Below the pieces are notes generated by a model that saw only the letters and a list, made by a program, of their open reading frames with translations, had not been told where the DNA came from and made no database searches. This document shows positions 1 to 64,000 of a DNA stretch of 64,000 bases, one piece after another. Origin of the DNA: Octopus sinensis. Taxonomy: Eukaryota. The DNA lies in assembly GCF_006345805.1 (NCBI RefSeq), contig NC_043009.1, positions 60,946,001-61,010,000 of the forward strand, given 5' to 3'. Position 1 is the first letter of the stretch. Each line of letters starts with the position of its first letter. Both the position numbers and the translations under genes were made by a program.

Positions 1-840
1 AAGCATTTTGCCCGGCGTGCTAACGTTTCTGCCAGTTCACCACCTTAATATCCCCACCACCATCATCATGAAACCGGGATAGCTGTAAGCTTCTATGATG
101 TTATCTTCACATCACAATACCCACCACTACCACTATGGAGATGAGATAACTCCAAATGTCTATACATCACTTTGAAGTCCATCGTCACCTCCAAGACTCC
201 CACTGACATTATTTTTAACCCTTTAGCATTTAAACCAGCCATACCAGGCAAAAATATTCTGTTTTATGCTATTAAAACTGACCAGATCCAGCCTTTCACA
301 CCTACCCTACAATGTCATGCTAGAAAAATACAAACACACCACTGAAATCTTGAAACTGCAACATAATGTATGATGAATTCAAAACAATGTGAATAACTAA
401 GAATTACATTTGACAGATTAATTTCAATGCCAAGGGGTTGAGCCAACCATACCAAATCCAATATTCTACCTGTTTTATGTTCAAACTGGCTAGATCCATC
501 CTATCACACTTACCCAACAATGCCACCCTAAATATAAATGATCATATCATCAAAATCTCAAAGCTACAAAATAATGCATGATTAATTCAAAATGATGTGA
601 ATAAACAAGCATACATTTGACAGAGTAATCTAAATGCTGAAGGATTAACAAGCTATAAGCCTCTATGTTCCTATTTACGCCACTGCAACCATGGTCCCAG
701 GGTTGTAGTACCCAGTTATAGGTCAAATAGCAGAAGATTGTCCTAAGGCTGGCCCCTAGACATGTATTACACAGACACCAAATGTGTGGGATTGCCCTGA
801 TGTCATATAAACCAGTCCTATGCCTAAGGTTTAGCCCTTG

Positions 841-1292
841 GCATCTGTACTAGTGGAGCGCTAAGGGTACCATACTAGCGTGATCGTTGCCAGAGCAACA
901 AGCTGGCCTCCGTGCCGATAGCACGTAGAAAGCACCATTCGAGCGTGATCGTGACCTGTGTCGCCTTACTGGCACTTGTTTTGGTGGCATGTGAAAAAAC
1001 ATTCAAGCGAGGTCGTTGCCAGTGCCACTGGACTGGCTCCTGTGCAGGTGGCACATAAAAAGCACCATTTGAGCATGGCCGCTGCCAGTACCGCCTGACT
1101 GGCCCTCGTACTGGTGGCACATAAAAGCACCCATACACTCTCAGAGTGGTCGGCATTAGGAAGGGCATCCAGCTGTAGAAACTCTGCCAGATCAAATTGG
1201 AGTCTGGTGCAGCCATCTGGTTTGCCAGACCTCAGTCAAATTGTCCAACCCATGCTAGCATGGAAAGCGGACGTTAAACAATGATGATAATG
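841..1292 (+). mobile_element. SINE/short retroposon family C with an RTE-like 3' end (GGCGTTAGGAAGGGCATCC...CCATGCTAGCATGGAAAGCGGACGTTAAA(CGA/TGA)n); many copies, e.g. 17980-18200, 26950-27130, 29845-30170 (-), 34700-35103, 43725-43988
   Basis: High-copy and variably 5'-truncated, with a (GAT)n tail. It accounts for the repeated [16 protein letters not shown] pseudo-ORFs. Confidence 0.9.
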
Positions 1293-2927
1293 ATCTAGAC
1301 ATGATATTTCACCCATTTTATGTTTAAATTGACCAGATCCAACCTCTCACACCTACCATACAACGTCATTCTAGAATGACCTACATCATCAAAATCTCAA
1401 AGCTATGAGACAATGCATGATTGATTCACAACAACATGAACAAATAAGCATTACATTTGACAGAGTGATCTCAATGTTAAAGGGTTGAGTAGGCCCTGTG
1501 CCTGAAAGGTAAACTCAGAAGAGCAGGAAACAAGCCGGGTGAACTATAAATAAGCTGGCAGAAAGCAATAGGAAACCATTGAAGTGTCTTTCCCAATAAA
1601 AATTATTTACATTTGATGTATATTTGTCCTCATCTTGTTTGTTGATCTTGTAAGAATTAGCACTTCCTTCTCAAAGCTTGGATTCGAAATCAGACCCAAG
1701 AATCATTGGTCGTAAAATACCAATGCACAAAAAGGCGCGAAATCAGAATCTCTTTGTTCTGACAAAAAATGATGGATCGTCTCCCTTCGACCTCTGACCC
1801 GAGCAGGTCAGGCGAAGTTTAACAGGACGACCAGCGACCTACTGTACGCAATAACACTCTTGCGGTATATCTATTTTTCTGGCTATTTGAGATGTTATAA
1901 ATAGAACGGAGAAATAGGTAACCAGAGAGAAGCCGAACCAACGTTTAAGAGAACGTCACGCATTTATGAGGACGACGAAAGAATATTCAGAAAGGTGACT
2001 CTGTACTGCATGATTTACACACACACACACACACACACCATCAAACATATTCTGCTTTAATGTGTATCCTGTATTATGCATTCCTTTAAAATGTATTATT
2101 TGCAACCACTATTTAATATGCATTTTGTACAAGCGATGTGTAACATTGCTTACAAATTGATGTAGTGATAATAAATCTTTAATTTATTACAAAGCACTTA
2201 TGTATTTATTAATACATCCACGCATCCACTACAATCTAATCAACTTGGTTCTTGCTCCAAAATTGCTGGCCTTGTGTCAAAATTTGAAATCAATATACAA
2301 ATCAATGAGCACAGCTTTTGCATTCAGTGATGACACTGTAATATATTTACGTATATTACCAGAGGATGGGGTCTGTCATGAGCTCTAGAACTCATAAGGC
2401 CAGAGATTAATTCAATTTCCATGGCATATAATTTGATTAAGGTTACAAACCCTCCAACCCACCCCGAATGAACTACTAGCCCATCTCAGGGTTAACTTCC
2501 CAGCTACTGCTGGAATTTACAGCTGGTTGAGTGAACTGGAGCATTGTGAAATGAAGAGTTTTGCTCAAGAACACAACACACTGCCTGATTTGGGAATTGA
2601 AACCGCAACCTTACACAATGACACTAACCACTAGGCCATGAGCCTTCACATTACCAAAGGTGGAGATTTGGTTAGCCATGCCTGTGGACATCTGGACATC
2701 ATGCAAAATTGTGGACATAAGCCAAGGTACCATAAAGTGTTGAAGTGGTAGCAAGCCAACAGAATCTTTAGCATGCCGGACATAAGGCTTAGCTGCATTT
2801 CATCTGTCCTTACGTTCTGAGTTCAAATTCTGCCAAGATCAACTTTGTCTTTCATCCTTTCAGGGCCAATTAAGTACCAGTTGAGCATTGGGGTTCATGT
2901 AATCAATTCCTGGGTAAGAGCAAAAAC

Positions 2928-2958
<31 letters not shown>

Positions 2959-2964
2959 CTGCAC

Positions 2965-3300
2965 CCCTCTGCCAAGCCATGTTGAGGCAGTGTGGCACAG
3001 TAGGCTCATCAAACCAGCATAATCTCTTGGTGGAGAGAACATGCTGAGGCCTTTGTCCTGCAGTGGAATGGACATCGACGACCCAATCCAATCCAATGTA
3101 AAGTAGGTGATTGATGGAATCAAGTCATGCACAGTGAAAATACTACTGCATTTGGCTGAGGTAACAGATGTTCTTAACTGCAGACAACAGATGTTCCAAA
3201 CTGTAGTCAACTGATTGCTGTTGTCCATTATGTCAAGGTTAAACATATCATGGAATATATTCTATTTTGTGAATCTATAAAAAATAACAACAAAATCAGA
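2965..3300 (+). mobile_element. Degenerate hAT (Buster/ZBED5-like) transposase fragment
   Basis: The frameshifted + translation TTDVPNCSQLIAVVHYVK...EYILFCESI resembles the DESTDVSNCSQLLVFVRY...EEFLFC block. Confidence 0.65.
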
Positions 3301-3999
3301 ATCCAAATTTAATTTGGGAAAAAGATTTGATTGAAAAATTTCAAAATCTCACAGAAAAGTCCTTTAAGTAATTCTTCCACTTGTGACTAAATATCTTTGA
3401 GAAGTAGTTTTTACTCCTATTTCATAAGACAAATTTAGAAACTGGCTGGACAATGATTATGACAAATGAATTAATCCCAGCACCAAAATAGCATACATCT
3501 CACAATTGATGAAGTAAAAGCTACAGCAGTATTCCATCCATCCATCTTCATTGTCCACCATTCCTGAGAGGTGATGAGGATAGTTTCCTCAGGCACCTCC
3601 TCCACAGGGCCTTGTTAGAAAAAAACTCTCCTAATACTTTCTGGCTGGATTCCCAAGCATGAACAACTAAGACTACGGATATTATCCAACCATCTCGCTT
3701 GTGGTCTACCCTAGGGTTTCCTACACTTGGATCAGCTTGGAATGATTCTTGCTGGTGACATGTAAAAAAGGCATCCAATACACTCTATGGAGTGGTTGGC
3801 ATTAGGAAAGGCATCCAGCCATAGAAACCAAGCCAAAACAGATTAAAGCCTGGAACATCTCTCTCAGGCTTATCCAGCTCCAGTCAAACCATATTTCCAG
3901 CTAGCATGGAAAAAGGACACTAAAATGATGATGATGATTATAATCCCATGTCCATAGAAGTGGAACTGTGACCTTTCAATGCAGAAATATATTGGCTCA

Positions 4000-4260
4000 A
4001 CCTTACTTACTTATACTTCTGTCGGCGTTCACCCAGGGCGTGTTGAGTCGGCTTCTTCTCTGGTCCTAACGGCATCACGAACCATGATGCCCCACGCTCG
4101 ATGGTCCTGTGCGAGGTCACTGGAAATAGCAAGCCATTCGCGGTTCCATCTGCACAGACCGACCACCCGCGGACCTGAGGGTTCAGGGAGGTCCTCCTTT
4201 ATCGTGAATTGGCTCAACCAGGTGAGACTCAAGAGACTCCCTTGCCTCTGAGCCACACAC
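4000..4260 (-). mobile_element. RTE-type LINE extreme 3' end
   Basis: DLAQDHRAWGIMVRDAV...EADSTRPG* is followed by a (TAAG)n-like tail. It forms a GC-rich island in AT-rich DNA. Confidence 0.6.
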
Positions 4261-6027
4261 TATGCTGAATAATTTTACAGCAGTACCAAATGGTTTCATT
4301 AGTAATACCTTGGTACTGACTTTTTAATTTTGAAAATTTTTAAATTTAAAATTTTGCTTTTGACATTTAAAAAAAAATATTTGATTTGTCAGTTTGACTT
4401 CTTAATTTTGATCTTTTTTAGTCTTTAGATCAAAAGGTGTGAGAATGATTCTAAAATCTCAAACAGGTGTGAATATCCAAAAAAGGTTAAGAACCTGCTG
4501 CTCCATATTCTCATGAAACACATCCCTGCCACCACGGGATGGAGGTGTAGGGTGGCTTATCTAGCATAAGTCTTTAAAATGGGAACCAGGAACTTTTTTT
4601 TCAAAAAGAGGGCCACATCAGACATGGCTCACCATCAGGCTGGCTGCACCACTAAAAAAAATTCAAAATAATCTTTCACTGATATGATATTCTAAAAGAC
4701 CTGGGGGTACCCCAAAACTGTAGTTTGCCCATGGCCATAACTTCACTCATTTTCCCCTCTCCCCCAAACAATACACCACCACATCTGACCCCGTGGGACC
4801 TATATAGCTAAAAGCTTCTATAACCCCCCCACCATCACAATCGCTGTCACTCTGGGGCCTAAATAACTGTAAGCCCCTGCCGCCGCCTATTTCACTGCTA
4901 ACAACAAGGACACAGTTGTTATTATTAAGGACAAAAAAATGAAAGATACACAGAAGAGAAAGAGAGAGAGAGAAAGACAAGAGGAGAAACGAAGAGGAAG
5001 GAATGGAAGATAGAAAGAGGTAGGGGGAGGAGGAGGAATATGAGAAAAATTGAAGTAATAGGACACAGGCATTTGTAGCAGAGGGAGGGAGTGTGTTAGA
5101 TAGAACAGCTTTAAACTGGAATGTCAAATATCTTATACTATGGTGGTGGTGGTAGTATAGCAGAGATTGTTTAGCCCCAGGTCAGCTATATCTACGATAG
5201 AGTGAGCCTGTGATCAAAAGCTTTCTAGCTGTGGCCATCCTGACATTTTACGTATATCGTCTACGACTACATTCTCCTATGTGTCATTCTCTTATTTCTA
5301 AAGAGGAAGTAAGGCGTGATTTGTAGGAAATGTGACTGCTATTTCTAGCAAGTCGAATGACCACGTATAGGCTCCTTGATATGGTAGTGCTTAGTAATGT
5401 AGTTTTATGGTATAGACCAGTGGTATGGTGTTGGTGCTAGTTGCATAGTGGTGCTACTATCAAGTAGTAGTAGTAGTAATTAACAGTGTAATAGTTTTGT
5501 AATATTATGCAGTGTAATAAGGATGATCAACTGGCAGAGTCGGTAGAGCATCTGAAAAATGTCTTACAGTATTTAGTTATGGCCCTTACATTCAGAGTTC
5601 CAATTAACCTAAGGTCAACTTTGCATTTCATCCAGGGGTTAATATAATCAACCATTTCCTTGCTTCACATTAGGAGCCTTGTACTTATATAAGAAATCAC
5701 TATTAGGTATATACACTTATTATCATCATCATCATCGTTTAATGGCTGTTCTCCAGCCTAGCATGGGTTGGACGGTTCGACTGGGGATCTGGGAAGTCAG
5801 AAGGCTGCGCCAGGCTCCAGTCTGATCTGGCAGTGTTTCTACAGCTGCCAGATCAGACTAGGCATAGGAGTGGCTGCGTAGTAAGTAGTTTGCTAATGAA
5901 CCACATGGTTCCAGGTTCAGTCCCACTGCGTGGAACATTGGGCAAGTGTCTTCTGCTATAGCCTCAGGCTGACCAAAGCCTTGAGTGGATTTGGTAGACA
6001 GAAACTGAAAGAAGCCCATTGTATATA

Positions 6028-6099
<72 letters not shown>

Positions 6100-8613
6100 T
6101 CCCCCCAACATCGCTTGACAAGCGATGCTGGTGTGTTTACGTCCCCCGTAACTTAGTGGTTCAGCAAAAGAGACTGATAGGATAAGTACTAGGCTTACAA
6201 AGAATAAGCCCTGGGGTCGATTTGCTTGACTAAAGGTGGTGCTCCAGCATGGCCACAGTCAAATGACTGAAACAAGTAAAAGAGTAAAAGAGTATATAAA
6301 GCGGTGAATTAGCAGAATCATTAATATGTGAGTAAAATGCTTAGCGACACGTATATGTTTTGAGTTCAAATTCCACCAGGGTCGACTTTGCTTTTCAGCA
6401 TTTTGGGGTCAATAAAATAAGTAGCAGTTGATCACTGGGGGTCGATGTAATCAACTTAACCCCTACCTCCGAAATTGCTAGCATTGTGCCAAAATTCGAA
6501 ACCAACATTAAATATATATCAGGGTGGTGAGCTGGCAGAATTGTTCCATCGTCACATTCTGAGTTCAAATTCCACCGAGGTCGACTTTACCTTTCGTCCT
6601 TTCAGGGTCAATAAAATAAGTACCAGTTGATCACAGGGGTCGATGTAATTGACTTAAACCCCTCCCCCGAAATTGCTGGCCTTGTGCTAAAATTTGAAAA
6701 CCAATATTATGTATATATATACTATCTTTTCTTTATTCTTTTATCATTTACTCATTTTAGTCATTAGACTGCGGCCATGCTGGGGCACAGCCTAAGAGAA
6801 TTTTTATTTGAATGAATTGAACCCAGTACTCATTATTTTTTTAGTCTGGTACTTATTTTATCAGTGACTTTTGCCAAACCGCTAAGTTACAGGGACATAA
6901 ACACACCAACACCGGTTGTCAAGCAATGGTGGGCACAAACAGCAATAAATAGCAATAAATATATACAATGGGCTTCTTTCAGTTTCCATCTTCCAAATCC
7001 TCTCACAAACTTTTGGTCAGCCCTAGGCTATAGTAGAAGACATTTGCCCAAGTTGCCACACAGTGGGACTGAACCTGGAACCATGTGATTGGAAAGCCCA
7101 GTGGTTGTGTCAAGTTGAAAAGTGGTGTATTAGTGTTGCAGTGTTAGGCTGAAGTGGTACAAGGATAGTGTGGTGGTGGCATGCAGCCCCAGGTTAGACC
7201 TAATGAAGACCATCACCAAAGATGTCCAGACCATCTATCAAGGATTACATTCTCTGACATGTCCTTCTTTGTTTGAAGATACGAGGACTTGATTTGAGAA
7301 GCATGGTTGCTATTTCTAGCAGGTTGAGCCACAAAATAATTGTGTTGATGTTACCCTCAGGTTGGTCCTGATTGAGTATACAAATTTAAAAATCAAAGAC
7401 ACTCCACCCACGACCACCTTCAAGTTTTCCTATGTGTATGAAACCCCGGAACACATTAACTGATGTATCTTTTTTTCTTTAAGATAGCATAATTTGATTT
7501 GAAGGAGATTTGGCTGCTATTTCTAGCAAGACAAGCAACCATGCAGAGACTCCCTCATTGGTTTTGTGTCATGTGGTATGGTTGGGATGTTTATAAATGA
7601 TGCATGTAATACATTGTGAACGGTATGGTGTGGCAACAAGTCTGCTTCCCAACCACATGGTTCTGGGTTCAGTCCCACTGCATGGCACCTTGGGCAAGTG
7701 TCTTCTACTATAGTCTCAGGCCAACCAAAGCCTTGTGAGTAGATTTGGTAGACAAAAACTGAAAAAAGCACATTGTATACATATTCGTGTGTGTGTCTGT
7801 GTTTGTCCCATAGAACCACTTGACAACTGGTGTTGGTGTGTTTACGTCCCTGTAACTTTTGGTGAAAGTAAGGGATAAAAAAAAATACCAAGCTCAAAAA
7901 CGAAATAAGTACTGGTGTTGATTCGATCAACTAAGAATTTTCAAGGTGGTGCCCCAGCATGGCCACAGTAACATGACAGAGGGCATGATATGGTATTATA
8001 CAATATGGTATCATGACTGCTATGTATAACGTGTTGTAGTACTGTGTAGTATCGGGTATAGCGTCTAGTGGTATGGTTTGTTACGGTATGTGATGTTGTG
8101 ATATAGAGTCATATGGCATTATAACTAACTGTGTAAAGGGCAGGGAGTTGGCAGAATTGTTAGAATGCCAGACAAAATGCTCAGTAGCATTTTGTCCCGA
8201 GTTCAAATTCCACTGAGGTCAACTTTGCCTTTCATCCTTTTGCGGGGGTTGGTGAAACAAGAACCAGTTAAGCACTGGGGGTCAATACAATCAACTACAC
8301 CCTCCCCCAAAATTTCAGGCCTCGTGCCCAAGGCAGAAAGGATTATAACTGCTGTGTATAATGTATGGTGATGCGGGTATGGTTTTAATATCATGTTGTA
8401 TTATGGAATGCTGGTGTGATATCATGAATACGTGATATGGCATGGTGCTGTGATAGTAGTATAAATGTATCATCGTACAGTGTGTTGTGTTGTCATATTC
8501 TATGTGTTATGGCTGCTGTGTAAGGCCTGTTGTATTATATATATACATGTATCATAAATGTATTATATATATATATATATATACAAGTACTACATCTATC
8601 TATCTATCTCTCC

Positions 8614-8664
<51 letters not shown>

Positions 8665-8679
8665 TATATATATATATGT

Positions 8680-8895
8680 GTATTACTCATAAAATACAGT
8701 GTACATTTAAACACATACGAGAAATCCACTCATGGGACTCCTCATGCTAGAAAGAACAGCTAGGTTCCAAAACCACAAAATTAGGGATAAAATCCCGAAA
8801 GGTTTCGGAACCTAGCTGCTCTTTCTAGCATGATGAATCCCCTGAGTGGATTCCTCTTATGTGTTTAAATGTACACTGTATTTTATGAGTAATAC
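8680..8895. repeat. Fold-back element of about 215 bp beside (TA)n
   Basis: GTATTACTCATAAAATACAGTGTACATTTAAACACATA... is mirrored at 8858-8895. The central loop contains the hairpin GGGAT/ATCCC. Confidence 0.9.
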
Positions 8896-9199
8896 ATAGT
8901 CTTTGGAGCAAAATTTTACACGCTGGGCCACTGGAAGTGAAAATTTCTATCAATTTCCATTTCCCTTCGATATGATGATGTATATAAATATATATATGTA
9001 TGTGTTATTATATGTATTACATATGCATTATATATATGTGTGTGTGTGTGTGCTGTTTATAGTGAGTTGTACGGTGATGAGTGCTGTGTGTGGCATATTG
9101 TAGAAGGATGAAGTGTCATAATGATTGCTGTGAATAAGAAGTGTGTCTCATGACTCTTGTTTGTAGCATGTTGCGGTTGGTTTGGTGTACTTCCTTCTG

Positions 9200-9227
9200 G
9201 GGTTGAATTTGATGTGTGTGTGTGTGT

Positions 9228-9266
<39 letters not shown>

Positions 9267-10072
9267 AATGTGTGTGTGTGAGTGAGAGAGTGTGCAATGT
9301 GTGTAGTTACGTGTCGGTATGTGTATACGTGTGTAGTTATGTGTATTTGTGAGTGCATGTGCGTGTAGGTACGTGTTCGTGTGTGTTTGCATATGTGTCG
9401 GTATGTATGTGTGTGTGTGTTTGTGTATGTGTGTGTGCGCATGTGCAATGTGTGTAGTTATATGTCAGCATGTGTGTAATTATGAGTGTTTGTGCAGGTA
9501 TGTGCTTGTATGCGTATGTGTGCAATGTGTAGGTATGTGTTTGTGTGTGTGTTTGCATGCATGTGTGTGTTTGTGCGTGCGTGTGTGTGTGTGTGTGTGC
9601 AATATGTGTATTAATGCATGTATTTATGTGTGAAAATTAGTGTGTTTCTACTCATTTGTATGCGTGTGTGTGTGTGTGTGTATGACATGAACTACTAACA
9701 CACACACACACACACACACAGAACTACAGTGGGAGGTGAGGAGGAGGGGTAAGAGTAGGAAACAATTTAATGCCAGATTGATGTACTGGTTGTAGTAGTG
9801 GTAGTGGTGCTGATGCAGGCAATGGTGCTAGTGGCAAAGGTTATTGTAGTGCTGGCGACAGAAGAGGTGGTTGTAGTGTAAGCAGCAACAGCAGTAGTAG
9901 TAGTAGTGCTGTTGATGTAGCCAGCAGCAGTGGTAGTAGTAATAGTAGTAGTTGAAATGTCGTAGGTGGTGATATATGTTGTAGTAGTAGTGGTAGTGGT
10001 GGTAGTAGTAACAGCCACAGTAGTAATAGTAGTAGTAGTGGTTGTGGTGGTGGTGATGGTAGTAGTAGTGGC

Positions 10073-10116
<44 letters not shown>

Positions 10117-10260
10117 TAGTTTAGTAGTAGCAGTGGTTGTAATAGTAAAGGAGATGGTGGTGGTGGTGATGATGGTGAACAGGGTGGTAGTGTTAGTGTT
10201 TCTAGTGCAGGTAGTGGTAGTGGTTGTGGTGTAGGATTAGGATACACTGCAATGGTAAGG
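9200..10260. repeat. Compound microsatellite field: degenerate (GT)n followed by (GTA/GTG)n
   Basis: Seen directly. It explains the His/Thr-, Cys/Val- and poly-Thr/Tyr ORFs. Confidence 0.95.
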
Positions 10261-11229
10261 CAGTACTTGGTGGACATGTGCAGTGGGGGGCGAAGGCGGT
10301 CTTATATAACGGAAGGGGAATGGAGAGACAGTGGGGGATGGGGGTGACAGTGGTGGGTAGGATGTAATTTAATAATAGTGGTGGGTGTTTGAGAGAGAGA
10401 GACAGAGAGAGAAAGGGAGAGAGAGAGAGACGAAGAGAAGGAAAAGTAAGAAGTAGTGAAAAAAATGTAGGCAAAAATGTTGCTATGACAATAAACCACA
10501 CACACACACACACACATGTATGTATGTATATACATGCATATATATATATAGGCACAGATGTAGATGAGTGGTAGAAAAAAAGTTTGCTTCCCAACCACAT
10601 AGTTCCAAGTTCAGGTCAACTTTGTGGTACCTTGGGTGTCTCCTATTATAGTCCCTGGGCCAAAAACACATTGTGAGAGTATTTGGTAGACAGAAACTGA
10701 AAGAAGCCCATTGTTTTTATATACATACATGCATACTTACATACATGCATACTTACATATATATATATATATATATATAAATCACGTGACCGACCAGACC
10801 ATCAGATGTTGCTACACATCGCTGGTCACAATGCGCTTCGCATTGTTTTAGCCTTCGAACGACGCCACCCCGCTGGCTAAGCGAGCAGGCCAACAGAAGA
10901 AAGAGTGAGAGAAAGTTGTGGTGAAAGAGTACAGTAGGGATCCCGGAACCCATGTCATGTCTTATGAAAGAACCCTTTTGCACTGAATAGTGACTGGTGA
11001 AGAGAAATGGGTTCTCTATAAAAAAAATGTCTTCTCTTCTCACGTGACCGCTGGCCGACTACTAGCCCTTTTGCGTTGGACCACGGTCACTGTCAAATCA
11101 ATATTTTCCTGTGCCATAAGGCTTAATTCTCAACACACCAGCTGAATTCAATTTGTCTCCAGTCGAAAGACATCTGTTGTTATGTCCTGTTATCATTATT
11201 ATTATTGTTTTTTTGTATAATGGAAGTGA

Positions 11230-11875
11230 CACAGGGGCATATTCAGCATATTTTGCTTTAGGAATTCAATAAAGGCAACAAAGCAATAGAAAGTGTGAGG
11301 AATATTAATGCAGTATATGGGGATTGAACAATAAGCTTAAGCCAGTGTGAATGGTGGTTCCAGAAATTCTGAGCTAGAAACTACAGCCTAGAAGACAAGC
11401 CTCATTGTGGAAGATCTGTAGAGCTCAACAAAAATGTCCTGCAAACCCTGGTGGAACTAAATCCCATTGTAACTGTGGAGGAACTAGTAGAGAAGCTTGA
11501 ATTTTGTCATTCAACCATTTGACACCTGCGTGCTATCGGATAAGTGAGCAAATTGGGTCAATGGGTTCCTCACAAACTTTCCAAATTTAATCGCACACAG
11601 AGAGTGAATGTGTGCTCTTCTTCACTGTCACATCTTACGAATGAACCCTTTTGGACTGAATAGTGACTGGTGCCGAGAAATGGGTTCTCTATAAAAAAAC
11701 ATCAAGCACTGAAGACAGTGGGTAGGGAAAGGAAAAACACTGGCACCCCAGGCTAAAAAAGGTCTTCACCTATGTAAAGTGTTGTTATCTGTTTGGTGAG
11801 ATATGAAAGGTTTAGTTCACTTTGAACTTTTAAACCCAAACCAAACAGTAACAAAGGAGATCTACTGTAAGCAAG
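11230..11875 (+). mobile_element. Degenerate mariner transposase
   Basis: Stop- and frameshift-riddled + translation with EFNKGNKA, WFQKF, SLEDKPHCGR, LGQWVPHKL, RIVTGAEKWVLY and VLLSVW. A second small piece lies at about 10955-11030. Confidence 0.85.
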
Positions 11876-12370
11876 GAGAAGAACAAGGGAGAAAAAAAGA
11901 AAGGGTCCTTTGAATAAGGTGAGGTGGGGAGTATTTGAGAGACAGGGACAGGTAGCTTTATGCCAGGTGTTAATGGAAGTTAAAATATGATAAAGGAACA
12001 AGTGTTCCTATGATAAAGTACAAGTGTCTTGCTATACATTTGGCAATTTTCCTTTTTTTTTTTTTTTCATAATAAATATGATTCTACTCAGTTCAGTTTG
12101 TGTTTGTTATTTTTATACATGAAAGAAGCTTATTCTAATAATATAAGAGTGCACATGCACTCACACACACAAGCATACAAAAGCACTTGACTAACTTCAT
12201 AAGTGCTTTGGCATGAAACTACAGCTCTTTGAGTCACTGATGTGGCTTCTTGGCTATAAATAAAAGAAGAAAAGGCTCAATGTATTATGTTTCATTTTCC
12301 CATTTGTACAAATTATCCTCTGTGTGTGTGTATGTATACACCTATATATCTATACACAAACACACACGTA

Positions 12371-12418
<48 letters not shown>

Positions 12419-12571
12419 ACCCTCAACTGGGGTCTGGGAAGCCCGAAGGCTGCACCAGGCCACCGCCAGATCTGACTGGCCTGGTGCAGCCTTCGGGCTT
12501 CCCAGACCCCAGTTGAACCGTCCAACCCATGCTAGCATGGAAGGCGGACGTTAAACGATGATGATGATATA

Positions 12572-12669
<98 letters not shown>

Positions 12670-13701
12670 GTATGTATGTATGTAGATACACACATGCAAA
12701 TATAAATATATATAAATATATAAAATACAGCCAAGCTGAAAAGAACATTTGTTTCCTAAGAGAAACCCCTCAACCAACTTCCCTTACCATCTCTACCTGC
12801 AACTAACAACACACACACACACAGACGAGTCCTAATTCCTGGCATCCTGACCTTGTGCCAAAATTAGAACTTACTCTTATCATTAGGAAGAGAGACTGAT
12901 GAATGGTTGAGCAACAGACAAAATAGTTGAATCGGTACAGCAGGGCTCTGAATGGATGAAGCTGGAAAAGTAGCAGACAAAATGGAGGAATCAGCCAGAA
13001 AGGGTAGAAAATTACACAACTGGTAGAACATGGTAGAAGCTACTCTGTGGAATTAGGTCACATGTGGCCCGTTTATGCTGTTAGTTCTGACAGGCACAAG
13101 CATGGCTGTGTGGTTAAGATGTTTGCATTACAGCCTCTGTAGTATGGGGTTCAGTCCCACTGTGTGGCACCTTGGTTAAAGTGTCTTTTACCATGACTCT
13201 GGGCCAACCAATGCCTTCATCATCATTGTTTAACGCCCGTTTTCCGTACTAGCATGGGATTGGACGGTTCGACTGGGGTCTAGAAAGCCAGGAGGCTGCA
13301 CCAGGCTCCAATCTGATCTGGCAAGGTTTCTACAGCTGGATGCCCTTCCTAATGCCAACTACTCTGTGAGTGTAGTGGGTGCTTCTTACGTGCCACTGGC
13401 ACAGGTGCCAGGCGAGGCTGGCAGCGGCCACGTTCGGTTGGTGCTTTTTATGTGCCCCCGGCATGGTAGACAGAAATTGTGTGGAAGCCCATTGTATATA
13501 AAACACGTGTGTGTGTATGTGTGCACGTGTCCCACACTACTGTTTGAAAACCAGTGTTGGTTTGTTTTATGTCCCTTGTAACTTAGTGATTCGGCAAATG
13601 AGTGCTGACAGAATAAATACTAGGCTTAAGTGTAATCACTTGAGTTGATTTGTTTGGCTAAACCCTTCAAAGAGTTGCTCCTGCATGGCCATAGTCCAAA
13701 T

Positions 13702-16549
13702 CAGGGGTCTCCAAAGTTTTCCAGCGGAGGGCCACATTGCTGAATTTTTAAAGCTACGGGGGCCAAGGTTCTAAATTATTTATTTTACCAAAATAATATA
13801 AATAAATAGTGAATTAATAATTAAAAAAGGTTATTTATTCAGTACATAATCACAATGTATATAATATCAGTAACAATTAACATGTTTTTTTTAACTTTGA
13901 TCAATAGGGGAAACATGAAATTGTTTCATTTCTGACAAAATTTTGTCCAACTGAGGTTCAAAATGAGTGGTTCCAATAACAAGCAATGCATTTAAATGTT
14001 CATCAGACAATTGTGATCTGTAGCAGGATTTTGTGTATTTCATCTTTGAAAAAGTCTTCTCACACAAATATGTGGTGCCAAAAACTGAAATGAATTCACA
14101 GGCAAACCTCCTTAAATGAAGAAATTGGTCGGATGGAAGGCATTTGTAGAATTCAATCAAATTTCCCTCTTTATATTTGTCCTTCAGGATGTCATTGGAT
14201 TGCAAATCAATAACTTCCATTTGTAACTCAGAAGGTAAGTCTCCAATAACAGAGTTAAATGGATTTTCAAAAATTCTTAGTTTTGAAGAACATGCATCAA
14301 GATCAGAAAAACGTTCTTCAAACTGTTGTTTCAAAGCTAAAATGACATCTTGAGCAAACAAGTTTGGAAATGGAGTGGCAGCTTCCTGTCTATATTTGTC
14401 ACATCGTGAAAAATGAGTAAAGCAGCTTCTTGTTAACTGACTTTCAAATAGTATTAATTTCTTACGAAAAGCTTTCACCTTTGAGTACAAATCACAGATG
14501 AGTGAAGTTTCACCTTGTATCCGTAGGTTGAAATGCATAGTTAAATCGGCTGAAAATGCTAATTTCCAGAGCCATTCACTGTCTTTGAGCAACACCTGTG
14601 AATGGTTTTTCTCATTTAAAAATATTTCAATTTCAGTTCGAAGCTCAAAAAATCTAGCCAGAATTTTTCCATAGCTAAGCCATCTTACTGAAGTATAGTA
14701 AGGTAGGTCTGGAAACTCAGCATTCATTTCCTCCAAGAAATCACGAAATTGGCGATGTTTGAGTCCATGAGATCTTATGTAGTTAACAGTGGAAATCACA
14801 GGATCTAATACAGATGATAAATCAAGATGCTTTCCACACAGTGCTTGCTGATGAAGAATACAATGCAATACCAAAGGTTTCAATCCACCGGAATTCTCAA
14901 TTACTTTGTTAATTTGCCCAACTAAGCCCTTTTTGGTTCCACACATATTTCTGCCACCATCTGTTGTTATGCATTTTAGTTTTTTCCATTCCAAATTATA
15001 CTCAGCCACTGACTTTTCCACTTCTCTAAAAATATCTATGCCTGTTGTTGTTCCATGCATGCTGTGCACAGATACAAGTTCCTCAGTAATCTCAAAATTG
15101 GCATTTATTCCTCTGATGAACAATAACAATTGGGATGTGTCTGATACATCAATTGACTCATCAAGTGCAACAGAAAAGCATACAAACTTGCTGGCTTTGT
15201 CTTTTAGCTGTGATTTAATATTTCTTTCAATATGTTCAACCCTACGAGCAACAGTGTTCGCAGAAAGACTAATTGCGGAAAATAAATCTACGTTTTCTGG
15301 ACACATTTCCTTAGCTACCTCATTCAAGCACTTTTTAATAAGTTCACCATCTGTAAATGGCTTACCTTTCTTCGCCAAAAGGTTAGCAACATGGAAGCTT
15401 GCTCTTGTTGCTCTCTCTTTTTCTACAGCCTTCTTCTTGAAAACAAACTGCATTGATGATAAATTCTTCTTTAATTTGTCAAATTTCTCTTTACGTAGCT
15501 GTCCAATGAATTGGTAGTACTGTGATGAATGCTTTTTTTCATAATGTCTCTGAATGTTGTACTCTTTAAGTACTGCAATTGTGTCGGTGCATATAACGCA
15601 TAGTGCCTTGTTGTTTGACTCTATGACAAAATAGTCTATGTTCCATTGTTCCTTAAAAACTCTACACTCAGAGTCGATTTTTCGTTTTCTTCATTGAGCT
15701 AACATTTTTACCATGGGTCGACAGATTTTGCTTGACGATATATGTAAAAGGACGAAACAAGTAAAAACAATATTCACAGGTCACTCGATACGTGCATTCA
15801 CTTCGGCAGCGACGACGACAAATGACTCACACTTGTGCACAACGAAAACGCCAAGTCTGTGCTGACTGACGGAATGCGCATCGAACTTTACTCCATGCTG
15901 ATTGGCGACTGCACCAGGATTAGAAACCACCACACAACGTCAGGCTCAACCCTCTCTATTCATCGCTCGTGAGATGTAGGTAACATCGATAAATCGATAT
16001 TTGTCTTCTTTTATTATACTAGGCACGGGACTTTTATTAACGTCATACTTGTCGTATCTGCTCTCTCGACAGTTGACGGAATAGGTTGACTTTTCTGCGA
16101 CATCAATAAAGCTAGAAATTGAATCTCTGCTTCATTGTAAGCAGCACCATCCATCTCACTGACAATCGCCTATTATCTAAGATGAATGATAGGTAGCTCC
16201 ATAGCGAAGTTAATTCATTTTATGGTGGTTCTGATGGGTCAGTTAAAACGGGGGGAGTGGAAAAGAACCTATATTTACACTAAAGTTTAGTGTATAAATT
16301 TTTAATTCGCCGGCGCAATTTAAAGACATTAATTGATGGCAAATCAATTAGCGTCGTCTTGCGTCTATTTGCTGTACTATATTTGTCAAACGTATTAAAA
16401 GGGGTGTAAAGTATATTTGTTTTTGTATGATTTCGGCAAGGCTTGTTTTTCGACATTTGTTTTATAATTTTGGAGGACAGCTCGGCGGGCCGGATTAAAA
16501 ACCTTGGCGGGCCGAATCCGGCCCGCGGGCCGTACTTTGGAGACCCCTG
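13702..16549 (-). mobile_element. Full-length hAT DNA transposon (Buster/Charlie group, SPIN/OC1/GTF2IRD2-like), 2848 bp
   Basis: Perfect 16-bp TIRs CAGGGGTCTCCAAAGT (13702-13717 and 16534-16549) and a perfect 8-bp TSD GTCCAAAT (13694-13701 and 16550-16557). It is inserted into the 3' tail of a SINE. Confidence 0.96.
13891..15714 (-). pseudogene. hAT transposase, about 607 codons, with one lesion near the N-terminus
   Basis: ATG at 15714 and an in-frame TGA at 15693-15691, then an open frame to 13891. It contains a BED finger (C-VIC...HYEKKH), ALDES, TTDGG, HCILH, RWLS and CEKTFS, so the DDE triad and CxxH are intact. LTMHFNLRIQG suggests a short in-frame deletion. Confidence 0.9.
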
Positions 16550-19279
16550 GTCCAAATGACCAAAATAAGTAACAGAAGATGAAAAAAGATATCACTAATT
16601 ATTTGGTCAAATGGGTTCCTTCTCCAGTGGTCACTAACTCCTAAATCTTCAGCAGAAAAAGGAGCCATCAAAGACATCTTTTATTCTTTCATTCATTATG
16701 TATATATATATATATATGTGAGTGTATTTGTGTGTCTATGCTTGTCCCGCCAACAACGCTTGACAACCGATGCTGGTGTGTTTACGTCCCCGTAACTTAG
16801 CGGTTCAACAAAATAGACCGATAGAATAAGTACTAGGCTTACAAAGAATAAGTCCTGGGGTCGATTTGCTCGACTAAAAGAGGTGCTCCAGCATGGCCAC
16901 AGTCAAATGACTGAAAAGAGTAAAAGAGTTCGCTTTCCATGCTGGCAAGGGTTGGACAGTTTGACTGAGGTCTGGAAAGCCAGCACTGCACCAGTCTCCA
17001 GTCTGATCTGGCAGTGTTTCTACAGCTGGATAACCCTTCCTAACACCAACCACTCTGAGAGTGTTGTGGATGCTTTTTACATGCAACCAGCACAGGAGCC
17101 AGTCAAGCGGCCCTAGTATCAATCACATTCAGATAGTGCTTTTTACGTGCCACTGGCATGGGAGCCAGTCAGGAGGACCTAATCAACTAAGCTACGCACG
17201 TGCTGTCATTAATTACTCAGGGTAGGCAGTTGGTGACATTTATGTAGTAAAACACACAAAAAAGTAACATGACTGAGTTGAAGGCAGATTTACTTTTGCC
17301 TTTATAGCACATAAAGAAAACGGTGTTGTATGAGTGTACACAGTACGTGTACTACAGCAATACTATGTGTAGCTTAAATACTGAGATTGAAAGGCAGGGG
17401 AGAATTATGCCTACCTAATCTACAAACATAAATTAAAATATTTTGCATTTTATGTAAAGTAATCAGAGTAACCTCATAATTTTATTGAATTAGGTCCATA
17501 TTTTGCCATAGAAGGAAAATGTTGCGATTGATCCATTTTATTCAAGGTAGGCACTGTCTACCTTGCCTGCCTAGGTGTCACATCCCTGAACTAAGCCCTC
17601 CTGCAAAATTCCTTGCCTCATGCCTATAATAGAAAGGATTATTATTATCATTTTCGGGATTGAGAAAGTAAGTACCAGTTGAGCAATGAGACTGATGTAA
17701 TCAACTTATTCCTTTCTCTGAAACTGCTGGCCTTGTGCCAAAATTTGAAACCATTATTATTATCATTATTAGACAAAATACTTAGTGGCATTTCTTCTCG
17801 TGCTTTAGATTCTGAGATCAAATTCTACAATGGTCTACTTTGCCAAACACCCTTTTCTGGGTCGATAAAATAAGTACCAGTCAAACACTAGGGTGAATGT
17901 AATTGGTTGATTCCCACCTCCCTTGAACTAGCTGGTCTGGTGCCAAAATTTGAAACGATTATCATTATATTTTTTATTATTGATTGCCAGCCTCGTCTGG
18001 CACCTGTGCCGGTGGCACGTAAAAAGCACCCACTACACTCACAGAGTGGTTGGCGTTAGGAAGGGCATCCAGCCGTAGAAACATTGCCAGATCAGACTGG
18101 GCCTGGTGCAGCCTTCGGCTTCCCAGACCCCAGTTGAACCATCCAACCCATGCTAGCATGGAAAGCGGACACTAAACGAAGATGATGATGATGATGATGA
18201 TGAGAGAGCAGTGTATGCCATCAAAGTGACACTGGGGTAAAATATATGAAGCCCAGTATACCCATCATGACTATCCATCTGATAAGGGTACAGCAGACAT
18301 ATGCATCACAATCATGTGCGCGACATGGTGATCTCATATCAAGATAAACAGCACATGACCTTGCAGGTGGGACTCAGAATTTTCTTCAGGTCGAGTGACG
18401 TATCCCACTCAAAAGGTCTTGAATGAGTGTTGTTTAAGGATGATGAAGAAAACACCCATGTTTTCAAAGGAGAATTATCCAAACCCCAAAGAATTCCTCT
18501 TAACACATGACTATGATGCTCCCCCACTAGTTCTGCTCGTGATCAGAGATGCACATATCGTCAGCCACTAAGGGACATGCTCAACTGGTTATGGTCAAGC
18601 AACTGACAAGCAAATCTGTGGTATTGAGCAGAATATTTACTGTAGCCCATGTTTTATACCAAGACAGAACAATATTATCATTATAATTATTATTATTATT
18701 ATTGCAACACAGAAGGAGAGTTCAGAATCCATTTTCTTCCCAAGTTGGAATTATTTCAGTTCATTGCGACTCGAATGTTGAAGTCGATAATTGGTTAAAT
18801 ATTCCTCTATCATGCGATACAGCCTAATATATATATACATACACATCATACGCCACTGCTCCTTGAACATGAAGAAATCGTATGACAAGATAACAGAAAT
18901 ATAACGAAAATATTCTGAGATATTTTAAAGCAAGAATCATCAGTAAAATTTGGAAAACATGAAAACTGAATAATAAATATGCTATAATAATAATAGTTAG
19001 GTAATGCCGTAGAACACAAAAAAAATTTTAGGTGTGTTTGGTTTTACAAATAGGCGATCCCGACAAAATACTTAAAAGGGAGTGTATATAACTCTATCTT
19101 TTATTTTGGATTTGTTTCTGTTATTAGATTTTTATTAGTAGAAATTGCTACAGAAGTGACTCAGGGTCCTGGAGTTTCGTGTCGGCTTTCATTCATGCAT
19201 AATGTAGTAGTTAGACAAAGGGAAGTAATCGATGTAGACATGGGTGGCTGGAGAAACGAAGCAGAAGGCATTGAGAAAG

Positions 19280-19450
19280 AAAGACATGCAGAGAGGGAGG
19301 GGGAGAGAAAGGGAGAGAAGCAGGCAAAGAGAACGAGAGAGGAAGAGAGGGAGGGAAAGGGAGAGAAACAGGCAAAGAAAACGAGAGAGAAAGGGAGGGA
19401 GGGAAAGGGAGAGAAACAGGCAAAGAGAACGAGAGAGAAAGAAAGGGAAT
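19280..19450. repeat. Purine-rich minisatellite, about 3 copies of a 45-50 bp unit
   Basis: GGGAGAGAA(G/A)CAGGCAAAGA(G/A)AACGAGAGAG occurs three times. Confidence 0.85.
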
Positions 19451-19619
19451 TAAAGATAGACTGACAGATAGAGAAAGAAATTTTCATTAAAAAAAAAGAT
19501 ATATCTTGTTGCAGGGAAAGTATTAGATCCTTATATTTTTTCCAAATTATTTCATGATACACAGAAAATATTCTAATTTCATTTTCAACGAGAATAAGAA
19601 TTAAAATATGCACGCATAC

Positions 19620-20520
19620 GGTCTCTCTCTCTCTCTCTGCTGACATATTTTTTTTTAACGCCATGCGTCTCTTAGAGATGGTTTCTCGAGACGAAAACCG
19701 TAGATTAGAAGGCTTTCAACTGTATTATATACGCTGTGAGCAGTATGATATACACACCACTAAAATATTCTAAGATACACACGTGCGCTTTCTACCCCCT
19801 CCCTCTCTCTCTCTCTCTAACACAAGCATGTGCCCTTCCTATATATTCCATTTCTTTTATTTTTGAGTCCTTCTTGTCTATCGAACCTTAGAAATAAAAT
19901 GGAACAAAAAAAGAAAAAAGAAGAAAAACAGCAAGCTTCGACACGAATGCGCGCATGAATACACATTTTACAAATTTCTAATTCCGACCGCATTTTTTTC
20001 CTTACCACACACACACTCATTTTTCTTTTTTTTTTAATTCTTCCTCAGTATGTTTTATCCCTCCATCGATGCCAACGCCGCGCCGGAGCAGTGGCTCCAT
20101 TCTACATATACATTCATACACAAATTTATTTAAACCAGACCTCATTAACATAGACCCATTCGCGCACTCATTCACGCACCGACCCCAACCACAGGTGACG
20201 TCGACATAGGCCGTCCGTGCAACGAGTTGTCTCCCTTAGAACAGTTCTCACATGATTAACATTATCATATACATTAATTATCTCCGTGTGTGTGTATGTG
20301 TATTAGATTTATACACGCATAATTACACACACACACATATATATATACGCACACAAACGTACATGCGGCATACATTAAATACAGAATATATAACACTGGT
20401 TTCGAGAGAAAGCGAGAGAGCAGCTTTCCACATGACTCGACCATCAATGAATGTGACGACATCGCTATGACGTCATCGTCCTTTCATCTATGCCGCCCCT
20501 ACTATGAAAAATCCAGTCAC
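19620..20520. promoter_or_regulatory. CpG-rich, promoter-like region, possibly of an unidentified minus-strand gene
   Basis: Local CpG enrichment, a perfect CRE palindrome TGACGTCA (about 20488-20495), a GC box (GGGGCGG on -) nearby and a minus-strand donor GTG|GTAAGG at 20006/20005. Confidence 0.35.
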
Positions 20521-23121
20521 AACTAACTCTAGCTATGACATTTTCCTTTCTCATTATGAATTAGCTTTTCAGATCTTATCTTCGTTTTTTTTAATTTAGT
20601 GAAAGGTAAATTCTATTTGAAGTGAATTAATCGTTTTTAAACGAGTCAGAAATGCTTGTAGTTGTTGAACCGTGATGCAGCACACCTTTGATCAAAAGGC
20701 ATTCCAGCTGTGACCATCCCGTCTTTATCGACATAATCTAACCAAGATTACATTATTCAGCATATTCTTTTTTTTTTAAAAAAAAAAGACAGTAGGGCAG
20801 ATTTGAGGGATATTTGGCTGTTATTTCTAGCAGGTTGGGCGACCAATTACGAAGAGATTCCATTGTTTGTTGGTCATGAAGATTAAATGGAAAGATAAAT
20901 AAAGATTTCTGGGTTCACATTCTTGCACAGACACGTTGGAACGATCTGGAGAGGGTATTAATATCTAACCCCCGACTCCCCCCTATTTATATAACGGTAG
21001 GTGAAGAGAACGAGGAAAGAGAGAGAGAGTGAAAGAAAGGGAGAGAAAGAATAAGGCAGATAATATCCAGAGGCTTAGAAGGTGTCCGGATGAATTAATT
21101 TGTTACTATAATGTATGACAAATGGAAATAGATTAGACAGCAACTGTGAGATCATACTCCAGGGCAGCGTTTTGCCCTCCCCCCATGTGATACTGAACGC
21201 CTTCCTTGCAGCCTCATAAATCAGCCAGATAGCAACTGAAACGGGTAAGTAAACAAAGGCTGACACAGTTCAATGCCATCTTAAGCTGAGACTCAACTCA
21301 TTCAGCCAGAATTTAAGAAGGAAATAACTACACTACGTCTTTTAGTGTCTTACGTCATATTAGTTTTGAAACAAACATATTATGTGTGAATGTGTATGTG
21401 TGTGAGAGAGAGAGAGAGAAAGAAGGAAAGAGAAATAGAGAGAGAGAGATACAGACAGACAGACAGATCATCACCATTTAACGTCTGTTTTTCCATGCTT
21501 GCAAGGGTTGGAAGTTGCTTCTTTGAGGCAGATTTTCACGGCCAGATATCTTTCCTGTTGCCAACCGACACGTGTTTCCAAGGAAGGCAACAATTTTCCC
21601 ATGGCCAGACATGTTCCCACACAGTCCTGGAAATGAACGACACACTTTGTATGGCAGTGACACACATTTACAACTATTACGTGATGTCAAAACAAGGAGA
21701 CACAGATACTTATATGCATATACAATTGGGCTTCTTTCAGTTTCCAGCAACTAGATCCATTTACAAGGCTTTGGTTGGCCCAGGGCTATAGTAGAGGACA
21801 CTTGCCCAAGATGCCACGCAGTGGGACTGAACCCATATGTTACTGATATATATATATAGATATATCATCATCATCATCATCATCATTTAGCGTCCGTTTT
21901 CCATGCTAGCATGGGTTGGACCAATATATATTTTAAGATTTTGCTAAGGCATGGCAATACTAATAACCAGGTGTTAAAACACCACAAACATGCTTCAGAA
22001 TAAGAAGCTCCAAGAAATTAGGTGATGCACAAACTCTCAGCTCTGAATGCACTGCATCCTACAGCAGAAACAACTGTAAGCTATTGAAGTTGATTATGTA
22101 ATTACTGTTCCCTTATCCTTTATTTACTTTAATATATATATATATATTATATATATATATATATATTATTTTCAAACCAGACCAGTGTATTTTACCCTAG
22201 AAATACTTTTAGAAAATATAAATACTTATATATGTGTGTGTGTGTTTATATATAACATTTAGCATCTCGGCAATATAAAGCGTTGTCTTATAGACTGAAT
22301 ATGAAATCTGCATCTTAAAATTAATCAAAACTTTGTCAAATGTTGGTCTAGCTTTAATAGTAGTCTACTATATGACTTATAAACATACCTGAAAGATCAT
22401 TGTAGCAAAATCTTACCGGTGTGTGTGTGTATGTTCATTTAATATCTATTTTAACATTCTAGCCTAGATTTGGATAGGGAGCTATTTGAGACAAAATTTC
22501 TTCTTGTTTTCAATCCTTATGCGTTTTTAAAATAAGGAATTATTTTTTATTCCAGAAGTCTTTGAAAGCAAAATGTCAACAACAGGGATTGCCAGTATCA
22601 CTGCCACTTCATTCAACCAATGACAAGAGTGGAACATCAGTATTCACACACACACACCCTGGGTTTCCTTCAGTTTTCTGCCTACCAAATTCCCTTAGAA
22701 GGCATTGGTCAGCCTGGTGCTATAATAGAAGATATATATGGTACCATGTATTAAGATCGAACCTAAACCTGCGTGGATTAGAAGAAAACTTCTGAATCAC
22801 GCATATATATATATGTGTATTTTATGGATCAGAGGCGGAAGGACAAAGTCCATGATTATTTTCAGAGCCTCAAAAACTGATGGAAGGAAAGTAATACTCG
22901 GACTGGAAACCTGGTCCGTATGCTTGCAGCAGAGTGATCTGTGAAAGGCACCAAGGACCGAACATATGGTGTTAAACTGGGTAACGAATCAACCCTAAAT
23001 TTACAATATACAGAACTGGTAAAAAACATAACCTGAAAGTATCAGTCATGGATTATTGAAATGATACGTCAATATTTTGTCACTACATAAAGTGGTAAGG
23101 TGGCAGAATCATGAGCATAAA

Positions 23122-23450
23122 AAGCAGCGAGCTGGCAGAAACGTTAGCATGCTGGGCGAAATGCTTAGCGGTATTTCGTCTGTCTCTACGTTCTGAGTTC
23201 AAATTCCACCAAGGTCGACTTTGCCTTTCATCCTTTGGGGGTCGATTAAATAAGTACCAGTTAAGCACTGGGGTCGATATAATTGACTTAATCCCTTTGT
23301 CTGTCCTTGTTTGCCCCCTCTATGTTTAGCCCCTTGTGAGTAGTAAAGAAATAGGTATTTCGTCTGCCATTACGTTCTGAGTTCAAATTCCGCCGAGGTT
23401 GACTTTGCCTTTCATCCTTTTGGGGTTGATAAATTAAGTACTAGTTATGC
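23122..23450 (+). mobile_element. SINE family B (GAGCTGGCAGAA head, GAGTTCAAATTCC B-box, GCCTTTCATCCTTTCGGGGTCG central domain), partly tandem; also 1-45 (-), 24375-24780, 31655-31825, 40685-40865, 46410-46630 (-), 47050-47380 (-)
   Basis: Recurrent sequence on both strands with Pol III boxes and tandemly reiterated 3' halves. Confidence 0.9.
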
Positions 23451-25029
23451 ACATATCATCATCACCATCATTGTTTAACGTCCACTTTCCATGATTGTAT
23501 GGGTTGGATGATTTGACTGAGGTCTGGCGAACCAGATGGCTGCACCAGACTCCAATCCCTTTGTCTGTCCTTGTTTGTCCCCTCTGTGTTTAGCCCCTTG
23601 TGGGCAGTAAAGAAATAAGAATCATGAGCATGCTACAAAAAAATGCTTAGCAGCATTTCATCCATCTTTACATTCTGAGTTCAAATTCTGCCGAGGTTGA
23701 CTTTGCCTTTCTTCCCTTTGAGGGTTTATAAAACAAGTACCAGTTGAGCACTGGGGTCAATGTAATTGACAAACCTCCTCTCCAAAATTGCAGGCCTTGA
23801 GCCAAAATTTGAAACCAATACATTGTGGCCACTCAGCACCAGAGTCGGTCCAAGCAGCCATTGATGGAAGGGTTTAGCAATGACTGCCCCATCCTTATTC
23901 CAGACAGTGTGTATCAAGGACTCTGTTAACCAATGTATTCCTATGTTTTTTTCAAGATTAAGGTATAATTTGAGGGTGATTTAAACACAATATCTAGCAG
24001 GGCTCCATTGTCAGCTTTGCCTATATTATGTATTAAAATAATGGAGGTAAGTGTAGAATCTGTCCAGGTTCAATCCCCCGACCACCACTCCTTCTCTCGA
24101 CCTTTACTCTGACCTTTAACACTTATAGCCACCACTCTCTCTCTCTCTCTTACTATCACTCATCTTTATTTCTATACACCAATTGTTTCGACATACATCA
24201 TTCTCACTTTCGGTACTATTTTTTTCTTTTTCTTTTTTTCCAGAGCCATCTCCATCTTATTACTCTCTCTGTCCTACATCACTCATGAAGAATTTAGAGG
24301 ACATTTTAATATTGCCAAAGACAAGACAACTTCACAAGAACCAGTTCCATGACAAAATGTGCTCAGTACATAAAAGGCAGCGAGCTGGCAGAAACATTAG
24401 CACGCCGGGCAAAATGCTTAGTGGTACTTTGTTTGCCATTACGTTTGAGTTCAAATTCCAATGAGGTCTACTTTGCCTTTCATCCTTTCGGGGTTGATTA
24501 AATAAGTACCAGTTACACACTGGGGTTGATATAATTGACTTAATCCGTTTGTCTGTCTTTGTTTGTCCCCTTGTAGGTAGTAAAGAAATAGGTATTTCGT
24601 TTGCCGTTACGTTCTGAGTTCAAATTCCGCCGAGGTCAACTTTGCCTTTCATCCTTCTGGGGTCGATTAAATAAGTACCAGTTACGTACTGGGGTTGATC
24701 TAATCGACTGAATCCCATTGTCTGTCCTTGTTTGTCTCCTCTATGTTTAGCCCCTTGTGGGCAATAAAGAAATAAAATGTACCCTCTGTAAAGTTGTTGG
24801 TGTTAAGAAGATCATTGAGCTGTTGAAACCATACCAGAATGATATGTGCAAGATGTGGTCCCCCAACATCTTGTCAGGGATGGAGATGTTAGCAGTAACT
24901 TCAACCAAGAACTGACTTGGACCATAAAGATCTGTTCAACATAAGCCAGGATGGACAACAGATATAAGATGAAGATGATGAAATTAAAAGTGATGAGTAA
25001 AAATCTATATCAGATGAATAAGTTTACAA

Positions 25030-25495
25030 AATGTTTCCATCATCTCCAATGAGTTTAATATAAAACAAAAAGTCTGGAGAGATTTTGGGAGCGAGCTTAT
25101 AGACCAGTGACAAAAATGGAAGGAAAAACTGGACGGCTTCTAATTCACCATTCTTAAGGAGAATACTCAACATCAAGTGGTTGCAAAGAGTGCAAAATGT
25201 CACAAATGAGGTGACAAGTGTTAACAGTATCATGATGAAATAAGATGCAGATGTTGGAACTTGATTGGATACGTCCTCAGATAGGATCGAGAAAATGGTT
25301 GTATGGTGACACCAAAGTGGGCAGCCTGAGAGGAAAAGAGCAGCAGGGTACTCTAAAACCACATGGCAAAAGGCCATTGACAAGGAAAGGAAATGAGAAG
25401 GGTGGAGAAGCTGGAATGAGACCTGAACTGTGGCAGAAAACAGAGCTGGTTGGAGAAAGATCATGTTGTACCTCATGGCACAGAGAGAACCAACA
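25030..25495 (+). mobile_element. RTE LINE 3' fragment
   Basis: The + translation gives KLDGF, FLRRILNIKW and KTTWQKAIDKERK-EGWRSWNE...ENRAGWRKI, with stops. The 150-aa minus ORF in the track is its antisense. Confidence 0.8.
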
Positions 25496-26267
25496 TATAA
25501 TTGGGTTAGTCTATTGAAGTGATGTACAAATGGTTATGACATTCAGGTTATGGACTACTAATCATAATGAGTCTACTCTCTGTTGCACTCAATCGAGCAT
25601 GCTCCTTCAGAAATGGAATCTTCCTTTATTTCCTAATAACATTTTTGTACATGCACACCAATTTTATATATAACATACCAGACATGCACTAATTCTTTGG
25701 GGACAAAACAATGTTGTTTCTTTCAACATCGTTGCCCTCAATACAAATCAAACACTGAGCACTGGCTGGTATCACTATGTCCAATTTTTATCTCATACGA
25801 GTAACCTCCTACCAAATTCCATGCTAAGTACTTTGTCCAACCTTTACTCCTTGAACTCTCTTCAGACGTTAACCTCTAAGCCACACTAACAGGGCCCGCG
25901 AAAGCTAACAGGCCGGCACCACTCATCTACAATCCAAAATGTAAAAATTAAGAGAAAATTACTGGAAAAACCGCACAGCTGTGGCTAACCCTCATTGTTG
26001 AGTGGTAAGTAGCCAAAAAGATGATTCAAATCATCATAATCTTGATCATCATTTAATGTCTGTTTTCCATGCTGACATGGGTTGGATAGTTTGACCCAAG
26101 CTGGCAAGCAGAAGAGAGCTACATCAGGTTCCAGTTTGATTTGGCTTGGTTTCTACAGCTAGATGCTGGTCCTAATGCCAACCACTTTACAGTGGGTGAA
26201 GGGTGTTTTTTATGTGACATCGGCATGTAAAGAGATTTGCTCCAAGAAACTGAAAATATGTCTCAAT

Positions 26268-26636
26268 TTTCTGTTGTGTTTGGGGAGAGTCATTTTCTTT
26301 TTGTGCCTTATAATGTAACACACTCACCAGTAAAATTCCCACTTATTTCTTATTTTTATTTTCCTAAAATTTTCATTGCGTCTTGCAACCTTTTCAGTAG
26401 TCTTGGCTCTGTCTGTTATGCAGTGTAAATAACAGACAGTGTCAAGACTATTGAAAAGGTTGCAAGAACAACAAAAATTTTAGGAAAATAAAAATAAGAA
26501 ATAAGTGGAAATTTTACCGGTGAGTGTGTTACATTATAAGGCACAAAAAGAAAATGACTCTCCCCAGACACAACAGAACATGCTTCAACACACGAACTCA
26601 TATAAAGAATCTTGCAAATCAAATCCCAAAACGAAA
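26268..26636. mobile_element. Palindromic retro-insertion, same family as 31841-32148
   Basis: Inverted arms at about 26271-26419 and 26429-26576. The flanking 14-nt near-direct repeat AAATAT(G/T)TCTCAAT (26254-26267 and 26634-26647) is a candidate TSD. Confidence 0.85.
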
Positions 26637-26672
26637 TATTTCTCAATATATTAGCAAGAAACTGATACTTAC

Positions 26673-26916
26673 TGAGCATAAATATGAATGGAACACTCAT
26701 GAAGATGAGAGTAAGACACTGAAATTTGAACTTGGTTAAATGGTCCTCCAGGTAAAAGAAAAGCAAACCGTTCAAGATGGGACGACCATGAAAGTTCTTG
26801 CTGGGACTGAAACCAGTCATTCATTGACATCAGATTTGTCAGACGAGATTTTATGATAAATTTCCAACAGTTTTGGACGGAATTGAAGGCAATCAGTGAC
26901 CTTTTCATCTCTTCAG
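26673..26916 (-). CDS. FANCB: FANCB coding exon 7 (244 nt, phase 1/2)
   Basis: Acceptor cctttttcag|CT and donor CA|GTAAGT. Matches: SRLTNLMSMNDWF vs SPGYALNSMKVWL, PGGPFNQVQISV...ECSIHIYAQ vs PGSFYGTLFTW...EGILIIYSR. The frame is continuous with exon 6. Confidence 0.85.
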
Positions 26917-28039
26917 CTGAAAAAGGAAAAAAATTAAGGTTATAAAATAGAAAGGTGGCACGTAAAAAGCACTCACTACACTCACGGAGTGGTTGGCGTT
27001 AGGAAGGGCATCCAGCCGTAGAAACACTGCCAGATCTGACTGGGCCTGATGAAGCCTTCCGGCTTCACAGACCCCAGTTGAACCGTCCAACCCATGCTAG
27101 CATGGAAAGCGGACGCTAAATGATGATGAAAGGAAGGAAAATCTGGAAGGAATGGCTTACTTGTTACTGACAGTGGTTGGAACACATTTTATCATCGCCG
27201 TTATCATTGTTTAAAGTCCACTTTTCCTCATTTGCATGGGTCAGAGTTCACTGAGGCAGATTTTACTATGGCTAGATGCCTTTCCTGTTGCCAACCCTTA
27301 CTCTTTCCAAGCAAGGCAACATTTCCCCATAAGAAGACATGTTTCTGCAGAATGTTGGAAATGAATGACACTCATTTACAACAATCAATGTCAAAACAAG
27401 GACACACAGACACACACACACATAGCAAGCTTTTTTCAGTTTCATGAGGTTTTGGTGGTTCAGACTATTGTAAAAGACACTTGTCTAAGGTGCCACACAG
27501 TGGGACTGAACCCGAAACCACATGGTTGGAAAGCAAACTTCTTAACCACACAACCACATCCATATTTACTTTAATCGAGGCTGACTTAAGGCTACACACC
27601 AAAAAACAATTGCCAAGTAACTTCACAACAACCCCTTACTTAATACATTTAAAAACACAGATGTAATACTGGCTTCAAATTTTGGCACAATGCCAGCAAT
27701 TTCAGAGAGAGGATAAATTGATTACATCAGCCCCAGTACTCAACTGGTACTTATTTTATTGATCCCCCCACAAAAAAAAAAGGATGAAAGGCAAACTTGA
27801 CCTCACCGGATATTGAATTCAGGACATAAAAATGGATGAAATGTCATTAACCATTTTCCCCAATGTGCTAACGAATCTGCCAGCTTGCCGTCTTGCACAG
27901 CTGTAGTATTTAAAAGATGATTCATTTCTGAAGATGAGGTTAATCGTCCCCCCCACCCCAAAATAAAATAACACAATCATAATTGTATTAGACATATAAA
28001 TGATAATGATGATGATGATAATTATCAAGGCATTCTTAC

Positions 28040-28422
28040 TAGATATGGATTCTGTGAGAGCAAGAACCTGCTGGTGAAGTGGCATCATGTTTAGTAATGT
28101 TTCCGGATCAAAACTGACCGCCCCACATGGAACTAAGTAACTCACAGAAGACTCTGTCTCACAGTTTGAATCACAGCAATGCAAGAATACAAGAAATTTT
28201 GATGTTGGTTTCACTCCAATCTTTGGTAAGGTGTCTAAGGTACATGTAATGGTTTCGGTACCAGAGAAATGTTTTACATCAGTTTTATCACTAGTGGTGG
28301 TGGTCATTGTAGGAGATCTCTTTCCTGTTGTGTGCAAGTGATTCAACAGACAGTTGCCAGAAGCCGAGATGTTGTTATGTTCTTGATCTGACATAACCAA
28401 CAGGGAGACATTCCGGAACTTT
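28040..28422 (-). CDS. FANCB: FANCB coding exon 6 (383 nt, phase 2/1)
   Basis: Acceptor tttttttatag|A and donor TCT A|GTAAGA. Matches: FRNVSLLVMSDQEH vs LNDVTLSLLMDQAH, TITCTLDTLP vs IITAVTSLSP, YLVPCGAVSFDPETL vs YVVCGRVFLSLEDL. Confidence 0.85.
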
Positions 28423-30205
28423 CTATAAAAAAAAAATTAACACAAAAGTAAATAAAATAAACAAAAAAGGTCATTAAATAATGGTTTATAATTTAGGCAT
28501 GAGGTCAGTATTTTGAGGGCATATTGAGTACTTAATTTGAGTACATTATTTGCATTATTTACTACTAACCCCACGATTCTGAGTTCAATTCCAGGCAGTG
28601 ACCAGAATAATAATAATAATAATAATAATAACATCGAAAAAATACCTTAGGAATGAGAACCCAGGTTCGAAATTACCCCAAGACACCTGATGAAGGCTGG
28701 AAGGTATATCAGCCGAAACGTGTTAACAACAAACAAGATGAGGACAAATATCTGTCAAATGTCAATAATGTACATAATTCCTCATCTCTTAAATATAGAA
28801 CTGTGTTAATTTGAATATTTTGTTATCAATGCTAGAAGGATGAAAGCCAAAGCTGAGTTGAGCGGGATTTAAAGTAAGATTTTCAAGTGCTGGAACTAAT
28901 ACCACAAGGCATCTTAGCTAATCCTCCAACAATTTTGCCCATACATACATACATATACCCGTGCCATGTAAAAAGCACCTGTGTTGGCACTGCGTAAAAG
29001 CACCTCTGCTGGTACCATGTAAAAAGTACCTACGCAGTACCTCATATGAAGCACCTATGCCAGCACCAGTTATGAAGCACCCATGCTGGTGTCAAAAGAA
29101 GCACCTGCGTTGGTACCCTGTTAAAAGCACCCACTACACTCTGTAAAGGAAAGGACATCGAGCCATAGAAAACCATGCCAAAACGGATGACTGGAGCTCT
29201 GGCGTGCCACCTCTTGGTCAAACCGTCCAGCCCATGCCTGCATGGAGAACGGCCATTTAATGATGATGATGATGATGATGATATGTACATATACACACAC
29301 ATATATAATACTGGTCAAACACATATTGTGTTGGACATATCTAATGAGGTTGCAATGTAACTTGCAAGACAGAAAAGAACAGAAAGAAGAACGGGAAAAA
29401 AGCAGCCATTCCAAGATCTGGATCCAGCGGAGTTAAATGGATTAAAGATGGACATTTTTAAGGCTGTTCTTTCAAACAGGGCATCTGGTATTTTTTTTCC
29501 TAAAAGCTAGGTGATGACCAATACTAGATAAAATATTAGTTATAAGAGTGTGTGGGTTACTGATGGTCTTTTGTTGTTTAATCTTAAATAAACTTACAAC
29601 CAAAAGCACTCCATCCAAGACCATTGCTGTCTTTCAGTGGAGCTAGGACTGTTGTCAGCGACCTTCCTTCATTAGCATGAGGTGAAATCTGAATGAGATT
29701 TAGCTGCTATTTCTACGAATTAAGTGGCTGCATAGAGACTGCCTTGGCATCTTCTTACAGCTGATGCTGAAGTTGTGTGGTATTTTATCTTCTAGAGATG
29801 AATCATAATCACTTCTTCTAGGCCATGGAACACCAAATATCATCATCATCATCATCATCATCGTTTAACGTCCGCTTTCCATGCTAGCATGGGTTGGACG
29901 GTTCAACTGGGGCCTGGGAAGCCCGAAGGCTGCACCAGGCCAGTCAGATCTGGCAGTGTTTCTACAGCTGGATGCCCTTCCTAATGCCAACCACTCCGTG
30001 AGTGTAGTGGGTTCTTTTTATGTGCCATCGACACAGGTGCCAGACGAGGCTGGCGAACGGCCACGCTCGGATGGTGTTTTTTATGTGCCACCGATACAGG
30101 TGCCAGATGAGGCTGGGGAACGGCCACGCTCGGATGGTGTTTTTTTTTTGTGCCATGGACACAAATATGAGGTTAAAAAATGAAAAAAAAAAGGAATATT
30201 CCTAC

Positions 30206-30360
30206 CTAGAAACTGTAGGTTTAAAATCCACACCAACGACCCACTGCTCTCCAACGATTTTCTGCCAAGCATCAACAATTTCAACATCCAGTTCTGCAGG
30301 TTTGGTTCTCTTTGTTTCAACTACTCTTGGGGATCCTTTGATGAAGGTCATCATTCTAAA
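30206..30360 (-). CDS. FANCB: FANCB coding exon 5 (155 nt, phase 0/2)
   Basis: Acceptor tctttctgtcag|TTT and donor AG|GTAGGA. VEIVDAWQKIVGEQWVVGVDF matches human [20 protein letters not shown]. Confidence 0.85.
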
Positions 30361-31191
30361 CTGACAGAAAGACAATACAGTTATGTATATTAACAACACC
30401 AGTCAGATTTTCTACAGCTGGATGCTTTTCCTGTCACCTACCCTCACCTGTTACCAAGCAGCATAATATTTCCCCATGGACAGACATCATCATCATCATC
30501 GTTTAACGTCCGTTCTCCATGCTGGCATGGGTTGGACGGTTTGACCGGGGATCTGGGAAGCCAGAAGGCTGCATCAGGCCCAGTCTGATCTGGCAGTGTT
30601 TCTACGGCTGGATGCCCTTCCTAACGCCAACCACTCCGTGAGTGTAGTGGGTGCTTTTTACGTGCCACCCGCACAGGTGCCAGATGGAGCTGGCAAACGG
30701 ACACGATCGGATTGGTGCATTTTACGTGCCAGACATGTTTATGCAAAATATTGGTGACATTCTTTTATCATTTATCTTTTATTTGTTTCAGTCATTAGGC
30801 TCTGGCCATGCTGGGGCACTGCCTCAAAGAATTTTTAGCTGAACAAATCAACCCCCTGGTACTTATTCTATTGGTCACTTTTATTAAACCACTAAGTTAC
30901 AGGGACATAAACACACCGACACCAGTTACAGGTTTCTTTCAGTTTCTGTCTACCAAATCCATTCACAAGGCTTTGGTCAGCTTGAGGCTATAATAGAAGA
31001 TACTTGCCCAAGGTGCCATGCAGTGGGACTGAACCTTGAACCATGTGGTTAGTGAGCTAAAGTTCCATAGTTCAAAGGATGTGTGAAGACCAGTGAAATG
31101 GAAAGATACTTCATTTGCAAAACCAAGTTAGGATTGGCAGCAACAAGAACATTCAGCCATAGAAAATCTGCCACAATAAGTTATGTCTATA

Positions 31192-31598
31192 GGCGTAGGA
31201 GTGGCTGTGTGGTAAGTAGCTTGCTTAACAACCACATGGTTCCGGGTTCAGTCCCACTGTGTGGAACCTTGGGCAAGTGTCTTCTTCTATAGCCTCGGGC
31301 CGACCAAAGCCTTGTGAGTGGATTTGATAGATGGAAACTGAAAGAAGCCCGTCGTATATATGTATATATATATATATGTGTGTGTGTTTGTGTGTCTGTG
31401 TTTGTACCCCCAACATCACTTGACAACTGATGCTGGTGTGTTTACATCCCCGTAACTTAGCTGTTCGGCAAAAGAGACCGATAGAATAAGTACTAGGCTT
31501 GCAAAGAATAAGTCCTAGAGTCGATTTGTCCGACTAAAAGGTGGTGCTCCCGCATGGCCACAGTCAAATGACTGAAACAAGTAAAAGATTAAAAAGAG
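31192..31598 (+). mobile_element. SINE family A (tRNA-like head, CCTTGGGCAAGTGTCTT core, internal microsatellite, LINE-like tail); other copies e.g. 5861-6292, 33979-34408 (-), 35608-35988 (-), 47620-47990 (-)
   Basis: Many near-identical copies on both strands with a B-box-like GGTTCAGTCCC and the tail GGTGCTCCAGCATGGCCACAGTCAAATGACTGAAACAAGTAAAAGAG. Confidence 0.9.
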
Positions 31599-31840
31599 AG
31601 TGAAGAGAATGTTGTTCATTAACAGGACGTAATGCAGTGTTTGTGTTTCCTTGCGTCTGTCGCTACGTTCTGAGTTCAAATTCCGCCGAGGTCGACTTTC
31701 ATCCTTTCAGGGGGTTGATTAAATAAGTACCAGTTACGCACTGGGGTCGATATAATCAACTTAATCTGTTTGTCTGTCCTTGCTTGTCCCTTCTGTGTGT
31801 AGCCCCTTGTGGGCAGTAAAGAAATGACATATTGAATACA

Positions 31841-32148
31841 TTTCGTTTTTGGATTTGGTTTGCAAGATTCTTTATATGAGTTTGTGTGTTGAAGCATGTT
31901 CTGTTGTGTTTGGGGAGAGTCATTTTCTTTTTGTGCCTTATAATGTAACACACTCACCTGTAAAATTTCCACTTTTTTTCTTATTTTTATTTTCCTAAAA
32001 TTTTCATTGCGTCAAGACTATTGAAAACGTTGCAAGACGCAACGAAAATTTTAGGAAAATAAAAATAAGAAATAAGTGGAAATTTTACCGGTGAGTGTGT
32101 TAAATTATAAGGCACAAAAAGAAAATGACTCTCCCCAGACACAACAGA
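31841..32148. mobile_element. Palindromic retro-insertion with a 12-bp TSD
   Basis: Inverted arms at about 31899-32010 and 32011-32148. The direct repeat ATATTGAATACA lies at 31829-31840 and 32149-32160. Same family as 26268-26636. Confidence 0.85.
32018..32054 (+). ncRNA. Hammerhead-like motif with a U3:A8 core variant
   Basis: CUA-UUGAAAA-C-GUUGC/aagac/GCAAC-GAAA-AUU-U-UAG. Stems I, II and palindromic III are all present, with one extra base after A9. Confidence 0.45.
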
Positions 32149-32252
32149 ATATTGAATACAATTACTGTATTTTGGTGCTGCTATATTACCCCATTGAAGA
32201 ATGCTTTCAAGAGCCCTTTGCGTGATGATATTGGTAACTAATCTATACTTAC

Positions 32253-32381
32253 AGGATTCCCAGAATCTGGAGAGAGTAGACTTCTGCTGCCTTCACTATT
32301 CAACAAGTGACATATGTCTGATATAAATTGATTTTGTGCATCAATGAGCCTGTTTTTCTCTTCAAGTGTCAAAACATCTTG
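32253..32381 (-). CDS. FANCB: FANCB coding exon 4 (129 nt, phase 0/0, coiled-coil region)
   Basis: Acceptor atatttccag|CAA and donor CCT|GTAAGT. Encodes QDVLTLEEKNRLIDAQNQFISDICHLLNSEGS..., an amphipathic helix. Length equals the remembered human exon (129 nt). Confidence 0.8.
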
Positions 32382-32539
32382 CTGGAAATATATATCAAAA
32401 GGAAAACATTAGTTGAAATTTGGTTAAAAACTGACATTTCATTGTATCTAATAAAAAAAAAAACAGGTGTGAGAGAGAGAGAGCAGGGGGGAAGGAGAAC
32501 AGTTGGAAGTTAAAAGAGAACATATAGTGCAGTCATGGG

Positions 32540-33060
32540 TCAACAACCTTATCCGAGATTTCGGTTGCACGAGGCATGACTCATCAGGCTATCCACCATG
32601 CTATTAAAGGAAATCAAGGCAAATTTTCGTTAAGCACACCATTCAGAAAATCCTATGGTGTGTGAAAGTATATTAGGTGGGTTTCCATTGGGTGTGGTCT
32701 AGGATATATCCGGTTTATAATATGAAAGGACCTAATTTGTTTTTTGCTTTTTTTTGTTATTGGGTTGACCTTGAGCAAAAAGGCTGTGCCCGTGACTTTT
32801 TGCGGGTTCCTGGAGATTTTTTGAGATCAGTGCAGTAAATGTCCCTCCTGAACGGCTGCAAGTTAGTAGTTGCAGGTAAAACGTACAATTATCGGTAATG
32901 AGGGTCTGAGACATTTTCGCACAGGTGTTTTGGCATCGATGATACGATGCTAATTTACTTGACATAACATGTTTTAATGTTTCTTTTGTCTTTTCTCTCA
33001 TTCTCTGTTTCTGTGTGGGAATATATTCCTCTTTACGCATGAGATGGAAAGTGTTTATTT
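32540..33060 (-). mobile_element. Highly decayed Penelope-like element 3' end with a degenerate hammerhead motif
   Basis: LFAQGQPNNKKKQK...YYKPDIS weakly resembles the GIY-YIG C-terminal region of PLEs. It is followed by CTGATGA (32587-32581) ... GAAA (32562-32559). Confidence 0.4.
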
Positions 33061-33077
33061 CAATCTCGTTCAATTAA

Positions 33078-33296
33078 CCCTTTAGTATTTAAACCGGCCA
33101 TATCCGGCCAAAATAGCTAATCTGTTTTATGTTCAAACTGACCAGATCCAGGCTCTCACACCTACCCTACAATGTTATTCTACATTAAGTAATTACACCA
33201 TCAAGATCTTGAAGATATGAGATAATGCATGATTAATTCAAATAAATGGGAATCAATAAGCATTATGTTTGATAGAATAATCTGAACACTAAAGGG
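33078..33296 (+). mobile_element. piggyBac-like MITE, 219 bp; other copies at 219-437, about 445-650, about 1310-1487 and 56011-56231 (-)
   Basis: TTAA on both sides with CCCTTTAGT/ACTAAAGGG termini. The copy at 219-437 has the same length. Confidence 0.85.
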
Positions 33297-33695
33297 TTAA
33301 TTCATGGTTACTGGGAATAATAATAATAATAATAATAATAATTGTGTACAGTGCTCAGGTGGTCCATGTGTGTACATGAGGGAGAGAGGGAGAGGGAAGG
33401 GTGTTGCCTCCAGTGCCAAAAAGTATCGTTGCCAAAACACGCTGAATGCCCAGTTAGCTGTGTCGAGTTTATCAGTATCCAAACAGTTATGCCCAATAGT
33501 CGTCTCATTCCGAGTTAACGAGAACAAGTGAATTAGGAGTGCCTGAGTGGGAGTATAAGGAAGTGATCAAAGTTCAGCCAGCTTTGAGGAAAAGATTATT
33601 GTAGTAGTGAATGAAAAAATGAAATATCACTGAGTGAAATGCCTCAAGTATAAAATTAAAAGTGGTGTCACGAACTATATAAAAACAATACTTGC

Positions 33696-33782
33696 TTGTA
33701 TTTGCTGTAAGAGAACCTCACCAACAGCAGGTGGACAAAAATCTCCATCATTAAACGCTGTATTTTCATCCTGTACAAGTTT
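33696..33782 (-). CDS. FANCB: FANCB coding exon 3 (87 nt, phase 0/0, GC donor)
   Basis: Acceptor ttatttccag|AAA. Open frame KLVQDENTAFNDGDFCPPAVGEVLLQQIQ. The only phase-0 donor found is CAA|GCAAGT. Size and position fit the short linker exon, but sequence similarity is weak. Confidence 0.6.
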
Positions 33783-34198
33783 CTGGAAATAACACAAAAA
33801 AATGTTGAAAGGAAGATAAAAGAAAAAAAGAAAATTATACTATTCTGCTTTGGTTTATATATGAGGGGGGGGGTTAAGTTCCTGGTTTTGGGTAAAAGAA
33901 AATACAGGAGCATCAGTTGATTATGATTTTATTCAACATATTCCCCTCTCAGATTGACACACCTATTGCAGCAGCCCTCTTTTACTCTTTTACTTGTTTC
34001 AGTCATTTGACTGTGGCCATGCTGGAGCACCGCCTTTAGTCGAGCAAATCAACCCCAGGACTTATTCTTTGTAATCCTAGTACTTATTCAATCGGTCTCT
34101 TTTGCCGAACCGCTAAGTTACGGGGACGTAAACATACCAGCATCAGTTGTCAAGCGATGTCGGGGGGAGGGAACAAACACAGACACACAAACATATAC

Positions 34199-34238
<40 letters not shown>

Positions 34239-34670
34239 ATATATATGACGGGCTTCTTTCAGTTTCCGTCTACCAAATCCACTCACAAGGCTTTGGTCGG
34301 CCCGAGGCTATAGTAGAAGACACTTGCCCAAGGTGCCACGCAGTGGGACTGAACCCGGAACTATGTGGTTTGTGAGCAAGCTACTTACCACACAGCCACT
34401 CCTACGCCCTGTAAAAGAACTCAGAATGTTGGGCCTTCAACCAGGCCTTTCACAATACCCTTAAAACCAGTAATTTTTCAGCACCCACTCATATGTAATC
34501 CTTTAAACTTACACCATCTTAAAACTATGGAATCCTTGTTTGTTATGGGGGTTTGGTTCCCAAAAATCATGAAGCAAAATTAATCATCTCTACACACTTT
34601 GTAACTGGAACAAAATGGTAGATTCATTGACACCAAATTTGCAGCCCATAACAGCACGGCTTCAGCCATC

Positions 34671-34709
<39 letters not shown>

Positions 34710-36474
34710 CATGCCAACCCCCTTTGCTTGTGAAGACATGTTGGGGCAAGCGAAATCGAAATCGAATTGAACCAGCCAGGATCCCTGGTCTGGTGGTACG
34801 TAAAAAGCACTATCCAACTCGTGGCCGATGCCAGCACCGCCTCGACTGGCTTCCGTGCCGGTGGCACATAAAATACACCAATCCGACCGTGGCCGTTGCC
34901 AGCTTCGCCTGGCACCTGTGCAGGTGGCACGTAAAAAGCACCCACTACACTCTCGGAGTGGTTGGCGTTAGGAAGGGCATCCAGCTGTAGAAACATTGCC
35001 AGATAAGACTGGAGCCTGGTGCAGCCTTCTGGCTTCCCAGATCCCCGGTCGAACCGTCCAGCCCATGCTAGCATGGAGAACGGACGTTAAATGATGATGA
35101 TGATATATATATATATATATATATGTACACACACACACACATATATATGCATATATATATATATATATAATAATTATTATTTGAGGGAATAAAATCCAAA
35201 CTTACAATATATATATTTGGCGTTAGGAAAGGCATCCAGCTGTAGAAACTTTGCCAAATCAGATTGGAGCCTGGTGCAGCCAACTGGCTTACCAGCCCTC
35301 AGTCAAACTGTCCAACCCATGCCAGCATGGAAAGCAGACAGACAGATAGATATACAAGACATCAAAAATAAGAATGGAGTCATTATACATCCTCAAAAAT
35401 ATGTTTATTACTGTATCATATACACTACATTCGCTTTAAATCTGTCCGGCACGTGTTTCTACTGCATGGATATCCTAAGATGTGGCATTCAGTTACATCC
35501 TGTTGGTTCAATTGCATTATAAGTTCAACCAGGGTGTATATATCCATACAGCTTTATTGAAGGTGTTACCACTACAAATTTTTGTATGTATGTATGTATG
35601 AATATATACTCTTTTACTTGTTTCAGCCATTTGACTGCGGCCATGCTGGAGCACCGTCTTTAGTCGAGCAAATCGACCCCAGGACTTATTCTTTTGTAAG
35701 TCCAGTACTTATTCTATCGGTTGCTTTTGCCGAACCGCTAAGTTACAGAGACGTAAACACACCACCATCAGTTGTCAAGCGATGTTGTGGGGACAAACAC
35801 AGACACACAAACATACACATATCTACGATGGGCTTCTTTCAGTTTCTGTCTACCAAATCCACTCACAAGGCCTTGGTCGGCCTGAGGCTATGGTAGAAGA
35901 CACTTGCCCAAGGTGCTACACAGTCGGAATGAACCCGGAACTATGTGGTTGGTAAGCAAGTTACTTACCACACAGCCACTCCTGCGCCTATGTATATAGA
36001 TATATACATCATCATCATCGTCGTTTAACATCCATTTTCCATGCTGGCATGGGTTGGATGATTTGACAGGAGCTGGCCAGTTGAAAAGCTGCCCAGGCTA
36101 CATGACTGTTTTGGCATGGTTTCTGTGGCTGAATGCCCTTCCCAATACCAACCACTTTACAGAGTATACTGGATGCTTTTATGCAGCACGAGCATGGCTG
36201 CATTTACTTGGCTCTACCCACTTAATCTTTGGCCAGAACCTAATAGTAAATCCCTGAACTCATGCAGTCACCAGATCTGTCCGGAGTGACAACCCTAAAG
36301 TAAAAGGGGCCCACACAAGTTGTCCTTCTGCTCACATGACCTCCTTCACTCCTGTCCTTTCAGCAAGGCTTCTCAGCAATTCGCGTGACATGACTGACCC
36401 TACACTTCTTCACCACTCCCTCAGCCCCTCAAAAAAGAAAAGAACAGGAAGAAAATAAAAAGGGGGAGTCTTAC

Positions 36475-36660
36475 CATTAAGTCAGCATTACCATATTGAA
36501 AGTGATGGCATTCCAAATCAGTAAGCAGCCAGAATTTAACCAACTCTGACCCCTCTGTTTCCTCATTGCTATGAAGACCCAGAAACAATAGCTGCTGTGT
36601 TCCACACTGAAGAAAATCCTGCACAAAAATCTTGTTAACATCTTTGATAACAAATTTTAC
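36475..36660 (-). CDS. FANCB: FANCB coding exon 2 (186 nt, phase 0/0)
   Basis: Acceptor cttttcag|GTA and donor ATG|GTAAGA. Encodes VKFVIKDVNKIFVQDFLQCGTQQLLFL...LLTDLE, matching human LVLIDDFIGSGTEQVLLL...KITDLG. Confidence 0.88.
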
Positions 36661-37360
36661 CTGAAAAGTTGAGTAATGAAATATATCAGGTATAATAAAA
36701 TGACTCCATGAAATATATAGTAATTCTAATAAAAATAACTACTAAAGCAAGTGCTTGTTTCTGTAGTCAGTTTTGTCGGAGATAAGGAGTTAAATCTAAC
36801 GAAAAGTCACTAGAGACGATACCAGTGTTAATGTAAGTAAAATTCTATGAGAATTTTAAAGTTGTTTGTTCAGGTATGCAGAATAGAAAATCAGATGCTA
36901 ATTGGATACATGGTTTAATTAGTTACAGAAGTTCTGATGAATCAATCAGCTCACACACTTAGCAACTACACTTTCCCATATTCACACCAACATATTACAT
37001 ATCTATATCTATATATATATATATAATATCAATATATATATATTTATATCTTTATATATATATATGTGTGTATATAAATGTGTGAGTATATATATGTGTG
37101 TGTATGTATATATATATATATTTATATCTTTATATATATGTGTATATATATATATAAATAAATATTTATATATATCATCATCATCATCATAAATAAATAA
37201 TATATAAATATATATTTATATGTAAATATATATATAAATATATATATTTATATATAAATATATATATATATATTTATATATAAATATATATATTTATATA
37301 TAAATATATTTATTTATATATATGTATATATATATATATATATGCATAAATATATATTTA

Positions 37361-38670
37361 TTTATTTATCTATGCGTTTCAGCGAAGTGGCTGCGGTCAT
37401 GCTGGAGCAGCACCACCATGACTTTCCCTCCTTATGCTGTACTCTCTGCTCATTCCTTGCATGGCTCTTCTCCACCACCTGATGTAGTCCAATCAAGACT
37501 TTCGATGGCACATCTGGTTTATAAGAGAATTTGACATCACTGTCTTAAACTGTGTCTCATTTCGAGCCATCGGTTCGTCTGGTATCGTGGATAGGAAAGT
37601 GTCGAGTTTTGTTTTGAAAACCTCTACATCCATGTCTTGCAGGTCTCTCAATTGTTTTGGCAGGGCATTAAAGAACTGAGGTCCTCTGAAACTGAGGCTG
37701 TTGCAGTACCTTGCTCTTATGTGAGATGCAGTGGACGGTACCCTTGGTACTATGCAGTGGCGACCTGTGCAGGCATTCGTGTAGTACTTGATGCCAAAGT
37801 TTGGTACCAGTCCTTCCAGTATTTTCCATATGTAAATTAATACATATCTCTCCCGCCTGCGCTCCATTGAGTAGAGACTTAGTGCCTTTAGTCGCTCCCT
37901 GTACTTCATCTGCTGTTCTGTGGCGATCTTTTTTGTATAGTGACACTGAATTGCCTCGAGTTCTGCTGTCAGCTTGACACTGTCTGGTGACCACAACTGA
38001 GAGCTATAGTCTAGGTGGCTCAAAACAAATGTCTTCCATAGAGTGAACATGACTTTTTCGATCCCTTGTTCTGAATGTCTTCAGTATCCCCCCTGCCAGT
38101 TGTCTGTACTTTGCTGTCAACTTGACAATGTGCATGTGAAATGATGCATCACTACGCATGCTGATGCCCAGGTCTCTCACTGTTTGTGGTTCTGGGATTG
38201 TAGAACCTCCAGGTCCTGTGTATGCCAGTTGGGGGGGGGGGGGGCACTTGTGGCCTTGTAGCGCAGTACTTGAAATTTTTTATCATTGAACCGCATATTA
38301 TTTTGCTCTGCCCACTTGTATATTGCATTTAAGTCATTCTGCAGGCTTATGGCATCGTCAGGATTCTTTATTGCCTGAGATAGTTTTGTGTCATCAACAT
38401 AGCTAGTGATAATGGCTATCCGAGTGAACGTGGGCATGTCCAGAAGGGCTACTATGAACAGTAGTGGACCCAGGACAGTTCCTTGTGGAACACCGCTCAA
38501 TATTTGCGTTTCCCTAGATAATTCTCCACTGGCTGCAACTGTCTGACGTCCACCATCCAGGAAGTCATGCAGCCACTCTCCTAATTTACCAGCTATGCCA
38601 AGGTTTCGCAGCTTGTGACATATCATGCCATGATCAATTTTGTCAAAGTCCAAACTCTGTTGGACTTTAC
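37361..38670 (-). mobile_element. 5'-truncated CR1/L2-group LINE (RT domain plus 3' UTR)
   Basis: LDFDKIDHG, SGVPQGTVLGPLLF, SYVDDTK and LQNDLNAIYKWA (38177-38674), then a frameshift at a G14 run. It continues TLWKTFVLSHLDYSSQLWSP...NALP (37493-38050), and the 3' tail ends in (TAAA)n. Confidence 0.92.
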
Positions 38671-38832
38671 ACATAAGGTATTGGAATCTTACATATATAC
38701 CATTCTGCCTAAAAAAATGGATCTACAACTTCAATATCCCTAAATATCTTGCATCTATTTTCTTTCCTCCACCTCACTCTCTATTTTGTATCACATCTAA
38801 ACTAACTATGACTTAACCATCCTCTCACACCA

Positions 38833-38882
38833 TTTCTGATGAAGGGATATAATTAATAAATATCCTTGAAACAGCTGTAAGA
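38833..38882 (+). ncRNA. Minimal type I hammerhead ribozyme motif
   Basis: CUGAUGA (38836-38842); 8-bp stem II AGGGAUAU/AUAUCCUU; GAAA (38868-38871); palindromic stem III ACAGCUGU; GUA triplet (38877-38879); 3-bp stem I UUU/AGA. Confidence 0.75.
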
Positions 38883-38999
38883 CCTTCTATCTATAAATGT
38901 TCTAATATCTACACAGCCTTGGGTTTTTTTTATCTTATTATGCAAAAAATTCATATATATATATATATTTGCTTGACACCAGTATCTTCCACAGGTGCA

Positions 39000-40250
39000 A
39001 TTTTGTTTGGCTTGATGAGTCTTCCTCTGAAGCACGACATAATGCCAAAGGCCTTGGTCATTGCTTCCATGAAGCCCAATGCTCGAAAGGAACTCAGTCA
39101 CTTTGCCTCTGTCAGGCCCAATGTTCAAAAGGTCGATTTTGTTATGCACCACCAGCATGGATACACTTGGCTTGACAGGCCCTCTTAAGCAGAGTACATC
39201 ACCAAAGGTCTCAGTCACAAGTCAATGCCTCTGTGAGGTTCAAAGTTCAAGCCTCACCACCTCATCCCATGTCTTCCTGGGTCTACCTTTACCACAAGTT
39301 CCTGCCACGGTTAGAGATCGGCACTTCTTTACACAACTGGCTTTGTCCATACATATCACATGACCATACCAGCGCTGTCGTCTCTCTTGCACACCACATC
39401 TGATTCCTCTTATGCCTAACCTTTCTCTCAAGATGCCTACACTCTGTTGAACATGCACACTGATGTTGCAGATCTAGCAAAGCAAACTTGTTTCATTTCA
39501 TTTCAAGCCTACACAGGTCTCGGCTGTTATAGCCCATGTTTCACTGCTATGCAGCATAGCTGTTTACACACAGGCATCAAACAATCTGCCTTTCACTCTG
39601 AGAGAGAAGCCCTTTGTTGCCAGCAGGGGTAGGAGCTCTCTGAACTTTGCCCAACCAAATCTTATTCTCACAGCTATGCTCTTGGAACAACCACCTTCAC
39701 CACTAACCTGGTCGCCTAGATACCGGAAGCTATCTACTACCTCTAGCTTGCACCCTCTGGCAGTTGATGGAGTCTATTTTCCACACATGTTCAGCATTTA
39801 TTATGCCTGTGTACCTTCTACATACAAAAGTTAGTTTCTGTTAACCTTCCTTTGATGTTGCTGCACTTTTTGTGTGTCCAAAGCTTACACTGAGAGCATC
39901 TTATGGAGTTTCTACTTACACCTTTTCTACAGATTGAGCAGGGCCATCTACCTGAAGGGATTTGTGATTTGTCTGCCTTCCTACTTACTATGACTTTGGT
40001 TTTTGCTAGGTTAACTCTAAGGTCCTTTGATTCTAGACCTTTGTTTCCATACCTGGAACTTCTCTAGCTCAGGTAGTGATTCAGCTATAAGAGCAAGGTT
40101 ATCAACATAGAGGAGCTCCCAGAAGCAGCCTGTCTTGAATTCCTCCATTATTTCCTGGAGGACTATGATGAACAAGAGGGAGCTGAGCACAGATCCTTGG
40201 TGAACCCCTATTTGTACCCTGAATTCTTCACCGCACTCATTGCCCACCCT
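39000..40250 (-). mobile_element. Degenerate RTE-clade LINE
   Basis: GVHQGSVLSSLLFIIV and LLYVDNL (RT), plus RRQRWYGHV...GKGRPRKTWDEVVR (RTE C-terminus). Confidence 0.85.
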
Positions 40251-40606
40251 TATATATATAAGCAAACTTCCAAAGTCTTGTGAGTGGATTTGGTAGGCAG
40301 AAACTGAAAGAAGCCTTGTTGTATACCATAAAAGGCTAATATTGGTAAAATGAGACATACTTATCTACATGGCCGAAACAGCTGTAAGATGTAATCTATA
40401 CTTATATTTATATTCTCTTTTTTATATATATTCTACATATTATACAACATTACTCTTTTATGTACATTCCTTTGTGTACACTGATTTGTTCTGCTTTTCT
40501 ATGTTTAACCCTACAGTCTCTTATGTGGTGGTTTAATAAAGTATGTGATTGAGTATTATCTGATAATTGATATTTGATTTAGATGTATTTCTCCATTTTC
40601 TTATCT

Positions 40607-40665
<59 letters not shown>

Positions 40666-43109
40666 ACACACACGCACACACACACAAAGGCAGCAAGCTG
40701 GGCGAAATGCTTAGCGGTATTTCGTCTGTCGTTACGTTCTGAATTCAAATTCCCCTGAGGTCGACTTTGCCTTTCATCCTTTCGGGGTCGATGTAATCGA
40801 CTTAATCCCTTTGTCTGTCCTTGTTTGTCCCCTCTATGTTTAGCCCCTTGTGGGTAGTAAAGAAATATATATATATATATATACACACACATACTAACAC
40901 ATACATACATATATATTATTCATATTGTTACTATGATGCAAAAGTGTCATAAGTCCAAAACGTTTGTTTTTCAGAAAACGAAAGAATAGTTTCACCCTTC
41001 CATTTCTTTTTACATTACCAAGTTTCAGCTTAATAATAACACTTTGTTGGGTGCATAAAATTGTAACTCCATGCATGTATGATATTTTCAGTCAGTAATA
41101 TTTTTGCAAAACTGTCAAATGTGGGACTTACTACACTTTTGAAAAATGATAAAGCATTGTACTACACTTTGACAATTTTCATATCTTGGCATCTGGAGAT
41201 ACGATAGCTTGACCAAAATATTGAAAAAAAAACGCATTTGGCCAAATTTGGACACACAACAGTTTAACATAATAGCAACAATACATATATCCTTATCATC
41301 ATCAATTAGCATTACCTTTTCCATGCTGGAAAGGGTTGCACAGACGAGCCAGACTCTGCGGCTGCTTTGGCATGGTTTCTACATCTGGATGCATCTATAG
41401 TATCAACCACAAAGGTATCAAAACAAGGATATACACACATATGTGTAATAGACTATGTGTCTTTCCATATATACTTTTTTTCTGTGAGTAAGACTTAAGC
41501 CGCTGAATTTGTTCCACTTTATAAGGTTTACTTTCTAAGTCATTTGACAGGAGCTGGAGTTGTACTTCATTCTGCTGTCTTCTTTGTCCCACAATGCTTA
41601 ACTAATGTTTCAATGTCCATAAATTCTGATGATACACCATGCGTCGCAATATCTTTAAAAGATTTTTTCATCATTATTATAGCCGAAACAGTTCTTTTGA
41701 GGTAAGTTGCTGACACTAGATTGATGACACATTTGATTTGATTTTTTTTCCCCCAAGACCAATAAAAATCTTTCTCTCTAAACAGTCAAACAACAGTCTC
41801 CACTTACTTGGTGGAATCATCCTCTTTATTTTTGTATTCAAGAGTTCATTCTGCTACCTCCATTGTCTCATAATACTTAACTGATGCCTTAACATTCATA
41901 AACTCTGATGATTAACCCTGCATTATAACAATTTGAAACAAGAGCACAAACTTGTGTCAAGGCAACACCAACATCCTCTCAACGATTAGCCAGAGATGAT
42001 TTTTAGAATGAGAATATCTGAGATAAACTCAACTACTCTCACAAACAAGAATACTAAAAATGAACCTGACTGCTCTCAAAAATTAAGTAGAAAATCCGGA
42101 AAAATAATCCAGAATCCTTGTCCGGTACCTGATCGATCCCAATGGTAGTCATGGAATGTGAAGGTGGGTGTGCAGGCCATGTTTGTAATGCTGTGTGTCG
42201 TCTGCAGTGGGAACAGGACAGTTTTCTCTATGAAGGCCTTTTTAGTCTATCCACTGATATAGTGTCTTTACAACCATTAAGGTCTATAGTGAAAAAAGTT
42301 ATCCGTGCGTGAAAGAAAACGGAAAGGACCTGCATACGGTGCTGTTAACGGAGGTTTAACAACATTGTTACACACAAAAACGTGAATCCAAGAAGTAAAG
42401 CTTCCTTCAAGGCAGAACTAGAAATGCAATTGTCAAGTAGGTAAGAGGTTTTAAACAGGAGCGATATATTCAAAATTGGAAAAACTAAAAATTGTCGAGG
42501 ATAGATTAACTTTATTATTGTTACTGAATATGTTAGTGTTATTTAATTTCTGAACAGTTTTTCTGCCATTTATTTTAGTTTGATTTCTGTATCCATCAGT
42601 TTCTACTAAGATAGAGACGCGAGTAAAATTAATAATAGAGAAATGAAAATAAAACTTTGGAAACAGCAATGCCGCCATAATTTATGTGGGAACCATGAGC
42701 ATACTTTCAAGGGAGATAATCAGAGAAAGACTTGAAAGTCAACATAAGATCATAATACTTTATGTAAAGTAAATATAACAAATAATCCAGAATGCTTGTC
42801 CGGTTCCAGATAGATCCCCAAATCTAATCAGTTCGTGCCAGTCATGAGACGAAACATCCCTGAAAGTTTCATCCAAATCCATCCAATGATTCTTGAGATA
42901 TCTTGTCAAGGCGGAGGTAATTAGAGGCTGAAAATTCAGAAGGCCAGGGTGTGTTAGTGTCTCCTCCTTTCCAAACAAGAAATGTTTTTCATAAACTTTT
43001 GCAGTTAATTATACCTGGATAGTATTTAAGAAATGATAAATATAAATTTCTTATTTACTTGTATTTTTTCTTTTGGCATTTTTATTTACTTCCTCATATT
43101 CTCATTAGC

Positions 43110-43703
43110 TATGCATAGTAAGAATCCAGCTTCCAGTATGGTCTTTGGAGCTGTTGGGAAATTGATGCCTCCTCATTTTATTGAAGCGGTTCTTAAAATC
43201 AACACAGCAGAGTATCTCAAAATCTTAGAAGTTTTGTTGTCTTGGATTAGGAAGCATTATGATGCAAGCCGAGTTATGTCTGTGCAGGACTCTGCACCAG
43301 CCCATTCTTCGAAAAGAATGCAAGAATTTTTGAAGAAGGAATTGCCCAAGTTTGCACCTAAAGATATCTGGCCGTTTACCTCGCCAGATTTGAACCCATG
43401 TGATTGTTGGCTTATAGGACACAGCTGAAGTAATATCCAATGCAACTTCTCACAACTGTGTATATTTAGTGAAGGCTTCAATCAAGCGAGCAATCAGTAA
43501 AATGAAAAAACAGAAGAAATAGTTAAGTTATGCTCATCATTTTGTAAACGGATTGAACCGGTGAAGAAAGTGATTTGTAGTCACATTGAACTGAAATAAG
43601 TGCTAAACACTCCACAATAAACTGGCATATACATAAAACTTGCAGTGTTTGATTCTTCTGAGTTATACCATTAAATGGTCCCAATTTACCTGTTACACCC
43701 TGT
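43110..43703 (+). mobile_element. maT (DD37D) Tc1/mariner-superfamily fragment
   Basis: KNPASSMVFGAV...QDSAPAH...IWPFTSPDLNPCD has 37 residues between the last two Asp. A probable right terminus ...TTACACCCTG is followed by TA. Confidence 0.8.
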
Positions 43704-46175
43704 ATGTGTGTATATATATATATACCGCATCGACTGGCCTCTGTGCTGGTGGCACGTAAAAAACACCATCTGAGCATGGCCGTTCACCAGCCTCGTCTGG
43801 CACTTGTGGCGGTGGCACATAAAAAGCACTCACTACACTCACAGAGTGGTTGGCGATAGGAAGGGCATCCAGCTGTAGAAACACTGCCAGATCAGACTGG
43901 CCTGGTGCAGCCTTCGGGCTTCCCAGACCCCAGTTGAACTGTCCAACCCATGCTAGCACGGAAAGCGGACGTTAAATGATGATGATGATATATATATATA
44001 TGTATGTATGTATATATATATATATATATATATTGGATTGGATTGTCTAAGTTTAGTCCACCGCAGAATGAAGGTCTCAGCATGTTCTCTCCACCAGCCG
44101 TGGTCTGATGTGGGGCCAGGAATTTGAGCTTGAGATCACTCTGGTTTGATGAGCCTATTCTATCACTTTGACTCATACACAGGAGATGTTAAGTCGATAG
44201 CATCAACCACAGTGCTCAACTAGTACTTATTTTATTGCTCCAAAAAGAGTGAAAGGTTAATTTGGCCTTAGCAGAGTTTAAACTCAGAACATATAGACAG
44301 ATGAATTGTGTGTGGCAGGTTTGGTAGCTTTCAACTAATACTATCTCCTCTGAGACCCTGCAGTGCAAGTTGACCGAAATTGAGAGTATGATAGAAGAAG
44401 GCTTGCTGTTTCTTCCGTAGAAGAAAAAATTCAAATAGTACCATGTTAACACCAAAAATTATTTACATCAAAAAGGTGCTTTTTTTTCTATAAAAATCCC
44501 TATTTCTTTTACGATTTTTTGACTGCTGTGTACTTTTTCTTAACGAATACTGTTGCAGTGTTAACTTCTTAATAGATTTTCAGTGCAGTTCTAAACTTGA
44601 GCGTCATTTTGCTTTAAATCTACGGGTAAGTTTTTTCTCCATAATGTTAATAGAAGGAATATCAACCAACAATACCAACAATTGAAGTCGGCATTACACA
44701 TTTGCAGCACATTCAGAGCAAACTTGAGCATCGCCACACTATACTTTTATTCATAGATTGAAACTATGTAAAAACTTTGTTAACGTGACATCAAAGTCTG
44801 CCATTTTAAGCACAACTGAAAAACAAACCCGAGCAATGCTAGGCTATACTGCTAGTATATATAAATATATATATATATACGCCAGCTAAGCTAAGTTCAA
44901 CTGTCTAAAGTCGTAAGACACCCGCTGTTTTTGTCCTGTCATTACTATTATTGTTTTTTGTATTTATATTCATGTGGCATCGTCCGTTTTTCTGTCCTTG
45001 TTTCGTATACATTCGATCCTTTTTCCAAGAAATCTAATGCTCGTAGCTTAGTTTTTCCTTGGGGCTGGCCGGATCGGAGCGATCTCAAGATTAATCAGCC
45101 GAAATTGCAAGGATGATCCGGTTCTTGACTGAAGATTAGAGGCTTCGAATGACCCGTCCATTTTTGTGTCGTCTATTTGAGTGTTTTGCGTTCTTGTCCC
45201 ATTTTGCATTTTTATATATATATATATATATACTTTGTTTTTGTATTTGGTTTGCAAAAGTCTTGAGGTGAATTTGTGTGTTGAAACAAATTTTATTGGT
45301 TCTTGAGAGAGTCATTACACCAACAAGAAGACATGCCACCAGACCAATGCTTGTGCTGGTATTATTGGTGTACAAGACACAACAATATGTATGTGTGTGT
45401 ATATGTCAACATATATATATATATATATGTGGAGGCACAATGGCCCAGTGGTTAGGGCAGCGGACTTGCGGTTGTAGGATCACGGTTTTGATTTCCAGAC
45501 CGGGCGTTGTGAGTGTTTATTGAGCGAAAATACCTAAAGTTTCACGAAGCTCTGGCAGTGGGTGGCGGCAATCCCTGCTGTACTCTTTCGCCGCAACTTT
45601 CTCTCACTCTTTCTTCTGTTGGCCTGCTCGCTTAGCCAGTGGGGTGGCGTCATTTGAAGGCTAAAACAATGTGAATCGCATTGTGACCAGCGATGTGTAG
45701 CAATATCTGATAGCCTGGTCGGTCACGGTGATATATATATATATATAAACACTGCCAGATCAGATTGGAGTCTGGTGCAGCCATCTGGTTCGCCAGTCCT
45801 CAGTCAAATCGTCCAACCCACGCTAGCATGGAAAGCGGACATTAAATGACGATGATGATAATATATATATATATATATAAACATGCAAGTGTTGATTTTA
45901 TTTTTGTGAATGAGTTTATATTTTCTATCAACTTCACATGAATTTGCTGATTGTAAGCAACGATATAGATAATGTCCTTTCCTTGCAGTAACCACAGAAA
46001 GCATGTCCACCTGGTTTTTTGATATGTTGCATGGTCTTTTTAGACAAAAGGTTTATTCAAACTGGATTGCATGTTTTCCCAGTTCATCACACAGCTATTG
46101 TTGTTCAACAAAGGAGGAGACCATTACCGTGCTTGAAAATAGGTGAGGGTTGCCAAGCGGAAGAGCATCCGATTG

Positions 46176-46396
46176 TATGAGGGTGTGCTGAAAAGTTTCT
46201 GACTTAGGGTAAAAGAAAACACAGGAAGATCTGTTAATTATGATTTTATTCAACATATTCCCCTCTCAGATTCACACACTTATTGCAGTGGTCCTTCAGT
46301 TTTTCTAAGCCTTGTAAAAGAACTTAGAAAGCTGGGCCTCCAACCAAGGCTTTCGTGATACCCTTAAAGCCAAGAACTTTTCAGCACCCCCTCGTA
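46176..46396. mobile_element. Mariner-type MITE; a second copy at about 33858-34490 is split by a SINE
   Basis: TA-flanked imperfect TIRs (TATGAGGGTGTGCTGAAAAGTT ... AACTTTTCAGCACCCCCTCGTA). The internal sequence is shared with the 33.9-34.5 kb copy. Confidence 0.75.
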
Positions 46397-47996
46397 GACT
46401 ATCCAACCACATTATACCTATTTCTTTACTATCCACAAGGGGCTAAACACAGAGAAGACAAACGGATTAAGTCGATTACATCGACCCCAATGTGTAACTG
46501 GTACTTAATTCATCGACCCCGAAAAGATGAAAGGCAAAGTCAACCTTGGCGGAATTTGAACTCAGAATGTAACGGCAGACGAAATACGGCTACGCATTTT
46601 GCCTGGCATGCTAACATTTCTGCCAGCTAGCCACCCTATATCTTTCTCCTGTTCTCCTCACCCTAGCATCCCTATCATCTTCGCTACTCCTGTTGCTTGC
46701 AGACCCCACTCTTCTCCATCCCTCTACCCATGATTCCTGTTTCATCCACCCTTCAACCCAAACCGTTTCGACAGTCTGCCTCCCCGCCTTTCATTCACTT
46801 TCCATGCAATCTTGCAAACCATCCACTTCTACACAGCTTCTGCTTTGAGGGACTCCCTAAGCCCCTTATCTCCGTTATCTATATCTTGCAGCGCCTACTA
46901 ATTATTTTCTCATTCTTCCTGTTTTCCCTTACTAGACATGAACAGCTATGCACATCCCTCCGCAGGAAATGCTCTGCATACACCCCCGCCTCTCATAGTA
47001 ATCCCCTCGTTCCCTAGCATGAAGTTGAACCCCACCCCCCGCATCTTCTACTTCTTTACTACCCACAGAGAGGACAAACGGATTAAGTCGATTATATCGA
47101 CTCCAGTGCATAACAGGTACTTATTTAATCGGCCCCGAAAGGATGAAGGGTAAAGTCAACCTCGGTGGAATTTGAACTCAGAACGTAGCGGCAGATGAAA
47201 TACCTATTTCTTTATTACCTGCAAGGGGCTAAACACAGAGAGGACAAACAAAAGGATTAAGTCGATTATATCGACTCCAGGTACTTATTTAATCGACCCC
47301 GAAAGGATGAAGGGCAAAGTCAACCCCGGTGGAATTTGAACTCAGAACGTAGCGGCAGATGAAATACTGATGCTAAGCATCTTCTCCAGGGCTTGTAGAC
47401 CTGCGAACTGCATGACAACCTCAATAATGCAGGTGGGATGAAAAAAATTACCTTGTCTGTGTTGTAAAGCGATGCACATTAGGAAGGGCATCCAGCCGTA
47501 AAAGCCAAGCCAAAGCAGTCGCTGGAGCACGATGCAAACCCCTGAGACACATCAGATCCTGTCAAACTGTCCAACCCATGCCAGCATGGAAAGTGGACGT
47601 TCAATGATGTTTTTTTTTATATATATTCTTTTATTTGTTTCAGTCCTTTGACTGCAGCCATGCTGGAGCACCGCCTTTAGTTGAACAAATCGACTCCAGG
47701 ACTTATTCTTTGTAAGCCTAGTACTTATACTATCGGTTCTTTTTGCCGAACAGCTAAGTTACAAGGACATAAACACAGCAACATCGGTGTCAAGCAATGA
47801 TGGGGGGAACAAAGACACACACACATATATATGCGACGGGCTTCTTTCAGTTTCCGTCTACCAAATCCACTCACAAGGCTTTGGTCGGCCCGAGGCTATA
47901 GTAGAAGACACTAGCCCAAGGTGCCACGCAGTGGGACTGAACCCGGAACTATGTGGTTGGAAAGCAAGCTTCTTACCATATAGCCACCCTGCCTTA

Positions 47997-48420
<424 letters not shown>

Positions 48421-48773
48421 CAAATTTATATCTACATACACGTCTATGTATGTATATATACATGTATGTGCGTGTGTTCGTACACTTGTACATATGCCAT
48501 GCTTTTATTTGCTAGAACACATCCTTAGTGAATCGATATGATTCTCTAGGGAGATAAATGTTAATGCATGACATTCTATATCCTTTCTGATGGTGGCCAT
48601 CCATCTGAGGTAGATTCACAATTTGATCGATCCAAATAGCTATCTGGCCTTGGCTACGAAATGCGAAACTCGTCACAAAAAGAATTGCAGTATGTGGTTT
48701 CATAATTATGCATTGGATCATACATACACACAAACACACCCACATAGTTGTCGCAAATAAATTTTTATTATAC

Positions 48774-49778
48774 CTTGTCAAGTTGTGCAGCTACCACGTG
48801 GACTTCGTAATCTGAAGTGTGTAGAATAGGCGAGTAACATTCATAACCCTTGTATAGAGTGGTCAGACTAGAAAAACTGGTTTCTGGCTGAGGAATGTTG
48901 AAACACCTCAAAAGCTTCCCGTTGTGAACTTCCATCAGATATCTTTCCTCTGTAAATACAAACATTCGAACCTGTAATGTATCGGCCCACTCGTTCGATC
49001 CTTGCTGTTTAGCTTTAATAGACATTGAACAGTGAGTAATAAAAAGGTGTTGAATGGTCGCTGAATGGGCCAAAGGTAAGATTCGAGAAATGTCGATGGT
49101 TTGAAATGAATTAAAGCTTTGATTGAACATCACACCGAAATATTCTGATTTCTTTCTGTTTTTGTGTTTGTCGAAAACATGACCGATTATAAGTGACATG
49201 TTAATTAAATCATAACAACAAAGTAATTTAAAGTTGTTATAAGAACGTTCTGGGTATAACAAACGATCCAGGCGGACTGTTTTCAACTCTAGCTCGTAAC
49301 TCGCATCGGACGAAAGAGCAAGCTGTAGTTGGGAGTCTGAAATCCACATTAAACTAGGCCCATCCACAAGCTGTACATTCTCACACATCGATTTGATCTT
49401 AGATGTGACAGCCAATTCAGGTTGTTTAGTGTCAATAACATAACGTCTTAACGGAAGCAGTTTATCAGAGCAGTAAGACACGATAATAAAAGTCACTTGT
49501 TGCTCTCCTAAGCACTGCAAAAATGCACACGTAATAGTTTTACCCGTAGAGATCTCTTTAATGTTTTCTGCGCTAATTATCGTCCATTCTCCGATGGAAG
49601 GTAAGGATAAATTACAAAGACTATGTCTCGATAATGACAACTGTTGGCAGTTGCTAGAAGTGGATTTGCAGTATTCAAAACGATAAGTTTCATCGTTTAA
49701 ATTAGAAATAAATGTATCAATGGTAAAATTATGGATAATTCCCTCTTCTGAAGCAACGATATTTTGACAGGAAGTCAT
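48774..49778 (-). CDS. FANCB: FANCB coding exon 1 (335 codons, N-terminal beta-propeller region)
   Basis: The first in-frame ATG (49778) gives MTSCQ (human MTSKQ). Motifs match remembered human FANCB: VQLVDGPSLMW vs LRVLNGPLILW, ILPLAHSATIQHL vs IIPPAYSSVVTYV, FVFTEERYLMEVHNG vs IALTRKNQLISFQNG. The exon ends at a phase-0 donor AAG|GTATAA. The track ORF start at 49853 is a TTG. Confidence 0.88.
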
Positions 49779-49983
49779 CGAAATGATATTAGAATAAATA
49801 AAGAACGAATTATGATGCACAACGAGTGAAGGCGAATGAAAAGTGTCGCACAATTAGGACAATCTGAATTTTGCGCGTAAATTCACGTTACCGGATGTAA
49901 GGGGAGATAATTGCTGGAGAGTGACTAGTATGAAGATAAAAAAGGTCGCAGCGCTTTTTTATTCCTGAAATTAGTGATCAGAA
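49779..49983. promoter_or_regulatory. Compact bidirectional promoter between FANCB and the 14-3-3 gene
   Basis: 205 bp lie between divergent ATGs. The region is CpG-rich relative to the window and has an ETS/GABP-like ACCGGATGT (49890-49898) and an E2F-like TTTTGCGCGTAA (about 49869-49880). This assumes neither gene has a distant 5' non-coding exon. Confidence 0.65.
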
Positions 49984-50769
49984 ATGGCGGACAGGGAGGA
50001 ACTAGTTTATATGGCCAAACTGGCTGAACAAGCTGAAAGGTACGACGAAATGGTGAGCAATATGAAAAGCGTTGCGAACCAAGGTACAGAGCTGTCGGTA
50101 GAAGAACGTAACCTTTTGTCTGTTGCTTATAAAAATGTTATAGGAGCTCGGCGGGCCTCTTGGCGAATCATAAGTAGCTTGGAGCAAAAGGAAGATTCGA
50201 AAGGCAACGAACAACGTCTCCGTTTGATTCGCAGTTACCGGGAAAATATTGAAATTGAACTGAAGAAAATCTGCGAGGATGTTCTCGATGTTCTCGACAA
50301 ACAATTGCTGCCAATAGCCAGTTCTGGAGAGTCGAATGTATTTTACTTTAAAATGAAAGGCGATTATCATCGTTATCTGGCGGAATTCGCAATTGGTGAT
50401 GACAGAAAAGAGACTGCCGATGAAAGTCTGAAAGCTTACAAACGTGCTAGCGATATTGCTTCAAACGAGCTCACCTCTACGCATCCGATCCGACTTGGTT
50501 TGGCGCTCAATTTCTCCGTGTTCTACTATGAAACTCTTAGTAACCCCATGAGAGCCTGCGCCTTGGCTAAAACCGCCTTCGATGAAGCTATTGCTGAGCT
50601 GGACACACTCAGCGAAGAAAGCTACAAAGATTCCACGCTCATCATGCAGCTCCTTCGGGATAATCTCACCTTGTGGACATCGGACATGCAGACCGAGGAA
50701 TGTGACCAGAAGGCTGACCCGAAAGGGGAACAGCCACAGGATGGAGGAGATCCTGCGCCAGAAGCTTAA
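49984..50769 (+). CDS. YWHAE: 14-3-3 protein, epsilon-type; single uninterrupted 261-aa ORF
   Basis: Hallmark motifs are present: [63 protein letters not shown] and [36 protein letters not shown] and DYHRY point to the epsilon rather than the zeta group. The symbol denotes the subfamily, not proven 1:1 orthology. Confidence 0.96.
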
Positions 50770-51448
50770 TGGAAAAAAAAAAAAAAAAAAAAGAAATTTG
50801 TCGTAAAGTTTCTTTCGTTGATAAGAAAAAAAAAAGAAAGAAAAAAACGAAACAGCTTTATAAGAACAGCAACAGCCAAGGTCCCCCTTACTACTACTAC
50901 TACTACGATAACTACTACTAGTAGTCTACTTTGAACTAATTATATACATACACACACAGACACTCACATATATATATACACACATTAAGTAGTAGTCTAG
51001 CTGTTTCTTCTCTTTCCTCATTACATCTCTTTAAACATCTTTCTTTCTCTACTATGTCTGTCTGTCTCTGTCTCTCTCTGTCCCTTGCTGCTGCTGGGGC
51101 TGTACCTTCTATACCCCACTTTACACCGTAAAATAGTCGGCTGTTGCAGCAGTAAACCGAGCAGAAACAGTAACAAAACAACAACAACACAAAATATCAG
51201 AGAAAAGAAGACAAAAAAAAAAAAAATTTGAAAAAAAGTCAAAGGAAAAAAAAAACAAACAAAAAACAACAAAAAAAAAAAACAATTCAATTTCCAGAAA
51301 GAAGAAGAAAACGCAAGGATCAATGTAGTCTCGTCTTTGAAACATAATTTCATCATTTATCTTTCTCTTCTCTGTCATATATCTATATATATATGTGTCT
51401 CTATATATATATATATAAATCTTTTTTGCTGTATTGTTTCTGTATTGA

Positions 51449-51479
<31 letters not shown>

Positions 51480-54400
51480 TATATATATATATACATATAT
51501 ATATATATAATATTATCGGTATAAAAGTGACCAAACTACCTAGTTGTGTCTGCCGTTCATCATTTCCTCTTTTCATTTCCAACATAACCTCACACACACA
51601 CACAGACACACACACACAATCAGAGTAATGTCCTCCTCTTCATATCTTTGCTACCATTCATTTTCATTTGATTTTTATTGAATGTCAAATTTAAGTCGTG
51701 ATTACTATGATACTACTACTACTAGCAGCAACAATGATGATAATAATAATGATAATTAATAAGGTGTCTTCTTAATAGCCACAAGGACGTCGTCGACTGA
51801 GGGACAATTTTTTACAAGGCAGGACAAAGATTTGCTGGTAGACACTTATTATACTCTACTCTACTCAGACCTAAAACTGAATTAAATAGAATTTTTCAAA
51901 CAATAATTGTTTAACGATTCTTAAATATTTCTAAGACAACGGTAAGGATCGATAATTTAGTTTGTTACAACAATTGTTCAAGAAAAATTAATTTAAATAA
52001 TTGAATATTTTCTAGTGCTTTAGACTTTATTACTTGCATAAAAATGGTCTTTTCAACCCGTATTTTATTTGTAATTTTTTTTTTCTCTTATTAACTAAGC
52101 CACTTTTTTTTACTTCAGATTGACAATTATAAGGTGAGAATTTGTATATTTTTTTTTTGTTTTGTTTGTTTGTTTGTTTAATTAAAGCTAATAAGGAGAG
52201 GAGGGGGTCAAAAAGGGCGTGGCAAGATCTTAGGATTAATTTTTTTTTATTTAATTCAATTGAAGGGAGAAATTGTCTTGTTAATTTGTCTTATTGTTTA
52301 TAATTCTGTTGAGAAATACGCTCAAAAAAAATTATTTATTATGAAGATAGGATTTTCAGGCTCCTGTGCCGCCCACACCATGTGAAGCAACACCACATAA
52401 TGAATGTGTATGCATGCAATCCGAATGATAGAGGCCTTACTTATATTCATATATAATATGTGTAATAAGCATTATTTATACAAAGTATATATTACATATG
52501 TTGAATTACTTAATTTAAAAGCGATCATTTTTCTTTTAATTAAATGTTTCGCTCAGTGCGTTATTATATATAGATATAGATATATAATGGATAGGTGTTG
52601 ATCTTGCTTAGTGTGTGTGTGTGTGTGTGTGCGTGTGTTGATTGTAGTAGCAAATCCAGCGAGATATGTTGAGTAGAGATGTTATTTTAATTAATGCTGC
52701 CGCCACTCTAGTCATCATCGTCACCACCATCACCTGTGGGATTTTTGTTTTCCCTCGCTAGTAGTAATACTAGTATTGTAGCAGCAGTAGTATTCAAATC
52801 TGCTACTACTGCTGGTAATACTATTCAGTGATGTGAGGATAATTTAGCATTTAAGTATGTATATGTGTGTGTGCGTGTATATATGTGTATGTACATATAT
52901 ATAGTGGCCATTTTTACGATTACCCGTCTTTTTTCTTAATTGTGCGGTCATTCTATTGGAAATTACAAAATGTATTCCTCTTCCTCACATATATTGGAAT
53001 TATAATGATCGTCTTAACGATCTTTTTCCTCGACCATTTCTTTCTTCCTTCCCCCCGCCACTATTTTTGGATTTATTCATGGAAATCCACACACACATAT
53101 ATATATGTATGTATGTATAATAATGTGTGTGTGTGATAATGATAGTATATTTCCTCCTTTAGTCCGCCCCCCCCCCTTCTCTGTTGGTCATTTTTCCTCG
53201 CTCGGAAATTACAGTAAAGCAAAGCAACACGTGATGATGATGATGATGATTACGCTGATGATGATGATGAGTAATAGCTACCACCACCGTTAATTGATAA
53301 CACACGATGATGGTGTATTCGAGCACGAGATCAATTATTATTGGAGAGTAGGGTGGTGATGGGTGATATATATATACATGTATATATATTAGTCTCTTAA
53401 ATGGACCTCAATACATAACTGATAATTTATTAAGCCTCCGGTCGGATGACAGTTGTCCGTTTGGAAATCAAGAAAGACGTAGATATAGATAGGACCGAAA
53501 TAACATTGTTCGTCCTGCGATGTCTCGTATTAATAGCTTTTAACTACGATAATTATAATTTCCAAGAGCTCGGTTACAGGTGGGAAGAATAAGATTTTGT
53601 GACGTTTATTCTTTGTTTAAAGGCTGTTAATAGTGCACGTGAAGTGATAGTTTTTCGGCCAAGAATAGAACTTGGTCGTTGTGGCGGTTTTTCTGCGGCT
53701 CATTTTCCCCTCACAATACCGCATTGATTCGAGATTTAACCTAGTGAATAAATAATTCGCTTATTTTTTTAGAGACGATTCCAAGTATCTAACGAGAGAT
53801 GGACTAAATCCAAGCTTTGGGAGATTCTAAATAGCAATTAGAAATTCCAAAGAAATAAGGTGCAGCCTTCTGCTGAGAATTAGTAATTAGGTTTTCGTTG
53901 TCGCTCTAAACTACATCGCTGCAGCAGAGAAAGAAGGCAAGAACTAACCCCATTTGTTTAAAAAAAGAATCTCAAGTCCCCGTTACCCTTTTTTTTTTTA
54001 CTAGTGCTACTTTTAATAAACGATTTCTTTTGACTAGGTGAGGTAACTGGTTTTTTTATAATTTTTTTTATATGTAGTGGGAGTGGATATATTTCATTGG
54101 AACAACCATCTTTTAACACTGGTATCATCGTCATTATCGAATAGAGAAAGAGAAAAAAAATTAGGCAAGGTCGATTTCGATGGAATTTGAACTCTAAAAA
54201 TGTAATAATGCCTTCTTTATTTACCAGGCACAAAGGCTTCTGTTCTGGGGTGGGGACAGCGAATGCGTCGGACTTCTGAACGCACGCGCAACAAGTAAAA
54301 CGAGCAGAAATGAATTTAGAATTGAATAATAATTAGGAAACCGTCTATGTGGTCCTCTCGATCGGCTAGAAATACTAGCTAAATGGACCTCAAAAACACA

Positions 54401-57400
54401 CTCATCGGTTGCGAATGCACTGGTGGATGGTGACGTCTATAATCTATAAGAATTCCTAACCATATCGAGCTTAAACGATTTTATATAATCCTTGTAGTTT
54501 AGTGAAAAAGACAGGATGTGGTGATGCTAATGCCTTCTCTGAGGTATTACGGTATCGATCAAGACCAATTTTACATCAATTCAGAATGGAAATCGGGTTG
54601 CAAAATCGACTTTCCAATAAATTATCTTAGTAATAAAGGCGTATGACCGTCGCATCATCGAACGTTTTAGTCATCTCCGTCTTATATCTTGCTTGGCTAT
54701 GATTTAAATTTTGTCATGTAGCTCTAAATAATATGTAATTTTAATTAAATTGCTATTTACGTCACCCGTGAGTTCGATTCCTGCTGAGGTTCACTTTATC
54801 GTCATCTTTCCAACATTTTATACAATAATCACTGTTCAAACATTGTGATCGATTTTAATGTCTGTTTCCCCCTCCACACACGCAAACAATTGTCGCCTTG
54901 CACCAATGTTGAAAATCATTAAATCCTAAATGTCAGAAAATATGTATTTTTATGTGTACGAGCATCTGTGGTTGTGTATAATTATGTATATGTGTACTTT
55001 AGACAGTGTGTATAGAGATGTTTGATTTTGTGTTTTCGTGTATACTATTATATATATATATATCCGTGTTTGTGAGTGTGTGTGTATTTTTTTTAATCTT
55101 ATTTCAGTCATTTTCGACTTGAAGAGTTTTAGTCAAACGAATCGACTCAAGGTCTTATTTTTAGAAGCCTAGTACTTCTATCGGTCTCTTTTGCCGAACC
55201 GCTATGTTACGGGGACGTAAACAAACCAACACCGATTGGCAAACGGTATTGGGGGACAAATGCACATATATATGTGTGTGTGTGTAACTTTGTCCTTTTT
55301 TGTAGACATTCGCTGCTTTCTTCCAAGGAATCTAATGCTCTTAGCTTAGTTTTTTCCTTGGGGCTGGCCAGATTGGAGCAATCTCGAGAATAATCAGCCG
55401 AAATTGCGACGATAATCTGGTGCTTGACTGAGGATAGAGGGCTTCGAATGATCCGTCCTTGTGGGGTTTTTTGTATCATCTATCTGGATGATTTGCGTTC
55501 TTGTCCCATTTTGTATTTTATATATATATATATATACACGACAGGCTTCATTCAGTTTCCGTCTACCCTCTCGGCTATAATTGAAGACACTTGCCCAAGA
55601 TACTCGCAGTGCACTGAACCTAGAACCATGTGATTGTGAGGCAAACCTCGTACCACACGGCCACGCATATTTTTTAAAAATTTGTATATATTACATGATG
55701 GCTGCTCACTGGCTTTCACAGAAGACTGACACCTTATATAAGCCACCAGTATTATTCAAATTAGTTGCTATGTGCTTTCAAATCGTCAGTTCTATACGTG
55801 TTGCTAATTTTCCTATAAACGTAGGACATAACATATATATATTTATATTAAAAAAAATAGGGAACAAAGTCAATAATACCCAAGAAGAATTTTGGATCCA
55901 ATAAGGCTTGTTCAACACCCCATAGATACTCTACCCTACTAGCATAACCCACAGGCAAGCATGAACAAGTTATCTGGTGTTAATAAGTGTTGCAATCTCT
56001 TGGTACTTAACCCTTCTACTATTCAGATTACTCTGTCAAATGAATGCTTATTTATTCACAGTTTTGAAATTGGATCATGCAATATCTCATAGCTTCAAGG
56101 TTTCGATGATGTGGTGGTTTATTTATAGAATGGCATTGTAGGGCGTGTATGAGAGGCCAAATCTGGCTGGTTCGAACGTAAAACGCTTTAAAATATTTGG
56201 GTCAGTTACGGCTGGTTTAAATGCTAAGGAGTTTCAAAGGAGCAGAAACTTTTCCCCCAGAAGAGTTGATGTTATATGAGAGTAACATCCCAAGACATCA
56301 TTCCAAGACACGGCTAACTTACACAAACGGACTAGCAGTATGGTTAGGAGACTGGAACCCATATGTAAATATTGACCCTGTGTTACTTTCAACGTTCTGT
56401 TTTATATGTGGCTGTCCCGATGGAATTAATTTCACTCTCCTCCCCGGGGCTACATTGACCCCAAACTGTTCTATAATTATATAATATGCATACATGTAAT
56501 ATCTGGGTGTATATATAATATATTGGGTTACTTAGTGATTTCCATGATAAGCCTGCGTATCTGTACATGTCTGTGCATATGTAATTCCTCATGTAGAAGT
56601 GTGTGCATATATATGTATGAACATATACATGTGTATGTTTATATATGGATATTTATGCATTAATAGATGTGTGTGTATATATATGTATTGATAGAAATAT
56701 CTGAAGATATACATGAAAAGATGTATGTGGGTGTATATACACACACATCCAAAAATATGTATACATGTATAATAATTTATAAGTATACATGTGTGTATAT
56801 AAATGTCTGGATATATATGTGAACCTTTTTCAGTTACTATCTACCAGGGCAAGGTTTCCATTGGCCTAGGATTATAGTAGATATTTGCCCAAGGTGCCAC
56901 ATGTAGGGACTGAACCTAAAGACATGGTTGAGAGGCAAACTTAACATCTACACATGTGCGTATATATATATATACACACACAATCTTGTTTCAGTTAAAT
57001 TGTAGTCATGTTGGGGGATCCCCCCCCCCCCCGAAGAATTTTTAGTCTAATGAATTGACCCCAGCACAAACGTGCACACACACACACAACAAGCTTCTTT
57101 CAGTTTCTGTCTACCAAATCCACTCACATGACTTTGGCCTGAGGCTATAGAAGAAGACACTTGCCTAAGGTGTCACATAGACTGAAGCTGGAACCATGTG
57201 GGTGGAAGGGTTTCCACCAAACCTGAAGGCTATGTTGCACTCCAGTGCCGGCTTTGGCAAAGTTTTTTTTCCTGTTGGGAATCAATCACTTTACAGAGTG
57301 TACTGTGTAATTTTCTTTTTGGTTGTATTTGCACTTTATGAGGTTACCATGTAACTTAAAAGACAGGGGAAGTGACCATGTGACGGGTGGCTTGATTAGT

Positions 57401-58534
57401 AGGACAGGAACAGGTGTCTTTGCTATATGGAAGATACGTGGCAGCCTCAGAAAAAGAAAAGATGGTCAGGAAGAGGCTGAGCCATTACAAAGAAGAAAAC
57501 TAATAAGCTGTAAATGATGTGCAACAACAAATCAGTCGGCAATTGTGCTTGTCGGTGCCCCATACAGTCTAACACCCCCAGATCTCAACCTGTTGGGTCC
57601 AATGGAAAAACAGCCTGCCATTGTGAAAGATTTATAAGTGCAAGTAGCAGCAAAGGAATGGGTACAACAGTACATGCCTGAATATCTGAATATTTTCAAA
57701 GAGAATGTGAGAGTTGAGTTCAACAAAGTAGCAAATATATCATTTGCTATGGAGATTATGCTGAGTGTGTAGAAGAAACATTCTATCAACGTGTGGAATT
57801 TCAATATCTAATGTCAGTTGGTAATAAAAAAAGGTTATGGCCACCTTAGCATTACTGAAACAAGTAAAGGATATATATATATATTTCCTCAATACAAAGG
57901 CTGCTTGTTTCTCTGGGATTGGTCTAATTGATGTAGACACCTGGTGAAACCCAATAAGGTTTACAAATTAAGGCTGTTCATATTTTGAATCTATGATGAA
58001 ATAGCTGAATTTGCCATATATATATATATATAGTTAATCCAAACACGAGCAAAGAGAAAACAATGCGAGGACGTGGAACAAGTATAGTGTTATTGGACGC
58101 TCAGTAAAGGGAAGATGGAGAAAGAAAATCGCCAATGATACACATGTGGTCACATATATATTACCATGACCAACCAGGCTATCAGATGTTGCTAAACATC
58201 GCTGGTCACAATGCGCTTTGCATTGTTTTAGCCTTCAAATGACGCCACCCCGCTGGCTAAGCGAGCAGGCCAACAGAAGAAAGAAAGAGTACAGCAGGGA
58301 TTGCCCACCCCCTGCCTGAGCCTCGTGGAGATTTAGGTGTAGAGAGTTAGTCAGCTTCAAGCAGTCTGTAGAAGGTATAAAAAAACAACCTTCAGGAACA
58401 ATAATTTATTGGCGTAAAAGGTTGTAGGTTTTTCTCATATTGAAGTTTGATAAGCTGAAAAAAGTTTTTTTATAGTTCACAGTTAGCAACTAGGGTTGCT
58501 ATGAATGCGAATAAAAGACCAAATTGAGGAAGTG

Positions 58535-58798
58535 GAGCAGTTAAAATCCAGGTTACATTTGTTCTCTAGCAGAACCTCGGAAGTAATAATTACTCATCAG
58601 GCCAGAGATAGCCTAGTTAAATGAAGATTACATTGTCATCAAGGGATCCTAACTCCGGCAAGTTAACTTAGGGTCCCTTAACAACAATGTAACCTTCATT
58701 TAACTAGGATCTCTTCAGCTTGATGAGTTACATATTGTAATTATTACTTGTGAAATTCTGCTGGCTGGAGAACATGTAACCTGGATTCTACCTGCTCA
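58535..58798. repeat. Old imperfect fold-back element
   Basis: Arms share, as reverse complements, GAGCAG..AATCCAGGTTACAT, AAGTAATAATTA, CTCATCA, CCTAGTTAAATGAAG and AAGGGA.CCTAA. Confidence 0.85.
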
Positions 58799-59186
58799 TT
58801 TTGGATACACACACACATATATGGCGTTAGGAAGGGCATCCAGCTGTAGAAACACTGCCAGATCAGACTGGGCCTGATGCAGCCTCCTGGCTTCCCAGAC
58901 CCCAGTTGAACTGTCCAACCCATGCTAGCATGGAAAACAGACATTAAACGATGATGATGATGATACAGACGTGTATATATATTTACACATGATGGCTGCA
59001 ATGCAATTTCAAGCAATGTTGTTGCTTGATTGTTTTCCTAAACATGAGCAGCTTGGATGTAGTTTTATAGTCCTGCTAGGGACTTACATTCTTTTGCACA
59101 GATTTAACAATGATGGGTGCTTCTTGCAAATAGATGTCCAGAGGCTTTGCAACACACACTGACACATGCTTTCATTTTATCATAGA

Positions 59187-59572
59187 ACTAGCAGTATCGC
59201 CCGGCGTTGCTTGGGTTTGTTTCGGCCCTTTAGATTTGGAATTTTTGAAAAGTAAAAATTTTGCATTATGTAACTTGTTATTCTCTTTAAGTGAACATTT
59301 TTCTGGTTGAAATACACCAAAAAATGGCGACACAGCAATCAAAAAAATCATAAAAAATTGGGATTTTCATAGAAAAAAAGCACCTTTTCGATGTAAATAA
59401 TTTTTGGTTTTAGCATGGTCCGATTTGAATTTTTTCTTCTATGGAAGGAAGAGCAAGCCTTCTATCATACTCTCAATTTTGGTCAACTTGCGCCGCAGGG
59501 TCTCTGAGGAGACAGTGTTAGTTGAAGGCTACCAAACCTGCCGTACACAGACAACTTCAGCTTTATATATAG
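59187..59572 (+). mobile_element. Non-autonomous Helitron/Helentron-like element; a longer copy lies at about 44290-44856 (-)
   Basis: Two dispersed copies begin ACTAGCAGTAT(C/A)GCC...TTGCT(T/C)GGG, and this one ends CTTTATATATAG. There are no TIRs or coding capacity. The class is assigned from remembered terminal motifs. Confidence 0.5.
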
Positions 59573-59814
59573 AAAGATTTCTTATTGAGTGTTTTACCTT
59601 TCTCAGCTGTGACCAGACTAGAATGCAACACATATTGATGTTAAAATCAAGTGATAGCTGAGCAAGAAGCTTTTTTAGGAGAGGAAAGGCTTTGCCTTGC
59701 TCTCCATCAGTTATGAAAAGAGGGTTCCAGTTGATTTCATCACCAGAAGGGTCAGCTCATGAAAATAATGTGCAAGTGGTTTAGCACTCCACAGAAATGC
59801 ATACCGTTAATGTA

Positions 59815-60361
59815 ATGGGTTGTCTGGAAAGTTCATGCCGATTTTTAAAGGAAAGAAAAAGGTCAATAAATACTTGCCATTACAATTTTAATCAACTAAA
59901 TATGAACCATTTTGTTGCACAATGCGTCTCCATCTTTCCTTTAACTTGAAAATACCTTTCCCAGAATTGAAGTGGTTTCATGGCAAAGAATTCATCAAGG
60001 TATCTTTTTACATCATCCAAGGAATTGAAATTTTTACCATTAAGACTATTCTGCAGAGACCTGAATAAGTGGAAATCCAAAGGAACAATATCTGGTGAAT
60101 ATGGAGGGTGGGGGTAACACATCCCAGCCGAGCTGCAATAATTTTTGTCTGATTCCCAAAGCATCAATTGCCGAAAATGAACTTTCTTATCTTCCATTTT
60201 AAAGGGTTACAGGAACATAAACCTTCTTCCATGAAAAGATAGCTTAAACTGTGCTCTAAATGGAGGTGTAGTCAAATCCTATTTTATGGACTCAACCATT
60301 TTCTAAAATAAGTCGAAAGGTAAGCTACTACAAATCGGCACAAACTTTCCGGACAACCCAA
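59815..60361 (-). mobile_element. Internally deleted mariner element, 547 bp, nested in a SINE
   Basis: About 30-bp TIRs (consensus TTGGGTTGTCCGGAAAGTTTGTGCCGATTT, 4 mismatches) with TA on both sides. The ORF fuses the N-terminus MEDKKVHFR to the C-terminal HPPYSPDIVPLDFHLFRSLQNSL. Confidence 0.92.
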
Positions 60362-61245
60362 TAGTTCTCAGGGAGATTTAGCATGATATAGAATGTGAGA
60401 AGGCTGGCCTTTTCAATTAGAGGTACAACTCATTTTTATCATCTGAGTGGACTGGGGTAAGGAGAAATAAAGTGTCTTGTTACCAAGAACCGAACTCATG
60501 ATTGGTAGCCGAATACTCGGGTCATAAAGTGACGCACCTTGACAAGGGCCAGTCTCACTCCCTAAACAATATATGACTTTGGAAAATTACTATTTTTAAA
60601 TCTCACAACGTGACATATTCAGCGACAGTACTTTGTCTCATCATCATCGCTTGCGTCCGCTTTCCATGCTAGCATGGGTTGGATGAATGACTGGGGGCTA
60701 GCGAACCAGGCTTCAATCTTGATCTGGCAGAGTTTCTACAGCTGGATGCCTTTCCTAACGCTGACCACTCCGAGAGTGTAGTGGGTGCTTTTACGTGCCA
60801 CCGGCATGAGGCCAGTCAGGCGGTACTGGCAACGACCTTGCTCGAATCTTTTACACATGCCACCAGCACAGGTGCCAGGGCTAAATTACAGCAACATTCA
60901 TCCTAGACCGAGACTACCATGTTATGTTGGCAAACAATCTTTACTACATTATATGCCTTTGTTCAGAAGTAACTGGTCACCATCATTGGATGCAGATGAA
61001 GTTGAAAGAATTATATCAGTTTTCCTTCTAAATAGATATTCTACTCCCAGCTATTAGATGGCTGCTGATTCTAGTCTACTCTTTGACATATTAGTTTTAA
61101 GTTCTCTAAGCTATCCAATAAAAACCACTCTCCTTACAAAGCGGGATTCATAGGGTTGGTGTTGTAGTCACCAACAACCCCACTATGCTACAAGCTGTAC
61201 TGGATGATGTCTTGCCGCTAGCACTAAGAGTAATCTCACACAAAC

Positions 61246-61276
<31 letters not shown>

Positions 61277-61706
61277 TTTGTGAGTGTATATATATATATA
61301 TATATATAAGAGAGAATGGTGTCATTGAGACCCAAAGGTGTCAGGTAATGCTGAATAAGTGCTATAGGCAGACCATAGTTAAGTTCCAGATTCGGTAATA
61401 TTGCGAATAAAGGGTTCAACGTTGGTTCTATGTCAGCATGTGTATGTAAGAATTTTTTGCGTAATAAGATAAAAAACCAAGGCTGTATAGATATTAGGCA
61501 GTGGTTCAGCATGGATGGAGTCAAATGACTGAAACAAATAAAAGAATATATATATACATATATATATATATATTTATGTTACTTGGAAACAGGTGAAAGC
61601 TGACAGCAAAAAGTGCATCATCTATAGAAATTTTAGCTCAACAAAAGCCATCTGACACATGCAAGCATGGAAAAGTAAACATTAAAACAATGATAATGGC
61701 GATGAC

Positions 61707-61743
<37 letters not shown>

Positions 61744-61774
61744 ATATATGTATATACATATATATATATATATG

Positions 61775-61821
<47 letters not shown>

Positions 61822-62010
61822 GTATATACATATATATATGTATATATATATATATATGTATTATTGAAATGGATAAATGAATTATCTTGTTACGGATTAT
61901 TCAAATGATAACCGATACCTGGGTAGCAAAAATCACAACAGAAAAATCACGGTTGAGGTTACGACCATGGGGTCTCAAAACCGTACCTTAGTGCGGAAAT
62001 TTGAAGTTTT

Positions 62011-62437
62011 ATATATTTAGTGTAGGAAGAAATGGAGCTGAACGAAGATTTAACAAAATTCCTTTTTATTATTTTCTACATATGTTTCAAAGGCTGCAAA
62101 GTCCCTAATTCAGGAAAATCCAGGAACTTAATTCTCCAACAAAATGCACAGCAAGCTTTTCGACAAACGCTCGCGAGGAGCCCATGGGATAAAAAATTTT
62201 TTTTTTTTTTTTTTTTTTTTATCCCATGGGCTCCTCGCGAGCGTTTGTCGAAAAGCTTGCTGTACATTTTGTTGGAGAATTAAGTTCCTGAATTTTTCTG
62301 AAGAGAAGGCTGCAAAATGGTCTCCTTATTCAATCCGAATAAGGGACTTTGCAGCCTTTGAAACATATGTAGAAAATAGTAAAAAGGAATTTTGTTAAAT
62401 CTTCGTTCAGCTCCATTTCTTCCTACACTAAATATAT
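62011..62437. repeat. Fold-back (inverted repeat) element with a T-run loop, set in (TA)n
   Basis: Arms 62011-62196 and about 62215-62437 are near-perfect reverse complements. The left arm lacks about 38 nt of the hammerhead region. Confidence 0.95.
62292..62377 (+). ncRNA. Minimal type I hammerhead ribozyme motif
   Basis: CUGAAGA (62298-62304); 12-bp stem II (62305-62316/62348-62359) with an inner hairpin; GAAA (62360-62363); palindromic stem III ACAUAUGU; GUA cleavage triplet (62369-62371); 6-bp stem I AUUUUU/GAAAAU. Confidence 0.8.
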
Positions 62438-62444
62438 ATATATG

Positions 62445-62478
<34 letters not shown>

Positions 62479-62566
62479 CATACATCATCATCATCATCAT
62501 CATCGTTTAGCGTCCGTTTTCCATGCTAGCATGGGTTGGACGGGTCAATGTATATATATATATATG

Positions 62567-62597
<31 letters not shown>

Positions 62598-62624
62598 GAT
62601 GATGATATATATATATATGCATAT

Positions 62625-62917
62625 CACGTGATCATGTGACCGACCAGACCATCAGATGTTGTTACACATCGATGGTCACAATGCGTTCGCATTGTTTTAG
62701 CCTTCGAATGATGCCACCCCGCTGGCTAAGCGAGCAGGCCAACAGAAGAAAGAGTGGTGAAAGAGTACAGCAGGGATCACCACCCACTGCCGCAGCCTCG
62801 TGGAGCTTTTAGGTGTTTTTGCTCAATAAACACACACAACGCCCGGTCTGGGAATCGAAACCGCGATCTTGCGACCGCAAGTCCGCTGCCCTAACCACTA
62901 GGCCATTGTGCCTCCAC
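62625..62917 (-). mobile_element. SINE family D, tRNA-derived (possibly octopus OR type); also 45429-45732 (+), with partial copies at 10783-10940 and about 58160-58340
   Basis: A-box TGGCCTAGTGG, B-box GGTTTCGATTCC and a tRNA-like head followed by a non-tRNA body. The family name is from memory. Confidence 0.85.
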
Positions 62918-62949
<32 letters not shown>

Positions 62950-62980
62950 TATATATATATATATATTATATATATATATG

Positions 62981-63017
<37 letters not shown>

Positions 63018-63027
63018 GTATATGTAT

Positions 63028-63067
<40 letters not shown>

Positions 63068-63520
63068 GTATATGTATATATATATATATGTATATATATG
63101 TATATATGTGTATATATATGTGTGTGTGTATAATCAAAATAAGCAACAAGAATGACTCCGGTAATTTGGTACAATCGTTTCGTACTACATCATTTTATTA
63201 AATGTTGTAAGTATTACAACAGATTTATGATGCTGAGTACTGTGTATATATATATGTATATATATCTCTATGTATATATATATATATGTGTGTGTGCGTA
63301 TATATATGTGTATATATATATGTATATATATATACAAAATAAGAAAATAGAGGAATAGATTTCTTTCAACCATCAACTACCAGATTGGATAAATGATATC
63401 CCATAGTGGGTTACACTCATAACCCCTATCTCACTTTGTATTTATATATATATATATATTTATATATACATATAATATATATGTATACATATAATATATA
63501 TTTACACACACACACATATG

Positions 63521-63552
<32 letters not shown>

Positions 63553-63878
63553 TATACCTATCTATGTGTGTATATATGTTGCATTAAAGACCCAACTGTG
63601 TTCCAGTTTTATCTTTTTATTACCAAAGTTTTGATACTTTTATATCAGTTTCCTGGCATTTAGTTCGGAATGATAAATGTTCCTAAATCCATTCTCAACA
63701 TTTCCAGACCTTCTCATTTTCAAAAATTGAAATGGATTTGGCTTGTGCATTGCTTCTTATATAGTGGTTGAACTTTTGTGTAGCAACGTCAATAGAAGTT
63801 CTCCAGCATGTCCAAAACTTATGGGCTGAGACAAAAGATAAATGATATATACATGTGTGTGTATGTATTATATATATA

Positions 63879-63933
<55 letters not shown>

Positions 63934-63956
63934 ATATATATATTATATATATTATG

Positions 63957-64000
<44 letters not shown>

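Follow-up and report, generated by a model that had tools for sequence, protein, structure and literature searches.

FANCB and an intronless, cephalopod-specific 14-3-3 epsilon paralogue probably share a compact bidirectional promoter

The window analysed here, the whole 64-kb stretch of Octopus sinensis DNA, carries two genes arranged head to head, FANCB on the minus strand and an intronless 14-3-3 epsilon-type gene on the plus strand (Table 1). Re-reading the sequence returned the divergent start codons at 49778 (minus) and 49984 (plus), separated by 205 bp, just as an earlier sequence-only reading had placed them.

Table 1. Features of the FANCB/14-3-3 locus in window coordinates.
Feature	Position	Strand	Remarks
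FANCB coding exon 1	48776..49778	-	1,003 nt; encodes the N-terminal domain, predicted all-beta
Further FANCB coding exon	36663-36478	-	tblastn, limits approximate
Further FANCB coding exon	33788-33696	-	tblastn, limits approximate
Further FANCB coding exon	32384-32253	-	tblastn, limits approximate
Further FANCB coding exon	30360-30220	-	tblastn, limits approximate
Further FANCB coding exon	28424-28035	-	tblastn, limits approximate
Further FANCB coding exon	26923-26675	-	tblastn, limits approximate
Head-to-head interval between start codons	49779..49983		205 bp
Conserved 117-bp block	49867..49983		14-3-3-proximal half of the spacer
E2F-like near-palindrome TTTTGCGCGTAAA	49869..49881		within invariant AATTTTGCGCGTAAATT (49867-49883)
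ETS-like site CCGGATGT	49891..49898	+	GGAW core
Conserved GGGGAGATAAT with GATA-like AGATAA	49901..49911	+	from sequence alignment
Intronless 14-3-3 epsilon-type CDS	49984..50769	+	261 aa, stop included; uninterrupted ORF
14-3-3 3' UTR, minimum extent	50770..51568	+	from alignment to Argonauta and Sepia

The minus-strand open reading frame begins at its first ATG and, as we read the sequence, ends at a GT splice donor at 48775/48774 (...GACAAG/GTATAA). It is the first exon of an 863-aa O. vulgaris protein (P0172), the FANCB orthologue, which UniRef calls 'Fanconi anemia group B protein' and which has precomputed Pfam matches to FANCB_N and FANCB_middle. PF28327 and PF28312 are precomputed on the full-length O. 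vulgaris (FANCB_N weak), Argonauta and Sepia-type proteins; a Pfam scan of exon 1 alone did not return the FANCB family, even at E values up to 1. Exon 1 is 87% identical to an octopod protein (P0001), 64% to Argonauta FANCB (P0122) and 32-38% to decapodiform FANCB (P0123 and P0124), and in a Sepia cDNA FANCB exon 1 stops at the same place as the octopus exon. Vertebrate FANCB has a large first coding exon and about 860 aa overall; the FANCB proteins recovered here are 854-871 aa long, with a first coding exon of 1,003 nt. The minus-strand gene is confirmed as FANCB on sequence grounds, and the names that the earlier reading had given to both genes are borne out by Pfam, the UniRef name and orthologue matches.

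A tblastn search of the window with the Argonauta P0122 and O. vulgaris P0172 proteins located the further coding exons listed in Table 1. The second exon, at about 36663, puts intron 1 at about 12.1 kb, in agreement with the 12-kb intron length given earlier. Exons for residues 729-863 were absent from the window by tblastn; either an intron of more than 26 kb lies beyond 26675 or the gene extends past the window edge. An exhaustive phmmer search of exon 1 against 1.84 billion representatives gave four matches, all cephalopod, and a profile search with the cephalopod FANCB alignment gave three, all octopod, with no Nautilus, gastropod or bivalve FANCB among them. PDB sequences matched exon 1 and cephalopod FANCB only at chance level, both by phmmer and with the cephalopod FANCB profile. 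An AlphaFold2 model of exon 1 from a five-sequence alignment is all-beta and of low confidence (pLDDT 46), which makes it weakly usable. Foldseek ranks four chains of Fanconi core-complex structures highest for it, O, O, b and B from entries 7KZP, 7KZQ and 9A0J (E 4e-6 to 2e-4, TM about 0.24, the chain molecule not being named by the tool).

The translation of the plus-strand gene matches the Pfam 14-3-3 family (PF00244) over profile positions 1-223 of 223 (E 3e-104; 347.7 bits, cut-off 33.2). Residues K50, R57, R130 and Y131 (epsilon numbering), which we take to be the phosphopeptide-binding residues of 14-3-3 proteins, are all present (...AYK50NVIGARR57... and ...DYHR130Y131LAEF...). Nearly all animal matches that carry names are 14-3-3 epsilon; the exceptions include the Argonauta orthologue, labelled 'artA-like'. 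The octopus protein equals P0171, is one residue off O. vulgaris P0003, and shares 90% identity with its Argonauta orthologue, 80% with the Sepia orthologue and 75-78% with canonical cephalopod epsilon. The gene is under strong purifying selection, with dN/dS values of 0.04-0.19 (0.19 for Octopus and Argonauta).

The 3' UTR of this gene probably ends a few hundred bases beyond the minimum extent in Table 1, and an ATTAAA is found at 51881. Positions 50787-51568 form an unbroken 71% alignment with Argonauta, and a 656-nt Sepia 3' UTR ending in AATAAA and poly(A) has three colinear matches of 77-80% in the octopus. A run of 20 A residues just 3' of the stop codon (50775-50794) was considered as the poly(A) tail of a retrocopy. 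Argonauta has only A6 at this point and Sepia lacks the run, and the idea was rejected because the run sits inside a 3' UTR that continues and is conserved with both. The Sepia protein (P0140) occurs in 57 blocks of the collection, mostly short contigs, and those examined include polyadenylated RNA-derived contigs with AATAAA.

A multi-exon canonical epsilon gene exists elsewhere, which upholds the earlier description of the FANCB neighbour as an intronless extra copy. The canonical gene extends over 21.7 kb in Argonauta and over 26 kb in Solemya, a bivalve. It has at least 4-5 coding exons, and the bivalve and cephalopod genes agree in the residues at which the first, second and last coding-exon boundaries fall. 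The intron gaps resolved in it, at least three in Argonauta and four in Solemya, are all absent from the FANCB-adjacent copy. In Argonauta it lies on a different contig from the copy, with no called gene within 10 kb on both sides. In Solemya the 10 kb upstream contain no called gene, and the sole called neighbour, about 8 kb downstream, is an FtsJ/Spb1 gene; FANCB is not among the called neighbours. In a neighbour-joining tree (500 bootstraps) with a single non-cephalopod mollusc and no zeta-type outgroup, the cephalopod clade has 100% support, the canonical clade 84% and the FANCB-adjacent clade a moderate 72%, and the copy is sister to canonical cephalopod epsilon. By this tree, the duplication belongs to the cephalopod stem and is older than the divergence of octopods and decapodiforms.

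Retroposition is the most likely origin of the copy, which has none of the introns of a multi-exon gene of the parental type found elsewhere; intron absence is the single feature from which we infer it here. No poly(A) remnant is identifiable at the 3' end of the copy, and comparison of its 5' and 3' UTRs with those of canonical epsilon returned only 12-nt chance matches and microsatellites. Such hallmarks, target-site duplications included, are expected to have been lost, since the time elapsed is estimated at 270+ million years.

The head-to-head gap between FANCB and the 14-3-3 gene measures 185-206 bp across the species compared: 205 bp in O. vulgaris, 206 bp in Argonauta hians, 195 bp in a decapodiform contig from ENA (L004) and 185-203 bp in Sepia-type genomic contigs (L012, L013, L015, L016 and L021). 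An octopod Logan contig (L001) has the same arrangement, and in S. pharaonis the genome contig L020 is colinear with the cDNA contig L008 through FANCB exon 1, the gap, the 14-3-3 CDS and the 3' UTR. As the pair is common to Octopus, Argonauta and Sepia-type decapodiforms, it is older than the octopod/decapodiform split. The sequence-only reading had called the pairing lineage-specific. A recent origin in the octopus lineage does not survive this distribution, and the pairing is coleoid-wide and old; it may still be cephalopod-specific, as the tree and the bivalve canonical epsilon, which is not beside FANCB, would allow. The Sepia pharaonis assembly has no FANCB call beside the 14-3-3 gene, though exon 1 is present, which is an annotation gap.

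The spacer has a CpG observed/expected ratio of 1.73, against 0.52 in the window, and is identical to that of O. vulgaris OX597826.1 at 205 of 205 positions. The window is 94-98% identical to that sequence over aligned segments of at least 1 kb. Conservation over longer distances is found in the 117-bp block. Octopods agree with one another at 89-94% of its positions, and octopus agrees with decapodiforms at 74-77%; as background in the same comparison, fourfold-degenerate sites are only 44-53% identical and saturated. The block alignment scores 53, compared with -26 +/- 5.4 for shuffled sequences, and none of 2000 shuffles reaches 53. Its conservation is strongest directly 5' of the 14-3-3 ATG, where AGTGATCAGAAATG is invariant. 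The remaining 88 bp on the FANCB side align no better than shuffles. The conserved half of the spacer is thus the 14-3-3 side.

One E2F-like and one ETS-like motif lie between the start codons, as the earlier reading had noted. The E2F consensus is TTTSGCGC, from which TTTTGCGCGTAAA departs by one mismatch. The pattern TTTKGCGCG occurs once in 64 kb, against 0.19 expected, and both TTTTGCGCGTAAA and the enclosing AATTTTGCGCGTAAATT are invariant across all aligned octopod and decapodiform genomic sequences. By itself the ETS-like site CCGGATGT is unremarkable, as CCGGAWGY has two occurrences in the window where 2.4 are expected; its counterpart is CCGGAAGC in L004 and CAGGAAGC in Sepia, and the GGA(A/T) core is therefore retained. 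The GATA-containing GGGGAGATAAT does not vary among the six genomic sequences compared or in the JGI transcript L032, and has diverged in transcripts of the P0141 species. Cross-species conservation, not count, sets the E2F-like and ETS-like motifs above chance. We regard them as candidate sites at which E2F and ETS factors may bind.

RNA-derived contigs from cuttlefish-type relatives, whose ends approximate start sites only, place the 5' ends of the FANCB and 14-3-3 mRNAs inside the homologous gap, where they meet or overlap at the E2F/ETS core. FANCB-only Sepia transcripts have genome-colinear leaders of 93 and 111 nt with 5' ends at this core. The 14-3-3-only transcripts have leaders of 73-115 nt beginning at the ETS-like site or close to it, and in two other decapodiforms the 14-3-3 5' ends lie at that site or about 20 nt upstream. 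The L032 leader is clearly colinear with the genomic block; leaders of the P0141 species align clearly only over about 45 nt beside the ATG. The Sepia 14-3-3 mRNA is wholly unspliced, UTRs included, and colinear with the genome. Neither gene has a distant leader exon in the cuttlefish contigs, the layout that the sequence-only reading had named as speaking against its proposal.

Both mRNAs were assembled out of the same RNA runs, and at least six RNA-derived contigs, to which pre-mRNA or DNA reads may contribute, run through the gap and carry the spliced FANCB ORF together with the 14-3-3 mRNA. With ATGs 205 bp apart and the decapodiform 5' ends where they are, the start sites fall within the 1 kb that defines a divergent promoter. 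Contigs with the exact octopus 14-3-3 or FANCB proteins are genome contigs, none of them RNA-derived; this look-up matched exact proteins and would miss any transcripts that are fragmented or polymorphic. The same start sites are presumably used in Octopus itself.

We propose that the spacer is probably a compact bidirectional promoter common to FANCB and a cephalopod-specific intronless 14-3-3 epsilon paralogue. A 14-3-3 epsilon mRNA would have been retroposed beside the FANCB start in the cephalopod stem, ahead of the octopod/decapodiform split, and the copy would have stayed a functional gene from then on. Divergent transcription would proceed from abutting or overlapping start sites in the roughly 200-bp spacer, placed around the conserved E2F-like/ETS-like core at 49867-49911, and under this layout the 14-3-3 5' leader would double as the FANCB upstream promoter. 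The 117-bp block could then combine a shared core promoter, the 14-3-3 5' leader and the upstream promoter of FANCB, and the two genes may be co-regulated, for example with the cell cycle. The copy may plausibly have gained its expression from the FANCB promoter, as suggested earlier; the conserved half of the spacer is, however, the one beside the 14-3-3 gene.

A more far-reaching version would have the retrocopy insert about 100 bp upstream of the FANCB start and replace the FANCB proximal promoter, its own leader, with E2F-, ETS- and GATA-like elements, having served as the FANCB upstream promoter ever since. The pair would form an obligate overlapping-start unit, unseparated in the sampled coleoids, and the copy would be a dedicated cell-cycle-regulated 14-3-3 acting with the Fanconi core complex or the checkpoint machinery. 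Taken jointly, we hold these statements to be distinctly improbable; gene pairing by itself does not demonstrate a functional link between 14-3-3 and the Fanconi pathway.

The genes could instead be mere neighbours with separate minimal promoters, the 117-bp block being kept as a 14-3-3 5' leader for translational or stability control. All of the block falls downstream of the apparent 14-3-3 5' ends and upstream of the ATG, and is thus transcribed leader; its conservation peaks directly upstream of that ATG, at AGTGATCAGAAATG; the 3' UTR is conserved too, suggesting post-transcriptional constraint; and the FANCB-side half of the spacer is unconserved. We nevertheless consider separate promoters fairly unlikely, because FANCB transcripts start within the block, which is then necessarily the FANCB proximal upstream region, and because the invariant E2F-like and ETS-like elements are typical of promoters of Fanconi and other repair genes (PMC3149625, PMC1853124). 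A leader role and a promoter role are, moreover, compatible.

Doubt may also fall on how the copy arose or on whether Octopus behaves like its relatives. A DNA-level duplication, or an older locus, with introns lost secondarily and no retroposition, would agree with a copy that has neither a poly(A) relic nor parental UTR homology and has long conserved UTRs of its own. However, every coding intron found in the canonical gene is missing at once, the mRNA of the copy is unspliced throughout, the first, second and last coding-exon boundaries of the canonical gene have been stable from bivalve to cephalopod, and the loss of hallmarks is to be expected at such an estimated age (270+ million years), so that we rate this origin as quite improbable beside retroposition. 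Least probable of all, in our view, is that Octopus, unlike cuttlefish, uses a distant non-coding exon for one or both genes or barely expresses the copy, in which case the 205-bp interval would not be a working promoter there. The exact octopus 14-3-3 and FANCB proteins were found in no RNA-derived contig and the Sepia protein in 57 blocks, some RNA-derived, but octopods share the block at 89-94% identity and retain every one of its motifs, purifying selection acts on the ORF inside this group (dN/dS 0.19 between Octopus and Argonauta), and an exact-protein look-up is blind to fragmented or polymorphic transcripts.

The proposed bidirectional promoter has counterparts in mammals. The human FANCB promoter is bidirectional with MOSPD2, is the only Fanconi core-complex promoter active in both orientations in human cells, and belongs to a set in which E2F sites are predicted (PMC3149625); the earlier reading was right that the human partner is MOSPD2 and not a 14-3-3 gene. 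Human FANCB is also among the listed bidirectional-promoter genes, and ETS-family sites are reported in all ten listed cancer genes (PMC1853124). At Xp22.2, as in the octopus, FANCB diverges from its neighbour over a short promoter, whereas the cephalopod partner is an intronless 14-3-3 duplicate with apparently abutting or overlapping start sites; sequence homology between the human and cephalopod FANCB promoters is neither expected nor claimed.

Mammalian retrocopies are known to recruit the bidirectional promoters of upstream genes (PMC4772013, 2016). They resemble the cephalopod copy as intron-free duplicates at most 2 kb head to head from an older protein-coding gene and expressed from a shared proximal promoter. 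The mammalian cases come from a survey, whereas the cephalopod pair is older than the octopod/decapodiform split and its spacer is deeply conserved. A literature search for a cephalopod 14-3-3 retrogene found no paper; the cephalopod case is new, but of a kind already known, in which a retrogene-like copy uses the bidirectional promoter of a repair gene. A duplicate gene can, it appears, remain tied to the two-way promoter of a DNA-repair gene for an estimated several hundred million years.

Canonical YWHAE of cephalopods and other animals belongs to the same family and subtype as the copy and is 75-78% identical to it, with the phosphopeptide-binding residues all kept. The copy is confined to a single exon, has its own conserved UTRs and differs in its C-terminal tail, whereas the canonical gene is split into at least 4-5 coding exons across 20-26 kb and is not beside FANCB. 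A cephalopod-specific 14-3-3 epsilon paralogue under strong constraint is thereby brought to notice. The non-coding block of roughly 117 bp that octopus and cuttlefish have both conserved, and that contains candidate E2F, ETS and GATA sites, would represent a cross-species-validated core promoter in cephalopods and could serve as a compact bidirectional promoter in cephalopod reporter or transgenesis work.

FANCB and an intronless 14-3-3 epsilon-type gene are divergently paired in Octopus sinensis, an arrangement that is real, old and coleoid-wide. Region 48500-51100 of the window was read directly and its ORFs were listed (see table). Both reading frames and the gap were recovered at the same positions, so the sequence-only reading was exact in placing divergent ATGs at 49778 (-) and 49984 (+), 205 bp apart. 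Over alignments of 1 kb or longer, the window is 94-98% identical to O. vulgaris OX597826.1, with many small indels, and the interval has the same sequence in both.

Features of the FANCB/14-3-3 pair in the window and its counterparts in other cephalopods
Feature	Position	Strand	Remarks
FANCB frame, first ATG to GT donor	49778 to 48775/48774	-	ORF list; donor canonical (…GACAAG/GTATAA)
Further FANCB exons	about 36663, 33788, 32384, 30360, 28424, 26923	-
Interval between start codons	49779-49983		205 bp
Conserved block beside 14-3-3 ATG	49867-49983		117 bp
E2F-like near-palindrome AATTTTGCGCGTAAATT			invariant or near-invariant in block; once only in 64-kb window
ETS-like site			CCGGATGT in octopods, CCGGAAGC or CAGGAAGC in decapodiforms; GGA(A/T) core retained throughout
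GGGGAGATAAT with GATA-like AGATAA	49901-49911		just 3' of ETS-like site
TTTATTCC…AGTGATCAGAAATG			another invariant or near-invariant element of the block
14-3-3 ORF	49984 to stop at 50769	+	261 codons; ORF list
Pair, O. vulgaris			head-to-head; gap 205 bp
Pair, Argonauta hians			head-to-head; gap 206 bp
Pair, octopod read-assembly contig L001			head-to-head
Pair, decapodiform ENA contig L004			head-to-head; gap 195 bp
Pair, several Sepia-type genomic contigs			head-to-head; gap 185-203 bp
Pair, Sepia pharaonis genome			head-to-head

The shared-interval pair therefore stands. Its supposed lineage specificity fails at the Octopus level, as the same arrangement occurs in Argonauta hians, the decapodiform contig L004, Sepia-type contigs and S. 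pharaonis. Being common to octopods and decapodiforms, the pair predates their split, about 270-300 million years ago. The S. pharaonis genome and a cDNA-derived contig are colinear (98.1%) from FANCB exon 1 through the gap and the 14-3-3 CDS to the end of the 3' UTR. FANCB exon 1 lies at 8791-9797 of S. pharaonis contig L020 (GCA_903632075.3, CAHIKZ030002384.1), head-to-head with an annotated YWHAE-like gene; the annotation calls no gene at the exon 1 position.

Conservation is concentrated in the 14-3-3-side half of the interval. This block is 89-94% identical among octopods and 74-77% between octopus and decapodiforms, against a comparison level of 44-53% at fourfold-degenerate sites (pS about 0.7, saturated). 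Its alignment score of 53 compares with -26 ± 5.4 for shuffles and was reached by 0/2000 of them. The FANCB-side 88 bp align between octopus and cuttlefish no better than shuffled sequence. Both the E2F-like and the ETS-like motifs reported between the ATGs are present and kept across octopods and decapodiforms. The GGGGAGATAAT element, a motif absent from the sequence-only reading, shows no change across the six genomic sequences compared or in a JGI 14-3-3 transcript (L032), and has diverged in transcripts of another decapodiform source (P0141 species). CpG observed/expected is 1.73 in the interval versus 0.52 in the window.

Start-site evidence comes from decapodiform relatives, not Octopus, with contig ends approximating start sites. 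FANCB-only contigs from Sepia-type RNA assemblies have 93- and 111-nt leaders that match the genome colinearly, with their ends in the E2F-like/ETS-like core. Two other decapodiform sources gave 14-3-3-only contigs, whose 73-115-nt leaders start at the ETS-like site or about 20 nt upstream; the L032 leader shows clear colinearity with the genomic block, and for the P0141 species a clear alignment is limited to the ~45 nt adjoining the ATG. Furthermore, a spliced 854-codon FANCB ORF is joined across the gap to the 14-3-3 mRNA in at least six RNA-derived contigs (two run series), as overlapping 5' ends would predict. In these relatives the start sites of both genes adjoin or overlap at the conserved core, and the transcripts require for neither gene the distant non-coding first exon that the sequence-only reading had counted against a shared promoter. 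The 14-3-3 leader is consequently also the proximal upstream region of FANCB, a dual role that may explain the constraint on the 14-3-3-side half. No octopod RNA contigs with the exact octopus 14-3-3 or FANCB proteins are on record; conservation by itself suggests that the decapodiform picture carries over to Octopus.

The plus-strand gene spans the entire Pfam 14-3-3 domain (E 3e-104) and has all of the phosphopeptide-binding residues K50, R57, R130 and Y131. Its product is identical to the database protein P0171, and 'Octopus vulgaris 14-3-3 protein epsilon isoform X2' is a single residue apart (S160 vs A). A pseudogene is ruled out by low dN/dS (0.19 for Octopus vs Argonauta, 0.04-0.07 for octopods vs decapodiforms) and by polyadenylated RNA-derived contigs among those examined for the Sepia protein, which was found in 57 blocks of the collection. 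Three 3' UTR islands (50887-50943, 51297-51358 and 51505-51557) are colinear with the cuttlefish 3' UTR at 77-80% identity. Such retention despite saturated divergence points to post-transcriptional regulatory elements.

Besides this copy, cephalopods carry a canonical epsilon gene. It is 21.7 kb long in Argonauta, against 26 kb for that of the bivalve Solemya, and has at least 4-5 coding exons, of which the first, second and last share their boundary residues between the two. Argonauta has no called neighbour within 10 kb of the gene in either direction. In Solemya none is called in the 10 kb upstream, and the sole called neighbour is an FtsJ/Spb1 gene ~8 kb downstream, not FANCB. In a neighbour-joining tree (500 bootstraps), cephalopod epsilon-type sequences form a single clade (100%), within which the FANCB-adjacent octopod and decapodiform genes (72%) and the canonical genes (84%) are sister groups. 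This topology places the duplication in the cephalopod stem, after the split from the sampled non-cephalopods, a date that is tentative since the tree includes one non-cephalopod mollusc and no Nautilus. The copy is intronless as first described, and the spread of the pair across octopods and decapodiforms contradicts a recent, octopus-only origin. Retroposition is the most likely route because all canonical coding introns found are missing at once and the mRNA is wholly unspliced. No retroposition hallmarks survive at the copy, and the paralogues share no UTR homology. An A20 run after the stop was rejected as a poly(A) relic; the 3' UTR extends beyond it, with conservation in Argonauta and Sepia.

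Among human Fanconi core-complex promoters, only that of FANCB showed activity in either orientation; this promoter overlaps MOSPD2, confirming that the human neighbour is not a 14-3-3 gene, and predicted E2F sites occur in promoters of the core complex (PMC3149625). FANCB is among repair/cancer genes with bidirectional promoters, and ETS-family sites were reported in 10/10 of those listed (PMC1853124). The cephalopod pair is similar but has a different partner. It also resembles mammalian retrocopies placed head-to-head with an older gene no more than 2 kb away, which are co-expressed with that gene and apparently driven from its bidirectional promoter (PMC4772013), but the retention of the cephalopod pair is unusually long. 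The pair probably arose by retroposition in the cephalopod stem, and a compact bidirectional promoter of E2F/ETS type most likely serves both genes. Co-regulation, factor binding and a functional 14-3-3/Fanconi pathway tie are hypotheses. A literature search found no paper describing a cephalopod FANCB/14-3-3 pair; its main value lies in a deeply conserved 117-bp cephalopod promoter block and a constrained cephalopod-specific 14-3-3 paralogue.

FANCB exon 1 corresponds, with a few residue differences, to residues 1-334 of P0172, an 863-aa O. vulgaris protein (UniRef: Fanconi anemia group B protein), and orthologues include an 871-aa Argonauta protein and 854-aa decapodiform proteins. Precomputed FANCB_N and FANCB_middle Pfam matches occur on the O. 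vulgaris (FANCB_N weak), Argonauta and decapodiform proteins; a Pfam profile scan of exon 1 alone and PDB sequence searches with FANCB gave no match. A low-confidence, all-beta AlphaFold2 model of exon 1 (pLDDT 46) has human Fanconi core complex chains (7KZP, 7KZQ, 9A0J) as its four best PDB matches, taken as no more than supportive of the FANCB identity. Intron 1 measures about 12.1 kb to the mapped next exon, in line with the ~12 kb claimed. No exons for the last 135 residues (aa 729-863 of P0172) occur in the window, including 1-26674, so either the next intron exceeds 26 kb or the gene runs past the window's left edge.

Just downstream of exon 1, intron 1 carries a ~600-bp AT-rich TATA/CATA-type microsatellite tract (47900-48520, GC about 0.12-0.26) with spurious long 'YIYIYI' ORFs on both strands. 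The same intron holds a retroelement fragment, a 165-aa ORF at 38180-38674 (-) that matches the RVT_1 reverse transcriptase (E 1e-14). Downstream of the last visible FANCB exon, a 520-aa ORF at 13894-15453 (-) represents a relic or copy of a hAT transposon: in Pfam it matches the hAT-family transposase dimerisation domain (E 1e-6) and, weakly, DUF4371.
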